From NCBI RefSeq assembly GCF_032191835.1, contig NC_083237.1, forward strand, positions 67,642,001 to 67,706,000: a DNA stretch of 64,000 nt. The letters are read 5' to 3'. Position numbers and translations under genes: made by a program. Shown here piece by piece: positions 1-64,000 of this stretch (its first letter is position 1; each line of letters opens with the position of its first letter). Source of the DNA: Heteronotia binoei. Its lineage: Eukaryota. A model generated the notes under the pieces. It did not search any database. It was not told where the DNA came from and worked only from the letters and a program-made list of their open reading frames with translations.

Positions 1-1430
1 CTTTACAATAATTTGGGGACTAATTGTATCACCTAGAGGACAACTGTTAGGAAGAATAGCAATAGTTCTTTATTAGGAAGAATAGTAATGATCAAGATGA
101 ATATTCTACCAAGAATACTTTTTTTATTACAAATGATTCCAATTAAGCTTTCTAAGAACTTCTTTCAAGAGCTGAACGGACTGGTGTCTAAATTTATTTG
201 GCAAAATAAGAAGCCCAGAATAAAACTGAAAGTGTTCCAAGATTCTCAAGAAAGAGGAGGTCTGGCCCCTCCGGACTGGCAAACATCTCATAGGGCATCA
301 GGCTTGGTTTGGCTACAAGACTGGATTTTGTTACGAAATAAAAGATTACTGTTACTACAAGGTTCAGACCTGAATTTGGGATGGCATGCATTCTTTTGGT
401 ATGCTAAACCAGAAAGCTATAAGAATTTAAAAAATCATGAAATAATTAGCTCTTTATTCAATGTCTGGAGCTGTCTAAAACTCCAAATATAAAGAGATAC
501 CCAAATGGGTTTCTCCCATAGAAGCATTCAAACTTATTAGGCCTACAAAAAATATGGAGACTCCCCTCCTTTCAGACACAGATGACCTAAAGACGGATGA
601 CGAATTAAGCTGACAAGATATAATATTAGATCAGTGGACAAAGCTTCAAATAAAATCTAGATGTGCAAAGGACAAAGTTTTGCCAAAAACAATCCCTTTT
701 CGATAAGGTAATGTTTGGACCAGAAAACAAACTAATAACAAAAATGTAGAACTTTCTCTAAGTCTAAAGATACAAAATGAGAGTGTAAAAGACAGTGTTT
801 GTTAAACGGGCTCAAAACTTGGGACATAGTATAAATCTGGGAGAAAGTTTGGAAATGTAATATAAAAATGACTAGATCAATGGACTTAAAAGAGAATATT
901 TACAAAACGTTTTATAGATGGTACTTAACTCCAGACAAACTAGCAAAAATTTATCAGAATATGTGAAATAAGTGTCGGAAATGTAAGACTGCAACAGGAA
1001 CTTTTTATCCTATCTGGTGGTTGTGTGATGGAGCAAAATCTTATTGATGGTACATGGTACTATTACAAAAGATTTTGAAGATACAAATTAGATTCCAAGC
1101 AGAACTTTTCTCATTAAATATGCTACCAGAGAATTGTTCCAGACAGATCAAAGCGTTTTTGACGCAAGCAGTGACTGCAGTCAGAATGACGTGCGCTAAA
1201 TATTGCAAATCATATGAAATATCGACAAAAGATGAGCTGTTAAGCTAAACTACTAGACCTTGCAGAAGTAAGATACCTCCTCAGCTAGGCTGAAAGACAT
1301 TAATTTGTGTGAAACAAAGGAAACATGGGAACCATTAGATAGTTGGTTACAGGATACTACACAAATCCCCAAAATCTGATAAAAATGTGACGTGTGATAA
1401 ATATTGCTATATAAAAATATATTCTTGTCT
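1..1430 (+). mobile_element. L1 ORF2 3' fragment, degenerate
   Basis: KMNILPRILFLLQMIPI...FIWQNKKPRIK...GGLAPPD, a downstream Cys-rich/WW remnant, and many stops. Confidence 0.85.
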
Positions 1431-1472
1431 TAGTAGGAGTTTAAGAGATGTTAATGATTAATGAATTATAAC

Positions 1473-1592
1473 GGGTGGCCAACGGTAGTTCTCCAGATGT
1501 TTTTTGCCTACAATTCCCATCAGCCCCAGCTGATGGGGCTGATGGGAGTTGTAGACAAAAAACATCTTGACAGCTACCGTTGGCCACCCCTG
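1473..1592. mobile_element. Palindromic MITE (hAT-like ends)
   Basis: GGGTGGCCAACGGTAG...CTACCGTTGGCCACCC terminal inverted repeats; nearly the whole 120 bp is a hairpin. Confidence 0.7.
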
Positions 1593-1734
1593 CATTATAA
1601 GATGAGAATGCAGAAAAAATGTTATGATTGCTGATGATTGTAGAGAATATGAAATGAATAACGGATAAGTAGAAATATTGTAATAAAATAGAATCATTTC
1701 CCTTACCTTTTCACCTTTCCCTTTACCCTGTTTT

Positions 1735-2000
1735 AAGAAGATTTTGGATTTATATCCCGCCCTATACTCTGAATCTCAGAGTCTCAGAGCGGTCACAAAC
1801 TCGTCTACCTTCCCCCCACCCCCACAACAAACACCCTGTGAGGTAGGTGGGGCTGAGAGTGCTTTTACAGCAGCTGCCCTTTCAAGGACAGCTTCTATGA
1901 AAGCTATGGCTGACCCAAGGTCATTCCAGCAGGTGCAAATGGAGGAGTGGGGAATCAAACCTGATTCTCCCAGATAAGAGTCCACGCACTTAACCACTAC
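1735..2000 (-). mobile_element. Squam3-like tRNA-derived SINE
   Basis: Body and tail (GGCGGGATATAAATCCAA..TCTTC) shared with copies at about 14385-14590, 17195-17770 and 25803-26040. Family name from memory. Confidence 0.8.
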
Positions 2001-2652
2001 AATGAATAATTAACCTATTTATTCCTATTTTACCTGAAAACCTAACAAAACTATTTAAAATGAAGGAGAGTCCTGCCCACTCTCACCTCCCGCATGGGCT
2101 GTCTTGACTTACTAAAAACCACTATGGGGGATCCTGGGATGAACTTCTGCTTCAGCTATTTTTTTTTCGGGGTGGGGGGGTGGGAAGGAGGTTAAAGGCA
2201 TAGAGAAATTGCTTTACAGTTTTTCCTTTAGGAGAAGCATATTTGCACATTAGCAAAGAAGGTATTCCAATTATGGCCACTTAACAGTTTTCTTTCTGAA
2301 ACTGAAGCACTTGCTAGTGCCAGGGAACCTACTAGTCGCCCTTCCCCAAGATCTCCTGGATTTTAGCAGCTTGGGGCAGTAAACATACCGTGGGTACAAT
2401 TTAAGCTTTTCACAGAATTCGCGAACAGGGATTAGCCAAATATGAACCCAGGAGATGGTAAAAGTGCCTCTAAAACTCAGGGTGGTAAAAATGTTAAGGA
2501 AAGCAGAAGACTGAATAATGGTTTCGTTCAGAACTCACAATCTTACCTATGTTACATCTGTAAATATGGCTTACATAAAGGACCCTGAATGTTATCTTGG
2601 GAAATACAACAAAATGATAACAATGAACAAACAGTAATAAAAGATAACTCAC

Positions 2653-2805
2653 TGCAGGCTTGATGCCTGTGAGGAATCTCCCCATCACAAACCCCCCAGA
2701 TCTGGGGGAAAAGTCGTAGGGCTGGAAACACGGCAACGATTTGCCAGAGGGCATCAATGGAGGCCTTCGACCTTCTAACTCAATCTGGCCCAGCAAACAA
2801 GAAAT
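2653..2805 (-). CDS. POLR1A: POLR1A exon 20 (last exon in window)
   Basis: [27 protein letters not shown]...[10 protein letters not shown]; 153 nt. The next exon (EFFFHCMAGREG) was not found in 1-2652. Confidence 0.97.
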
Positions 2806-4421
2806 CTTTAGGAAGCACAGAGAGAGAGAGAGAGAGAGAGATGACAATGCAAAGCTAAAGTTAGTTTATTCTGTCAACTCCATGCAATTCCCTGCCCCCC
2901 CACACACCTTCTTTCATGCACCAGTTTGGTCCCACAAGTGCCAGCTTTAATCCCATGAGGAGTCAACAACAACAACAGCCATTTCTGTGCATTATTTTCT
3001 TATTAGTATTTGAAGGAGCGAACATGAAAGGAAGGAGAGGGGTGCAGGGGCCACAAAGCAAGAGTTTTCCATATGGACTAATTTCTGCAATCAGTTTCAG
3101 ACCCAAGGAATGGTTGTTGACAAGCAGTGCTCAGCTCTCCCCCCTCAGGAAGGCAGCCAGCCAGGGGAGGGGGGGAGGGGCCCCACCTTGGGCAGGGATC
3201 TGGCAGGGAGCCTGAGGGCCAGGCCTGGAGTTCTGCAGCCCTGCTGGGAGGAAAAAACTTTGGAGGGGGATGATGGGTGATGAAAGAGCACTTTAAAGTA
3301 GCCATGTCCTCTCCTTTGCTCTGTGAATGAAGGGTTTTACACTTGGTGGATGCTCAGAGATTAAGCTCAAACTGCCTTCACAGGTTGTCTGATCAAAAGA
3401 AAGAGCTCCCCCCCCCACCATTCCTTCTGGATTCCAAGCTGCAGTTTGGTGGTTGTAAAGACCACCATACAAGGAATGCAACCAGACATGCCACAGGAGA
3501 GCCAGGAGGCAAAACCCTAGTGAATCAGTGCTGGGAGCACAGTTGGGGGGACCTGAGGAAGAATCAGGGCTCCCCCCTTTTAAGAGGGAGGCAGGGATTC
3601 CTGGCATTTGGTGGGTGGGGCATTCTGAGTAAGAGGCTTGAGAGAGACGCCAGGCTGGAGCACACACAGGCCCACAGGCGGGAGCAGCCAGACAGAGAAG
3701 AAAGGAACAGAGATCATCAGAATCTGAGCAACCAACCTGAAGCCATTAAGATGTTTCTGTCTCTCCAACCCAGAGAGAAGCTTTAGATCTAGAGAAAGTG
3801 GTCTGCATTCATACAAACTTCATTTTCTCTACACTGTTTATGCTTTTAATTTATTGTATTAATTGACTGTTTAGATACTTCGATAAAATTCCCTTTTAAA
3901 AAACTGGAGTCATATGGTCTCTGGAAACCATGATCAAAGCCCCAAAGCATTCTGGAGAATCAGAGTTGGAAGGGACCTCCAGGGTCATCTAGTCCAACTC
4001 CCTGTACAATGCAGGAAACTCACAAATACCTCCCCCTAAATTCACAGGATCTTCATTGCTGTCAGATGGCCATCTAGCCTCTGTTTAAAAACCTCCAAGG
4101 AAGGAGAGCCCCAGAAGTCTGGCTGATTGGGATGTATCTCCAACAAGTGAGATTTCCAAAACTTTCTGACTTTTGGCCAATTTCTCTGACCTTCCCTGAC
4201 CAATTTCCATTTCCCTGACCTTCCCATCTTTCCAGAAAATGGCAACCCTGACTGAAGAAAGTGCCCCCCCCCCCCAAAAAAAAGCCCTGGGCTTCCCCTT
4301 GAATTTTTCCAGCTTCTTCTCAGGCCTACACAGCTCTATTAAGAAGAAAGTCCTGAACTTAAATTCACAGAAGAAAAAAATTATGAACCTTACAACATTT
4401 TTTAAAAAACAGTTGTAATAC

Positions 4422-4520
4422 CTGCATAGTGTTCACGGTAGATCCTTTAGCTCCTGACTGCACCATCAACTGCAAATTATTTTCTGGGAAGCTCCGGTGA
4501 AGTCCCAGAGGCAGGCACAC
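4422..4520 (-). CDS. POLR1A: POLR1A exon 19
   Basis: [33 protein letters not shown]; 99 nt. Confidence 0.97.
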
Positions 4521-5399
4521 CTGGGTTATTTGGAGAACAGAATGAGAATCAGTCATCTCTTAAGCGATTATATTGGTTGTCTGGAAAAAATGGGAGTTGA
4601 ATGCATGCTTATTGTAACATATTTAAAATACTCCATTTTAATCTAATGTCGCTATAGCAATAAATGCTCCAATGGAAATATTTGATTAGGAGAACAATAA
4701 TGCAAGTGCGGTTTAAATGTTACATTCAAACAAATTCAAATGTTTATGCAGAATTTTTTACAGCAGCAATACTAATTTCATGCCAGTATCATGAAACTTC
4801 CCCTCTGTCTGCCTGTGTGGTCCATTCAGGACCGTCTTCCGGCCACCCCAGCAGGGGACTTCCAAGGACAGGGAGAAGCAGGGGGGGTTGGCCATGGCCT
4901 TCCTCCGTCGTGGTCTCCGGGCCAACTACTGACTCTGCTTAACTTCCAAAATTTGACCATTCCACATCCCCAAACTTCTCTTACATCATTTGAATTTAAG
5001 AAAAAGCAAAAAGGGACTGAAAACTGTTGACAAGCTAGCATACCCAAAGCACCATGCCATGGACATGGCTATCCACCCGTCTACACCAACGGGATTTTAA
5101 AACCTCAGTTTCACTGCCTTCATAGTATTACTTGTTAGTATCATACCAAATCAGTGATTGCAATTCTTCCGTCATGTGAGAGGAAGCGTACAAACAGCCG
5201 CCCTGAGCCTGTCAGGGGAGAGTGGGATAGAAACCTGATTGAGTGAATGAATGAATGAATGAAGGATTGCAACTTTGCTTTCAATTTCATCTGCCCAGTC
5301 CAATCAGATGAATTCATACCTTTTAAACAATCTGTACTATTGAATTTATTCATTCAGATATATAAATATCCCTACTTGTCTCACCCCAACCTAGCCACA

Positions 5400-6058
5400 G
5401 TAATGCATGCAAGGATCACCTCTACAACAGACTACTGCAACTTCCGCTATGAAGGCCTCCTCTTGTGCCTGACTTGGAAGCTCCATCTGATCCAAACGTG
5501 GCTGCATGGGTCTTTCCCCAGACGGCACATATTCAGCCTCTGCCGGGGGAGCTGCACTGGATTCCAGATCAGGTTCAAGGTTTTGGTTCTGACCTTTAAG
5601 GCCCTTGGCAGTCAGGGACCCACATGCTTTTGGGATCACCTCTCGCGGCACGCCTGCAGAGCTCTGGAAACAAGAACTTCCTAGTGGTCCCCAAACGGAG
5701 AGAGATCCAGCTGTCCTCAACTAGGGCCAAGGCTTTTTTGGCCCTGGCCCTCCCCTGGAGGAACATCTGGGTCCTGAAGGAGTTATTACCTTTCTGCAAG
5801 GCATGCAAGTCAGAGATGTCCCACTAGGCATTTGGCTGAGGGCCACACAAAATCTGGCAATCTCACCGTCCCTCGGCCCCAGTAATCCTCCCCCTAGGAG
5901 GAAACTGATTTTTGCTATTATGTGGAACTATATATTCTATTTGTTAAGGTTTTTAGGGTTTCAATGTTGATTTTAATTATTTATTGTTGTTTTTGTTGTT
6001 GTGAGCTGCTCTGAGACTCTTCGGAGTGGAGGGCGGGATATAAATCCAATATCTTCTT
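5400..6058 (+). mobile_element. L2 3' fragment
   Basis: IRFKVLVLTFKAL...RACK motifs shared with the L2 at 44401-47377. Similar fragments lie at about 7265-7705, 13400-13700 and 39000-39575. Confidence 0.75.
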
Positions 6059-6318
6059 GCAGGGAGGGGCAACCTAATAAATTCAATCTAATTTAATATC
6101 TAAATAAATACCACATCTTTATATGTCACTTTTCTTTCCAAAGGGGATTCAGAAGAGGCTTAAAACATCATAAGAGCTGCAACATAAACTATCAATACTT
6201 GTAAAAAGCTATTAGAAACAATTTATGGACATAAAAATAGCATAAAGCAACTAGAAGCAATCCTGAGGCTACCAGCAGGCTGTAAAAGAGCCAAAAAAGA
6301 TAAAGAACCAAGTCCCAC

Positions 6319-6477
6319 CTTGTTAATCTCATTGCTGTGATGGTTCACTTCCTCTTTGAATTTCAAGTCTACCCCATGGAAGTCTCTCTGGTCTTTGCTG
6401 AGGTGGGCGTCCTGCCACTTTCCCTGGACCAGCTCACAGGACGAGGAATCCGGCAAGTTAAACGCAGCTTGAATGGC
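6319..6477 (-). CDS. POLR1A: POLR1A exon 18
   Basis: [10 protein letters not shown]...[14 protein letters not shown]...[15 protein letters not shown]; 159 nt. Confidence 0.96.
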
Positions 6478-6574
6478 CTGGGAACGAGAAAGAGGGGTCA
6501 AGGCAGAGAGAACACAGGGCTCCTGGAGGAGGAGGAACCTCCCCCCCCCACCTCCAAAAGGAGCATCGACTCAC

Positions 6575-6657
6575 CTTCCTGCCCAGGCGGGTGCAGTCCT
6601 TCATGATCTTCTGTCTTCTGAGGTCTGCTTGGGGCTTGATCAAAATATCCTCAACTC
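6575..6657 (-). CDS. POLR1A: POLR1A exon 17
   Basis: (G)VEDILIKPQADLRRQKIMKDCTRLGRK; 83 nt. Confidence 0.95.
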
Positions 6658-6878
6658 CTATGACGAAAAAAGAATGTTCAGCCCCTGCAACTCTGGAAGC
6701 GGGGCCACTTTCGGTCATTTTGGGAGATGAAGAATTATTCTGGCAAACCAAGACACATTTTGTACTAGGCAAATAACTAGGTCATAAACAAAACAGAGAA
6801 GAATCTTCCAAAAGGAAGGATTAGAACTTTCCCACAGCGCAATGCAGCTCCACCTCCTGTGGCTTCTTGTCCACACAA

Positions 6879-7094
6879 GGGGGAGGGACAGTGGCTCAGC
6901 GGTAGAGCATCTGCTTCTGCTTGGTAAACAGAAGGTCCCAGGTTCAATCCCTGGCATCTCCACTAAAAACGGTCCAGGCAATAGATGTGAAAAACCTTAA
7001 CTTGAGACCCTGGAGAGCCACTGCCAGTCTGAGTAGACAAAACTGATTTTGATGGACCGAGGGTCTGATTCAGTAGAAGGCAGCTTCATATGTT
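6879..7094 (+). mobile_element. Squam2-like tRNA-derived SINE monomer
   Basis: tRNA-like head GGGAGGGACAGTGGCTCAGCGGTAGAGC...GGTTCAATCCC, body, and CR1-like tail GGCAGCTTCATATGTTC. Confidence 0.8.
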
Positions 7095-8489
7095 CACAGG
7101 CCCCACAATCCCTGGGATAGCCTCTTTTTGAGGAGCGGGGGGGGGGGGGGGGGAGGAAGGTTCATTATTTCTGTTGCCCAAAAAGAAAAGCTGATTGTGT
7201 CAAACCCACAATGGTCACTGCTTCATATTCTCCCCATATGAACCCCCCCCCCCCGCCCCCGGGTTCTGATGTCTGCTGCTCAACACTTCCTCATAGTCCC
7301 TGGTCCTAAGGACACCCAGCTGGCTTCAACAAGGGCCAGGGCCTTTTTGGTCTGGGCCCCTACCTGGTGGAATAAGCTCCTGCTGGAGATCTGGGACCTG
7401 TGGGACTTACCAAGGTTTTGCAGGGCCTGTAAGAACGAGCTCTTTAGCCAGGCTTTTAATTAATCCAGCGGGCGTCCTTTGAAGTCATCACTTCCCCCAG
7501 CATTTCACCATTATGGGGTTCTGTTACGCTGTTAGCCATCTGCCACATGCTGCTGGGTGGTTTTGTCGCCTCTGTCTGTAAGATTGATTCCTGGGCTGCT
7601 CCTGTTTTTGTAATGCTTGTTTTTATGATATCATTTTTAACTCTGTTGTTTTACTGTTGTAAGCCACCCTGAGCCCATGCAGGATAGGGTGGGATATAAA
7701 TCCAAAAACTGTCCCTTCAAATGGCAATTCCGTCTCTTGCTGCATTGTCTAAGACACCAACCTGGCTTCATTTCTTCACTATTTCTCTTAACTTTATCAT
7801 GTTCTTTATTTTACTATTTCATTCATATACCTTTGTGCAATTAATAATGTTAGGCATGTCATTTCAACAATAATCATTTATCTTCACTGTGCTTCAATAA
7901 GCCACCATGATTTGTTCCAGTTAAAATATTAGCCTTGTTCTTCTTATTGTTTATGCACTCCTCCCTGGGTTGATTGGGGGGGGGGCTTTCACAAAGGAGG
8001 GAGCATCACCACGGTCTTCCCTGTGGGGCTCCTGCCTTTCTAAGAGTGAGCCTCAAGCACTGCTGTCCTGCAGCAAGGCAGAGAGGAACACGTTGCCCAG
8101 CAATGCTCGGCACTCTGCTTAGGAGAGCATAAGGTTAAAGGAGGCTGGGCATGTTTAGCCCGAAGAGGCAGCGGAGAGGTGACAGGATCACCATCTTCGA
8201 GTACTTGAAGGGCTGTCATGAAGAAGATGGTGCAGAATTGTTTTCTGTGGCCCCAGAAGGTGGGACCAGAACCTATGGGTTGGAATTAAATCAAAAGAGT
8301 TTCTGGCTCAACATTTGGAAGAACTTCCTGGTGGAGCAGTTGCTGAGTGGAACAGGACCTGACCCAACGAAAGACTACTCTGAACGAGAGGCTGGAGCTG
8401 CACCATAGATTGCCAGGCTTAAATATCTACAGGATCTGGAAGACTGAATTCATTCAAATCCGTTACTATTCACTGAGAAGAGTTCTTAA

Positions 8490-9367
8490 TATCATATGAA
8501 GCTGCCTTATACTGAATCAGACCCTGGGTCCATCCAAGTCAGTATTGTCTACTCAGACTGGCAGCGGCTCTCCAGGGTCTCAAGCTGAGGATTTTCACAC
8601 CTATTTGCCTGGACCCTTTTTTGGAGATGCCAGGGATTGAACCTGGGACCTTCTGCTTACCAAGCAGATGCTCTACCCCTGAGCCACAGCCCCATTCATG
8701 GCTCTCCAGGGTCTCCAGCTGAGGTTTCTTCACGCCTATTTGCCTGGACCCTTTTTTGGAGATGCCAGGGATTGAACCTGGGACCTCCTGCTTCCCAAGC
8801 AGATGCTCTACCACTGAGCCACAGCCCCATTCATGGCTCTCCAGGGTCTCCAGCTGAGGTTTTTCACACCTATTTGCCTGGACCCTTTTTTGGAGATGCC
8901 GGGGATTGAACCTGGGACCTTCTGCTTACCAAGCAGATGCTCTACCCCGAGCCACAACCCCATTCATGGCTCTCCAGGATCTCCAGCTGAGGTTCTTCAC
9001 ACCTATTTGCCTGGACCCTTTTTTGGAGATGCCGGGGATTGAACCTGGGACCTTCTGCTTACCAAGCAGATGCTCTACCCTGAGCCACAGCCCCATTCAT
9101 GGCTCTCCAGGATCTCCAGCTGAGGTTCTTCACACCTATTTGCCTGGACCCTTTTTTGGAGATGCCAGGGATTGAACCTGGGACCTTCTGCTTCCCAAGC
9201 AGATGCTCTACTACTGAGCCACAACCCCATTCATGGCTCTCCAGGATCTCCAGCTGAGGTTTTTCATACCTATTTGCCTGGACCCTTTTTTGGAGATGCC
9301 GGGGATTGAACCTGGGACCTTCTGCTTACCAAGCAGATGCTCTACCACTGAGCCACCATCCCTCCCC
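8490..9367 (-). repeat. Tandem array of 6 SINE 5' halves (about 134-bp unit) ending in one complete SINE tail
   Basis: TTGGAGATGCC recurs at about 8621, 8756, 8890, 9023, 9156 and 9290. Confidence 0.92.
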
Positions 9368-9769
9368 TGTAATATCATCATCATCATCATTATCGCTTTA
9401 TTACAGTATGTAACCAGCACAAAACAGTCCAGACATATTAAAAACCAATATCAAAATATAACCATAATAATGTAAGATTTAGAAGTCAGTGTAAAAATGG
9501 AACAATAATGAAGCATTTACAAATAATTCAATAAATTATCTTAATATCTTTTATCTACCCAAGGGGCAAGCGGGCACTGAAACATTCTATTTCCATCGCA
9601 GCTAGTGTATTGTTTTTACTGTGGATGCTAAGTATTTTAATGCTGTTTTAATCAACATTAAGCCTCCCTGCTTGCAGGGAAAGGTCACCCAACAAGTCCA
9701 AAACAACAACAAGAAACAAACCAACCCAATTTTAATCAGTTATCTATAAAAACACAGAGTTTCTGTCAT

Positions 9770-9975
9770 CTACTGTATTTGTAACCCCTCCCAATATAGT
9801 ATCATCGGCAAACTTAATAAGCATTCCCTCTATTCCTTCATCCAAATCATTGATAAAGATGTTGAACAAAACAGGTCCCAGGACAGATCCTTAAGGCACT
9901 CCACTTGTCACACTTCTCCAAGAGGATGAGGAACCGTTCACAAGCACTCTTTGGGCAGTGCAATCTGTCAACCAG
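9770..9975 (-). mobile_element. CR1 RT-core fragment
   Basis: Reverse strand encodes [31 protein letters not shown]. Confidence 0.8.
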
Positions 9976-10340
9976 CCTTGTCTGGGAGGGGAGATTTAGT
10001 CATGTTTTTATGGCACAGGAGAAACGGAAGATCTTGTGCATTGCCCTCTTAAATGTCTGTCTGTCAGTTTAAAATAAATATTGGTTAATAATATATCAAG
10101 GGTTTTTTCTTTCAGTTAAACACCCACAGCACTAGCCCCCGCTCTGCATTATTTATCTATTGGGCTTCTATCCTGCCCTATCCTCACCATGTGATGGCTA
10201 CAATAGCAAAAGCTGCACTATGAGTGGTCCCTGCCTTTGGGTCACAGCAATAATTTAAGAGACGCCAATTATGAAAAACATTTTATAAGGTATTCCATTA
10301 TAGGCTGTGGCTGAAATGAAAGGACCCCCGATCTCCTCAC

Positions 10341-10524
10341 CCATCGTGAAGCCCCGGTAGAACTGCAGGTAAGCCGTGAAGAGGCGCGCCAGAGCCGTCA
10401 GCACCTTCCCACTGGTCTCGCCCCCGTAGACCTCGTGGCAGCAGTGGACCAGGCCGTAGGCAGAGCTGCCGTAGTGAGCTTTGTCCAAGACGCCACACAG
10501 CAGCTCCCCATTTTGGATGATCAC
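10341..10524 (-). CDS. POLR1A: POLR1A exon 16
   Basis: [29 protein letters not shown]...FYRGFTM(G); 184 nt. Confidence 0.97.
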
Positions 10525-11067
10525 CTGGCAGGCACACCAAACCCAGCAGTTAGGACTAGCCCATCCAGGAAGCAGCACGCATTCCTGGGCACACGGGTTG
10601 CTGTTTAGTCCAGGCCAAACAGGCACAGCTGTGCTACCACACAAATAATTCCTTTCCTCTGCACTGTGGTTAAGCATCCTCAGAGGTTACAGCAAAAGGA
10701 GTGTGTGGGAGGCAATCCCACCACTCAGGCACACAGAAAGAGACTCTTGAAGACTTTATTATGAAGTGTGTGTGGGAAGGGGGTGGAGGGAGGAACCCAG
10801 ATTCAAAGGACTCATCTTACTGACTTAAAGGCAACCCCTATTGGCATAACTGGGGGGGAAAGAGAGAGAAAAATACAGGCCAAGACAGAAGTAAACAGTT
10901 CTCATGCATTTTCTAGTACAAAAAACTTAAAGAACATAGTTACAGTCAAGTGTTAATCAGAAGGATAAAGCAAAATTGTCCCCTACTGCTTTTGATTCCT
11001 CTCTCTTCCACTCTCGGACTCCATCTGCAGAGCCAGTTCCGGACTCCAGCTGTAGCCTCCTGTAGAG

Positions 11068-11604
11068 TGTCATGATCCTGGGCCTAGTGAGGCCTGCAGG
11101 CCCCAGGGAAGCCTGCTTAGGAGTTATTGGGAAGAGCCTACATTTCCCAGGATCCCTCCTTTCCCTCTGATTGAGTGGCCAGGTTTTGGAGAGAAACTGG
11201 CTCAGAGAGGAGTGGGGCCTGGGAAGAGAAGATAAAAGGGCCAAGCCCAGGAAGGGGGTTTTCTTTTCCTGGAAGGCTGAGCTGGAGGCAGGCTGCAGCC
11301 TTAGAGAGCAGGGAAAGGTCCCACACCCAAGGGGGTAAGTGTTGGTATTAGAGCAGGGACTGTATAGATAGATGCATTAGGGCATTTGTTTTTCCCTTCA
11401 CCCTTTTAGTGTTTTATGCACCTTGTTTGTTATATCGCACTGACCTTTTAAATAAACCCTTTTTTCCCTGTTGTTCACTCTGCCTGGTCCTCACGCCTAT
11501 TATTTGGCCTAAGCCAAGGGAGGCCTGGAAGGGGACTCTGGGCCTTCTCATGGGGGACCCTTAACCCAGAGTGCTGGCAGCAATTGGTAAGACCCCCCTG
11601 AGTC

Positions 11605-11608
<4 letters not shown>
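11068..11608 (+). mobile_element. Probable solo LTR
   Basis: Begins TGTCATGA and ends TCATGA(GA), forming short inverted termini. AATAAA at 11451; about 540 bp. The terminal CA and any TSD are obscured by the adjoining (GA)n. Confidence 0.45.
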
Positions 11609-11666
<58 letters not shown>

Positions 11667-11673
11667 GAGAGAG
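11607..11673. repeat. (GA)n microsatellite
   Basis: About 33 GA units; a shorter tract lies at 2819-2841. Confidence 0.95.
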
Positions 11674-11827
11674 CGCCAGCCTCCTCATCTTTCACTGGGT
11701 TTCAAACACGTGTGATGCTCAGGGGCAGCAAATGACCAGTTTGGCTGTGGCGGTCATAGAGTTTTTCTGGTATGGAGGCTTCACAAAATGGTGAATTCTG
11801 AGGAACCTGAGGAATGCTAACCCATAC

Positions 11828-11977
11828 CTGAGATTCACACATGAAGTCGAGACCTGAGGAGCGACACCTGGGTTCAGATGCTCTCACCCAGGCTCTTCCA
11901 TCGATTTTAGCCCTCCCGGACAAATTCAGTGGAGGCCAGTCCTCTGGAATTACATTTGCCAGCAAGGTAGAAACAAC
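11828..11977 (-). CDS. POLR1A: POLR1A exon 15
   Basis: [25 protein letters not shown]...MCESQ; 150 nt. Confidence 0.95.
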
Positions 11978-13907
11978 CTGTGACAAAATAACACACAAAC
12001 GGCATTAACACAACCAGTTCGCATGAGAAGCAGCTGGCCCCTCTGTCACTGACCCCTTTCCCACTGCAGGCAGCAGGGGTTCGAGTGCTGCTCTGGCATC
12101 TCAAGCTATTTTACAATGATTTCACTCATATTTTAGAATGGAATTGAAATGTTTTTTTACCCATGTGTATGCTTCATTTCCTCATTTCTTTCTGTCTTAC
12201 TCTTATCTATGCTAATGCTTTTTATAATGCCAATAAAGGAGATTGCTATGTGTGCTCCGGCAGCTGGTATCTCAGAGCCAGCCTCCGGGGGTGTCATGAA
12301 GCGCTTGGGGTGAGCACTCTCCTGCAGCCTAACCCACCTCACAAGGTTCTTAGGAGGGTGAAATGGAGCAGAGGAGGGGAGAACCAGGTTCATGACCTCT
12401 TTCCTTTTTTGGAAGGAGGACAGGATAAAAATGTCACACACACAAATTCCACTGGGGAACTTTACTACTAACTTCTGAAAAGACAAGCCCTACACAACCT
12501 TCTCAAGGCCTTCCAAACAGCGCATGTCTGGGAAGGCTTCTGATCCTGCTTCTCCCTCTCTCTCTCCGCCCCTTTTGCCAAAGGCATGGAGGAGTGAAAG
12601 GCCAGGGCAAAAGGGATGAGACACAGGCCAAGGGCATTCTGAGACAGCTGCCACAGGAAACACACCACCTGGCCACTAGCGGCGCACAGGGAAGAGTGCT
12701 TTCGCCTTTGCTTTCTTTCAAGGATTTCCCCCCATGGAAAAACTGGAAATTTTGGCAAGCACTGATAGAAACCTGTTCTCTTTCGGAAAGGTGCTTTATA
12801 TACTTTTTAAGATGAGATTTTACTCACACAAAATGTATGACGACTTTTGTGTAAAGCAGCCTACATAAGAAGACAATTTCTGTGGACATTCAAAGGTGTG
12901 TGGATTGTTCAAATGTAACTGATCTGGTCCACAATTATAATTTGGCATAAAATGTACAATGAAAATATTCTGCTAAAGAATTCAGTATTTTCAGTGTTAC
13001 AAACTAACTCGATGCCCAAATATGCTGCTCATCCTACTATGGTCATATGAGACTTTAAATCAATTTGTGTTACCTATTTTCAACATTTATTGTCGAAGAG
13101 AGATACACATGTGCTAAGCTATAGCAGTCTGCAGTACTAGTTACTTGTGCACAACCAAGGCATTTATACCTTAAAGTTTCATAAATATGCAAATTGGTAC
13201 AATTTTATATGCCAAATAAATAATAAACTTTATGCTTTAAAGCCCTCCAGAAACTGTCTGCTAGTCCAAAATGCTGCAACCAGGTCGCTCTTTGGAGTTT
13301 CATAAAAAGACCACAGAACCCCTAGGCTGAAATCCCTCCACTGGCTACTCATCCGTTTCCGGGTGGGATTCCGTGTGCTACCCTGGACTTGAAGGGCCAC
13401 GTCCTCCTCCTCCTCCTCGGTCCCAAATCATGTTCTCTGGGCCCTGAGCTACACAGGTCAGGTGGGCGTGACTACAAACAGGGCATTTTCAGTGGTGGCC
13501 CCCTGCCTGCAGAATGCCCTTCCCCCAAAACTCACATGTCACACGGCACTCTTTGAGGCACCAGGCCCAAACGTTTATTTTCACTCAGGCTTTTCACTCT
13601 GGCTCTGACCATTTCTGTTTTTTAATCTGCCTTCAGCCTCAGGACTACTCTGAGGATCATTCAGACTGACAAATGTGTTACGCTGCTGGGTTTTTAAGGC
13701 TTATGAGGCAGCATATAACAGTTTAAAGAAAGAAAGAAGAAAATGACTGCGGATCCCCCCCAATCTTTGGTTTTCCCCATGGCTTCAAAATTCCCAGAAA
13801 TTTTACATCTCCACTGTTAACTGTTGAGAAAGAGAATCTGCTCCCCATGATGTTTCTCCCTTCATTTGCAATCCCAGCCTTGCCTAAAGCCAGACTCCTC
13901 ATTTTAC

Positions 13908-14099
13908 CTGCTTTCCCGTCCACAACCGCTGTGGCCTGAGAATAGCTGGAGGCAGAAGCTTCACTCGCCCCTTCCCGTCGGTCAGCCCTTGATACACCAG
14001 CTCCAGGTACTGCTCTCGGGTGAAGCAGCAGCCCCGCGTGGTCATGCTGGCCCCAGAGACCATGTGGTCCTGGATCAGGCCTGCTAGGGGCTTCCCATC
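13908..14099 (-). CDS. POLR1A: POLR1A exon 14
   Basis: [20 protein letters not shown]...LWTGKQ; 192 nt. Confidence 0.97.
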
Positions 14100-14590
14100 C
14101 TGAGAAAGAAAGAAAGGCAGACAGGCACATGAAGAGGACATTCTACGGCTGGCTCACTGAAAACAGTTCAAAATGTAGTATTCACGGGACTGAGGCCCCT
14201 GCACCTCCAGGCCGAAGGATCCCCACCACAGAGGTCCACAGCGGTGCTCTGCGCCACACAACCACCCCAGGCATAGTGGCAGGCCCTGGGAGACACCTTT
14301 GTTGAGAAAGAGGACAGTCCAGCCCTGAAAACGCCTGCAGCACTGCACTCTTGCCCTCCATTCCAAATCTCAGAGCGGCTCACAATCTCTTTTATCTTCC
14401 TCCCCCACAACAGACACCCTGTGAAGTAGGTGGGGCTGAGAGAGCACTGACAAAAGCTGCCCTTTCAAGGACAGCTCTGCAAGAGAGCAATGGCTGACCC
14501 AAGGCCATTCCAGCAGTTGCAAGTGGAGGAGTGGGAAATCAAACCCAGCTCTCACAGATAAGAGTCCACACACTTAACCACCACACCAAA

Positions 14591-14705
14591 ATAAAGTGCA
14601 CAATTGTATCATCCTGAAATCCTCGTTGTCCGCCCACCCCACAGTCTGTGGAAAAATTGTCTTCCACAAAACCAGTCCCTGGTGCCAAAAAGGTTGGGAC
14701 CGCTG
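14591..14705 (-). mobile_element. hAT-Charlie (MER1/OC1-like) terminal fragment
   Basis: Reverse strand begins CAGCGGTCCCAACCTTTTTGGCACCAGGGACTGGTTTTGTGGAAGACAATTTTTCCAC, recalled as the Charlie3/MER1-type end. Confidence 0.6.
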
Positions 14706-15688
14706 ATTTAGAGGATGGTGCAGAATTGTTTTCTGTTGCCCCAGAAGGTTGGACTAGAAACAATGGGTTGAAATTGAATTAAAATAGGTCTAAGAAGAAC
14801 TTCCTGATAAATAGAGCAGTAACTCAGTGGAAGACGCTTCCTCAGGAGGTGGTGGGCTCTCCTTCCTTGGAGGTTTTTAAATTGAGGCTAGAGGCCATCT
14901 GACAGCAATGCTGACCCTGTGAACTTAGGCAGATCGTGAGAAGGAGGGCAGGAGGGGCTGCATCAGTGCTTAGTTCTTGTGGCCCTTCCTTCCAGGTCCA
15001 GGGAAATGCTGATCACCACTTTGGGGTCAGGAAGCAATTTTCGCCAGGCCAGTTTGTCCAGGGATCCTGGGTGTGGAGCAGGTGTCACTGGGGATGTGTA
15101 TGGGGGGGAGGTATTTATGAATTTTCAGCACTGTGCAGGCGGGGGGTTTAGATAGATAACCTTGGAGGTCCTTTCCAGCTCTATGATTGTATGTTTAGAA
15201 TTATGCTGTTTTGAAACACCTCAGGGTGCTCTGCAGTTGCCTCCACCCTTTCTAAAACAGTCCATCCCTCACACCAGCCTCTCCTTGTTTCTGAATGACC
15301 AACCACCCACAATCATGAGAGCGATGCCGAAGTTTGATCCCAGTCCCTTATTTGCATTTCCTAGTCCCTCATTCTCAAACCCAACAACCAACATGGAGGG
15401 CAATGTAAAAGCTCTGCATTCCCCAAGAGAGGATGGACGGCCACATCCCGGGTGCTCCCGCATTCAAGAAACGAGCCCTCCTCCTCCTGCCCACGTGGGA
15501 CTATTCCATGCGCAGCCTCTGGAGCACAGCACACGACTAGCAGCACACTGCTCTGAACGTCATTGGACTACAGACCAATGACCTGATGCTTTCTGACACA
15601 ACCGAACACTTGCCCTCTTATCACAAGACAATGACCAGAGAACTCGGGGAACTCGTTGTAGGCAGGCGGTGTAAAAGTGTTGCAATTA

Positions 15689-16081
<393 letters not shown>

Positions 16082-16559
16082 TCAGGGGGCAGAGGAAGCA
16101 AACACACAGAGAGCAATGAGCAAATGGGAAAGGGGGTTCAGGTACTATCTGGGGCCCCAAGTCCTTTACTTAAAGATGCAGCAAGAGATGCAAGGCCTCC
16201 CTTCCCTGCTAAAGACTTCAAACTTGAGCCCCTCCCTTCACCTTTAGGGTGTAATCCACTGGCCAAAACTAATGGGAAGCTTGACTTCTTACAACCCACC
16301 ACCAAACAGCTGAGCTGAGAACCCATCTGGAGCCAGGAAACAGACAAGGCAGCTGGTGGGGGAGTGACTGATGAGGGGACGTTCTGCTTGTGAAAACCCT
16401 CCTTCACCCCATGTTTCACACACAAGAGCAGAATGCCTCCCACCCTGTGCTGAGGACAAGGATCTTTTCACTCATATACTAACTAGACAAACGGATGGTA
16501 TTTGGGTGAACTTTTATATCTCCAGTAAAGGCTGGTGGCATTTTGGGCTTTATCGATAG

Positions 16560-17195
16560 AAGGACAGTGTCCAGATCACATCACGTGAAGTGATGGTATC
16601 ACTTTACTCTGCTCTGGTTAGACTCACTTAAAAGAAGGATATAGACAAGCTAAACGGGTCCAGAGGAGGGCAATGAAGATGGTGAGGGGTCTGGACACCA
16701 AGTCCTATGAAGAAAGGTTGAAGGAGCTGAGCATGTTTAGTCTGGAGAGGAGGCGGCTGAGAGGTGATAGGATCACCATCTTCAAGGACTTGAAAGGCTG
16801 TCATATAGAGGATGGTGTGGAATTGTTTTCTGCAGCCCCAGAAGGTAGGATCAGAACCAGTGGGGTGAAATTAAATCAAAAGAGTTTTCGGCTAAACATT
16901 AGGAAGTGAGAGTGGTTCCTCAGTGGAAGACGCTTCCTTGGGAAATGATGGGCTCTCCTTCCTTGGAGGTTTTTAAAGAGAGGTTAGATGGCCATCTGAT
17001 AGCAATGCTGATCCTGTGAACTTAGGCAGGGTAGGAAGGGTCGCATCAGTTTTCGTGGTCTTTTCTTACAGGCCCAGGGAAATGCTGTTTGCCACTTTGG
17101 GTCAGGCAGCAATTTTTCTCCAGGTCAGTTTGGCCAGGGATCCAGGAGTTTTGGGTTTTTTTGGTCATCTTCTGGGCATGAAGCAGGGGTCACTG
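16560..17195 (+). mobile_element. CR1 3' fragment (family with GTCATCTAGTCCAAC-type tail)
   Basis: [30 protein letters not shown]...; related pieces at about 3960-4110, 8130-8345, 14710-15185 and 21800-22220. Confidence 0.85.
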
Positions 17196-17770
17196 AGGGC
17201 CAGTTTGGTGTAGGGGTTAAGAAGAAGAAGAAGATATTGGATTTATATCCCGCCCTCCACTCCGAAGAGTCTCAGAGCGGCTCACAATCTCCTTTACCTT
17301 CCTCCCCCACAACAAACACCCTATGAGGTGGGTGGGGCTGGAGAGGGCTCTCACAACAGCTGCCCTTTCAAGGACAACCTCTGCCAGAGCTATGGCTGAC
17401 CCAATGCCATGCTAGCAGGTGCAAGTGGAGAAGTGGGGAATCAAACCCGGTTCTCCCAGATAAGAGTCCACGCACTTAACCACTACACCAAACTGGCTCT
17501 CCTACACCAAACTGGACTCTTATCTCGGAAAAACGGGTTTGATTCCCCACTCCTCCATGTGCACCTGCTGGAATGGCCTTAGGTCAGCCAGAGCTCTCAT
17601 AGGAGTTGTCCTTGAAAGGGCAGCTGCTGTAAGAGCTCTCTCAGCCCCGCCTCACAGGGTGTCTGTTGTATGTGTGTGTGGGGGATGGTAAAGGAGATTG
17701 TGACCGCTCTGAGACCCTGAGATTCAGAGTATAGGGTGGGATATAAATATAATATCTTCATCTTCTTGTG
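17195..17770. mobile_element. Nested, inverted pair of Squam3-like SINEs
   Basis: Minus copy 17221-17501 lies next to plus copy body 17515-17770; the plus copy's first 26 nt are at 17195-17221. Confidence 0.8.
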
Positions 17771-17899
17771 TGGGGGAGGTATTTGTGAACTTCCTGCATT
17801 GTGGAGGGTTGGACTAGATGACCCTGTAGGTCCCTTCCACTATGATTTTATGATTCTAAAACACTACAGGGTTTTTTTTGGAGGGGGGATCTCATTCTA

Positions 17900-19185
17900 C
17901 TGTGGTACAAGGGAAGTTTACTGGGTTTTTTTTCAAATGGACAGTCTTTGGAACTATCTAGAATTGTATATGAAGAAAAGGATGGATTCCAAGGAGAAGC
18001 AGCTAATACTATATGAGATTTATGAGACAAGCTTGCTGAATCTGGGCCCTTTTGGAGTCTTAAGGACAAGGAGTGTGCCCACCGTATCAGGAAAATGTTA
18101 GCTCCCTTTAATAACCTTCATTAACCAGGATTGGTTTCCAGCAGGGAAGGATCCAGGCGAATTTAAGGAATGGAGATTCTCTGGTCTGTTGTTTATAAAT
18201 AACTGGATTAAAGATGAGGGATTCTTAGATAAATCCTCAATGGAAAAGAAGTTTGTAATTAAGGTCTCCTGGTTTAGATATTTCCAATTAAAAAATCTTA
18301 TCGCTAAACTAATCAGGTCTAAAAACTTTCTCCGGCCATTAACTTCATTTGAGGAATTAATTCGGAAGGAGAATGCTGGTAAACAAAGCATGATTTCAGC
18401 TCTTTATAAATTATTAGTGGCAGCAGTATATAAGGACCCTCTACCATATAAAAAAATGGTCAAATTCTTTAGAACTTACCCTCTCTGAATCTGACTGGAA
18501 ACAGATATGGAACTCTCCCTCCAATAAATCTTGCTGTTAGAATATTAAACTCCAATTTTATAAGTTGCTATTCAATTGGTATTTAACGCCACACAAACTA
18601 AGCCTAATAAACAAGTCTTTGAGCTCATTATGCCGGAGATCTTGTAAGCAGGAAGGCAGCCCCTTACACATGTGGTGGGAATGCCATATCGTTCAGAATT
18701 TTTTGAGGGAGTTTCATAAAGAGATTTCCAACATGGTGGGTGTTCCATTGCCTTATTCCCTGGAATTCTTATTACTGGATCTTTGGGCTGATTCAACGAT
18801 AGATAAAACTATCAAAACTTCTGTCTCAGCATCGGTTGCTTCTGCTCACTTGGTTATTGCCAGGAATTGGAAGTCCCCCACAAGTTCTTTACTTAGACAA
18901 TGGGACCAGAAACACTGGTAACAGTTTTTGATGGGCAGGATTATGCATAATCCATTTTGGGGGGACTCTCGTGCGGTAGTTCCCTTATCAGAGTATGATG
19001 AAACATGGAAACCAGTTTTAGAGTTTTTGTGCAATAAGGATATAATTCCCTTGATGCAGCTAAAGCTAGATGGTTGGTAACTGTGAACATAGGGTTTGTA
19101 ACAGAGTGTTGATGGTATTCTTGGCTATTATGTTTTATAGTTTGGTTGCATGTTTTTCTATTGAAATAAAAATTAAAAAAAGAGA
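17900..19185 (+). mobile_element. L1 ORF2 3' fragment with A-rich tail
   Basis: LFNWYLTPHKL...C..SCKQEGSPLHMWWEC; AATAAAAATTAAAAAAA at about 19165. Confidence 0.85.
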
Positions 19186-19229
19186 AGTACCTCCAGCTCC
19201 AGTGAGAAGGGTGGGCAGAGGTGCTTTGT

Positions 19230-19860
19230 GGAAGAAGCAAGTGAACCCCAAGGAAGATCTTGGGGTCGTGATAGATAACTCACTGAAAATGTCAAGACAG
19301 TGTGTGTTTGCAATAAAAAAGGCCAACGCCATGCTGGGAATTATTAGGAATGGAATTGAAAACAAATCAGCCAGTATCATAATGCCCCTGTATAAATCGA
19401 TGGTGCGGTCTCATTTGGAGTACTGTGTGCAGTTCTGGTCGCCGCACCTCAAAAAGGATATTATAGCATTGGAGAAAGTTCAGAAAAGGGCAACTAGAAT
19501 GATTAAAGGGCTGGAACACCTTCCCTATGAAGAAAGGTTGAAACGCTTAGGGCTCTTTAGCTTGGAGAAACGTCGACTGAGGGGTGTCATGATAGAGGTT
19601 TACAAGATAATGCATGGGATGGAGAAAGTAGAGAAAGAAGTACTTTTCTCCCTTTCTCACAATACAAGAACTTGTGGGCATTCGATGAAATTGCTGAGCA
19701 GACAGGTTAAAACGGATAAAAGGAAGTACTTCTTCACCCAAAGGGTGATTAACATGTGGAATTCACTGCCACAGGAGGTGGTGGCGGCTGCTGTGTGACA
19801 CACAATGTTGGACTGGATGGGCCATTGGCCTGATCTAACATGGCTTCTCTTATGTTCTTA
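19230..19860 (+). mobile_element. CR1 3' fragment
   Basis: KKANAMLGII...[24 protein letters not shown]...FFTQRVINMWNSLP, then the (TTATGTTC) tail. Confidence 0.92.
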
Positions 19861-20817
19861 CACTGGAGGTTGCCATGGTGCCCCCATGCACCACCCCCCA
19901 TGGGGACCTCCAAGACATGACTGAGGGAACTGGAGAGTCACCAAAACGAAAGCTGTGTCAGAAACCCTCCCCCCTCTGGCCAGGTTTCTGCCCTCTAATG
20001 TATTTTCTGCTACTGCACATGATGGCCATAGTATATGAAGGTTGCTGGTGTCTCTATGCCCTGGCGCAGATGGCATCTCCTTCCTTCTGTTTCCCTTCCG
20101 CTTTCCCCTCCTCCCTCCTGCCTGGCCCTTTGGGCTTCCTCTCAACAGGAAGCACATTCCGGCGTGAAGGAGGGAGCCTGGAGGAGCCACTCTGGTCTCA
20201 ACCCTCCCTCTGATCAGCCATCCAGGCCCACCCGGCCTCTTTGAAATGGATTCTCTTTTGGTTAAAAGTGAAAGTTGTGCTTTATTGCTTTGACTAAGAA
20301 GATACGACAGGGGGGGAGGGAGAAGTCTTTAGCATGCTTTGCCCTACATCAGGCATTTCTGGGAAGGGTCCTGATGGAAATGAGCCCCCTGCAGCAAATC
20401 ACAATAAAGCTTCATCAAGCACAGAGAAGTCTGCGCAAGCATCACTGGTAAATCCTCCAAGTTGAAAGGACCTCCCTGACAATTAGCTCCATCTCTCCCT
20501 TTGGGGGAGGGAGGCACCAGTGGGGAGTGGCTGCGGCAAAGGAGCTCTTCGAGACGGGAACACTCAACAAGGACTGAGCTAATGAAACGCAGGCAAAGAA
20601 ATTCCTCCAACACCTCTCAAGACTGTACAGCTATACTACTTTGATCCTTATAACTAGCATTTCATCTACCCACCCACCCACCCATCCAATACACAGAATA
20701 GTTTGAAAGTATAACATTCTATAAATAAAAGCAGCAAGAGAAAGATCTGGCAGACCTTGGAGTAAAGTAAGAATTACAGATTCAGGAAAGTCCTACCTCT
20801 TGAGCTATTCTACTCAC

Positions 20818-21045
20818 AGTTTTTAACCCTGGCTTTGGTGTCCCCATGGAAGGAGTTAAGAGCTGCTTGGCTATGGCTTCCCTTTGGGTCTGGCTGGTTG
20901 CACTCAAGATGGTGCGAGACCCGTCTTCGTGGATGACCATGGAGGCGCCCGGATGCACCCCAGGCCCATTGATAACTGCCTGCCTCAATTCATGGACATT
21001 CCAAGGAGTCACAGGTTGAGGATAGGTGAGTTTGGTAGCAAAGAC
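20818..21045 (-). CDS. POLR1A: POLR1A exon 12 (in-frame acceptor at 21045)
   Basis: [34 protein letters not shown]...PKPGLKT; 228 nt. Two duplicated acceptors upstream (21122, 21199) are out of frame. Confidence 0.93.
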
Positions 21046-21212
21046 CTGGGAGGAAGAAAAAGCATCCAGTTCTCATTCCAAGGAGTCACAGGTTGAGGAT
21101 AGGTGAGTTTGGTAGCAAAGACCTGGGAGGAAGAAAAAGCATCCAGTTCTCATTCCAAGGAGTCACAGGTTGAGGATAGGTGAGTTTGGTAGCAAAGACC
21201 TGGGAGGAAGAA
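20997..21212 (-). repeat. 77-bp tandem triplication of POLR1A exon 12 acceptor plus first 49 exonic nt
   Basis: CATTCCAAGG... starts at 20997, 21074 and 21151 (period 77). Confidence 0.97.
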
Positions 21213-22506
21213 GCATGCAGTCGTCCTGCACGTGGAGAGAAGGCAGACAAGCCCCTCCCTGAGGGGTGACCTCCATTCCTCTTCAGCTATTACCGGATTC
21301 CACAGGCCAGCCAAAGACAACTCGCTCCCATATCCCTTAGTGATGTAGAGCAGGTGTATTCCACCTCTCACCAAAGCTCTCATGTTAGCTAAAATATAAT
21401 CAAATCAATAAAAAGATCAAATAAGCAAACAAACCAGGCAAGCAGGAATCACTGCGTCTGCTGCAGATACTACAGAAGCTGAAGCACTGGTGACCTATCA
21501 GCAAAGGCCAGGGGTGACAACAACATGTTGCTTAGACGTCAACACCAAATGGGTGCATGGCAGAAATTCCACAGGTGAGGTACCACAAGCGAAGCTGCAT
21601 GAGGCAGCCACCCACCCCAGTCACATGGCAGAGCTGCTATGAAGGCCTCAGCAGTCAAGCCGGTTTGTATGGAAGCAGGTAATGCTGAAGACTTGGTTCT
21701 CACCAACGAGGAAGGACTGACTGATGAGGTGGCAGTAGTGACCATGGGGTTTTGGAATTTACTGTTTTGGGGACGGGAAAAGCTGTATGTAGCCAGAAGT
21801 ATAGGTTGAACTTCAGGAAAGCAAATTTTGACAAACTTAGGAGTGATGCTGGGTAAAATCTCATGGTCAGAAATACTTAAGGAGAAGGGAGTTCAAGAGG
21901 GGTGGCAGGTTTTCAAGCAGAGACTAGAGGGCCATCTGACAGCAATGCTGATTCCGTGAATCAGGTAGCTCATGAGAAGGAGGGCAGGAAAGGCTGCATC
22001 AGAGCTTAGTTTTCGTGGCCCCTTCTTACACACCCAGGGAAATGCTTCAGGTCAGTCAGCAATTTTTCTGCAGGCCAATTTGGCCAGGAATCCTGGAGGT
22101 TTTTGCCATCTTCTGGGCACAGAGCAGGGGTCACTGGGGAGGTGTTTGTGAATTCCCTGCATTGTGCAGGAGGTTGGACTAGATGACCCCAGAGGTCCCT
22201 TCCAACTCTATGGTTCTAAGACGTTAGGTCCTGAGGAAATGGCAGTTCCTGATCTCTGTCTTCATGTGGCCGCAAATTCATTAAACAGGGGGTACAGCCA
22301 ACAACAAGTATTGCTTCCAAAATGAATAAATCCACACAGGGCCCTCTTTCTAGCTTTTTGCAAGAGGCCAGAACTAGAGCATTCCCAACAGACCCCTCCC
22401 CCAGGGAGAGAGCCTCTCGCTCTTACCTTCAGGAAATTTCTTCTCCAGTTCAACTGAAATCACAGCTTCCCTCCCAACCCCCCCCTCTTGACCAGCCCCC
22501 CCCTCA

Positions 22507-22650
<144 letters not shown>

Positions 22651-22833
22651 TCATCAATTTGAAATAAAAAAGACACACATCAAAAAGGTCACGCCCCTGT
22701 CACCATCTCAGCAGGCAGAGAGCGAGAGAGAGGTCATGACAAATGCCTGCTTCTGGGAGAGAAATGCTTCTTTAAAACCCCCTTCAGGTAATTCTTGACA
22801 ACTGTGCTATAGTTCTCCTCACACAGCTCTCAC

Positions 22834-23007
22834 CTGACGCACACCGGGGAACTTTTCAGGCATGAGCTTGTCCAAGTCGCTGTCAAAGAGAATATTGACC
22901 CTGCTCTGAAGACGGATCCAGATGTTGTAGAGCTTGTCTGCCATCGTCTGCCCAGGAACTGTGGCCAAGAGGGAGCGGTCCAGAGGCTCCACGGGCTGCT
23001 CAGCCGG
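22834..23007 (-). CDS. POLR1A: POLR1A exon 10
   Basis: [58 protein letters not shown]; 174 nt. Confidence 0.94.
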
Positions 23008-25288
23008 CTGCGGAACAGACAACACAACCTCAGGGGAGGGCGGGGGGAGACGGGGACTGGAATAGAGGCTGGAGAGCACAACCCACTGGGCACCCGTGGG
23101 CCTTGCCTCCACCACCTTCTGCCCCAAGCCTCAAAGAAGGTGCAGAGAGTTTGGGGGAGGCCAGCGTAAGAAGGAAGCTGCCCCTTTGCAGCACTGTCTT
23201 GCTCTTGATTTAAACGTGATCAGTTATTTCACCCAAAGAAAGGGAAGGAGCATTGTCAGACATGGGTGGGGGGAGAAAGAGGTGCTCCACAATAGGTCCA
23301 TCATGGTCACGCCCCTGTCACCATCTCATCACAACAGGGGCTTCTTCACTGGCATGAACACAGACAATAAAAAGGGGGGCAAACCCCAACACCACTATCC
23401 AAAGGCCTGGATGCAGGCTGGACCGGTGATTCCAACCGCCCCCCCTTGGGCCACTCCCCCAGGGACCCAGAAGCCACCCCCTGGGAAGCCCCACAGGCAG
23501 AGGTGGGGAGGGGGCCAGAAAGTCCCATTCTGCCCACACTGATCTCCAACAAGGAGATGTTTTTATACTCCACAAAACCTGCTTTAGAGCTCTTGCCTCC
23601 CTCCCCCCTCGGGCTGATGGGGCTGCCAAGGCTGGGGGTGGGGGGAGCCTCAGACGGTTGGTGTCCAGCTTCCCCAGGGAGCTTTTGGCTGGAATAACTC
23701 CCTGCGCTCAATTCCAATGCTGTGTCTCCACTGGGAATCCTTTGTTAGGGCTACAGAAAGGTTAGGCATTCCTTTAATCCACACTCCTGGAATTGTGCAC
23801 TCCCACAAACACACCCAGAGCTTTGCGGATACGAAAAGAACCAGGCGTCTTGGAAGACGGTCACTACTGAGGAAGTGTTCCTTCCGCCTTGCAGCAGCAA
23901 TTCCCACGCTTCCTGAAGTGAGTCCCCCCTCTAAACTTCAGACCTTGCCTTATGGTGCCACAGGCCGTCAGCTGAGCGGGGCTGGCAACCAGCGTGTGCA
24001 GGCAGCACTCAACCCCTCCCATACTAATGGTGGCTGGGAAGGAAGGAGGGAGGTGCAGGGCAGAGGAGGGATGGTGCAGCCCCATTCTCTTCTTCCACTT
24101 CTGGAGGGGAGGGACCCAGTCTTGGGTCTGACCAGCACCAGAGCTCTGGCCCACGGCAGGATCTCACTCACCGTTGGAGGGACAGCTGCCCTTATGGTAT
24201 TAGTGATGGACATGTCAAAGAAAGTCAATTGTGGCCGCAAAATTAAAAACAAAAAAGGGACACTCCTGGCAGGGGAGATTTTGATTTAAAGAGTTGAAAC
24301 AGCGGAGACTAAAGAACTGAAGCTCAAGGGTTTATCTACAGTTGTAAAGAAAGGGGAAAGGGTGGTTTTGTTCATGACTGAAATGCTTCTCCTGAGCATG
24401 AGAGTGGAAAATAATGGATAGAAGGTTCTTTGGAGATTGTGAGCCGCTCTGAGACTCTTCGGAGTGGAGGGCTGGATATAAATCCAATATCTTCTTCTTC
24501 TTCATCTTCTTCTTCTTTAGAGCCTCCCTCCTCTTTAGCAGGAGTTCAAGACATCCCTAGCATATTATATCCAAAAGAGGTGTGAACAGGAACATGTTTA
24601 AAAGAGGGGCTCCCCTCCTTGCCCACTAATATGGATTCATGAAATAATCACGTGAACATATCATTGCCACAACTGTTCTGTAAGTAACTTTGTGAGGCAG
24701 CTGTGTACTACAAGGGATCCAGCACTTTTCTCTTTTGATGAGAAATGGTTTCATTTACTTTTTGAGAGTGTGGAATTCACAAGTTTGAAATGAGTTTGTT
24801 AAAAGGCAAATTTGGTATCTGATTAGCTTCTTCACTCTTTTTTCTTGTAATGTCCCTGTTGTATTGATATTTTCTTACCTTCCTTAATTTTTATACTTTT
24901 ATGAACTTTTAAAAATATGCATAGTTTCATTACTGTGTTTTTATTAAAAATTACATATGTATGACATTATTCATATTTTTATACCTCTCTCCAATACAAC
25001 AGGGTTCTAGTTTTGCTCCTAATAACAGAATATAAAGTTGTTAGATATTTAGTTCTCTTCAGATGTCACATTATTCCCACTTCAGTCCTTCGGGCCTGGA
25101 ACATACCCGGTCAGTAAGGAACTTGTTCTGGACCACCTTGGAGGAGACAGGGCAAGTCTCATTACACAGAACTCTGACTAACAACCTGAGACTGCAGAAC
25201 TTGAATTAAAAAGAGAACAAAAGAACTCCCCACATTTTCGCCAGATGTCTCACTTCATACTGTGGGCCCTGAAAAGTTTTCTCCTCAC

Positions 25289-25451
25289 CTGCTGGAGGTC
25301 TCCCTCTTCAGTCTGCAGTGACTGCTTCAGATCTTGAGCCATGAAAGCCAGAAGCTTCCGGGCCACCTGGGCCTCTTTCATGACAGCTTGAAAGTTCACC
25401 GTTTGACCATTTGCAAACATCTGGTCTGCAACACAATTCACTGGGCGGTAC
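25289..25451 (-). CDS. POLR1A: POLR1A exon 9
   Basis: [26 protein letters not shown]...DLQQ; 163 nt. Confidence 0.94.
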
Positions 25452-25575
25452 CTATATCAGAACACCCAAGTTATAAAGAGATAAGCAACACCCTCTTTCT
25501 GTAACAAAAAAAAATCTAAAAATCAATCCATCAAGACTATAGGGTGAAGAAGTCCAAGCAAGCAAGCTTCATTAC

Positions 25576-25678
25576 CTAGATGGTGGAACAACAAGTTTAT
25601 CCAGGAAGAACATCTCAGGATTGAAACTTGAATCTCCACTGACCGTCATCCCAAAGAAAAGTTTGCTGAGGAAAAAAC
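25576..25678 (-). CDS. POLR1A: POLR1A exon 8
   Basis: [34 protein letters not shown](R); 103 nt. Confidence 0.93.
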
Positions 25679-26267
25679 CTGAACAGAACAATCACAGAAA
25701 GGCTGCATCACCTGAAGTATTCAAGCTGAGCCAGGCAATATCTAAGTCCATAAAACATTGTCAGCGTATATGACAGCCAACCAAGAACCAACAATTAATA
25801 CAGAAGAAGAGGAGTCTCAAAGTGGCTGACAATTTCCTTTCCCTTCCCCTCCCCTCAAGAGACACCCCATGAGGCAGGTGGGGCTGAGAGAGCTCTGAGA
25901 GAACTGCTCTTGAGAGAGCAGCTCTTTCAAGGACTGTGACTGACCCAAGGTCATTCTGCAGGTGCATGTGGAGGAGGAGGGGGGAATCAAATCCGGTTCT
26001 CCCAGATAAGAGCCCATGACCTTAACTACTACACCAAACTATACACAGACTACAGGTACAGAAATACTGGGCTGTTTGCAAGTCCACTGTATGTCTGAGG
26101 TTGTAACAATGTGATTTTCCTCCTCTTGCTCAGAAGAACTCCTGACTGGGTGAGGCACTCTGTCTGGTGGACCAGAAGGGCCAAGCACTGGACTGCAGGC
26201 AGCCTTTCTGGGAGAGGAAGAGCAGCATTTTTGTTCCAGACTCTAGAGAGCCCCAAAACCAAACATA

Positions 26268-26470
26268 TGAAGCTGCCTTATACTGAATCAGACCTTTTGG
26301 TCCATCAAAGTCAGTATTGCCTTCTCAGACTGGCAGCGGCTCTCCAGGGTCTCCAGCTGAGGTTTTTCACACCTATTTGCCTGGACCCTTTTTTGGAGAT
26401 GCCAGGGATTGAACCTGGGACCTTCTGCTTCCCAAGCAGATGCTCTACCACTGAACCACAGTCCCTCCCT
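26268..26470 (-). mobile_element. Squam2-like SINE directly downstream of the tRNA-Ser gene
   Basis: The head AGGGAGGGACTGTGGTTCAGTGGTAGAGC abuts the tRNA terminator. Confidence 0.85.
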
Positions 26471-26474
26471 AAAA
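26471..26474 (-). terminator. Pol III terminator (TTTT) of the tRNA-Ser gene
   Basis: T4 run starting 7 nt after the discriminator base on the minus strand. Confidence 0.7.
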
Positions 26475-26480
26475 GAGTAC

Positions 26481-26562
26481 CATAGTCGGCAGGATTCGAA
26501 CCTGCGCAGGGAGACCCCAATGGATTTCTAGTCCATCGCCTTAACCACTCGGCCACGACTAC
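26481..26562 (-). tRNA. tRNA-Ser(AGA) gene in POLR1A intron 7
   Basis: 82-nt cloverleaf with long variable arm, anticodon AGA at 26529-26527, intact A and B boxes, no encoded CCA. Two C>T changes relative to the recalled canonical vertebrate sequence give G:U pairs. Confidence 0.9.
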
Positions 26563-26817
26563 TGGTGCTACATTGTACACTCTTTCACAAAGTTTGTACA
26601 AGCTAACATATCTCATTTCTGCCATCAGAAACACTCTCCTTCCAGAAGCAAGGAATGGATGAAAATCAGAAAAGCCAAACAAACCATTAACAGGAAATCA
26701 TATATTCTGCACCTGCAAATTTGGCCAGATATCGCACACATTGCCCAGATGCTGTATCACTAGTGCCGTGTTCCGACAGCCACTATCAAGCGGTCACAAC
26801 AGAGAACACTGTTCTAC

Positions 26818-26904
26818 CTTCGTTCTCCCACAATGCTTCAACGTGGTCCTTGGCAGCGTTCGGTGTCAGGTAACCTCGTTTCCCCGGTTGAGCTTCATCT
26901 ACGG
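26818..26904 (-). CDS. POLR1A: POLR1A exon 7
   Basis: [28 protein letters not shown]; 87 nt, AG/GT. Confidence 0.93.
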
Positions 26905-28025
26905 CTAAGCAATTAAGAGTCACGTTAAATTACGAAGTACTTTCATTTCAAACCACTCACAAAATACTTTCCAACTGTAAAAACACAGGATACGAACAAA
27001 ACCTGCATTTCTTCAATACTGACAGTAGCTTGCATAGGCCAAGTGGCACACTCCAAAGGCAAGCCGAGCATCCGCATGTATCATCATGGACACATGAATG
27101 GCTCTCTCAGGTTAACTCTCCAGTGAAATGGCCTGGCTTGTCTATAGACCCAGCCCTCCTGACGTAAGACTGGCAGGTGGAGGTCTCTGAGTGTGAACAT
27201 TTCAGCTGAAGTCATGCAGTTCACATTTATTTATTTCATTTATTTATTTTAGGCAATTCCTATTCTGCCCTTTCCTAGAGACAGGCTCAGGGCAAATAAC
27301 AACATAACAAAAACAATTTAAAATATACATTTAAAACCAGTATAAACAATACATTTTGATAGACTGCAAGTAAATTATAAATGGCGGCTCAGTTGGGCAC
27401 ATATTAAACATACTGAAGGTCCAGAACAGTAGTTAGAAATAAAAGCTAGTATCCCTGCTTGGTGCTGGGCCTGATGAGTCGGGCTGGAGGGCCAGCATCC
27501 CTCACAGAACCCCCCCCCCCTTCTGCTCCCCTCTGCCCCTCAGCAGCCAAGGGCTTCAGGACCTCTTGGGAGCAGATCATACCTCAAGGACACAGCTGCC
27601 CATTGAATCGCTAGCACTTCCTTCGCCAGCGTTGAATACTTTATTTCACGTGGAAGCAACTTATGATGAAGGTCATGGGGTGTTTGCCCCCCCCCCCACC
27701 GCCAAGGCCTGTGCCGGAGGCATCAGCAGGGAGCCGGAAGGGCTTGGCAACATTTGGGTTTTGCAACGCCTTCCATCAGTTCATAATGGGATCAGTTACA
27801 ACCAAATACCTCACCCTGTAAGGAAACGTGTGAAACAGCACACAAAAAGGATTTTCTAAAAAGAAAAGGTATGCTGACAGTCATTTCAGCTGTCCTCTCC
27901 ATCCAGACACACAAGAAGGATTTAAAGTCAAATTTGAAAGTATCCATCAAACACTATGTAGCACATTCTAAGGCAAAGAAATGCTCATCTGTGTCGTCGC
28001 TTTTTGACAAGGTAAAACGCTGTAC

Positions 28026-28135
28026 CTGCTGCTTCCTCCACAATCACTGGTTTGCCTGGTTTTTGGATGACTACTGCGGGGTGAATCACTGTGAGTTTAC
28101 TGTTGTGCTCCTTGCGGATGAAGGATCTTTCAGCT
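28026..28135 (-). CDS. POLR1A: POLR1A exon 6
   Basis: AERSFIRKEHNSKLTVIHPAVV...EEAA; 110 nt, phases compatible with both neighbours. Confidence 0.9.
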
Positions 28136-28270
28136 CTTCAGAAGGAAGAGAAACAAGAGCACAACAGTCAATTCAAACTATGGACAGAATCCTAGCTTTC
28201 AGTAAAATTTCAGAAGGGGAGGAGGGTCCACAAAAGGCTACGTGGTTTCTGAGCAAAGATCTGCACTCAC

Positions 28271-28356
28271 TTGCAGTTGGGACACCTCTTTGAACCCATG
28301 TGCAGTTTCCAAAAGCGGGAGATCAGTTCACTTCTACACGCACATACATTTTTTAC
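28271..28356 (-). CDS. POLR1A: POLR1A exon 5
   Basis: VKNVCACRSELISRFWKLHMGSKRCPNC(K); 86 nt, TAG/GTGAG. Confidence 0.94.
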
Positions 28357-29778
28357 CTAGAAAAGCAAAACGGAAGAGACAAAATTACAGAAAATGAGAC
28401 TTTAGAAAAAGGTTAAAATCTTTGAAATTTTTTGAAAATAAGCACGGCAAGCAACTATTATTCCCCTCAAGCATTGTGACCAGTGATCCTCTCAGTCTGC
28501 CCAGCTGCTCTGTTCTCCTCTGCCTGCCCTCAACCATGCCAGCGGCCAGGCTTCTTGAGCACAAGCAAAGATGGAGGGGTGGACCACAGGCGCTTTCCCT
28601 CCCCCTTGCACCGAGGACCCCCTCGCAGTTCCCTTCCAAGGTGAACTGTGTGCTGAAGGCAGCTGGGGTGAGCAATGAGCAGGAGCTGGGAACGGAGCTG
28701 ATCTCTCCAACTGAACCAACCCAGAGACGCAGCTGTGCAGCCATCCACACCTTTCTTGAACAGCATCAGGTGACCTGGCCCTCGGTCAGATGAATGGGCT
28801 GCTCATCCCCTTATTGGGCTCCTGTTTCTTTGGCCTCTGCTCTGAAAGACGAGTCACCCATCCTGTCCCCAACACGGCAGGCCCACGAGAAGGACAACTG
28901 GGCCACCCTGATAACAAGTCTGCCTGTGAGCAGGCAGCTGGCAACCCTCCAGCAGAGCCCCAACAGGCATGGCCCCCCGGCCACCTTCTGTCATACCGAC
29001 TACGGGCATCCCAGCTGGTATGATGGAGGGGGGACTGGCTGCTGTGTGCTGCTTCCAGGGGGTGGGGAGCACCTACTTAGTTTTTTCCCTTCCATGCTCC
29101 TTTCTGGGCAACAGCTGGGCTTTTGACAGCACAATGTTATGCCACTATCAGAGGTGGGGAGGTTTAAGAATCCAAGTAAGTCCTGCTCCGCCCACAGTCT
29201 GCCCTTGGTGGTACCCAGATCTTCCTGACACCACATCAGTGACTCTACTAGAAGCAGAACTATGTCAGAGATGAGCCAGCATCATGCTCGGTCATCTTCC
29301 TGAGCCCTGGCTGAAGATGGGGTGGGAACCACCCCAGTTCTGTTCTTTAATCAACTGAATGACAGCCTTTACAGTCAGGAGTTTTCCAGACGAGAAGGAG
29401 TGAGCGAAAGAACAGCTGTATGAAAAATTACACAAACCAAATCTGTTAAATACAGGGCTTTAAAAAAACAAAATAACAAGCAGCACCCAAATTAGTTCGT
29501 TTGCTCTTGCCTGCCTGTTTCATACATTGTATTACTTTGATGACGTAGAATATGGTAATACATATGGTTTGTATCTTTGTTCTGTGGTAGCCTTTGAAAA
29601 AATCGATACAACCTGAGCATGCTACAATAGGAAATGCCTAGAGAGATTAATTCACAAATATTTGTCCTACAATATGCCTAAAACGACAGATACTGAAATT
29701 CATTTCCTAATTTGTCTCAAATTATTTCAGAATTCTTACAAGACAGGATAGTTTATGCTGCTGGTTGTTCTTACTTAC

Positions 29779-29889
29779 ATGATGTGACCCTTGGTCTGTT
29801 AGCTGGTTATTTTGGAGAATTTCTTTTGTGTGTTGGCTTAAAATTTCTTCTACATCAAGTTCAGGTGCATCTGCATTTTCCTCTAAAAA
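29779..29889 (-). CDS. POLR1A: POLR1A exon 4
   Basis: FLEENADAPELDVEEILSQHTKEILQNNQLTDQGSHH; 111 nt, CAG/GTAAG. Confidence 0.92.
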
Positions 29890-29963
29890 CTGAAAGAAAA
29901 TGTAAATTAGCCTCCTTCTGACAAGACCCAGAAGATGGACAAAGGGAGGGATGCAAAACCCAC

Positions 29964-30113
29964 CGTGCTCAGGATGGCCTCGAGGTCCCAGATGCCTTCA
30001 AGCAGCCCTGCTTCCAAGAGCTTCAGCTGGTTTAGCAGTAAATGAATCACAGCTCGCGGACACGTCAGATGGCAACAGCTTAAGCAAGAACCTCGTATCA
30101 GAAGGAATAATTT
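29964..30113 (-). CDS. POLR1A: POLR1A exon 3
   Basis: [30 protein letters not shown]...ILST; 150 nt, AG/GT. Confidence 0.96.
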
Positions 30114-31025
30114 CTGGAAAAGATAATTGCACTCAATATTTATAGCACCTTTTTGACCTTTTGACCACCTCAAACAAGGAAGTCTCAAGCAAGCCTGGTA
30201 AAATGAAGAGCATCTGAAGAACAGCACAAGTCACCACAAGGAATCCTCCCATCATTTCAATCTCCTTGCACTAATTTACAAAATAAATTTTAAAACAAAA
30301 TCAGTTTCCCTGCATGCTTAAAAGTGCTTCCTTTAGGACTTAAAAAGATCAACTGCCTACCCCCCAGGCAAAATCAACCCAGTTCTGGTTTTGGCCTTGG
30401 AATTATACCTCTCCCTGTACGGAAGGCTCGAGAGACAATACCATTGAAAAGAGGATGCTAGTAGCACCCTCTTGCTTCAAAACACTTGATACTATTTGGC
30501 CATCTTTAACCCACAGAGTTAACACTGTTTTCCTAACCGTGCAATCCTTGTACTACTATATTTATTTGTTTTATTTTATTATATTTGTATCCCACCCTCC
30601 CCTGATGGGTTCATGCTTACATGTCTTATTTCATTATGTGATGCAATCTGCCTTGAGCTTTAGCAAGGGAAGTGACTATACAATAAATAGATAAAAATAA
30701 CTCCAGCAGCTCTACAGTATTAGTTAATATAGACAGCCAGAAAGAGCCAAATGCATTCTACTGGAGGCCTCTACAAAGGGAGGGGGAGGTTCCTTCTGAG
30801 AGGAGACTGACACTTTGGAAAAAGAGCCGTTCTGCTTGCCGGTGTTGCTCTATTGCCTACAAATGTCTGGAATGGTATGGAAAGAAACCACAGGGGAGTG
30901 GCTTCCAGACCACTGCAGTTATCTCAGTCATTTTCAAGAGTAACCTCCTATGAGCCCACCACAGTAATAACCTGCATTCAGAAGCAGTGCAAGCTGTACA
31001 TGTCACAGAAGCCGTTAACACTTAC

Positions 31026-31230
31026 ATCAAAAAAGAGAGGGTTATAGACAGTGAGAGGCAGCTCTGTGTGTCCCAGGTGCCCTGGGCAGTTGTTGAAGTC
31101 CTGTATGCAAGTTGCACACACTTCCTTGTTGTCAAGCGGCCCCAAAGCCAAATCATGGAGCCCATTGGGTAATGCAATGCCTGCACTGTCCAGGAAACGA
31201 GGGTCGGTTATCGATTTCACACTCAGCTTC
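31026..31230 (-). CDS. POLR1A: POLR1A exon 2 (clamp zinc site)
   Basis: [15 protein letters not shown]...[31 protein letters not shown]; AG/GT boundaries, 205 nt. Confidence 0.96.
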
Positions 31231-31763
31231 CTAAAAAGAAAGAGACATTCTTTGGTCACATATCCTTGAACCTTACAGTATATCAACTAAATTGTATTAC
31301 TGCAAATGGTTGCTATTTGCTATTGGGCAACTCCACCAGATGGACCACCAACAGATAAATTGTATCCTCTGTATAGCACCAATACTTTGTTTTAAATTAT
31401 AACTATCCAATTGTTTTATATTTGAAATTGAGATGTTGTTTTTATGTGATTGTTAGCAGCCCTGAGTCCGTTTGGAATGGGCGGGATACAAATGGAAAGT
31501 AAGTAAACAAACAAACAAAATTGCAGCGCCAGAGGATTCCCCTTGCACGGCCTTTTACTCTCCACTGCTAAGATTCGTTCGTTTCTTGTTTGTGGTCCCG
31601 GTGAGAATTTTCTCGCCTGCTGTCGTGCAACCACAATTGCAGCGCAGGAGGCTGTTCTTTAGCCCTGTCTCGCCGGGCGGCTCCGCGGGAGGAGGAGGCC
31701 GGGCCAAAGCGGGGGCCTTCCTGCCTTCCCTCCCTGGGCGGCCCGGTCTCCCCCTCCGCTCAC

Positions 31764-31825
31764 CCGATCTCCTCCGCTCGGTAGACGCCGAAGGACAAGC
31801 CGCTCAGCCGCCGCCACGCCGCCAT
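31764..31825 (-). CDS. POLR1A: POLR1A coding exon 1
   Basis: MAAWRRLSGLSFGVYRAEEI(G) matches the vertebrate RPA1 N-terminus (WRRLxGISFGxYxAEE). ATG at 31825-31823, GTGAG donor, phase 2. Confidence 0.92.
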
Positions 31826-31920
31826 GCCTCCCTCCCTCCCTGCCCGCACGCCGGCCGGCCGGCCCACTTCCGCTTCCGCCCTCCCTCCCTTCCGCTTCCG
31901 GGGCGGCGAAGATGGCGGCG
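31826..31920. promoter_or_regulatory. POLR1A/PTCD3 bidirectional promoter core
   Basis: Two tandem CTTCCGCTTCCG pairs (ETS/GABP-like GGAA cores, about 31867-31878 and 31889-31900). A YY1-like AAGATGGCGGC overlaps the PTCD3 ATG. No TATA box. Confidence 0.8.
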
Positions 31921-31970
31921 AGGCCTTGGCTGAGCGCGGCGGCCTGGGGGGGGCGGCTGGCCGGCCGAAG
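31912..31970 (+). CDS. PTCD3: PTCD3 coding exon 1 (mitochondrial presequence)
   Basis: ATG in AAGATGGCGGCG; MAARPWLSAAAWGGRLAGR(R) is Arg-rich with no acidic residues. GTGGGT donor, phase 2, splices in frame to exon 2. Confidence 0.8.
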
Positions 31971-32204
31971 GTGGGTGTGGGGCCCCTGGAGGGAGACCCC
32001 GCGCGGCCAAGCCCCGCCCCCTCCCCCCGCTGCGGCCAGGAGAGGCGGGGGAGCCCCGGGCGGGAGGGGCCCGGCCTGGGCGGGAGGGGGCTGCTCTCTG
32101 TTTGTGGATCTGCCCCCGCCCTGCAGAGGCAAGGCCCGGCGCGGGGAGGGAGGGGAATTGGGGAGAAACGGGAAGATGTTATACCTAATCTGTTTACATG
32201 ATGT

Positions 32205-33465
32205 GTGGTCAGTCCGACTCTTTGCGACCCCAAGGACAGTCAGCCAGGCCCTCCTGTCTGCCACCATCCTCCGAAGTCTGCTCAAATTCGTGTTTGTTAC
32301 ATCAGTAATGCTGTCCAGCCATCTCCTCTTTTGCCGTCCCCTTCTTCTTTTGCCTTCTGTCTTTCCCAGCATCAGGTCTTCTCCAGGGAGTGATCCCTTC
32401 TCATTGGGTGGCCAAAGTCTTTGAGCGTCAGCTTCAGAATCTGCCCTTCCAGGGAACAGTCAGGGTTGATTTCCCTTAGGACTGACTGATTGAACTCACA
32501 AATTGTTGTTGTTCAGTCGCACAGTCAAGTCCGACTCTTTGCGACCCCATGGACAAAGTCACGCCAGGCCCTCCAGTCTTCCACCATCCTCCAAAGTCTG
32601 CTCAAATTCGTGTTTCTTACATTAGTAACACTGTCCAGCCATCTCATCTTTTGCCGTCCCCTTCTTCTTTTGCCTTCTGTCTTTCCCAGCATCAGGGTCT
32701 TCTCCAGTGAGGGCTCCCTTCTCATTGGGTGGCCAAAGTCTTTGAGCGTCAGCTTCAGCATCTGCCCTTCCAGGGAACAGTCAGGGTTGATTTCCCTTAG
32801 GACTGACTGATTGAACTCACAAATTGTTGTTTTTCAGTCGCACAGTCAAGTCCGACTCTTTGCGACCCCATGGACAAAGTCACGCCAGGCCCTCCTGTCT
32901 TCCACCATCCTCCGAAGTCTGCTCAAATTCGTGTTTCTTACATCAGTAACGCTGTCCAGCCATCTCATCTTTTGCCGTCCCCTTCTTCTTTTGCCTTCTG
33001 TCTTTCCCAGCATCAGGTCTTCTCCAGGGAGTGCTCCCTTCTCATTTTGTGGCCAAAGTATTTGAGCTTCAGAATCTGACCTTCCAGGGAACAGTCAGGG
33101 TTGATTTCCCTTAGGACTGACTGATTGAACTCACAAATTGTTGTTCAGTCGCACAGTCAAGTCTAACTCTTTGCGACCCCATGGACAAAGTCATGCCAGG
33201 CCCTCCTGTCTTCCACCATCCTCCAAAGTCTGCTCAAATTCGTGTTTGTTACATTACTAACACTGTCCAGCCATCTCATCTTTTGCCATCCCCTTCTTTT
33301 GCCTTCTGTCTTTCCCAGCATCAGGGTCTTCTCCAGGGAGTGCTCCCTTCTCATTTGGTGGCCAAAGTATTTCAGCTTCAGCATCTGACCTTCCAGGGAA
33401 CAGTCAGGGTTGATTTCCCTTAGGATGGACTCATTTGTTCGTCTTGCAGTCCAAGGGACTCTAGC
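32205..33465 (-). repeat. Four tandem copies of a BovB (RTE) 3' end, period about 315-321 bp
   Basis: Each copy encodes LEKTLMLGKTEGKRRRGRQKMRWLDS...AWRxxVHGVAKSRT; the linker GACTGATTGAACTCACAAATTGTTG is repeated. Confidence 0.9.
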
Positions 33466-33616
33466 TGTGTTGGACTGAAACCTCTCCCCACCCCCGGGCT
33501 TTTACTGCCCTCCCAGCTCTCAGCAGTTTGCCTGGAGCAGCTCCAGGTGGGAGGGGGCCTGTGGCAGCTCCCAGGCTCTGCTGCAGCTTCCAGGGTCTCT
33601 AAAAAGATAAAGTTAA

Positions 33617-35765
33617 GAACATAAGAGAAGCCATGTTGGATCAGGCCATTGGCCCATCCAGTCCAACACTCTGTGTCACACAGTAGCCAAAAAAAATTAT
33701 ATACACACACACTCTGTGGCTAATAGCCACTGATTGACCTCTGCTCCAAATTTTTATCTAACCCCCTCTTGAAGCTGTCTATGCTTGTAGCCACCACCAC
33801 CTCCTGTGGCAGTGAATTCCACATGTTAATCACCCTTTGGGTGAAGAAGTACTTCCTTTTATCCGTTCTAACCTGACTGCTCAGCAATTTCATTGAATGC
33901 CCACGAGTTCTTGTATTGTGAGAAAGGGAGAAAAGAACTTCTTTCTTTACTTTCTCCATCCCATGCATTATCTTGTAAACCTCTATCATGTCACCCTGCA
34001 GTCGACATTTCTCCAAACGAAAGAGCCCCAAGTGTTTCAACCTTTCTTCTTAGGGAAAGTGTTCCAACCCTTTAATCATTCTAGTTGCCCTTTTCTGGAT
34101 TTTTTCCAATGCTATAATATCCTTTTTGAGGCATGGTGACCAGAATTGCACACAGTATTCCAAATGAAACCGCAACATCGATTTATACAGGGGCATTATG
34201 ATACTAGCTGATTTGTTTTCAGTTCCCTTCCTAATAATTCCCAGCATGGCGTTGGCCTTTTTTATTGCAATCGCACACTGTCTTGACATTTTCAGTGAGT
34301 TATGTACCATGACCCCAAGATCTCTCTCTTGGTCAGTCTCTGCCAGTTCACACCCCATCAACTTGAATTTGTAGCTGGGATTCTTGGCCCCAATGTGCAT
34401 TACTTTGCACTTGGCCACATTAAACCTCATCTGCCACGTTGACGCCCATTCACCCAGCCTCAACAGATCCCTTTGGGGTTCCTCACAGTCCTCTCTGGTT
34501 CTCACCACCCTGAACAATTTAGTGTCATCCGCAAATTTGGCCAGACTTGGCCATACAGTCTCCACACTGATGATATCAAGACCACTGCGAAGACTGCCCA
34601 TTTATACTCACTCTCTGCTTCCTATTAATTAACCAGTTTTTGATCCACAAGAGGACCTGTCCTTTTACTCAATGACTCTTGAGCTTTCTAAGGAGCCTTT
34701 GATGAGGAACTTTATCACAAGCTTTCTGGAAGTCAAGGTAAACAACATCTATTGGGTCTCCTTTGTCCACATGTTTGTTCACCCCCTCAAAGAAATGTAA
34801 CAGGTTAGTGAGGCAAGATCTTCCCTTACAGAACCCATGCTGAGTCTTCCTCAATAACCCGTGTTCATCAATGTGCCTACTCATTCTGTCCTTGATAATG
34901 GTTTCTACCAACTTTCCCGGTATTGAAGTCAGACTGACTGGCCTGTAATTTCCCGGATCGCCTCTGGAACCCTTTTTAAAGATGGGGGTGACATTTGCTA
35001 CCTTCCAGTCTTCAGGAAGATATCAATGAAAGATTACATATTTTTGTCAGAAGATCCACAAGTTCAACTTTGAGTTCTTTCAGAACTCTTGGATGTATGC
35101 CATCCGGACCTGGTGACTTATTAGTTTATAATTCATCTATCAGTTGTAGGACCTCCTCTCTTGTCACCTCAATCTGACTCAGGTCTTTCAACACCCCTTC
35201 CAAAATTAGTGGTTCTGCAGCGAGCAAACACTTCTCATCTTCCACAGTGAAGACGGAGGCAAAAAATGCATTCAGCTTCTCAGCCATTTCCTTATTCTCT
35301 TTCAGTAATCCTTTCACCCCTTGGTCATCCAAGGGCCCCACTGCCTCCCTGGCTGGTTTCCTGCTTCTAATATATTTGAAGAAATTTTTATTGTTGGTCT
35401 TTATGTTTTTTGCAATATGCTCCGCATAGTCCCTTTTTGCCTGCCTGATCACAGTCTTGCATTTGATTTGCCACAGCCTGTGTTCCCTTTTATTAATCTC
35501 ACTTGGACTAGCTTTCCACCGCTTAAAGGAGTCCTTCTTACCTTTTACAGCTTCCATTACTTTGTTTGTTAACCATGTAGGCCTTTTCTTATACCTGTTT
35601 GTGCCTTTCCTACCTTGTGGTATATATTTTATCTGAGCTTTTAGGATTGTAGTTTTAAATAGCCTCCAAGCTTCCCCAAGGGTTTTGACTGTATTTACCT
35701 TTCCTTTCAGTTTCCTTTTCACATGCCTCCTCATCTCAGAGAATTTACCCCTTTTAAAGTTAAAA
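33617..35765 (-). mobile_element. CR1 LINE, 5'-truncated, frameshifted, with internal deletions
   Basis: KTNNKNFFKYIRS, QHGFCKGRSCLTNL, VYLDFQKA, KFADDTKL and YCVQFWSP motifs; the tail is at 33617. Confidence 0.93.
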
Positions 35766-35992
35766 GTGAAAGTTAAAAAACTTTTCAGATTTTTCAGATT
35801 TTCCTGCAAACTTTGGGGGTTGGTCAAGTTTGCAAAAAAACCCTGAGGTATGAGTGCTCCTTATCAGCAGATTTTGGTATCCACAGACAGGATGCACTGT
35901 TGGGAATTACTTCTATAGGTAATACTGTGCATTAAGCATATTTTGTAATAACATTATTTTGGTTTTTAATAATAAAATGATGGTTTCTTTAG

Positions 35993-36042
35993 GTACTGCT
36001 CAGGAAATGCGGGACTACAGGAAAAATCTCCTGATCCTCAAG
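35993..36042 (+). CDS. PTCD3: PTCD3 exon 2
   Basis: (R)YCSGNAGLQEKSPDPQ; TTTAG/GTACGG, 50 nt. Position and phase resemble human exon 2 (FYSGSA...), but similarity is low. Confidence 0.7.
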
Positions 36043-36477
36043 GTACGGTATGGTGTAGAACCATCTGAAAATTGAAATGATGGATTTAACTTTGAGTAAA
36101 CTAGATACCCCTAAACCTATTGATTTGGACTTGTCTTTGTTAAAGCACTGGGACTTCCTTCTAAGAAAGGTAGCTGGTACAGGGCCATTGGTGCAGCTGA
36201 ACCTGTTTGCTTCCGATACGTTGTCCATACTCTACCTAAAGTATTTTCTGTATTCTTGAAAGTTGTGAACTTTGCATATATCCTCTGCTGTTTTAATGTA
36301 ATTTTTTGTTACCAAATGTAACTTTTTAGTTGTTGTTAGTCATCCTGAGTCTACTTGTGGAGAGGGCGGGATACAAATTTAAAGTAAATAAATAAATAAA
36401 ATTTGTTTAACGTTTTATCCTACTCTTTCATTAAGGATTATTAGAAGTGGCCAATATAAACAAATGTATTAATGAAG

Positions 36478-36508
36478 AAAGAATTGTTCTTCCAAAAAAG
36501 AAAACCTG
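36478..36508 (+). CDS. PTCD3: PTCD3 exon 3 (acceptor uncertain)
   Basis: ERIVLPKKKT(W) matches EEVVIPKKKTW; GTGAG donor. Alternative in-frame acceptors give starts at 36436 and 36445. Confidence 0.8.
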
Positions 36509-36597
36509 GTGAGTTCTTCCAACTTGATATGTTTTAATAATATGTTTAGGAATATATTGGAAAACGTAATAAATAATGCAGTTTCTCTTATGTGTAG

Positions 36598-36643
36598 GGA
36601 CAAATTGGCAGTCCTCCAAGCCCTTGCATCAACAGTCCGCAGG
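36598..36643 (+). CDS. PTCD3: PTCD3 exon 4
   Basis: DKLAVLQALASTVRR; TAG/GTAAG. Confidence 0.95.
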
Positions 36644-38643
36644 GTAAGTGCTGCCTGAGGTTGTTTTCTTCTTGATGCTGCATCTGCGTAACAAGCCTGC
36701 CATTCCCACCCCAGCATTAGGGACAGGAAGCGATGCGCAAGAAAAAGGGGGGAAATTGATTTGAATTTGGAGGTATTCTGGGAACAGAATATTCCTAAAT
36801 GACAGATTCAGTAGTTATTTGTCTATTCCTGAATATATAGCCCTGTTATAACCTATGGAAGTCTATGGCAAAATAGGCTATAACGAATGATGACCGGGGG
36901 ATCCAATTCTAGGGGCATCCAAAGAGGGTGCCCCCATTCCCCATGCTTTTGTATGGTGGGGGAAAGTTGTCAATTTCCTCATGGTGGGAAAATTGGCATC
37001 GGGGAGGAGGGGGTTTCAGGAAGAGGCACCAAATTTGCAGTGTAGCTGCAGGAGCCTTTCCCGCAAGGAACCCCCAAGTTCCAAAAAGAGTGGACCAGGG
37101 GTTCCCATTCTGCGGGACCCAAAGTAGTTGCCCCCCTTCCCCATTGTCTCCTATGATGGGGAAAACTTGCAAACCCAGGCAGCAGTTAGATTCTCCTTGA
37201 GAATCTTTGCAGTGGAAAGTCGACTGTGGTGAGGATGCTTGTTTGTAGGGAGCAGAACAGTGCTACATGCCCAGCAGAACAAGTGCCACACGCCACACAC
37301 ACAGGACCTTAGTTCAAATCTGAGAATCTCTCTGAATGACAAACCTTCCCTGCAAATTTGGAGCCTGTACTTCAAACCCCCTCCCCACAGCCACCATTTA
37401 TTATATCGTGTTTTGCCATGGACTTCAATGGCCCATAGGGCATAATGGAGCCAAATTTTGGAGGCTATTTACAGCTGCTGTATTCAGCGGCTGGATCAGA
37501 TATGGCCCAAACAGCCAGATCAGCTGTTTTTGAGGGGTTGTATTCAGTTTGGCCAAACTGAATGCACACCACTACTAGTTTCTCCCCACTTCATAGTTGT
37601 GACTTTGCTCTTGGTGGGTCGGAGGAGGAACTGGGCCTGTCTGGAAGGCAAACACATCTCATCTTTGGACTGGCTGGACGATGTTTCTGAGCCAAGCTCG
37701 CCCCTGGTACTTTTGCTAGCAATGCTGGAGGGGCATGAAACTCCTGGCAGTCTTTCTTCTTTTGGTGCTCTTGTGTTGCAAGATTGCAAAGGAGCAGTGG
37801 TGGCAGAGGGCAGAAAATGAGCTTGTGTTGGTTTTGGGAAGGGTTGTCTGGACTCTGAAGAGTGATCTCTTGTTCTGGGGGGCACAGATAGAGCCACAGA
37901 CATTCACATGGCTCACGGGATTAGAGGTGTGTCTCCATCCTGTCCTGAGAAGCATGGCTGATGAGGCTCTCCATATCTCCATTTCAACCTTGGTAACGTC
38001 CAGTGCCAGTTCTGTAACAAGCAGGATCTTTGAAGAGCAAGTAGAGCTTGGTCAGACTGAGTGGAAGAGGTGATCTCTCAGACATGTCAGGCCGCACAAG
38101 GCTTTAAAGGTCAGTGCCAATGCCTGGAACTGGATGATGGCCAATGCAAATAGCATTGCGCCAGCCAAAGCTGTGCAGGTTGTGCACATAGTCATACCTG
38201 TAGTCACCGTGAACAGCAATGCCTGTGCCTTCCTTCTATAACTCGCTCTTTTCATAAACTCTTCACCTGCTTCTCAAGTCACAAATGAGGCAGGCGCCTT
38301 CTGTGGCTGACATGTTCTAGCTGGTTATGACGAAACTGTAAATAAAAATCAGGAATGGCTGACTGTTTGAAATAAAACAAGACTCTTTAGAGATTAACCA
38401 CGTTTTATTCCACATCTACTCTTTCTCAGTGTGCTGGTATCTTATAAACGTAATATGTGTCGCTTTTTAAAAGTTTAGTTGTATTCTACCTGTTCCTAAG
38501 TGGAATATATTTCAAACAAGACATTGCTTCTGTAAACAAGACAGGTTTCTGATATTACTTAGAATTTTAAAAAGATAAATCTTTTAACCTGAATAGCAGG
38601 AGGATGAGTCTGCAATGTGATCTTTCTCCTCTTTTTTCCTTAG

Positions 38644-38712
38644 GATACCACAGCTTCACACCCAGTGTTTCAAGATGACCCTTATCTTATTCCTCGAACC
38701 AATACTGAGTTT
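38644..38712 (+). CDS. PTCD3: PTCD3 exon 5
   Basis: DTTASHPVFQDDPYLIPRTNTEF; 69 nt. Confidence 0.95.
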
Positions 38713-40061
38713 GTAAGTAACTTTTTATTGTTGGTTTTGCCAGACACTTAAGAATATTTAGCACTTTGAGCCTCAGCGCCCTGATTAAGACATCTCCAGT
38801 TTTTTTCAGACTGACAGTTACACAACCATTGCAGTCAAGGTGGGCTATTAAAAGCCAGTTTCATGTTGAATTTGCCTATTCATTAAATTTTGCTAAGAGC
38901 TCCTTCACGTACACATACCTGTAGTCACCGTGAACAGCGATGCCTGTGCCTTCCTTCTATGTTCCTTATGTGCAGCGTAACACATGTGGATTTTCATGTA
39001 TTGAGTTGCTTTTAAAGCCTTACATGGTCTGGGACCAACATGCCTCAGGGATTGCCTTTCCCCACATATGCCCCAGAGGTCGTTGAGATTGGCTACACAA
39101 CACCTCCTGACCACTGCTGGCCCTATGGACGTCCGACTTGCCTCAACCAGAGGCAGGGCCTTTTCAACCCTGGCCCCTGCCTGGTGGAATCAACTCCCTG
39201 TGGAGATCCGGGCCCTACCTGAACTACTGCCATTTCGTAGGGCCTGCAAGATGGAGCTGTTCTGCTGGGCCTATGGTTGAGGCAGCGGGCGTCCTATTAG
39301 TCCATCATTTGGCCTCCCTTGTGGTGACATCGTGCTTTATTACAGTGCTGTCCTATGGTTATTACCATCGTTTAAGGTGGGTCTACAACTGGTTATTGAT
39401 ATGCTGTGCCCTGTCCACCAGTGGTGCGTTTTATTTATTGTTTTTACTGTTAATTTTAATTTGGTGTTTGAACTTTGATATGTAGGTTTTTATTGTTATT
39501 TTTATATGTTGTGATCCGCCTTGAGCCCGTTTACGGCGGAATATAAGCCTACTAAAATAAATAAATAAATAAATTTTTCTAACCCCTGGTACATAGATTA
39601 AGCAGCCAGTTTTGTGCCACACTTTCAGTGGCACAGTAGAAAACATAATGTGTATTTTGGTAATACTCAGACATCTGTGAAATAGCTCAGTTTGTTGCTC
39701 TTATGTGACAGCTTTCTGCAAACTCCCTGAATATTGATGACCCCCCCCCAAATCCTCAGTTCCTTCTGCATTCCACACACTGCTGAAGATTCTTCTTAGT
39801 GGCAGCATCTGTCTCAAGAAATGCTTTGAGTTGGATGACTGAGAGTTCTATGGCAATTTTAGTGGGAATCATTCTTAAATAATAGAAATTATGAAGAATA
39901 TTTATGCAAGCTGTAAAATGAAACCTTGTTTTAACATTTATTAGCGTTAGGCTAATAAAGGAAGATGTGTTTGATTCGCTCAATAGTTCTCTGAGTGTGG
40001 GATCATAGTCTTATGTTAACTGTTTTTAGTAAAGTAAGTAATACAAATATTCTTTTTGTAG

Positions 40062-40166
40062 CGTTTGTTTTCCATGTCAAAAGAGTCTGGGAAAAATGCA
40101 GCCAGATTTATAGTTAACACACATCCTACGCTTTTTGAGAAAGACATCGCTGAACCTTCAATACTG
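40062..40166 (+). CDS. PTCD3: PTCD3 exon 6
   Basis: RLFSMSKESGKNAARFIVNTHPTLFEKDIAEPSIL; 105 nt. Confidence 0.95.
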
Positions 40167-41269
40167 GTAAACTTTGGTTTTATTCTTCTATTTATGTGTT
40201 ATTTTATTTGAAACATGTTTTAGCCGCTTTTAACATCATCCGAACTGAAGGTGGCTTACAATGTAAATAGCAATAATATACAGTAAAATACATAGAAACC
40301 TTTACTTAAAAACAATGATTTGAAACTGCTAGTAGGCAGAAGAACTATTCAAGGTTTGGCTGCCTTCTAAAGGTCGGGAGTGTGAAAAAAACACACCACC
40401 ATTCCTGCCAAGCCCTCCCCCCCCCCCCCCCCGGCAGGAGCCAGTGGCTGGAGCCCAGTATAGGAGGGAACTCAGTGGACAGAACAGCAGTGTGATCTTT
40501 CTAGCCCGAAGGTGTTAGAGAGAGCAGGAAGAAGAGTGGATGGGATTGGAGCCAAATCTCATTGATTGGGTGAGGAGGGGTTGAGAGAGAAATCGAGGGG
40601 GGGGGGCTTTGTCCTCTTTGCAGCCCGATAGAATAACAAACTGAGTTATATTGTTGCCATTTTGTGAACTCATATTTCAGAGAAAAAAGAATGCAGGCAT
40701 CAGCTTGGGTCACCTCTAAACCTTTGGCAGAGCCCCCTACATGGCAAGCAGCAGTGAACAGAGATGCGGGTGGAGGGGTTCCTTCCCACGCCCATTCCCT
40801 TTTTTCTTCCTTGGAAGGAAATTATATGAGTCGCTGCACTGAGGTTCTCCCCGGGCCTCCTGAATTTGATTGCTGCACACCTTTTGCGTGGGTGAGGCCC
40901 CATTAAAAATGCATGAGAAGAATGCCTTGTCCTCCTGGAGGGGTCTCAGCAACATCCAGCAGTTCTGTCTGAGGTCTTGTTTGCTCGCTTCCTAGAGGAG
41001 CCAACTGGCAGGCTAGGTGGGGTTGGAAGAAACATTTTCATCTGTGTTGTATAAGAAAAATATAGCTAAGTTCTCACAGGATCTGCTGACACAAACGTTC
41101 AGAGAATTGAAGTTTTCCACTTGTAAAGCTTTTGGTCTCAACAAAGAATGCGGTAAAGCCACCTACTTTAATAAAGAGCTGCGTGTGTATGTAGATACAC
41201 ATGTATGTGGAAATGTTGGCTTGCCTTAGAGAACTGACAGTCGTTGCCTGCTGTTCCTCTGACTTTTAG

Positions 41270-41393
41270 TGTCTAATGCCCGAGAATTTGAACTTGCAAC
41301 TTGAAGAAGTGTCTGAGGCTGCCCTTCAAGAACGGATCCGGCTCAGAAAAGTGCAAGCTTCTGTGGACATGTACGATCAGCTCCGGCAAGCAG
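41270..41393 (+). CDS. PTCD3: PTCD3 exon 7
   Basis: [41 protein letters not shown]; 124 nt. Confidence 0.96.
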
Positions 41394-42214
41394 GTATCCG
41401 CTGAACTGGGCCTAAGAGCTGCCTCTTGGGCGGCAGAATGACTTTTTCGGGAAACTCCTTTGAAAACACCAAGACAAGTTAAACGCGAATTCAGATGCGA
41501 GCAGCCTGCCTCATTAAGGCCGCAAGAGGCCAGCTCTCTTGAAGGGCTGTTGAATGAGGGAACAAACCGGCTGTGGCCAGCTGGGCAGGGGGTCCCACCT
41601 GAGTAGTGCTTGTGGTGCAGTGTGTGTGTTTTGTTATGGAGTGTAATTTCTTTGCTCTTTGTTGGGAAAATGAGATGAAGCCATGTCCCTCAGGGTGATT
41701 CAGTGGGCTAGACTGGAGTTCAGTAGTGCCTTGAAGACCAGCAGCGTTTTCAAGGGGGGGAGAAGTCTTGAGCATCAAAGCTCTGTTTGTTAGATGCAAA
41801 GCGTTCCCTGTGGGGTGAAGAGAGCCTGGGCTTTTAGGTGGTCCTGGGCGTGAATCTTGCTCCTTTACTGCAGCCCAGCCCTCCCGCCGAAACCACCCAG
41901 GATCCAGAAGGTGGGTTCCAGCCCTGACAGAAAAGGGCACGAGCTCTGAGCTTGTGGAGGGTTGGATCCCTTGGCTCAGCTCTGCCCCAGGACTCTTCTG
42001 CTGCCATGGGGACCCTTGTTTTGGTATGTCTTTGGGGGGGGGGGTTGCGCCTGGCAGTTCTGGCAACCCCTCCTGGGCATGGAGGGCATTCAGCGAAGGG
42101 GCTTGCCAAGCCTGCCCCTGCCTCCCGATTGCTGGTGCCGTACTTGCCAGGGGGGAGCTGGCTTAACTTCCGAGCCTGGCTTGGGCTTGTATCCCGGTCA
42201 GGGTTGCCATCGTG

Positions 42215-43050
42215 ACTGTTGAGACCCAGGCAGGCTCAGCTTCGCCTCAGGAGCAGAACTGTGCCGCCACCATTTTGGATAGCTCCCCTCTAACCATGAT
42301 CTCCAAGTTTTTAAAGTGAAGGTTACTGCGAAAGCCTCTTTTTCCCATACCGACCAATTTCTCTGTGAATTTCTTGGATATGTATGCACAGGGTTTTAAT
42401 GCCACCTCCTCCTCAGATTGCATCATAATTGCCTCCACAGCAACGTAGCTGGCGTCACATTGTACCATGAAAAGTTTTAACTCATAAGAACATAAGAACA
42501 TAAGAGAAGCCATGTTAGATCAGGCCAAAGGCCCATCCAGTCCAACATTCTGTGTCACACAGCGGCCAAATATATATATATATTGCTGTTAGCTCGTTGG
42601 GGTGAATTAAAATAGGTTTGCTAGTGAATAGTCTTTTCAATTTATTGAATGCCTCTTGGCATCTGGCCGTCCATTCTAACTTAGCTCCCAGCTGTTTTGC
42701 CTCTGGGGCCTTCCCTTTCGTTTTCAGGAGGTCTGTTAAGGGGAGCATGGCGTGTATGAACCCCTGTATAAAATTACAATAAAAATTCGCGAATCCGATG
42801 AAAGATTGGAGCTGTCTACGTGTCCTTGGGGGTTCCCAATCTATCACGACTTGGATTTTAGCCGGGTCCATTGCTAGCCTTCTCCCAGACACTCGGTATT
42901 CTAAGTAGTCCAGTTGTATTTTATGGAACTCACACTTGAACAATTTGGAATATAGTTGATTTTCATAGAGGGTTTTCAGAACTTCTCTGACTAATTTCAC
43001 ATGGGATTGTGCGTCTTGCGGATAAATAATTATATCATCCAGGTACACTA
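42215..43050 (-). mobile_element. Gypsy RT-RNase H remnant (left part)
   Basis: VYLDDIIIY...KCEF...LQSFIGFANFY; VQCDAS...EKEAFAV. Interrupted by a CR1 tail at about 42483-42580. Confidence 0.9.
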
Positions 43051-46000
43051 CGCAGAGACGCAGAGCGGCTTACAAAGGTGCGTCACAAAGATGGCGGCGG
43101 CGGTGGTAGCCTAGACGCTAGGGCTCCCGCCGATACCAAACTTAACTCAAGGATTAACAACTTTAACTTGACTTGACTACAACGACTAAAATAACAATAA
43201 AGAAACCAACAACTTAAAGGCTAATAACGAACGAACGTGGAACCCACCGGTGATTAGCGGAGGCAGAGACTGGGTTGGCGTTGGTGTCGAGGTGGAGGAA
43301 AGACGCGCTCGCGGGCTGCCCGGCGAGGAGAGCTTGGTGAGACTGCGGGCTACAGACGGAACGGAGCTACGGACGGTGGGTTTGTGGAGGCTGGAGGTTT
43401 TGGGAGGTAGGAGGCTGCTGTGGCACAGAGGCAGGAGCGGCCCGGCTAGAACGCCGAGGACGAGCTGTGGGCGTCGGCCGAGAGCAACGACGAGCGGAGG
43501 CGAGGAGACGACGGCGAGGCTGGGCGAGAGAAGAACGCGGAGGTTCGTCCCTAGGGCGTTTTCGATCTTCGCCTTCATTCCCCTTGCCTGTTCCGGGGCT
43601 TTGGACGTCCTGACTCTCGCCCCCCTCTCGCCCCCTCGCTTCCCCGTGCTCTTTACTCCTGCTCCCTTCACCTTCGCCCGCCTTCCCCTCCACTGCCCCA
43701 CTCCCACCGGCGGACGTGGTCTGAAGCGGCGGATCCAACGACTTGGCTATTCCCCAGCGGAGAGGCCCTGTGCGGGGCCCAGGGGGAACCCAAGAGCCTG
43801 CCGGCCACGAGAAACTCGAGGAAAGGAATATGCCCAACTACCGACTGCGTTGGTATTTGCACTCTGCCAACATTCTATCAACCGCACCTTACCAACTGCA
43901 CTTATTAACTGCACTGACTTCTGCACTTTATCAACACCTAAGACTGAATACGATTTTAACTCCTACAACCCATAGACAATATATACTGCCACCCCCAAGG
44001 ACTAGAACTTGAGCTAAATGACGGCTAGCTGCTAATGGAATTTTACTAAAGATATTTATTAATTAATTTATTGGATTTTAGCCAAATAATTAGTGTCTGA
44101 TTTCTATAATATATTTATATATATTAATTTATATGTATTTATATTTATAATTTTAGCACATCAATTAGTAGGGGGGAGGGAAGGTTTGTTTATTAATGGT
44201 GCTGAAATTGATCAATTTAATATTATACTAATTAATTGGAAGGAAATTGAGTGGATTACTAAATTAATTATTTATGATAATTGGTTAACTAGCAGCAAGC
44301 ATTGGAAGAACAGATAGGGGAGGATAGACTGAAAGCCAGGTGAGGATAACTGAGAATAACTGTGAGGAGTATACTGCGAGGCCACTCCAAGTGAGTGTAG
44401 ATGTTGGCCCAGGGGATTCCAGTGCTCCTGGGGAGGGGAAGATATGACGGTGGGAATAGACAATTATATAAGGGAAGGAGACAGAGACAAATCAGTGCTC
44501 GGCCACCTTCCAGTCTATTACCCATCCCAACGGTGGCAGGTAGTGGGCCTAAGAGGAAATGCTCGTCTCCGTCACTGGTGTTATGCAACGCCAGGTCCAT
44601 TAATAATAAGACCTCGACCCTTAAGGAGTTTTTGCTCCGGCAGGACGTGGACCTGGCTTGCGTGACCGAGACCTGGGTGCGGGACGGAGAGACAGTAGCT
44701 CTCTCCCAGATGACCCCCCCCGGCTACTCGGTCTTTCACCAGTCACGGAGTAACGGGCGGGGGGGAGGAGTGGCATTATTCATACGGGAGGCTTACTCCT
44801 TTCGGGCTCTCCCGGTCCCAAAGATCGATGGCATTGAGTGTGTCGGTCTGTGGTGGGATGTTGGAGGGGGGTTGGCGATCTGGCTGGTGTACCGTCCGCC
44901 TAACGCACCAGCCAGCGCCTTACCATCACTATTGGAGGCAGTGGCGGGCTGGGCATTGGAGAGCCCAGGGCTTATAGTCCTTGGTGACTTTAATGTCCAT
45001 GCCGATGACACGGCCTCCACTCAGGCGATGGACCTAGTGTCTTCCATGGCGACACTAGGACTCTCTCAACTTGTCACAACACCCACGCATCAGGCCGGGC
45101 ACACACTGGACTTGATCTTTGCGTCTGGGATTTTGGTGAACGATATCGCAGATGAAGCGGTCCCATGGTCGGATCACCTAGCCCTTAAGGCCCGTATGGA
45201 GATGCCGCCCCAACCCTGTATGGGCGGAGAGCCTATTTTGGCTCGCCCTCGGGGCCTGATGGACCCGGAACGGTTCCAAATGGCCCTGAGGGATCCCTGG
45301 CCCACTGGCGATTCCCTCGATGACCTGGTGGAAGTCTGGCAAGATCAGCTATCCGGGGCCATCGACGAAATCGCACCCCGGCGTCCTCTGCGCCCTCGTA
45401 TGAAGCTGGCTCCATGGTACACCTTGGAGTTACGCCAGCTGAAGCAAGGGCTCAGACGACTAGAGAGGCGGTGGAGGCATACTCGGGACGAAGTGACGAG
45501 AACATCCTATAGAACGTTTATGAAGTCATATGAGATGGCAGTCAAGACTGCAAAGAAACAATACTTTGCAGCCAAGATTGCATCTGCAAATTCGCGCCCA
45601 GCACAATTATTTAGGGTAATTGGAGACCTTATAACATTGCCACAAGGCAAACCAAACGTTAGAGAATTGGAGATAGGCTGTGAGGCATTTGCGAAATATT
45701 TTGCAGATAAAATCTCGTCACTCCGCCAAGACCTACCTATCACATTAGATACAGTAAGTCAGACTGAGGCTCCGCGCCTGTCTTTGGATTTATCGCTGGA
45801 CCACTTCGACCCACTCAGCCTGGAAGAAGTTGATGGAATTCTCTCCGCTGCTCGCCCAACAACATGCGATCTGGACCCTTGCCCCTCCTGGCTGATTAAA
45901 TCTTGCCAGAGGGAGCTTAGATGTCCTTTACGGGACATCATAAATAGATCCCTCCTAGAGGGGCGTTTTCCAACGCCGCTGAAAGAGGCCTTGGTCCGCC

Positions 46001-47643
46001 CCCTCTTGAAAAAAACCAACAGCAGACCCGGCCGAATTGGCGAACTACCGACCGGTGTCTAATTTACCATTCCTAGGTAAAATTATCGAGAGGGCAGTGG
46101 CGCTGCAGCTACAGAGATTTCTAGATGACGCTTCTGTCCTAGACCCGTGCCAGTCTGGCTTCCGACCGGGCCACGGGACGGAGACGGTCTTGGTCGCCTT
46201 GGCAGATGATCTCCAACGGCAACTGGATCGAGGCGGTGTAGCAGTGCTGATGTTATTAGATCTGTCGGCTGCATTTGACACGGTCGACCATCGGCTACTG
46301 ATCCACCGCCTCGCCGACATTGGGGTTAAGGGGTCTGCTTTACAATGGCTCTCCTCTTTCCTCATGGGTCGGGGACAAAGGGTGGCGATCGGGGGTGAAC
46401 GATCCCAGAGGCGCACACTAGACTGTGGGGTGCCTCAGGGAGCAGTCCTCTCCCCGATGTTATTTAACATCTATATGCGCCCCCTTGCCCAGATTGCCAG
46501 GAGGTTTGGGCTGGGTTGCCATCAATATGCAGATGACACCCAGCTCTATCTGCTAATGGACGGCCGGCCCGCCTCCCCCCCGGAAGACCTGGACCGGGCG
46601 TTACAGGCTATTGCAACGTGGCTTAGGCTGAGTGGGCTGAAGTTGAATCCGGCAAAGACAGAGGTTCTCTGTGTGGGTCGCGGCGCTCCAGGGGGGGAAA
46701 TATCTCTCCCGACCTTCGATGGTGTGCAGCTAAAGGCGGCGCAGCAGGTGAAGAGTCTGGGTGTCTTGCTGGAGCCTTCATTATCAATGGAGGCCCAGAT
46801 AACAGCAACTGCCAAGTCAGCATTCTTCCATCTGAGGCGGGCAAAGCAGTTGGCCCCTTTTCTGGAGCGTCGGGACCTAGCAACGGTGATCCATGCGACG
46901 GTCACCTCACGATTGGACTACTGTAACGCCCTCTACATGGGGCTGCCTCTGTGCCGGACCCGGAAGTTGCAGCTAGTGCAGAACGCGGCGGCCAGGCTAC
47001 TGCTCGGTCTCCCAAGATGGGAGCACGTACGGCCGGGGCTACGCGAACTGCACTGGTTGCCGATTGTATACCGGGTCCAGTACAAAGTGCTGGTTATCAC
47101 CTTTAAAGCCCTATATGGCCGAGGACCAGCCTACCTGAAGGACCGTCTCTCCCCGTATGAACCCCAGAGAGCACTGAGGTCAATAGGAAAGAACAGACTG
47201 ACTACCCCTGGGCCAAGACAAATTAAACTACAGAATACCCGCTCTCGGGCCTTCTCGGCCGCAGCCCCACATCTCTGGAACCAACTCCCAGAGGAGGTGC
47301 GGGCCCTGCGGAACCTTGCTCAGTTCCGCAGGGCCTGCAAGACCACCCTTTTTAAATTAGCTTTTATGAATGATTGAAGTATAAATCAACAACAAAGAAA
47401 ATCCGCCATCAGTACTAATCAGATAGCGTCAATGATAGTATTATACTTGTTTTAGTTAATTGATTTAATGGGTTTTAAGGTTAATTAATGCTTAATTTTA
47501 ATGTTTATAACGTAACTGTTCATAATGTAACTGTTTTATTGCTTGGTGCACCATTGGTCACCGCACTGTTAGCCGCCCTGAGCCTGCTTCGGCAGGGGAG
47601 GGCGGGGTACAAATAAAATTTATTATTATATTATTATTATTAT
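43051..47643 (+). mobile_element. Apparently full-length L2 LINE
   Basis: Bounded on both sides by the interrupted Gypsy RT. Contains a 1.35-kb 5' region, APE-RT coding region, 3' stem-loop and (TTA)n tail. Confidence 0.88.
44401..47377 (+). CDS. L2 ORF2 (APE endonuclease plus reverse transcriptase), one +1 frameshift in A7 at 46009-46015
   Basis: CNARSINNK, VTETW, LGDFNVH, GHTLDLIF, SDH; YRPVSNL, LDLSAAFDTVDH, GVPQG, YADD. Removing one A restores KKPTADPAELANYRPVSN. Confidence 0.9.
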
Positions 47644-47700
47644 TACTACCTCTTTGTACAGGTACTTGCGCAGAACTTCATTTATAAAGTTACACCTTTA
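47644..47700 (-). mobile_element. Gypsy RT remnant (right part, continuation across the L2)
   Basis: Reverse strand FINEVLRKYLYKEVV joins in frame to VYLDD at 43050. Confidence 0.8.
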
Positions 47701-47795
47701 GCCATGAGTCATCAAGAGATGAAAACGTGCATGTGAACTACGTGTAAGTGTAGAATACGTCTAAATCAATGTGTTGTTGGTTTTACTGACTTTAG

Positions 47796-47914
47796 GAATG
47801 ACTGTATCTCTGGAGACATCGAACAGCCTTCTGGATCTCTTGTGCTTTTATGGAGACCAGGAACCTGGCCAGGCAACCCATTCTGCAGACAACGGGGGCG
47901 GCTTAGAAGAACAG
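47796..47914 (+). CDS. PTCD3: PTCD3 exon 8
   Basis: [25 protein letters not shown]...LEEQ; 119 nt. Confidence 0.95.
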
Positions 47915-48744
47915 GTGAGAAATAATAGATGGATGGGCATTGCTTCACTTTTGCTGTTGGAAAGCAGACTTCCAAGAGGGTCAGGATATTTTAAAAATCA
48001 TTATGATTTCCTGTATCATAATTACCTCAGAAACAGAATCTTTGGTAGGTTCGAGCGGGGCTGCTTCCCTTTCCAGAGCTGACATTCCTGTTTTCCCCTT
48101 GCCCCAACACCCTATAGGAAAGAGCCCCTGGAAACCACCTCTTTGGTTCCTCTGGGTGCTGCTGGCGCTTCCAGTTCTGAGCCCATCAACTTTATGGGGG
48201 TCCCCAGAGTTTCTGTCACTGGGGAAACGGAGACAAAGTGTTCGCTCTCTCCCCACCCTCCCCACACCATGTATCACTTTATAAATCTCTATCCTGCCAC
48301 CCTACAGTTATCTTTTTTTCCTAAACTGAAAAGTCCCAGCCCTTTGATCTTTCCTCGTAGGAAGACACTCCAGTGGTTACTGTCTTGCACACTTTATATT
48401 TTTAGAGTTGAGGCAAGCAGAACTGTACAGAGGGTTCCAAATACAGCCAAGCATTTAGATCTTTACAAATACCGAGACTTCCTTCCTGGACGGTCACCTC
48501 TAGGTCAGGCTCCATCAGGGCATCTGTGAGGTTGGGATTTTTTGCCTCACTTTGTCTCATGGAGCTTTGCTTGCTGTGCTTTACCTGCCCACCCCCACCC
48601 CCCCGCAAGTCTGGAGGGTTCCTCTGGGAGCTCTTAACCATCTGTTTGGGTTTTCATTACCCTGAAAAAGTGGTGTTCCCAATGTCAGGGAAATTACAGA
48701 CAAATAACAACACCAGAGTGATACTCAAAATCTTCTTTTTGCAG

Positions 48745-48818
48745 GAGGAAGGTGTGGAAGTCCGAAAGCAGAGAGGCAGGACGTGGCGCCCTTCTGAGAC
48801 CTCTTGTGTGAAGTGGAG
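48745..48818 (+). CDS. PTCD3: PTCD3 exon 9
   Basis: EEGVEVRKQRGRTWRPSETSCVKW(R); strong pyrimidine tract. Phase 0 to phase 2 is exactly what exons 8 and 10 require; sequence is poorly conserved. Confidence 0.8.
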
Positions 48819-49229
48819 GTATATATGTGGTCCCAAGAGTGCCTTGAGACATAGTTAGAGGTCCTGTATGAGGGAATCCGTCAAGAGTACTGTGATCCAA
48901 CACAACTGAAAACATACCTGCCCCGTCTCCCACATGGCATCCCTTGAAGTTCTGGCAGGTGGCAATCGTATCTTCTCATAAACAGCCTCTTCTCGTAGGG
49001 CATGGTCTCCAGCCTCTCACCAGCTTGTCACCCTGTGCTGGACTCCTTCTCCTTCCTAAACTCTGGTGCCTCAGATAGAACGCAGCATTCCAGGTGAGGT
49101 CTGACCAAAGCACTGTGCAGCGGCACCAATACTTGGCATGACTTTGGCACTGTGTGTTTAGTGCTGTCAAGTCACTTCTGAAATGGGGACTCTGTGGATT
49201 AAATCATGTCCTCCTCACCATCCAGTTGC

Positions 49230-50150
49230 TAAGAGCCTTGCTCAGGTCCTCGTGGCTTTCTTGCTGGAGCCCCTCCATCTTGTGATGAGCCACTTTTCCT
49301 AGCATTGATTGACTGCTGTTTTCTCGTTATCTGACCAAAGTGTGAGAGCTTCAGTGTAGCCATTTTAGCTTCTAGGGAGAATTCAGGCTTGATTTGTTTT
49401 CTAGAACCCGCTCGGTTGTCTTTGGGGCAGTTCATGGTATCCATGAAACTCTCCTCCGACACCACCATGTTTTCTCCCTCTCTGCTTTCTCCATTGTCCA
49501 GCTTGCACAGCCAAAGGCAGGAATAGGGACTCCCATGGCATGAATGGAGTTGGTCTTGGTCTTCTGGCTCCTTCCCAGCTGCCTTTCCTGGCCTCTGGCT
49601 TCTTGGGGGCAGCTTCCTTTTGGGGGATGATGGAGCCAAGGAGTAGGAAACCGTGAAGAACTTCCATGTCTTCACTGTCAGCCTCTCATTCCCCAGGAGT
49701 TGTCATGTTTGGCTTCTTGATGTTCAGTTGTTGTCCTACTTTGGCACTTTTCAGCCTTAACCTTCATCAGGAGTCGTTTCAGCCCTTTTACTCTTTTTTG
49801 CCAGTAATGTGGTGTCATCTGCATATCTCTGATATGGTTGAGTACTGGCTGTTCATGTTCCTTCCACCAGTTTTCACTCCGTTTTCACTCATTTCCGGCT
49901 TTCCTTATATGCTCTACGTATAAATTGAAGAGAGAGATGAAGTGTGTTGTTGCCTGACACCATTTCCAGTGGAAGACCTTTCTGTTTCTCCGCCTTCTAA
50001 CCGCAGCCTCTCGTCCAGAGTACTGGTTGGGCATCCGAACAGTCAGATGTTGTGGCATACCCACTGCTTTTAAAGCCAGCCATAACTTTTCATGATCCAC
50101 GCAGTCAAAAGCTTTGCTGTCATCAATGAAATGCAAGCTGGTTTTCTTCT
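49230..50150 (-). mobile_element. BovB (RTE) degenerate fragment
   Basis: FIDDSKAFDCVDHEKLW and QIKPEFSLEAKMATLKLSHFGQ remnants. Confidence 0.75.
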
Positions 50151-50469
50151 GAAATTAGTCCTATTATTGATTGATGGGGTTCAAGTGGGCAGCCGTGTTG
50201 GTCTGAAGCAATAGAACAAAGCAGCAGACAAGTTGCACCTTTATTCATTTTCACTGCAAAAGCATTCTCACACCACGTTGTGAACAGATGAGGGAGCCTG
50301 TGTATTTAGGGAGTATCTCTGAAACACAGCAAACCTTTTCCAGTACCATAAATATTCTTCTGCCAGATGGCGATACCTACGTGTTCTCTAGCTTGTAAAT
50401 AATGGAGAATAACCTGACATTTGACCAGCCATCTCTAATCAAGGAATGGGGCTTGACATACTGCCCCCC

Positions 50470-51260
50470 CCCTCAGTCTGGCCTCTGGGGTTTGTGCGGA
50501 TGTTTGGCATAAAACTGTTTGATTAGTAACAGAACTTTTACATCCGTCCCAACCACCCATTCATCGTGTGATTGCAGAAAATGCTTCCATCTGATCAAGA
50601 AGTACAACACTCCCCTTTTCATTTTAGCATCTAAAATCTCCCCCGCTTCATGATGATTTTGGATCCCAATGGGGATCGGGTCTGGGGCTGGCGGTCGAGG
50701 GTGCCAACGTGTTGCACCAGGGTCTCTCCGGAGTAAACTGAAATGAAAGACAGGGTGAATTTTACTAAACATCTTACGTAAATCCAATTCTACAATTACT
50801 TTGTTTATAATCCGTTTTATACGAAAAGGTCCCAAGAACTTGTACACCAATTTCTTAGATGACTGCGAAAGAGGCAGATTTTTGGTGGCTAAAAATACTG
50901 TCTCCCACTTTAAAGTCCCAAGTGGGGGAATGGGTTCTAGCATAATGTTTTTTATAAGACTCTTTAGCGGTGTCCAGGTTTTCCTGGATGTTAGTCCAGA
51001 CTTGCCCTAATTTGTTTCACCATTGTTCGAAGGAGGGTAGTTCCAGTGCTTCCCTTCCTGGCAGTAGGGTTAGGAGTAGTCTTGGTGAAGCCGTGCACAC
51101 TGTAATTGTATCCATACTCCACGAACAGGAGCAACTTTATCCAGTTAGATTGTTGATGATTCACGAAACACCGTAAATATTGTTCTAGCACTGCGTTCGT
51201 GTGTTCTGTCTCTCCGTTCTGCCAGAAGTTCTGTTCGTGTGTTCTGCCAGAAGTTGGCAA
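50470..51260 (-). mobile_element. Gypsy (chromovirus) integrase C-terminus plus chromodomain remnant
   Basis: GETEHTNAVLEQYLRCFVNHQQSNW; GPFRI...IHPVFH; EILDAKMKRGVLYFLIRWKHF..SHDEW. Confidence 0.88.
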
Positions 51261-51599
51261 TGAACTGAGACCCTTCCTTCCTGAGGCATGGCGGAGGGGA
51301 GCCCGCTTTTAAAAAAACAGTCAATTAATTAAAAAGTCCAGGCGTCATGTGGCTGCTTTTGAGCTCATGTTCAAATGGCAGCTGCAGGCAGGAGCCTTCT
51401 CCTCAGGAAGTGCTGGCGTAGAGGAGGATGCCGAGGCTCAGCTGAAGGGGGCAGTAGAGAGAGAGAGGAGTTTGGAACCTTCTCTTAGACAGGATGCTTG
51501 TGACAAGGAAACTAACCCATTTCCTTTGCAGATCTTTTTAATATTGTGTATTTGAGCGACCTAATGCTGTGAAACTCCCTTCCCGGCTTTCGAGCACAG

Positions 51600-51687
51600 G
51601 GAGAAGAATGCTGCGGAGAGGGTGTTCAGCCTCATGCCAGAGAAAAATGCCCATTCCTATTGCACAATGATCCGGGGGATGGTGAAG
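51600..51687 (+). CDS. PTCD3: PTCD3 exon 10 (PPR)
   Basis: [29 protein letters not shown]; 88 nt. Confidence 0.96.
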
Positions 51688-51783
51688 GTAGGTCATCACC
51701 ATTGAATACCTGCTGCTTTCCCCAACAGAGTCAGGAGAACAGTCCCCAATGTTGTTATTGTTCTTATTTTGTTCTGTTTTCAG

Positions 51784-51844
51784 CATAGAGCTCCCGTGAA
51801 GGCTTTTGACATGTACACGGAGTTGCTGAACAACAGGCTGCAGG
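51784..51844 (+). CDS. PTCD3: PTCD3 exon 11 (PPR)
   Basis: HRAPVKAFDMYTELLNNRLQ; 61 nt. Confidence 0.95.
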
Positions 51845-51854
51845 GTGAGTCTTG

Positions 51855-52285
51855 TTTTTTTTTAATAAACAATCATTATCAAAGATTGTCCAATGTCCTT
51901 TTATTTTCCACTCTTTTTCTACGTATCTTTTGAACTTCTTCCACTCCAACTTAAAAAGTTCCAAATCATAGTCTCTTAATTTTCTTGTTAGTTTGTCCAT
52001 TTCACTCCATGACATAACTTTTATAATCCAATCCCATTTCTCTGGCATTTTTTCTTGCTTCCACAGCTGCGCATACAATGTCCTAGCAGCTGAGAGCAAG
52101 TACCATATTAAAGTTCTGTCTTCTTTTGGAAATTTTTCCATTTGTAATCCCAGCAGAAAAGTATCTGCCACTTTCTTGAATTCATATCCCAAAATCTTAG
52201 AAATCTCTTGCTGAATCATTTGCCAAAACATTTTAGCCCTTTCACAAGTCCACCACATATGGTAGAAAGAACCTTCATGAGTCTT
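51855..52285 (-). mobile_element. L1 3' end
   Basis: HEGSFYHMWWTCERAKMFW...LLSAARTLYAQLWK...; poly(A) tail seen as T9 at 51855-51863. Confidence 0.88.
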
Positions 52286-52842
52286 GTTTGGGGGGGGGGC
52301 ACCAGAGGCCCACATCAGCCTGGGAGGGGCTTCAGAATGAGCGCAGGAAGTATTGCCCAGTGACACGAGCTGTGTTGCTTCTCCCACTTAGATTGATATG
52401 AACCCCTTTATCCCGGCCCCCCTCCCCCGACTCCTCAGGGGCTTTCTCTGCAGCTCCTCCAGGCCTGTGGGACAGTCGGAAGGGCCGGCTGGTCTTTTGC
52501 GCTCCCATCAGACCTGTAAGGCTGAAGATTTTAAGAGACCCTTTGGAATCTCTCAATCTGTCGTGGAGTCTGTTGTCCTTGGAGGCAGGGTCTCTTTGGG
52601 GTGTCATCTGCAAGTTTTCTGCTGCTTTCTGCTCTAATTTATGTGGTCTTGGGACCCACCTACCTTGGAAAAAGGCAGGCTTGTGAATGCTCTGAGAGCA
52701 TGACTAAGATGCCCTGGCCTGGTCTGTAATGCACAGGCCCATGTGAGTGCTTTGCCATTGTTATCACCATGTTACAGGCTTGACAGAAAATTGAATGGGT
52801 AATGCTTTGGTGGTTGTTTGCTTCTCCTTTGGATTTTTGTTT

Positions 52843-52988
52843 GTGGCCGTGATGATTGGCGCAGGGGTACTGACCTCAGCTAGATCATGGGAGCTGAGTG
52901 TGAGCTGTCTTGTGCTCCAGCACGGCTGGCGTGTGGCTGGCTGTCTGGGGAGCGGCTTACATGACAACTCTGCCTGACACTGAGCCAC
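52843..52988 (+). ncRNA. SNORD94: SNORD94 (U94) box C/D snoRNA, guide for U6 snRNA Cm62
   Basis: Terminal stem GTGGC/GCCAC, box C GTGATGA (52849-55), box D' CTGA (52870-73), box D CTGA (52980-83). Guide GCGCAGGGG is complementary to U6 nt 60-68, and the D'+5 rule gives C62. Ends 69 nt upstream of exon 12; PTCD3 is the known host gene. Confidence 0.93.
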
Positions 52989-53057
52989 CTGACACAGGTT
53001 TGCAAATGTGCACTAAACAGCTGCTTGGAGTATAACTGCCTTTCCAATTTTTCACAG

Positions 53058-53140
53058 GCGATGTGCATACCTTTAATGCATTAATTTCCTCAGCTGTGGA
53101 AGTGAAGAATAAATATGTTGAAAGATGGAACCTTGTGGAA
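53058..53140 (+). CDS. PTCD3: PTCD3 exon 12 (PPR)
   Basis: GDVHTFNALISSAVEVKNKYVERWNLVE; 83 nt. Confidence 0.94.
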
Positions 53141-53639
53141 GTAAGTGTGCTGGAGGGGGGAGAGTTTGCAAGCATCTGCCTAGGTCACTTTCTCCACTCT
53201 GGGTGGGCCACACCATTCTCCTCTCCTCCACTTGATCCGCACAACAACCCTGTGAGGTCGGTGAGGCTGAGAGAGCAGGACTGCCCCTTCCTCAGCTCCT
53301 GCCACCAGCTCCAGCGTGGGGGAGGATTCAAAACATCTCCCCGATCATGAGTGGGCCTTGCAGCTGACAAATGCCAACCTTCTTTGGTGATTATTATGTG
53401 CAAAAAAAGTGTATGCCTGTTTTGAACCTTTGTTAAATTTATGCTAAAAACCTTCCTGTATAGGTTATATTCCTTACAGAGCATGAATTGCTAAGGTGAG
53501 ATCTGAGTTCAGATTCTGAAACCTTCAAAGGGGCAGGATTGCTTTGAGATTAAGGCATTCTTCATCCCTCTGACCTCCGGTGTTGTTTTGCTATCAAAAG
53601 TTGCAGCTGGCGTCTGGGGACTCTGTCGAGTTGTCAGGC

Positions 53640-53775
53640 AAGAGACGGCCAGAGGTGGGTTGCCTCCTGACCCTGGTGCTCCTGGGAGGTCTCCCATCCA
53701 AAGGCTGACCAGGCCCAACACTGCTTAGCTCTGAGATCTGCCAAGATGGGGCTGGGCTGGGCCCTCCAGGCTGGG
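53640..53775 (-). mobile_element. 5S rRNA-derived SINE fragment
   Basis: GGTCTCCCATCCAAAGGCTGACCAGGCCCAACACTGCTTAGCT..GAGATCTG is a diverged reverse complement of the 5S internal control region, joined to non-5S SINE body. Confidence 0.65.
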
Positions 53776-54389
53776 ATGGATGTAGTGGGGGGGGGGGCAG
53801 CAAATGAATCCCAGCGGGTGTGTGACAAAAGCTGAAACAAGTCATTACAGGTGGAAGTTTAACACCAGATCAACCCATGCAAAAACAGTGCTCAAAACCA
53901 CATTTGAACACTATAATTCCATAACCTGTAAAATTTCTAAACATTCCACTGAATGTTTAGAAGGTACCACAGGTCAGACCAGGAGGTGAGTATCCTGTTG
54001 GGACAAAAGCAGAATGAGATGTGTATAGCGAAAACACGATTCTGCTTCCTTCCAAACAACAATGTGACAAAATCATGCACAAGGAACCAAAATGCAGCCC
54101 CAAAATCCAGGAAGGATCCTCCTACATAATATTGAGACAAGCCATTTCATCCAAGATCTGGAGTTTTACACACTGGGACACTGTGCCCAAAACGGGGGGT
54201 GAGGTCTTTCCCACCAGCCAGTAGTTTGTTTAAGCTTCTTGAATTAAGGGGAAGGGTCTTCATGATCTCTTTCAAGATGGTGGAGACTGACCTCTCTCTT
54301 AGGGAAGCATTTACTGCTTCCTAGGCCCAGTTCAGTGTGACTGACCATAATGGGCAAGGTCAGGGACACTGGTGTGGGAGCTAGAGACG

Positions 54390-56310
54390 TCATGTTGGAT
54401 CAGGCCAGTTGCCCATCCAGTGCAACACTCTGTGTCACATAAGAACATAAGAGAAGCCATGTTGGATCAGGCCAATGGCCCCTCCAGTCCAACACTCTGT
54501 GTCACAGTAGAACATAAGAGAAGCCATGTTGGATCAGGCCAGTGGCCCATCCAGTCCAACACTCTGGGTCACATAAGAACATAAGAGAAGCCATGTTGGA
54601 TCAGGCCAGTGGCCCATCCAGTCCAACACTCTGGGTCACATAAGAACATAAGAGAAGCCATGTTGGATCAGGCCAGTGGCCCATCCAGTCCAACACTCTG
54701 GGTCACATAAGAACATAAGAGAAGTCATGTTGGATCAGGCCAGTGGCCCATCCAGTCCAACACTCTGTGTCACATAAGAACATAAGAGAAGCCATGTTGG
54801 ATCAGGCCAGTGGCCCATCCAGTGCAACACTCTGTGTTACAGTAGAACATAAGAGAAGCCATGTTGGATCAGGCCAGTGGCCCATCCAGTCCAATACTCT
54901 GTGTCACAGTAGAACATAAGAGAAGCCATGTTGGATCAGGCCAGTGGCCCATCCAGTCCAACACTCTGTGTCACATAAGAACATAAGAGAAGCCATGTTG
55001 GATCAGGCCAGTTGCCCATCCAGTGCAACACTCTGTGTCACATAAGAACATAAGAGAAGCCATGTTGGATCAGGCCAATGGCCCCTCCAGTCCAACACTC
55101 TGTGTCACAGTAGAACATAAGAGAAGCCATGTTGGATCAGGCCAGTGGCCCATCCAGTCCAACACTCTGGGTCACATAAGAACATAAGAGAAGCCATGTT
55201 GGATCAGGCCAGTGGCCCATCCAGTCCAACACTCTGTGTCACATAAGAAGATAAGAGAAGCCCTGTTGGATCAGGCCAGTGGCCCATCCAGTCCAACACT
55301 CTGTGTCCCATAAGAGAAGCCCTGTTGGATCAGGCCAGTGGCCCATCCAGTCCAACACTCTGTGTCACATAAGAACATAAGAGAAGCCATGTTGGATCAG
55401 GCCAGTGGCCCATCCAGTGCAACACTCTGTGTCACAGTAGAACATAAGAGAAGCCATGTTGGATCAGGCCAGTTGCCCATCCAGTCCAACACTCTGTGTC
55501 ACATAAGAACATAAGAGAAGCCATGTTGGATCAGGCCAGTTGCCCATCCAGTGCAACACTCTGTGTCACATAAGAACATAAGAGAAGCCATGTTGGATCA
55601 GGCCAATGGCCCCTCCAGTCCAACACTCTGTGTCACAGTAGAACATAAGAGAAGCCATGTTGGATCAGGCCAGTGGCCCATCCAGTCCAACACTCTGTGT
55701 CACAGAAGAACATAAGAGAAGCCCTGTTGGATCAGGCCAGTGGCCCCTCCAGTCCAACAGTCTGTGTCACATAAGAACATAAGAGAAGCCATGTTGGATC
55801 AGGCCAGTTGCCCATCCAGTGCAACACTCTGTGTCACATAAGAACATAAGAGAAGCCATGTTGGATCAGGCCAATGGCCCCTCCAGTCCAACACTCTGTG
55901 TCACAGTAGAACATAAGAGAAGCCATGTTGGATCAGGCCAGTGGCCCATCCAGTCCAACACTCTGTGTCACAGAAGAACATAAGAGAAGCCCTGTTGGAT
56001 CAGGCCAGTGCCCCCTCCAGTCCAACAGTCTGTGTCACATAAGAACATAAGAGAAGCCATGTTGGATCAGGCCAGTTGCCCATCCAGTGCAACACTCTGT
56101 GTCACATAAGAACATAAGAGAAGCCATGTTGGATCAGGCCAATGGCCCATCCAGTCCAACACTCTGTGTCACATAAGAACATAAGAGAAGCCCTGTTGGA
56201 TCAGGCCAGTGGCCCATCCAGTCCAACACTCTGTGTCACAGAAGAACATAAGAGAAGCCATGTTGGATCAGGCCAGTGGCCCATCCAGTCCAACACTCTG
56301 TGTCACACAG
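54390..56310 (-). repeat. Minisatellite of about 29 copies of the CR1 3'-terminal 67-bp unit
   Basis: Unit CATAAGAACATAAGAGAAGCCATGTTGGATCAGGCCAGTGGCCCATCCAGTCCAACACTCTGTGTCA matches the CR1 tails at 33617 and 42483. It runs into a single CR1 3' UTR at 56310-56457. Confidence 0.95.
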
Positions 56311-56457
56311 TGGCCCAAAAAACCAGGTGCCATCAGGTGGTCCATCAGTGGGGCTAGAAGTCCTCTCACTGTGCCTGCCCCCCAAGCACCCAGAATACAG
56401 AGCATCACTGCTACAGAAAGAGTTCCAACAATACGTTGTGGCTAATAGCCACTGATC

Positions 56458-57135
56458 ATAGAGTTGGAAGGGATCTCCAGGGTCATCTAGCCCAACCCCC
56501 TGCACAATGCAGGAAACTCACAAATACTTCCCCCTAAATTCACAGGATCTTCGTTGCTGTCAGATGGCCATCTAGGCTCTGTTTAAAAACCTCCAATGAA
56601 GGAGAGCCCACCACCTCCCGAGGAAGCCTGTTCCACTGAGGAATCGCTCTAACGGTCAGGAAGTTCTTCCTAATGTTGAGCCGGAAACTCTTTTGATTTA
56701 ATTTCAACCCGCTGGTTCTGGTCCGGCCTTCTGAGTCCACAGAAAACAATTCCACACCATCCTCTATATAACAGCCCTTCAAGTACTTGAAGATGGTGAT
56801 CATATCACCTCTCAGCCTCCTTCTCTCCAGCTCCTTCAGCTCCTTCAACCTTTCCTCATAGGACTTGGTCTCCAGACCCCTCACCATCTTCGTCGCTCTC
56901 CTCTGGACCCATTCCAGCTTGTCTATATCCTTCTTAAAATGTGGTGCCCAAAACTGAACACAATACTCCAGGGGAGGTCTTACCAGAGCAGAGTAAAGTG
57001 ATACCATCAATCACTTCATGTGATCTGGACACTATACTTCTGTTGATACAGCCCAAAATTGCATTTGCCTTTTTAGACACAGCATCACACTGTTGACTCA
57101 TGTTCAGCGTATGATCCACTAAGATCCTTTTTGCG
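56458..57135 (-). mobile_element. CR1 3' fragment
   Basis: [38 protein letters not shown]...[14 protein letters not shown]. Confidence 0.92.
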
Positions 57136-57416
57136 TGGACATCTGCTATGATTTTGGGGCTGCTGCAAACCTACAGCGTTTGAACTTGGACAGACATTCT
57201 GTAGCTTTAGAAAAAGTATACTTGATTATAAAACTCTGGCTTCAATGGAGGGCCTTGGTGTGGTTCACCTGGATCAATATTGAGATCAGCGGTGGAGCAG
57301 TCCTCTTCCGTTGGGAGGGGGGGGTCAACTGAGAACCTGTCCTGTGGGGGGGGGGCGACCCCTTCATAGTGTTGAGCTGGCTCCAACTCCTGCTTCTTGG
57401 GTTCCTCTTCCAACAG

Positions 57417-57561
57417 AGCTTGCTGACAGAGATGGCGCAACAGAATGTACGGCCAAACCTGCTGACCTTTAACTCTGTGCTGAAGGTGCTGGGCCAGTGC
57501 GGCTCTTTGAGCAGGAGCCTGGCTTTGCAGACCTTGAGTGAGATGAGTGCCCTCCGGATAG
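57417..57561 (+). CDS. PTCD3: PTCD3 exon 13 (PPR)
   Basis: SLLTEMAQQNVRPNLLTFNSVLKVL...ALQTLSEMSALRI; 145 nt. Confidence 0.95.
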
Positions 57562-60500
57562 GTAAGAGCGCCCCCCCCCCCCGCCAACCTCTGGTTCTGT
57601 GCTTCCAATGACACACTGCAGCTGCACAGACATTGCGTCCCTGGAACAGTCCATCCTGGCCGCGGGGGGTGGGGGGTGGGGAGGAAGGCATGGGGTGCTC
57701 ATCCTTGGCCTGCCTGGAGGGCCCCTTGCCTGGCTGCTCAGTGTCGCTTCAGAGCTCTGCAAACAGGGGCTCTGTTGTGTCACATTTTATTATTGACATT
57801 TTCTGGGGGGAGGGTTTCTTTTGTACATGAGCCCCCACCAGTTTTGTTATGAACGGGACTTAAATGGGTTGCCTCAAGGCTTCCTGAAACAGGCAAGCAG
57901 GCAAAAGAAGTGAAACAGATGTGGCTGTTCTTGTTGAGTTGCTTGCAGGGAGTTGCATGGCAGATGACCACTGGGGAAGTGCTTCTTGCCTGCCTGCCTG
58001 CCAGATTGCTGAGGCCGGAGTCCTGACCTTGGCTGTCCAGCCCTGTGGCTCTAGCTGCTGAGGGGAGCAGGAAGTGGCTCATCTGGCCCCAAACATTAAG
58101 CAGCATGATGTGGGGAGGGAGATCTACCACCACCTTCCTTTCCGGATGCTGTTAGAGTCCACAGTCTCCTCTGGGGAGCCTCCATGAGTCTCCCTCACAA
58201 CAGGCCTGTGAGGTTGGTTCAGGTGAAAAGGCTCAAGGAAGTTTCAGAGCAGAGAGGAGCTGGAGCCTGTCCCAGCCTGACCCTTCTGCTGCCCACTCGG
58301 CCTGATTCTGACCCGCCCACCCCCCCCTCCCGCCCCGGGGCAGCTTGGGCCTTTTTGCTCGAGCAGCAGGTTTCTTCCCGTCTTGATGGCTCCTTCTTGG
58401 TGCTTCTGGTCTCTTCAGTGTCCCAGGAGAGCTGCAGCTCGGAGAGCCCCGCCCATCTCGGCACCTGTGGCCTGGCTGCCTGGCCCTGCAGGGGTGGCGG
58501 CTGAAACCTTCTGCCATTCTGGCCCATTCTGCTCACGCTTTCTTTTAACGCCACCTCTCATTTGCAGGTTTTTCTGCAAGTTTGTCTAAAGAGATGTTTC
58601 CTCTCTTCCAGAGGATTGTGTGGATTGGCAGAAGGGGCCACGCTGATGTGGCTCTATAGTGTGGCCACCCTTTAATTGCCACAGTAGCTCTGGGGCCATC
58701 TCTCCCCACCAGTGTGGGGCGCGAGCCAGCCCTTCTGCGGAGGCGGGCAGAGGAAGGCCCCCCTCTCCTGACTTCTCTCTGGCTGTCTCTTCATTCAGGC
58801 GAGAGGGCGCACTGACTGGCCCTGCTGAAGAGCGGCTGCCCCCTGCCATGGCTCTGGGGGAGATGGAGGGGCCCCCAGCCCAGTGCCCCCCTCCAGCCCC
58901 TCCCCCCGGGCACAGGAAGGACCTGGAGGGCACAGTCCTTCTGCCGCTGCTCTCCCCCCCCCCCGTGCTGTGAGGGGCTCAGGCAGACCCTCCCCCACCC
59001 GCCTCCTTTTCTGCTTCTTTTTGCTGACACTCAGCTGGTGTCGTGAGGCCATTCTTCCTCTTCCCTCCTCCGCAGGCGCCCTTGTCTCCCGGAGGGGTGG
59101 CTCTGCCAGCTTGCTCTGGAGGGCGGTTTGGGAAGGCTTCAGGCAGCCGGATCCCACCTCCTCTCCGGCTTGTTCTGCATTGGGACCTGGCTGGCCTTGA
59201 ACTCGGCCTCACGGTTCTTGCTTGACTGTCTCCCTCTGGGGGGGGAGGGGAGGTTATGAGTTCTGCCACCAAAGGTCTGTCCTGCCTGCTCTTGTGGGAT
59301 TGTCTGGATGACCTCTCCTTCCCCCTGTGCACTTCACGGGCAGCGGCCAGCCGTCAGCAAGCCTGCTCACGGGTGCTCAGCCGAGGCAACTGACCGTACC
59401 ACTGCTCTAGAGGACTTGCCAGCAGCTGGGCCGTCTGCAGCCTTTGCGGAGTACTGGCTCAGGCTGTGCAGCGGTGCTTCTGCTCTTCCATGGAGCCGGC
59501 CTGCAGCTCCTGAACGTGGCCACTCCCTGCCTCGCCAGCCCTTGCACTCAAAGAGTCCTCTCCTCCAGCCCCCTGCACAAATACCTCCCCCCCCACACCC
59601 CCAGTGTCCCCTGCTCCACCCTCAGAAGATGGCAAGACAAGAAACAGAACACCCCTCCAGAATCCCTGGACAGAGTGGCCTGGAGAAAGATGGCTGCCTT
59701 AATGAAGGGGAAGAAGGAGCATCCCCATTTCACCTCATTCTCCTCCCCACCCTTCACACAGACGTTCCCCATACTGATCCCGTTTCCCATGGCAGCTTTT
59801 TCTTGGCCACAGTCTCTGCCGGGGACTTCCCCACCCCCTCTGGGTGACTCTCAAAGGCCCTGCTGACCCCGTAGCTCTGGCCCTTTCTGTCCTGGGCAGA
59901 GAGACCCAGCACTTCCCTGCCCCACAGATCAGCAGCTGCACTGGCAGCATTCTGTGCAAGGCCCCCCTCCCCCCCACTGGAGAATTGGGCAAGGGAACGA
60001 CGTGAGCACTGATCTCCTTCCTCCTCCGTCACGGCCAGTCCTGCATGTGCACACTGAAGGAGGGTTTCCCATCTAGCAACTCCACTCTGCATGAAACCAG
60101 TCCCAGCTCCCCCCTGACCCAGAGGCCCTGCTCTGGAACCTTCTGCCCTGGATTCCCTCCCCATCTGGGGCTTAGCGGGGCTGCGGCCGAGGGAGCCCAG
60201 ACCCAGCCGGGCCTTCCTGTGGCCACGTTGCTGGTGGGGGGGGGGGGCCAGGCTCACAAAGGTTGTCTTCTTCCCCCTTGATATTGTGGTTCTTGTTTGT
60301 GTTTGGTCTAGAATGTCTGCCTTTCTGTTCCATGGAGAGACGTGGCTCTTTTTCACGTTTGCGCTTTATGGGCCCAGCTGTCTCCCTTCCCTTTTCTACT
60401 CAGCCCGGGGGAGTTTCGCACGCTGTTTGGCAATTTACGGGCCAAGGCTGGGATTCTGCGGAGCACGTGGGCTCTTCCTCTTTTTCTACATTTTTTGTTT

Positions 60501-60967
60501 TGTATTTGTGTTTTGTTATTTGTTGAGGTATGGCAATTAAGCAAAGAAAAATTTTAAAGACGAAGGATTCTGCATGATAAGGACTCGGGGTCTATTTTTT
60601 TGCATCTCGGAGGGAGTGCTACAGGTTTTGTCTTGTTTATGTAGTGCTGGGTATTTTAACTGTTTTTATCTGAATAACTGGGCAGGGGGGCGGAGCCAGA
60701 GTCCAGTGGCAGCCCCCGGTCTTCCAGGTGCCCCTGGACTCACCTTTGCTCTTGTGGCTTCAGACCAATAAGACGACCCACCTGGATCTTTTTTGTGGGA
60801 ATCTGGGCTCAGGTCTCGCCTTTCTAACATGAACAAATGAAGAAGTGGCTCAAACAGCCAATTAATTTGGCCAGACACGTCAAAATTAAATACTACTCAG
60901 TTGGCAAAGAGCATATTATCTTTTCTGTCCCCCAGTTCAGTAATCCCTCTGTCTCCCTTCATTTCAG

Positions 60968-61018
60968 AACCCAGTTTGGCAACCTATGACCATCTCCTGG
61001 GCATATTTGCTAGATCTG
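60968..61018 (+). CDS. PTCD3: PTCD3 exon 14
   Basis: EPSLATYDHLLGIFARS; 51 nt. Confidence 0.93.
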
Positions 61019-61561
61019 GTAGGTAAACTCTGGGCCCCTTTGGGGGTAACCTGCTTCTGTGCTCTCCTGGGGCAACTGCTGTGGTTGGAATCCCGGCTCC
61101 CAGCCATGGCCTTTGCCACGGGCTCTGCTTTTGTTATGAATGCCTGGATCTCCCCCCCTTTGCTAAGAAGCCCTGGTGCAGAGAAGCTGAAGGAAGGAGG
61201 CCTGTGAGCCAACTTGCAGTACAGCCGCCTGGAACTGAGGCTTGGAAACTCCCCTCCCCTCCCCACCCCACCCCCCATGCAGCCTGGGCTGCAGGTGCCC
61301 CAGTGGGGGGGGGGAGGCCCACCTTCCGCTCTGTTTGTGCCTTGGCTGCAGCCACAGCCTCACACCTTTTCTGTGAGATATCTGATCCTCTCAGAGTTAG
61401 TTTTCTTGGTTCTGTTTCAGATATGTTCTAAACCACCCCCCCAGTGTTTTCATACTACTTAGTGTATACAGTTAGTCATAGTAGTTTGTAGTAACGACAC
61501 ACAACTCAGAGATGAGGTTCACACACCAGTCTGTGCTGCTCTTCTGACAGTGGTGGTGGTT

Positions 61562-61924
61562 TTATTTTATACATTCACTGTCCCATACCACATACTGTCC
61601 AGGAGTTAACATCATAGCCACCATATTTTTCCAATCTTGAGAAATCACAGTGCATCCATTAGAGAGTCCTTCTAAAAGACTCTGCACATCGGTTCCCCTT
61701 ATGCCCGTGTCTCTGATAGCCTTTTGAATTTCACTCAAAACGGAGTGCGGCAACACAGAACAGTTAAGAATCTGTCGCTCATTCTCATTCTGTGCAGAGG
61801 TTACTGGGCACACCGATAAAAGGTCAGGCAACTCTCCCCCTGTCAGCTGTTCAGGGCAAATAGACAACATTTCTGCCAATTCTGGAACATTTTCCAATTT
61901 AGCCTGATAAAGTTCCTTCTCCAA
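61562..61924 (-). mobile_element. Endogenous retrovirus gag fragment, class II-like capsid N-terminal domain
   Basis: PVT...VLSEIQKAIRDTG...SLLEGL...QDWKNMVAMMLTPGQYVVWDSE aligns by eye with betaretroviral CA (MPMV PVT...VIKELKTAASQYG...[22 protein letters not shown]). Confidence 0.75.
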
Positions 61925-62964
61925 AACTTCACAGACCCTCTCCCCCTCTCTCTCCCTCTCTCCCTCTCCTCAGGATAGGCTTAAGGGGTCTGAACTCGCT
62001 GAGGCTGGGAGGGAAAGAGATCCTTGGCTTGGAGAGGACATCTCAGTGACGGTCTCAGTTTGATGTGTAGTGGTGGGGATGAACAAGCAAATGCTTGGGA
62101 CTGTAAGGGGAAAGACTGAGCATAAAAAGGGGCTGTATTGGAATACCCCTGTCCATACAAGGGCTTACGATGCCACAGAGTTCCTTCCGTCCTTGGAGGA
62201 GACAATCCTTCAAACAGGCACTTGGAAACCAAAGTTTCACTGACTGCATTAAGCCAGCACATTAACCACTAAACTACCAGTTCGTTGGAAGAAGCATCAG
62301 GTACCAGTTTTCTTAAATTTATTTATTCCAGCATTTGGTGAAAACCTTAAATCCCAGCCAATGATTGATCAGTGTTATCTTTTAAAATCAATCTAGTTAT
62401 CCTTGAACAGGCTAAATAAGAATCACGTTTCCTGCAGCAAATGCCAGCAGTGTATCCGTGTGACTGACTGTGACATGCAGCAGTCTTTATCAACAACCGG
62501 CACTGGTGCTGTCTCCTACACCCCTTGTCAAATAGTCCTGAGAAGGACTGTCTGGTTGATGGATTGTTTCTGTGGGTGTGGTGTAGCTCGGAGATGTGAC
62601 AGTTGTCTGGCTGTCAGAAGTCCTCATTCTTCAGCGCTATCCAGAGTGCAGCATGAGGAGGCATGCTAGAATTGCACCCCAGGCCACGAATGTGATTGTG
62701 ATGCAACCCGCCAAACTATTTCCCATCCATCATGGAAATGTGAGCATTGTGCTTTCCAGGGAGATGTGACAGAGCTCTTTGAACTCTGCAGTTGCAACTG
62801 AGTGGATTGAAAATCTGGGTATTAGTATTTCAGGGGATTGCCCAATCTGTCTGCATACCCTCTGTGTCAGCTTGGTTACATATTTTATATTTTTATATGC
62901 TTCCTGTGTGTAACTCTGCCAAACAATAAAGACAATAACCACAAGTGCCTGTATTATTCTACAG

Positions 62965-63054
62965 CTATATCTGCTCATGGCCCAACAGAAATTATCTATG
63001 AAATAGTGGATGAAATTGAAGGAAAGAACTTTTACTCCCAGGACCCAGCAGATG
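62965..63054 (+). CDS. PTCD3: PTCD3 exon 15
   Basis: AISAHGPTEIIYEIVDEIEGKNFYSQDPAD; 90 nt. Confidence 0.92.
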
Positions 63055-63748
63055 GTGAGTCTCTCTTGTTTTATCTTGCATGGATCCCCCTCCCCCAACA
63101 GCCAACTGGTGAGAGACTTTCAGATCTGCAGCCAACTGTATTCTCAAAAAACAAACTGTGCTTGCGGTTCAGAAGTTCCTACAAAGAATGCTGATGTGGA
63201 GACAGTAAATGAACTAGCTGCACTTTGAGAGCGAGGAGGGAGGGAGTGTGTGAGCCCCACAGAGACCACCAGGGACCCCGTCTGTCTCATTCCATCAGCC
63301 CCAAGAGGGAGGGAGGGAGGGAGGGAGGGAGAGACTGGTGGGCCTCCAGGTTCCAGGTGGCACACAAGGTGGTTCTTGGCACTTATTTTCTCCTCCTCGG
63401 CATTCTTGGAGGTTTGGATTGGCGGGGGTGGGGGGGTGGGATCATTAACAGAATAAAAAATGCTTTACTAAAGAACAGGTTCTGAGGTTCTTTGGAGAGC
63501 CCTTGAGGTTCAAAAGTGATAAAACATTTTTTTTTAAAGCTATGATAGTATGGGTGAAATGTCTCTCGGTTCTCCCAAGTCTGAGAAGTAGATTGGACTG
63601 TGTCCCAGTTTACAGTACTGACCTCCGCCAAACTCGTTGGTCTTCTGGCCTTTCAGTTTTATTTCAGGAATGCTCATGCCTGTCAAATTTGTGTGTTCTT
63701 TGTTGGCAGGAGTCCAGAGTTAACAGTTACTATTGTTTTCCCTTTCAG

Positions 63749-63777
63749 CAAACTTTTTTTCAAATGCTATGAGAATC
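63749..63777 (+). CDS. PTCD3: PTCD3 exon 16 (last exon in window)
   Basis: ANFFSNAMRI matches human DKFFQSAMSI; TTTCAG/GTAAG, 29 nt. Confidence 0.88.
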
Positions 63778-64000
63778 GTAAGTCAGTTTTGATTTTTAAA
63801 TATAATTCTGAATTTGTATTTCTGACTACCTGTAAGTCTAGAACTTGTGCTGGGTAAGTGCTGCCATCCAGTGCACTTGAATTCTTCTTGGATGAACAAA
63901 ATTGGGGATTGAACTGGGGCAAAACACGCTTAGGTCATGTTTTATTTACTTACTTCACTTATAGACCACCTTTTCTGTTTGCTTTTAAAGAACTCAAAGA

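What the first reader, a model, noticed from the sequence alone, without database searches (positions are those of the whole stretch)
20997..21227. Triplicated splice acceptor at POLR1A exon 12; only the last copy is productive
Seen: on the transcript strand the order is acceptor A1 (21199), 49 nt of exon, a 28-nt linker, A2 (21122), the same 77 nt again, then A3 (21045) and the full exon. The three 49-nt exonic copies are identical. Splicing to A1 or A2 adds 154 or 77 nt and reads ...[22 protein letters not shown]-stop, a premature stop upstream of the catalytic exon 13. The intron end before A1 (AGGACGACTGCATGCTTCTTCCTCCCAG) differs from that before A2 and A3 (AGAACTGGATGCTTTTTCTTCCTCCCAG), which have a longer pyrimidine tract. 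That difference argues against simple assembly stutter. Inference: the spliceosome must skip two near-perfect decoys in an essential single-copy gene. This could be a built-in NMD-coupled dial on Pol I level, or a snapshot of intron extension by tandem duplication. Each junction is CAG|GT, so recursive re-splicing is formally possible, but GTCTTT is a weak donor.
Basis: partly seen in the sequence, partly recalled or inferred. Interest (0 to 1): 0.75.

Follow-up and report, generated by a model that had tools for sequence, protein, structure and literature searches.

The report
Triplicated splice acceptor in gecko POLR1A
A 77-base piece covering the end of an intron and the start of a coding exon of the RNA polymerase I large-subunit gene sits three times in a row in this gecko. 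Messages join at the last copy, so the two extra copies look like young, unused decoys that lengthen the intron, which is a real but fairly ordinary mutation.

Summary
Positions 20997-21212 are a perfect 77-nt x 2.8 tandem repeat across the 3' splice site of a POLR1A (RPA1) coding exon on the minus strand. Using acceptor A1 or A2 adds 154 or 77 nt and gives the stated frameshift and stop.

RNA evidence:
- mRNA contigs from two organisms and one discriminating raw read all join exon 11 to the last acceptor, A3.
- No A1 or A2 junction was seen, but depth was tiny.
- About two intronic RNA reads of an independent sample, inferred from bin depths, span the copy junctions. An assembly artefact is therefore unlikely. 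Three copies rather than two is not verified.

The nearest relative found (a Logan genomic contig, 95 % aa identity) and all other vertebrate fragments have one copy. The array is therefore lineage-specific and looks young.

Best reading: a microhomology-mediated tandem duplication, then expansion to three copies, which turned 2 x 49 nt of former exon into intron. The "NMD dial" idea has no support, and recursive splicing is implausible.

One thing is unexplained: 4-5 differences cluster in about 20 nt upstream of A1, next to 216 perfect bases.

The scan had already noted an analogous TAF6 array in this genome. This is a new member of a known kind, of modest interest.

The parts
22522..22644 (-). 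It ends ...IGIPM in phase 0, with donor ATG|GTGAGA.
   Evidence: Sequence. Spliced pieces of mRNA contigs X1 and X3 lie on 22520-22644.
21046..22521 (-). Productive intron, 1476 nt. Its last 154 nt are the two extra repeat units.
   Evidence: The joint skipping 1476 nt appears in contigs X1 and X3 and in one read each of X4 and X5.
21151..21227 (-). Repeat copy 1: the original intron end plus decoy acceptor A1 (AG at 21200-21201) plus 49 nt identical to the exon start. Its upstream ~15 nt differ from the linker.
21074..21150 (-). Repeat copy 2: 28-nt linker, decoy acceptor A2 (AG at 21123-21124) and 49 nt of exon-start sequence. It is identical to copy 3.
20997..21073 (-). Repeat copy 3: 28-nt linker, productive acceptor A3 (AG at 21046-21047) and the first 49 nt of the real exon.
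20818..21045 (-). It matches human RPA1 residues 461-532, with donor ACT|GTGAGT.
   Evidence: translation; PDB 7vba/7ob9 RPA1, E 2e-35; contig pieces on 20815-21043.
21086..21088 (-). Premature TGA reached if A1 is used.
21009..21011 (-). Premature TGA reached if A2 is used.
15686..16042 (-). ORF holding the next POLR1A exon, with the catalytic [10 protein letters not shown] motif. Exact exon bounds were not determined.
   Evidence: ORF list.

Best explanation
This is a real, lineage-specific germline tandem duplication that then expanded from two to three copies. The unit is 77 nt: the last 28 nt of the intron plus the first 49 nt of the next POLR1A coding exon. Each unit carries a complete polypyrimidine tract and CAG, and the only usable donor is the upstream exon's. 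The array therefore creates no new exon. It lengthens the existing intron by 154 nt, and 2 x 49 nt of former coding sequence is now intronic. Productive mRNA joins the upstream exon to the last acceptor, A3, which is the only one followed by the rest of the exon in frame. A1 and A2 are by-products. A1 looks weakened. A2 is locally identical to A3, so some A2 use is expected, and those transcripts would carry a stop 191 nt before the next junction and be removed by NMD. Shown here: the repeat, the frames, single-copy relatives and A3-type mRNA. Inferred: that the repeat is in independent reads, how A3 wins (exon definition with the nearby donor, plus NMD clean-up), and that the array has no regulatory role.
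For: The repeat is perfect over 216 nt and is the only one of its kind in the window. The gene is identified by the match to RPA1. The frames and stops are confirmed.

The A3-type junction appears in a 4211-nt mRNA contig of organism A and a 4264-nt contig of organism B. It also appears in an X4 raw read that, from the bin depths, has 75 nt on the exon side. No contig sequence lies on the linker in either run.

In X5 the bin depths add up to whole 100-nt reads at 21130-21229, 21192-21291, 21270-21369 and about 21026-21125. These form two pairs with inserts of about 240 and 266 nt. One X5 read 'fits two places', and the 77-nt repeat is the only internal repeat of 40 nt or more in the stretch. 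These reads would span original intron end / 49 nt / linker, and 49 nt / linker / 49 nt. X5 carries G in 5 of 5 reads at 20902 and 20992, where the assembly has A, so it is not the assembled haplotype.

The nearest relative, L001, has one copy, as do all other vertebrate fragments. The last 5 nt of the 49-mer plus the linker (GAATGAGAAC...) align with L001's intron end (GCATGACCGC...). This puts the junction in an ATG microhomology, as a real duplication junction would be.
Against: No DNA reads were available. No whole-genome run holds the stretch. Support from X5 rests on depth arithmetic for about two read pairs, not on displayed reads, and the 'fits two places' read could instead be the short-sided junction read. 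Reads of 100 nt cannot tell two copies from three. An A3-type junction looks exactly like the normal junction of an allele without the duplication, so the mRNA data do not prove that a duplicated allele splices correctly. A2 and A3 are identical from -90 to +49, so there is no sequence-based reason here for A3 to win. The cluster of 4-5 differences upstream of A1 is not explained by a simple recent duplication.
Confidence: 0.6

Rival explanations
1. The duplication is a segregating, partly loss-of-function allele. Transcripts from duplicated alleles splice mostly to A1 or A2 and are destroyed by NMD. The normal-looking mRNA then comes from alleles without the duplication, or with fewer copies.
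For: A2 is identical to A3 over -90 to +49 and is transcribed first. The premature stops meet the NMD position rule. An A3-type junction cannot be told from a non-duplicated allele's junction. In X5 all five exon reads carry the non-reference G at 20902 and 20992, while the intronic reads (by inference) carry the repeat. In X5 the only intronic reads of the 2.9-kb stretch cluster at 21026-21369. The perfect copies suggest a recent, possibly unfixed event.
Against: X4 is heterozygous at the two SNPs and expresses the reference A allele well (6 of 8 and 3 of 5 reads). X1 and X3 mRNA contigs also carry the reference alleles. If the reference haplotype class carries the array, it does yield stable mRNA. 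All counts are tiny, and the phase between the SNPs and the repeat is unknown.
Confidence: 0.17
2. It is an assembly artefact, either wholly (the true copy number is one) or in copy number (two rather than three).
For: The copies are 100 % identical. No DNA read evidence could be obtained. Short RNA reads cannot count copies.
Against: The inferred X5 reads span both kinds of copy junction, and X5 differs from the assembly at nearby SNPs. The junction sits in a microhomology, and the linker is not a copy of the adjacent intron end. There is no other perfect tandem repeat and no gap in the window.
Confidence: 0.1
3. It is a selected, NMD-coupled throttle. A1 and A2 are used at a regulated rate to set the level of the Pol I large subunit.
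For: There are frame-shifting decoys with strong acceptor signals in an essential gene. The premature stop is well placed for NMD.
Against: The array is not conserved: the nearest relative and all other vertebrates examined have one copy. The perfect copies imply too little time for a selected function to be visible. No A1 or A2 junction and no linker-bearing contig appears in the RNA. No RNA structure or known RNA family is present.
Confidence: 0.05

Closest known systems
Intron gain or intronization by tandem duplication of an AG|GT-containing segment (Rogers model; Hellsten et al. 2011, PMC3265369; Lehmann et al. 2010, PMC2891723; Ma et al. 2016, PMC4974935)
   Same: A short intragenic tandem duplication carries splice signals, so the redundant copy is spliced out and the protein is unchanged. 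Mis-spliced forms carry premature stops, and NMD is invoked as a backstop. The junctions here are also CAG|GT.
   Different: No new intron is born here. The unit includes a complete existing acceptor, so the existing intron is simply lengthened and its old donor is used. The duplicated GT (GTCTTT) is not a usable donor.
Competing alternative 3' splice sites, from NAGNAG to more distant tandem acceptors (e.g. PMC2018619, PMC2423196)
   Same: Several AGs with shared or similar upstream signals compete for one donor.
   Different: The sites are 77 nt apart, each with its own tract and possible branch point. Both alternatives shift the frame. The sites arose by duplication, and no alternative use was observed.
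Poison-exon / AS-NMD autoregulation, as in SR-protein and hnRNP genes (established knowledge)
   Same: An alternative splice choice would introduce a stop more than 55 nt before a downstream junction.
   Different: Those elements are deeply conserved, demonstrably used and regulated. This array is lineage-specific, shows no measurable use, and lies in a polymerase gene with no known link to splicing feedback.
TAF6 intron-plus-exon-start tandem array in the same genome (scan note s1-328419, not checked here)
   Same: An intron end plus the first bases of the next exon is copied head to tail. The RNA is reported to remove the whole array as intron, leaving unused decoys.
   Different: The TAF6 unit is a whole short intron plus 27 in-frame bases, in six copies. 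Here the unit is 28+49 nt, out of frame, in three copies.

Membership tests
Intron lengthening / intronization by tandem duplication | Head-to-tail copies that include the splice site and adjoining exon sequence | tested here: met
   Period 77, 2.8 copies, 100 % identity. Each copy holds CAG|GTC.
Intron lengthening / intronization by tandem duplication | Ancestral single-copy state in relatives | tested here: met
   L001 (95 % aa identity, 197/228 nt in the exon) has one copy. All other vertebrate fragments are also single. Only one reasonably close outgroup was available.
Intron lengthening / intronization by tandem duplication | Duplicated exon sequence is absent from mature mRNA | tested here: met
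   mRNA contigs X1 and X3 and one X4 read join 22522 to 21045. There is no contig depth on 21076-21172. Caveat: a non-duplicated allele would give the same junction.
Intron lengthening / intronization by tandem duplication | The repeat exists in the animal, not only in the assembly | tested here: inconclusive
   X5 bin depths fit whole reads across the copy junctions. No DNA reads were available.
AS-NMD regulatory switch (poison splice choice) | The alternative junction is actually used | tested here: inconclusive
   No A1 or A2 joint was listed. However, only about 2 raw junction reads exist in total, and contigs drop rare forms.
AS-NMD regulatory switch (poison splice choice) | Conservation of the poison element across species | tested here: not met
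   The nearest relative and other vertebrates have a single copy.
AS-NMD regulatory switch (poison splice choice) | Premature stop more than 50-55 nt upstream of a later exon junction | tested here: met
   The stops lie 268 nt (A1) and 191 nt (A2) before the exon's donor.
AS-NMD regulatory switch (poison splice choice) | The isoform rises when NMD is blocked, or changes with demand | not testable with these tools
   This needs cell or animal experiments.
Recursive splice site | After the first splice, the junction regenerates a donor close to consensus | tested here: not met
   The junction would read ATG|GTCTTT. It matches MAG|GTRAGT only at -1, +1, +2 and +6.

The most novel reading that the evidence does not exclude
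The array is older than it looks and is kept uniform by unequal exchange. Selection is disabling the upstream decoys one at a time. On this reading, A1 has already lost three U of its tract and a UGA branch-like motif, which would be compensatory evolution caught in progress. Alternatively, copy number acts as a heritable, NMD-coupled throttle on Pol I large-subunit output.
Probability: 0.07. Interest if true: 0.6.

Novelty: new member of a known kind. Interest (0 to 1): 0.3.

Why it matters
If real, this is a clean natural experiment. An essential single-copy gene carries three acceptors, two of them identical over about 140 nt, and the cell still makes the right message. That would make the rules of 3' splice-site choice directly testable with one-, two- and three-copy minigenes or natural alleles. 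The rules in question are proximity to the donor, exon definition, order of transcription and NMD clean-up. It also shows how former coding sequence becomes intron in one step. As evolutionary genetics it is an expected outcome of common small tandem duplications, not a new mechanism.

Tried and rejected
- **DNA read support.** No whole-genome run holds the stretch, and only small DNA libraries of the same species label were listed.
- **Exact look-ups.** Two window ORFs that span the repeat were searched in public assemblies, with nothing on record.
- **Templated filler.** The 15-nt linker start occurs nowhere else in the window with up to 2 mismatches, so a local templated insertion from elsewhere is not supported.
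- **RNA structure.** The fold of 20960-21270 is no better than shuffles (z = 0.17), so structure that hides A1 and A2 is rejected.
- **Known RNA families.** None was found in 15000-24000.
- **Recursive splicing.** Rejected on the donor sequence.
- **Closer outgroups.** The remaining protein hits are fish, mammals and more distant squamates, and the L002/L003 introns are too diverged to align.
- **Dating.** Zero differences over 139 paired nt gives only a loose upper bound of about 5-11 My at 1-2e-9 per site per year.
- **Not done, by instruction.** For that reason the full-length annotated POLR1A protein, and other geckos' whole loci, were not retrieved. The large representative protein search was not used, because the protein's identity was not in doubt.

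Full report
**Observation.** The stretch was read on the minus strand. The order is: original intron end, CAG, a 49-nt segment, a 28-nt linker ending in CAG, the same 49 nt, the same linker, then the 49 nt again continuing into the exon. Tandem Repeats Finder reports 20997-21212, period 77, 2.8 copies, 100 % matches and no indels. The repeat finder gives three in-register copies, two identical and the third 87 % identical.

**Gene and anatomy.** The frame from 21045 is open for 76 codons. It matches residues 461-532 of human RNA polymerase I subunit RPA1 in solved structures (7vba, 7ob9; E 2e-35). The exon is 20818-21045 (228 nt, phase 0 at both ends), with donor ACT|GTGAGT. The upstream exon is 22522-22644 and ends ...IGIPM, with donor ATG|GTGAGA. 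The next exon, with the catalytic [10 protein letters not shown] motif, lies within the ORF at 15686-16042. The exon numbering '11/12/13' was not checked.

**Consequences of each acceptor.** Use of A1 or A2 adds 154 or 77 nt and shifts the frame. Both read ...[23 protein letters not shown] and then stop. The stop is at 21086-21088 for A1 and 21009-21011 for A2. These are 268 and 191 nt before the exon's donor, which satisfies the usual 50-55-nt rule for NMD (established knowledge).

**Is the repeat real?** No whole-genome DNA run holds the stretch, and only RNA runs do.

The single read-laying run covered 20300-23200, and its 97-nt bin depths for raw-read run X5 are informative.
- In one mate class, 0.44 + 0.59 bins equals 100 nt, which is a whole read at 21130-21229.
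- In the same class, 1.0 + 0.03 bins equals 100 nt, which is a read at 21270-21369.
- In the other class, 0.8 + 0.23 bins equals 100 nt, which is a read at 21192-21291.
- A further 50 nt in bin 21076-21172 is continuous with the lower bin, which fits a read at about 21026-21125.

These make two pairs with inserts of about 240 and 266 nt. The read at 21130-21229 would run from the original intron end through the first 49-mer and 21 nt into the linker. The read at 21026-21125 would hold a whole linker between two 49-mers.

X5 is also the only run with a read that 'fits two places'. The 77-nt repeat is the only internal repeat of 40 nt or more in the stretch. That read could, however, be the junction read with only 24 nt on the exon side.

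X5 shows G in 5 of 5 reads at 20902 and 20992, where the assembly has A. So it is not the assembled haplotype. X4 is heterozygous at both sites.

I therefore take at least two copies, in the assembled arrangement, to be present in an independent sample. This is an inference from depth arithmetic on about four reads. Reads of 100 nt cannot confirm three copies.

**Which acceptor is used?**
- A 4211-nt mRNA contig of organism A (X1, depth 17.7) and a 4264-nt contig of organism B (X3, depth 9.5) both join 22522 to 21045. Both continue through the whole exon.
- Neither run has any contig sequence on 21076-21172.
- One X4 raw read shows the same joint. Its short side is 25 nt, and the depth over the upstream exon allows only 25 nt there. 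It therefore has 75 nt on the exon side and discriminates A3.
- The X5 junction read has only 24 nt on the exon side and cannot tell the three acceptors apart.
- No A1 or A2 joint was listed. With about two raw junction reads, and contigs that drop rare forms, this sets only a loose limit, roughly below a tenth of steady-state mRNA in X1.

One caveat matters. An A3-type junction is identical to the normal junction of an allele without the duplication.

**Relatives.** A word search with the 76-aa exon found genomic fragments from many vertebrates. The closest is P0001 (95 % aa identity), on a 2783-nt Logan contig, L001. L001 has a single acceptor and a single exon start. Exon identity is 197/228 nt, and the last ~290 nt of the intron align at 77 % column identity. 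All other fragments also read straight from one acceptor into [17 protein letters not shown]. The array is therefore lineage-specific.

**Origin.** The last 5 nt of the 49-mer plus the linker (GAATGAGAACTGGATGCTTTTT...) align with L001's intron end (GCATGACCGCTTGGTGCTTTTT...). The copy junction thus lies in an ATG shared by the intron and by the exon at position 47-49. This is a microhomology junction with no filler. The linker start occurs nowhere else in the window. A later unequal exchange to the right of the differing patch would yield exactly the present arrangement: one edge copy followed by two identical copies.

**Unexplained.** The intron end before A1 differs from the linker by 4-5 events within about 20 nt. 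These are T/G in the ATG, two adjacent substitutions, G/C, and a 3-nt T deletion. The remaining 216 nt are perfect. Against L001, copy 1 looks derived for the G/C change and the T deletion, the linker looks derived at one site, and one site is ambiguous. Both sequences therefore appear to have changed. Candidate explanations are:
- formation of the duplication between two diverged alleles or lineages;
- an older array kept uniform by exchange, with a diverging edge;
- error-prone synthesis at the junction;
- selection against A1.

With one outgroup at 77 % intron identity I cannot choose among them.

**Splice signals.**
- A1 has a 12-nt pyrimidine run (5 U) and no UnA branch-like motif within 60 nt.
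- A2 and A3 have a 15-nt run (8 U). They have candidate branch points UGUGAC at -41 and AAUGAG at -28.
- L001 has CAUGAC at -38. The equivalent position in copy 1 reads CAGGAC.
- A2 and A3 are identical from about -90 to +49.
- The regenerated junction ATG|GTCTTT is a very poor donor, so recursive splicing is implausible.
- The region folds no better than shuffles (z = 0.17), and no Rfam family matches.

**Reading and odds.**
- Most likely (0.6): a real, young, lineage-specific tandem duplication, expanded to three copies, that lengthened the intron. A3 is chosen through exon definition with the nearby donor, and any A2 or A1 products are cleared by NMD. The mechanism of choice is inferred, not shown.
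- Rival (0.17): a segregating hypomorphic allele whose transcripts are mostly mis-spliced.
- Rival (0.1): an assembly artefact, or a wrong copy number.
- Rival (0.05): a selected NMD throttle.

**Comparison with what is known.** The closest concept is intron gain or intronization by tandem duplication of AG|GT-containing sequence (PMC3265369, PMC2891723, PMC4974935). Here an existing intron is extended rather than a new one created. Earlier notes of this scan describe an analogous TAF6 array on the same genome piece (s1-328419), reported to be spliced out whole. Those notes name the genome as Heteronotia binoei. I did not verify either statement. The finding is a new member of a known kind.

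Noticed in passing
window 20902 and 20992: Two synonymous A/G differences lie in the POLR1A exon. X5 reads are all G, X4 is mixed, and the X1 and X3 contigs carry the reference A. The relative L001 has the G state at both sites, so the assembled haplotype looks derived. These would be useful markers for allele-specific expression.
   Followed up: partly
window 21026-21369: In X5 the only intronic reads of the 2.9-kb stretch (about four reads in two pairs) cluster at the 3' end of this intron, over and just upstream of the repeat. None fall in about 1.5 kb of other unique intron. This may mean slow or incomplete removal of this intron end, or it may be chance.
   Followed up: no
window 21361-21392 (minus strand): An intronic block, TAGCTAACATGAGAGCTTTGGTGAGAGGTGGAA, is almost identical in L001. 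It is framed by an acceptor-like U-rich tract plus TAG and by a donor-like TTG|GTGAGA, leaving a 17-nt potential micro-exon. No RNA evidence was seen for it.
   Followed up: no
window 21850-22220: An interspersed repeat (SINE-like) inside the intron draws very high depth and many partly fitting reads in all four RNA runs. These are reads from other copies, not from this locus.
   Followed up: no
window 16043-20817 versus L001 1490-2162: The intron after this exon is about 4.8 kb here but about 0.7 kb in the relative. The window's copy holds a reverse-transcriptase-like ORF on the plus strand at 19070-19798, so the extra length is likely transposon insertions.
   Followed up: no
window 54383-56307; 8566-9356; 32211-33425: There are three ordinary imperfect tandem arrays: 67 nt x 29, 133 nt x 5.9 and 321 nt x 3.9, at 93-95 % identity. 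They contrast with the perfect POLR1A repeat.
   Followed up: no
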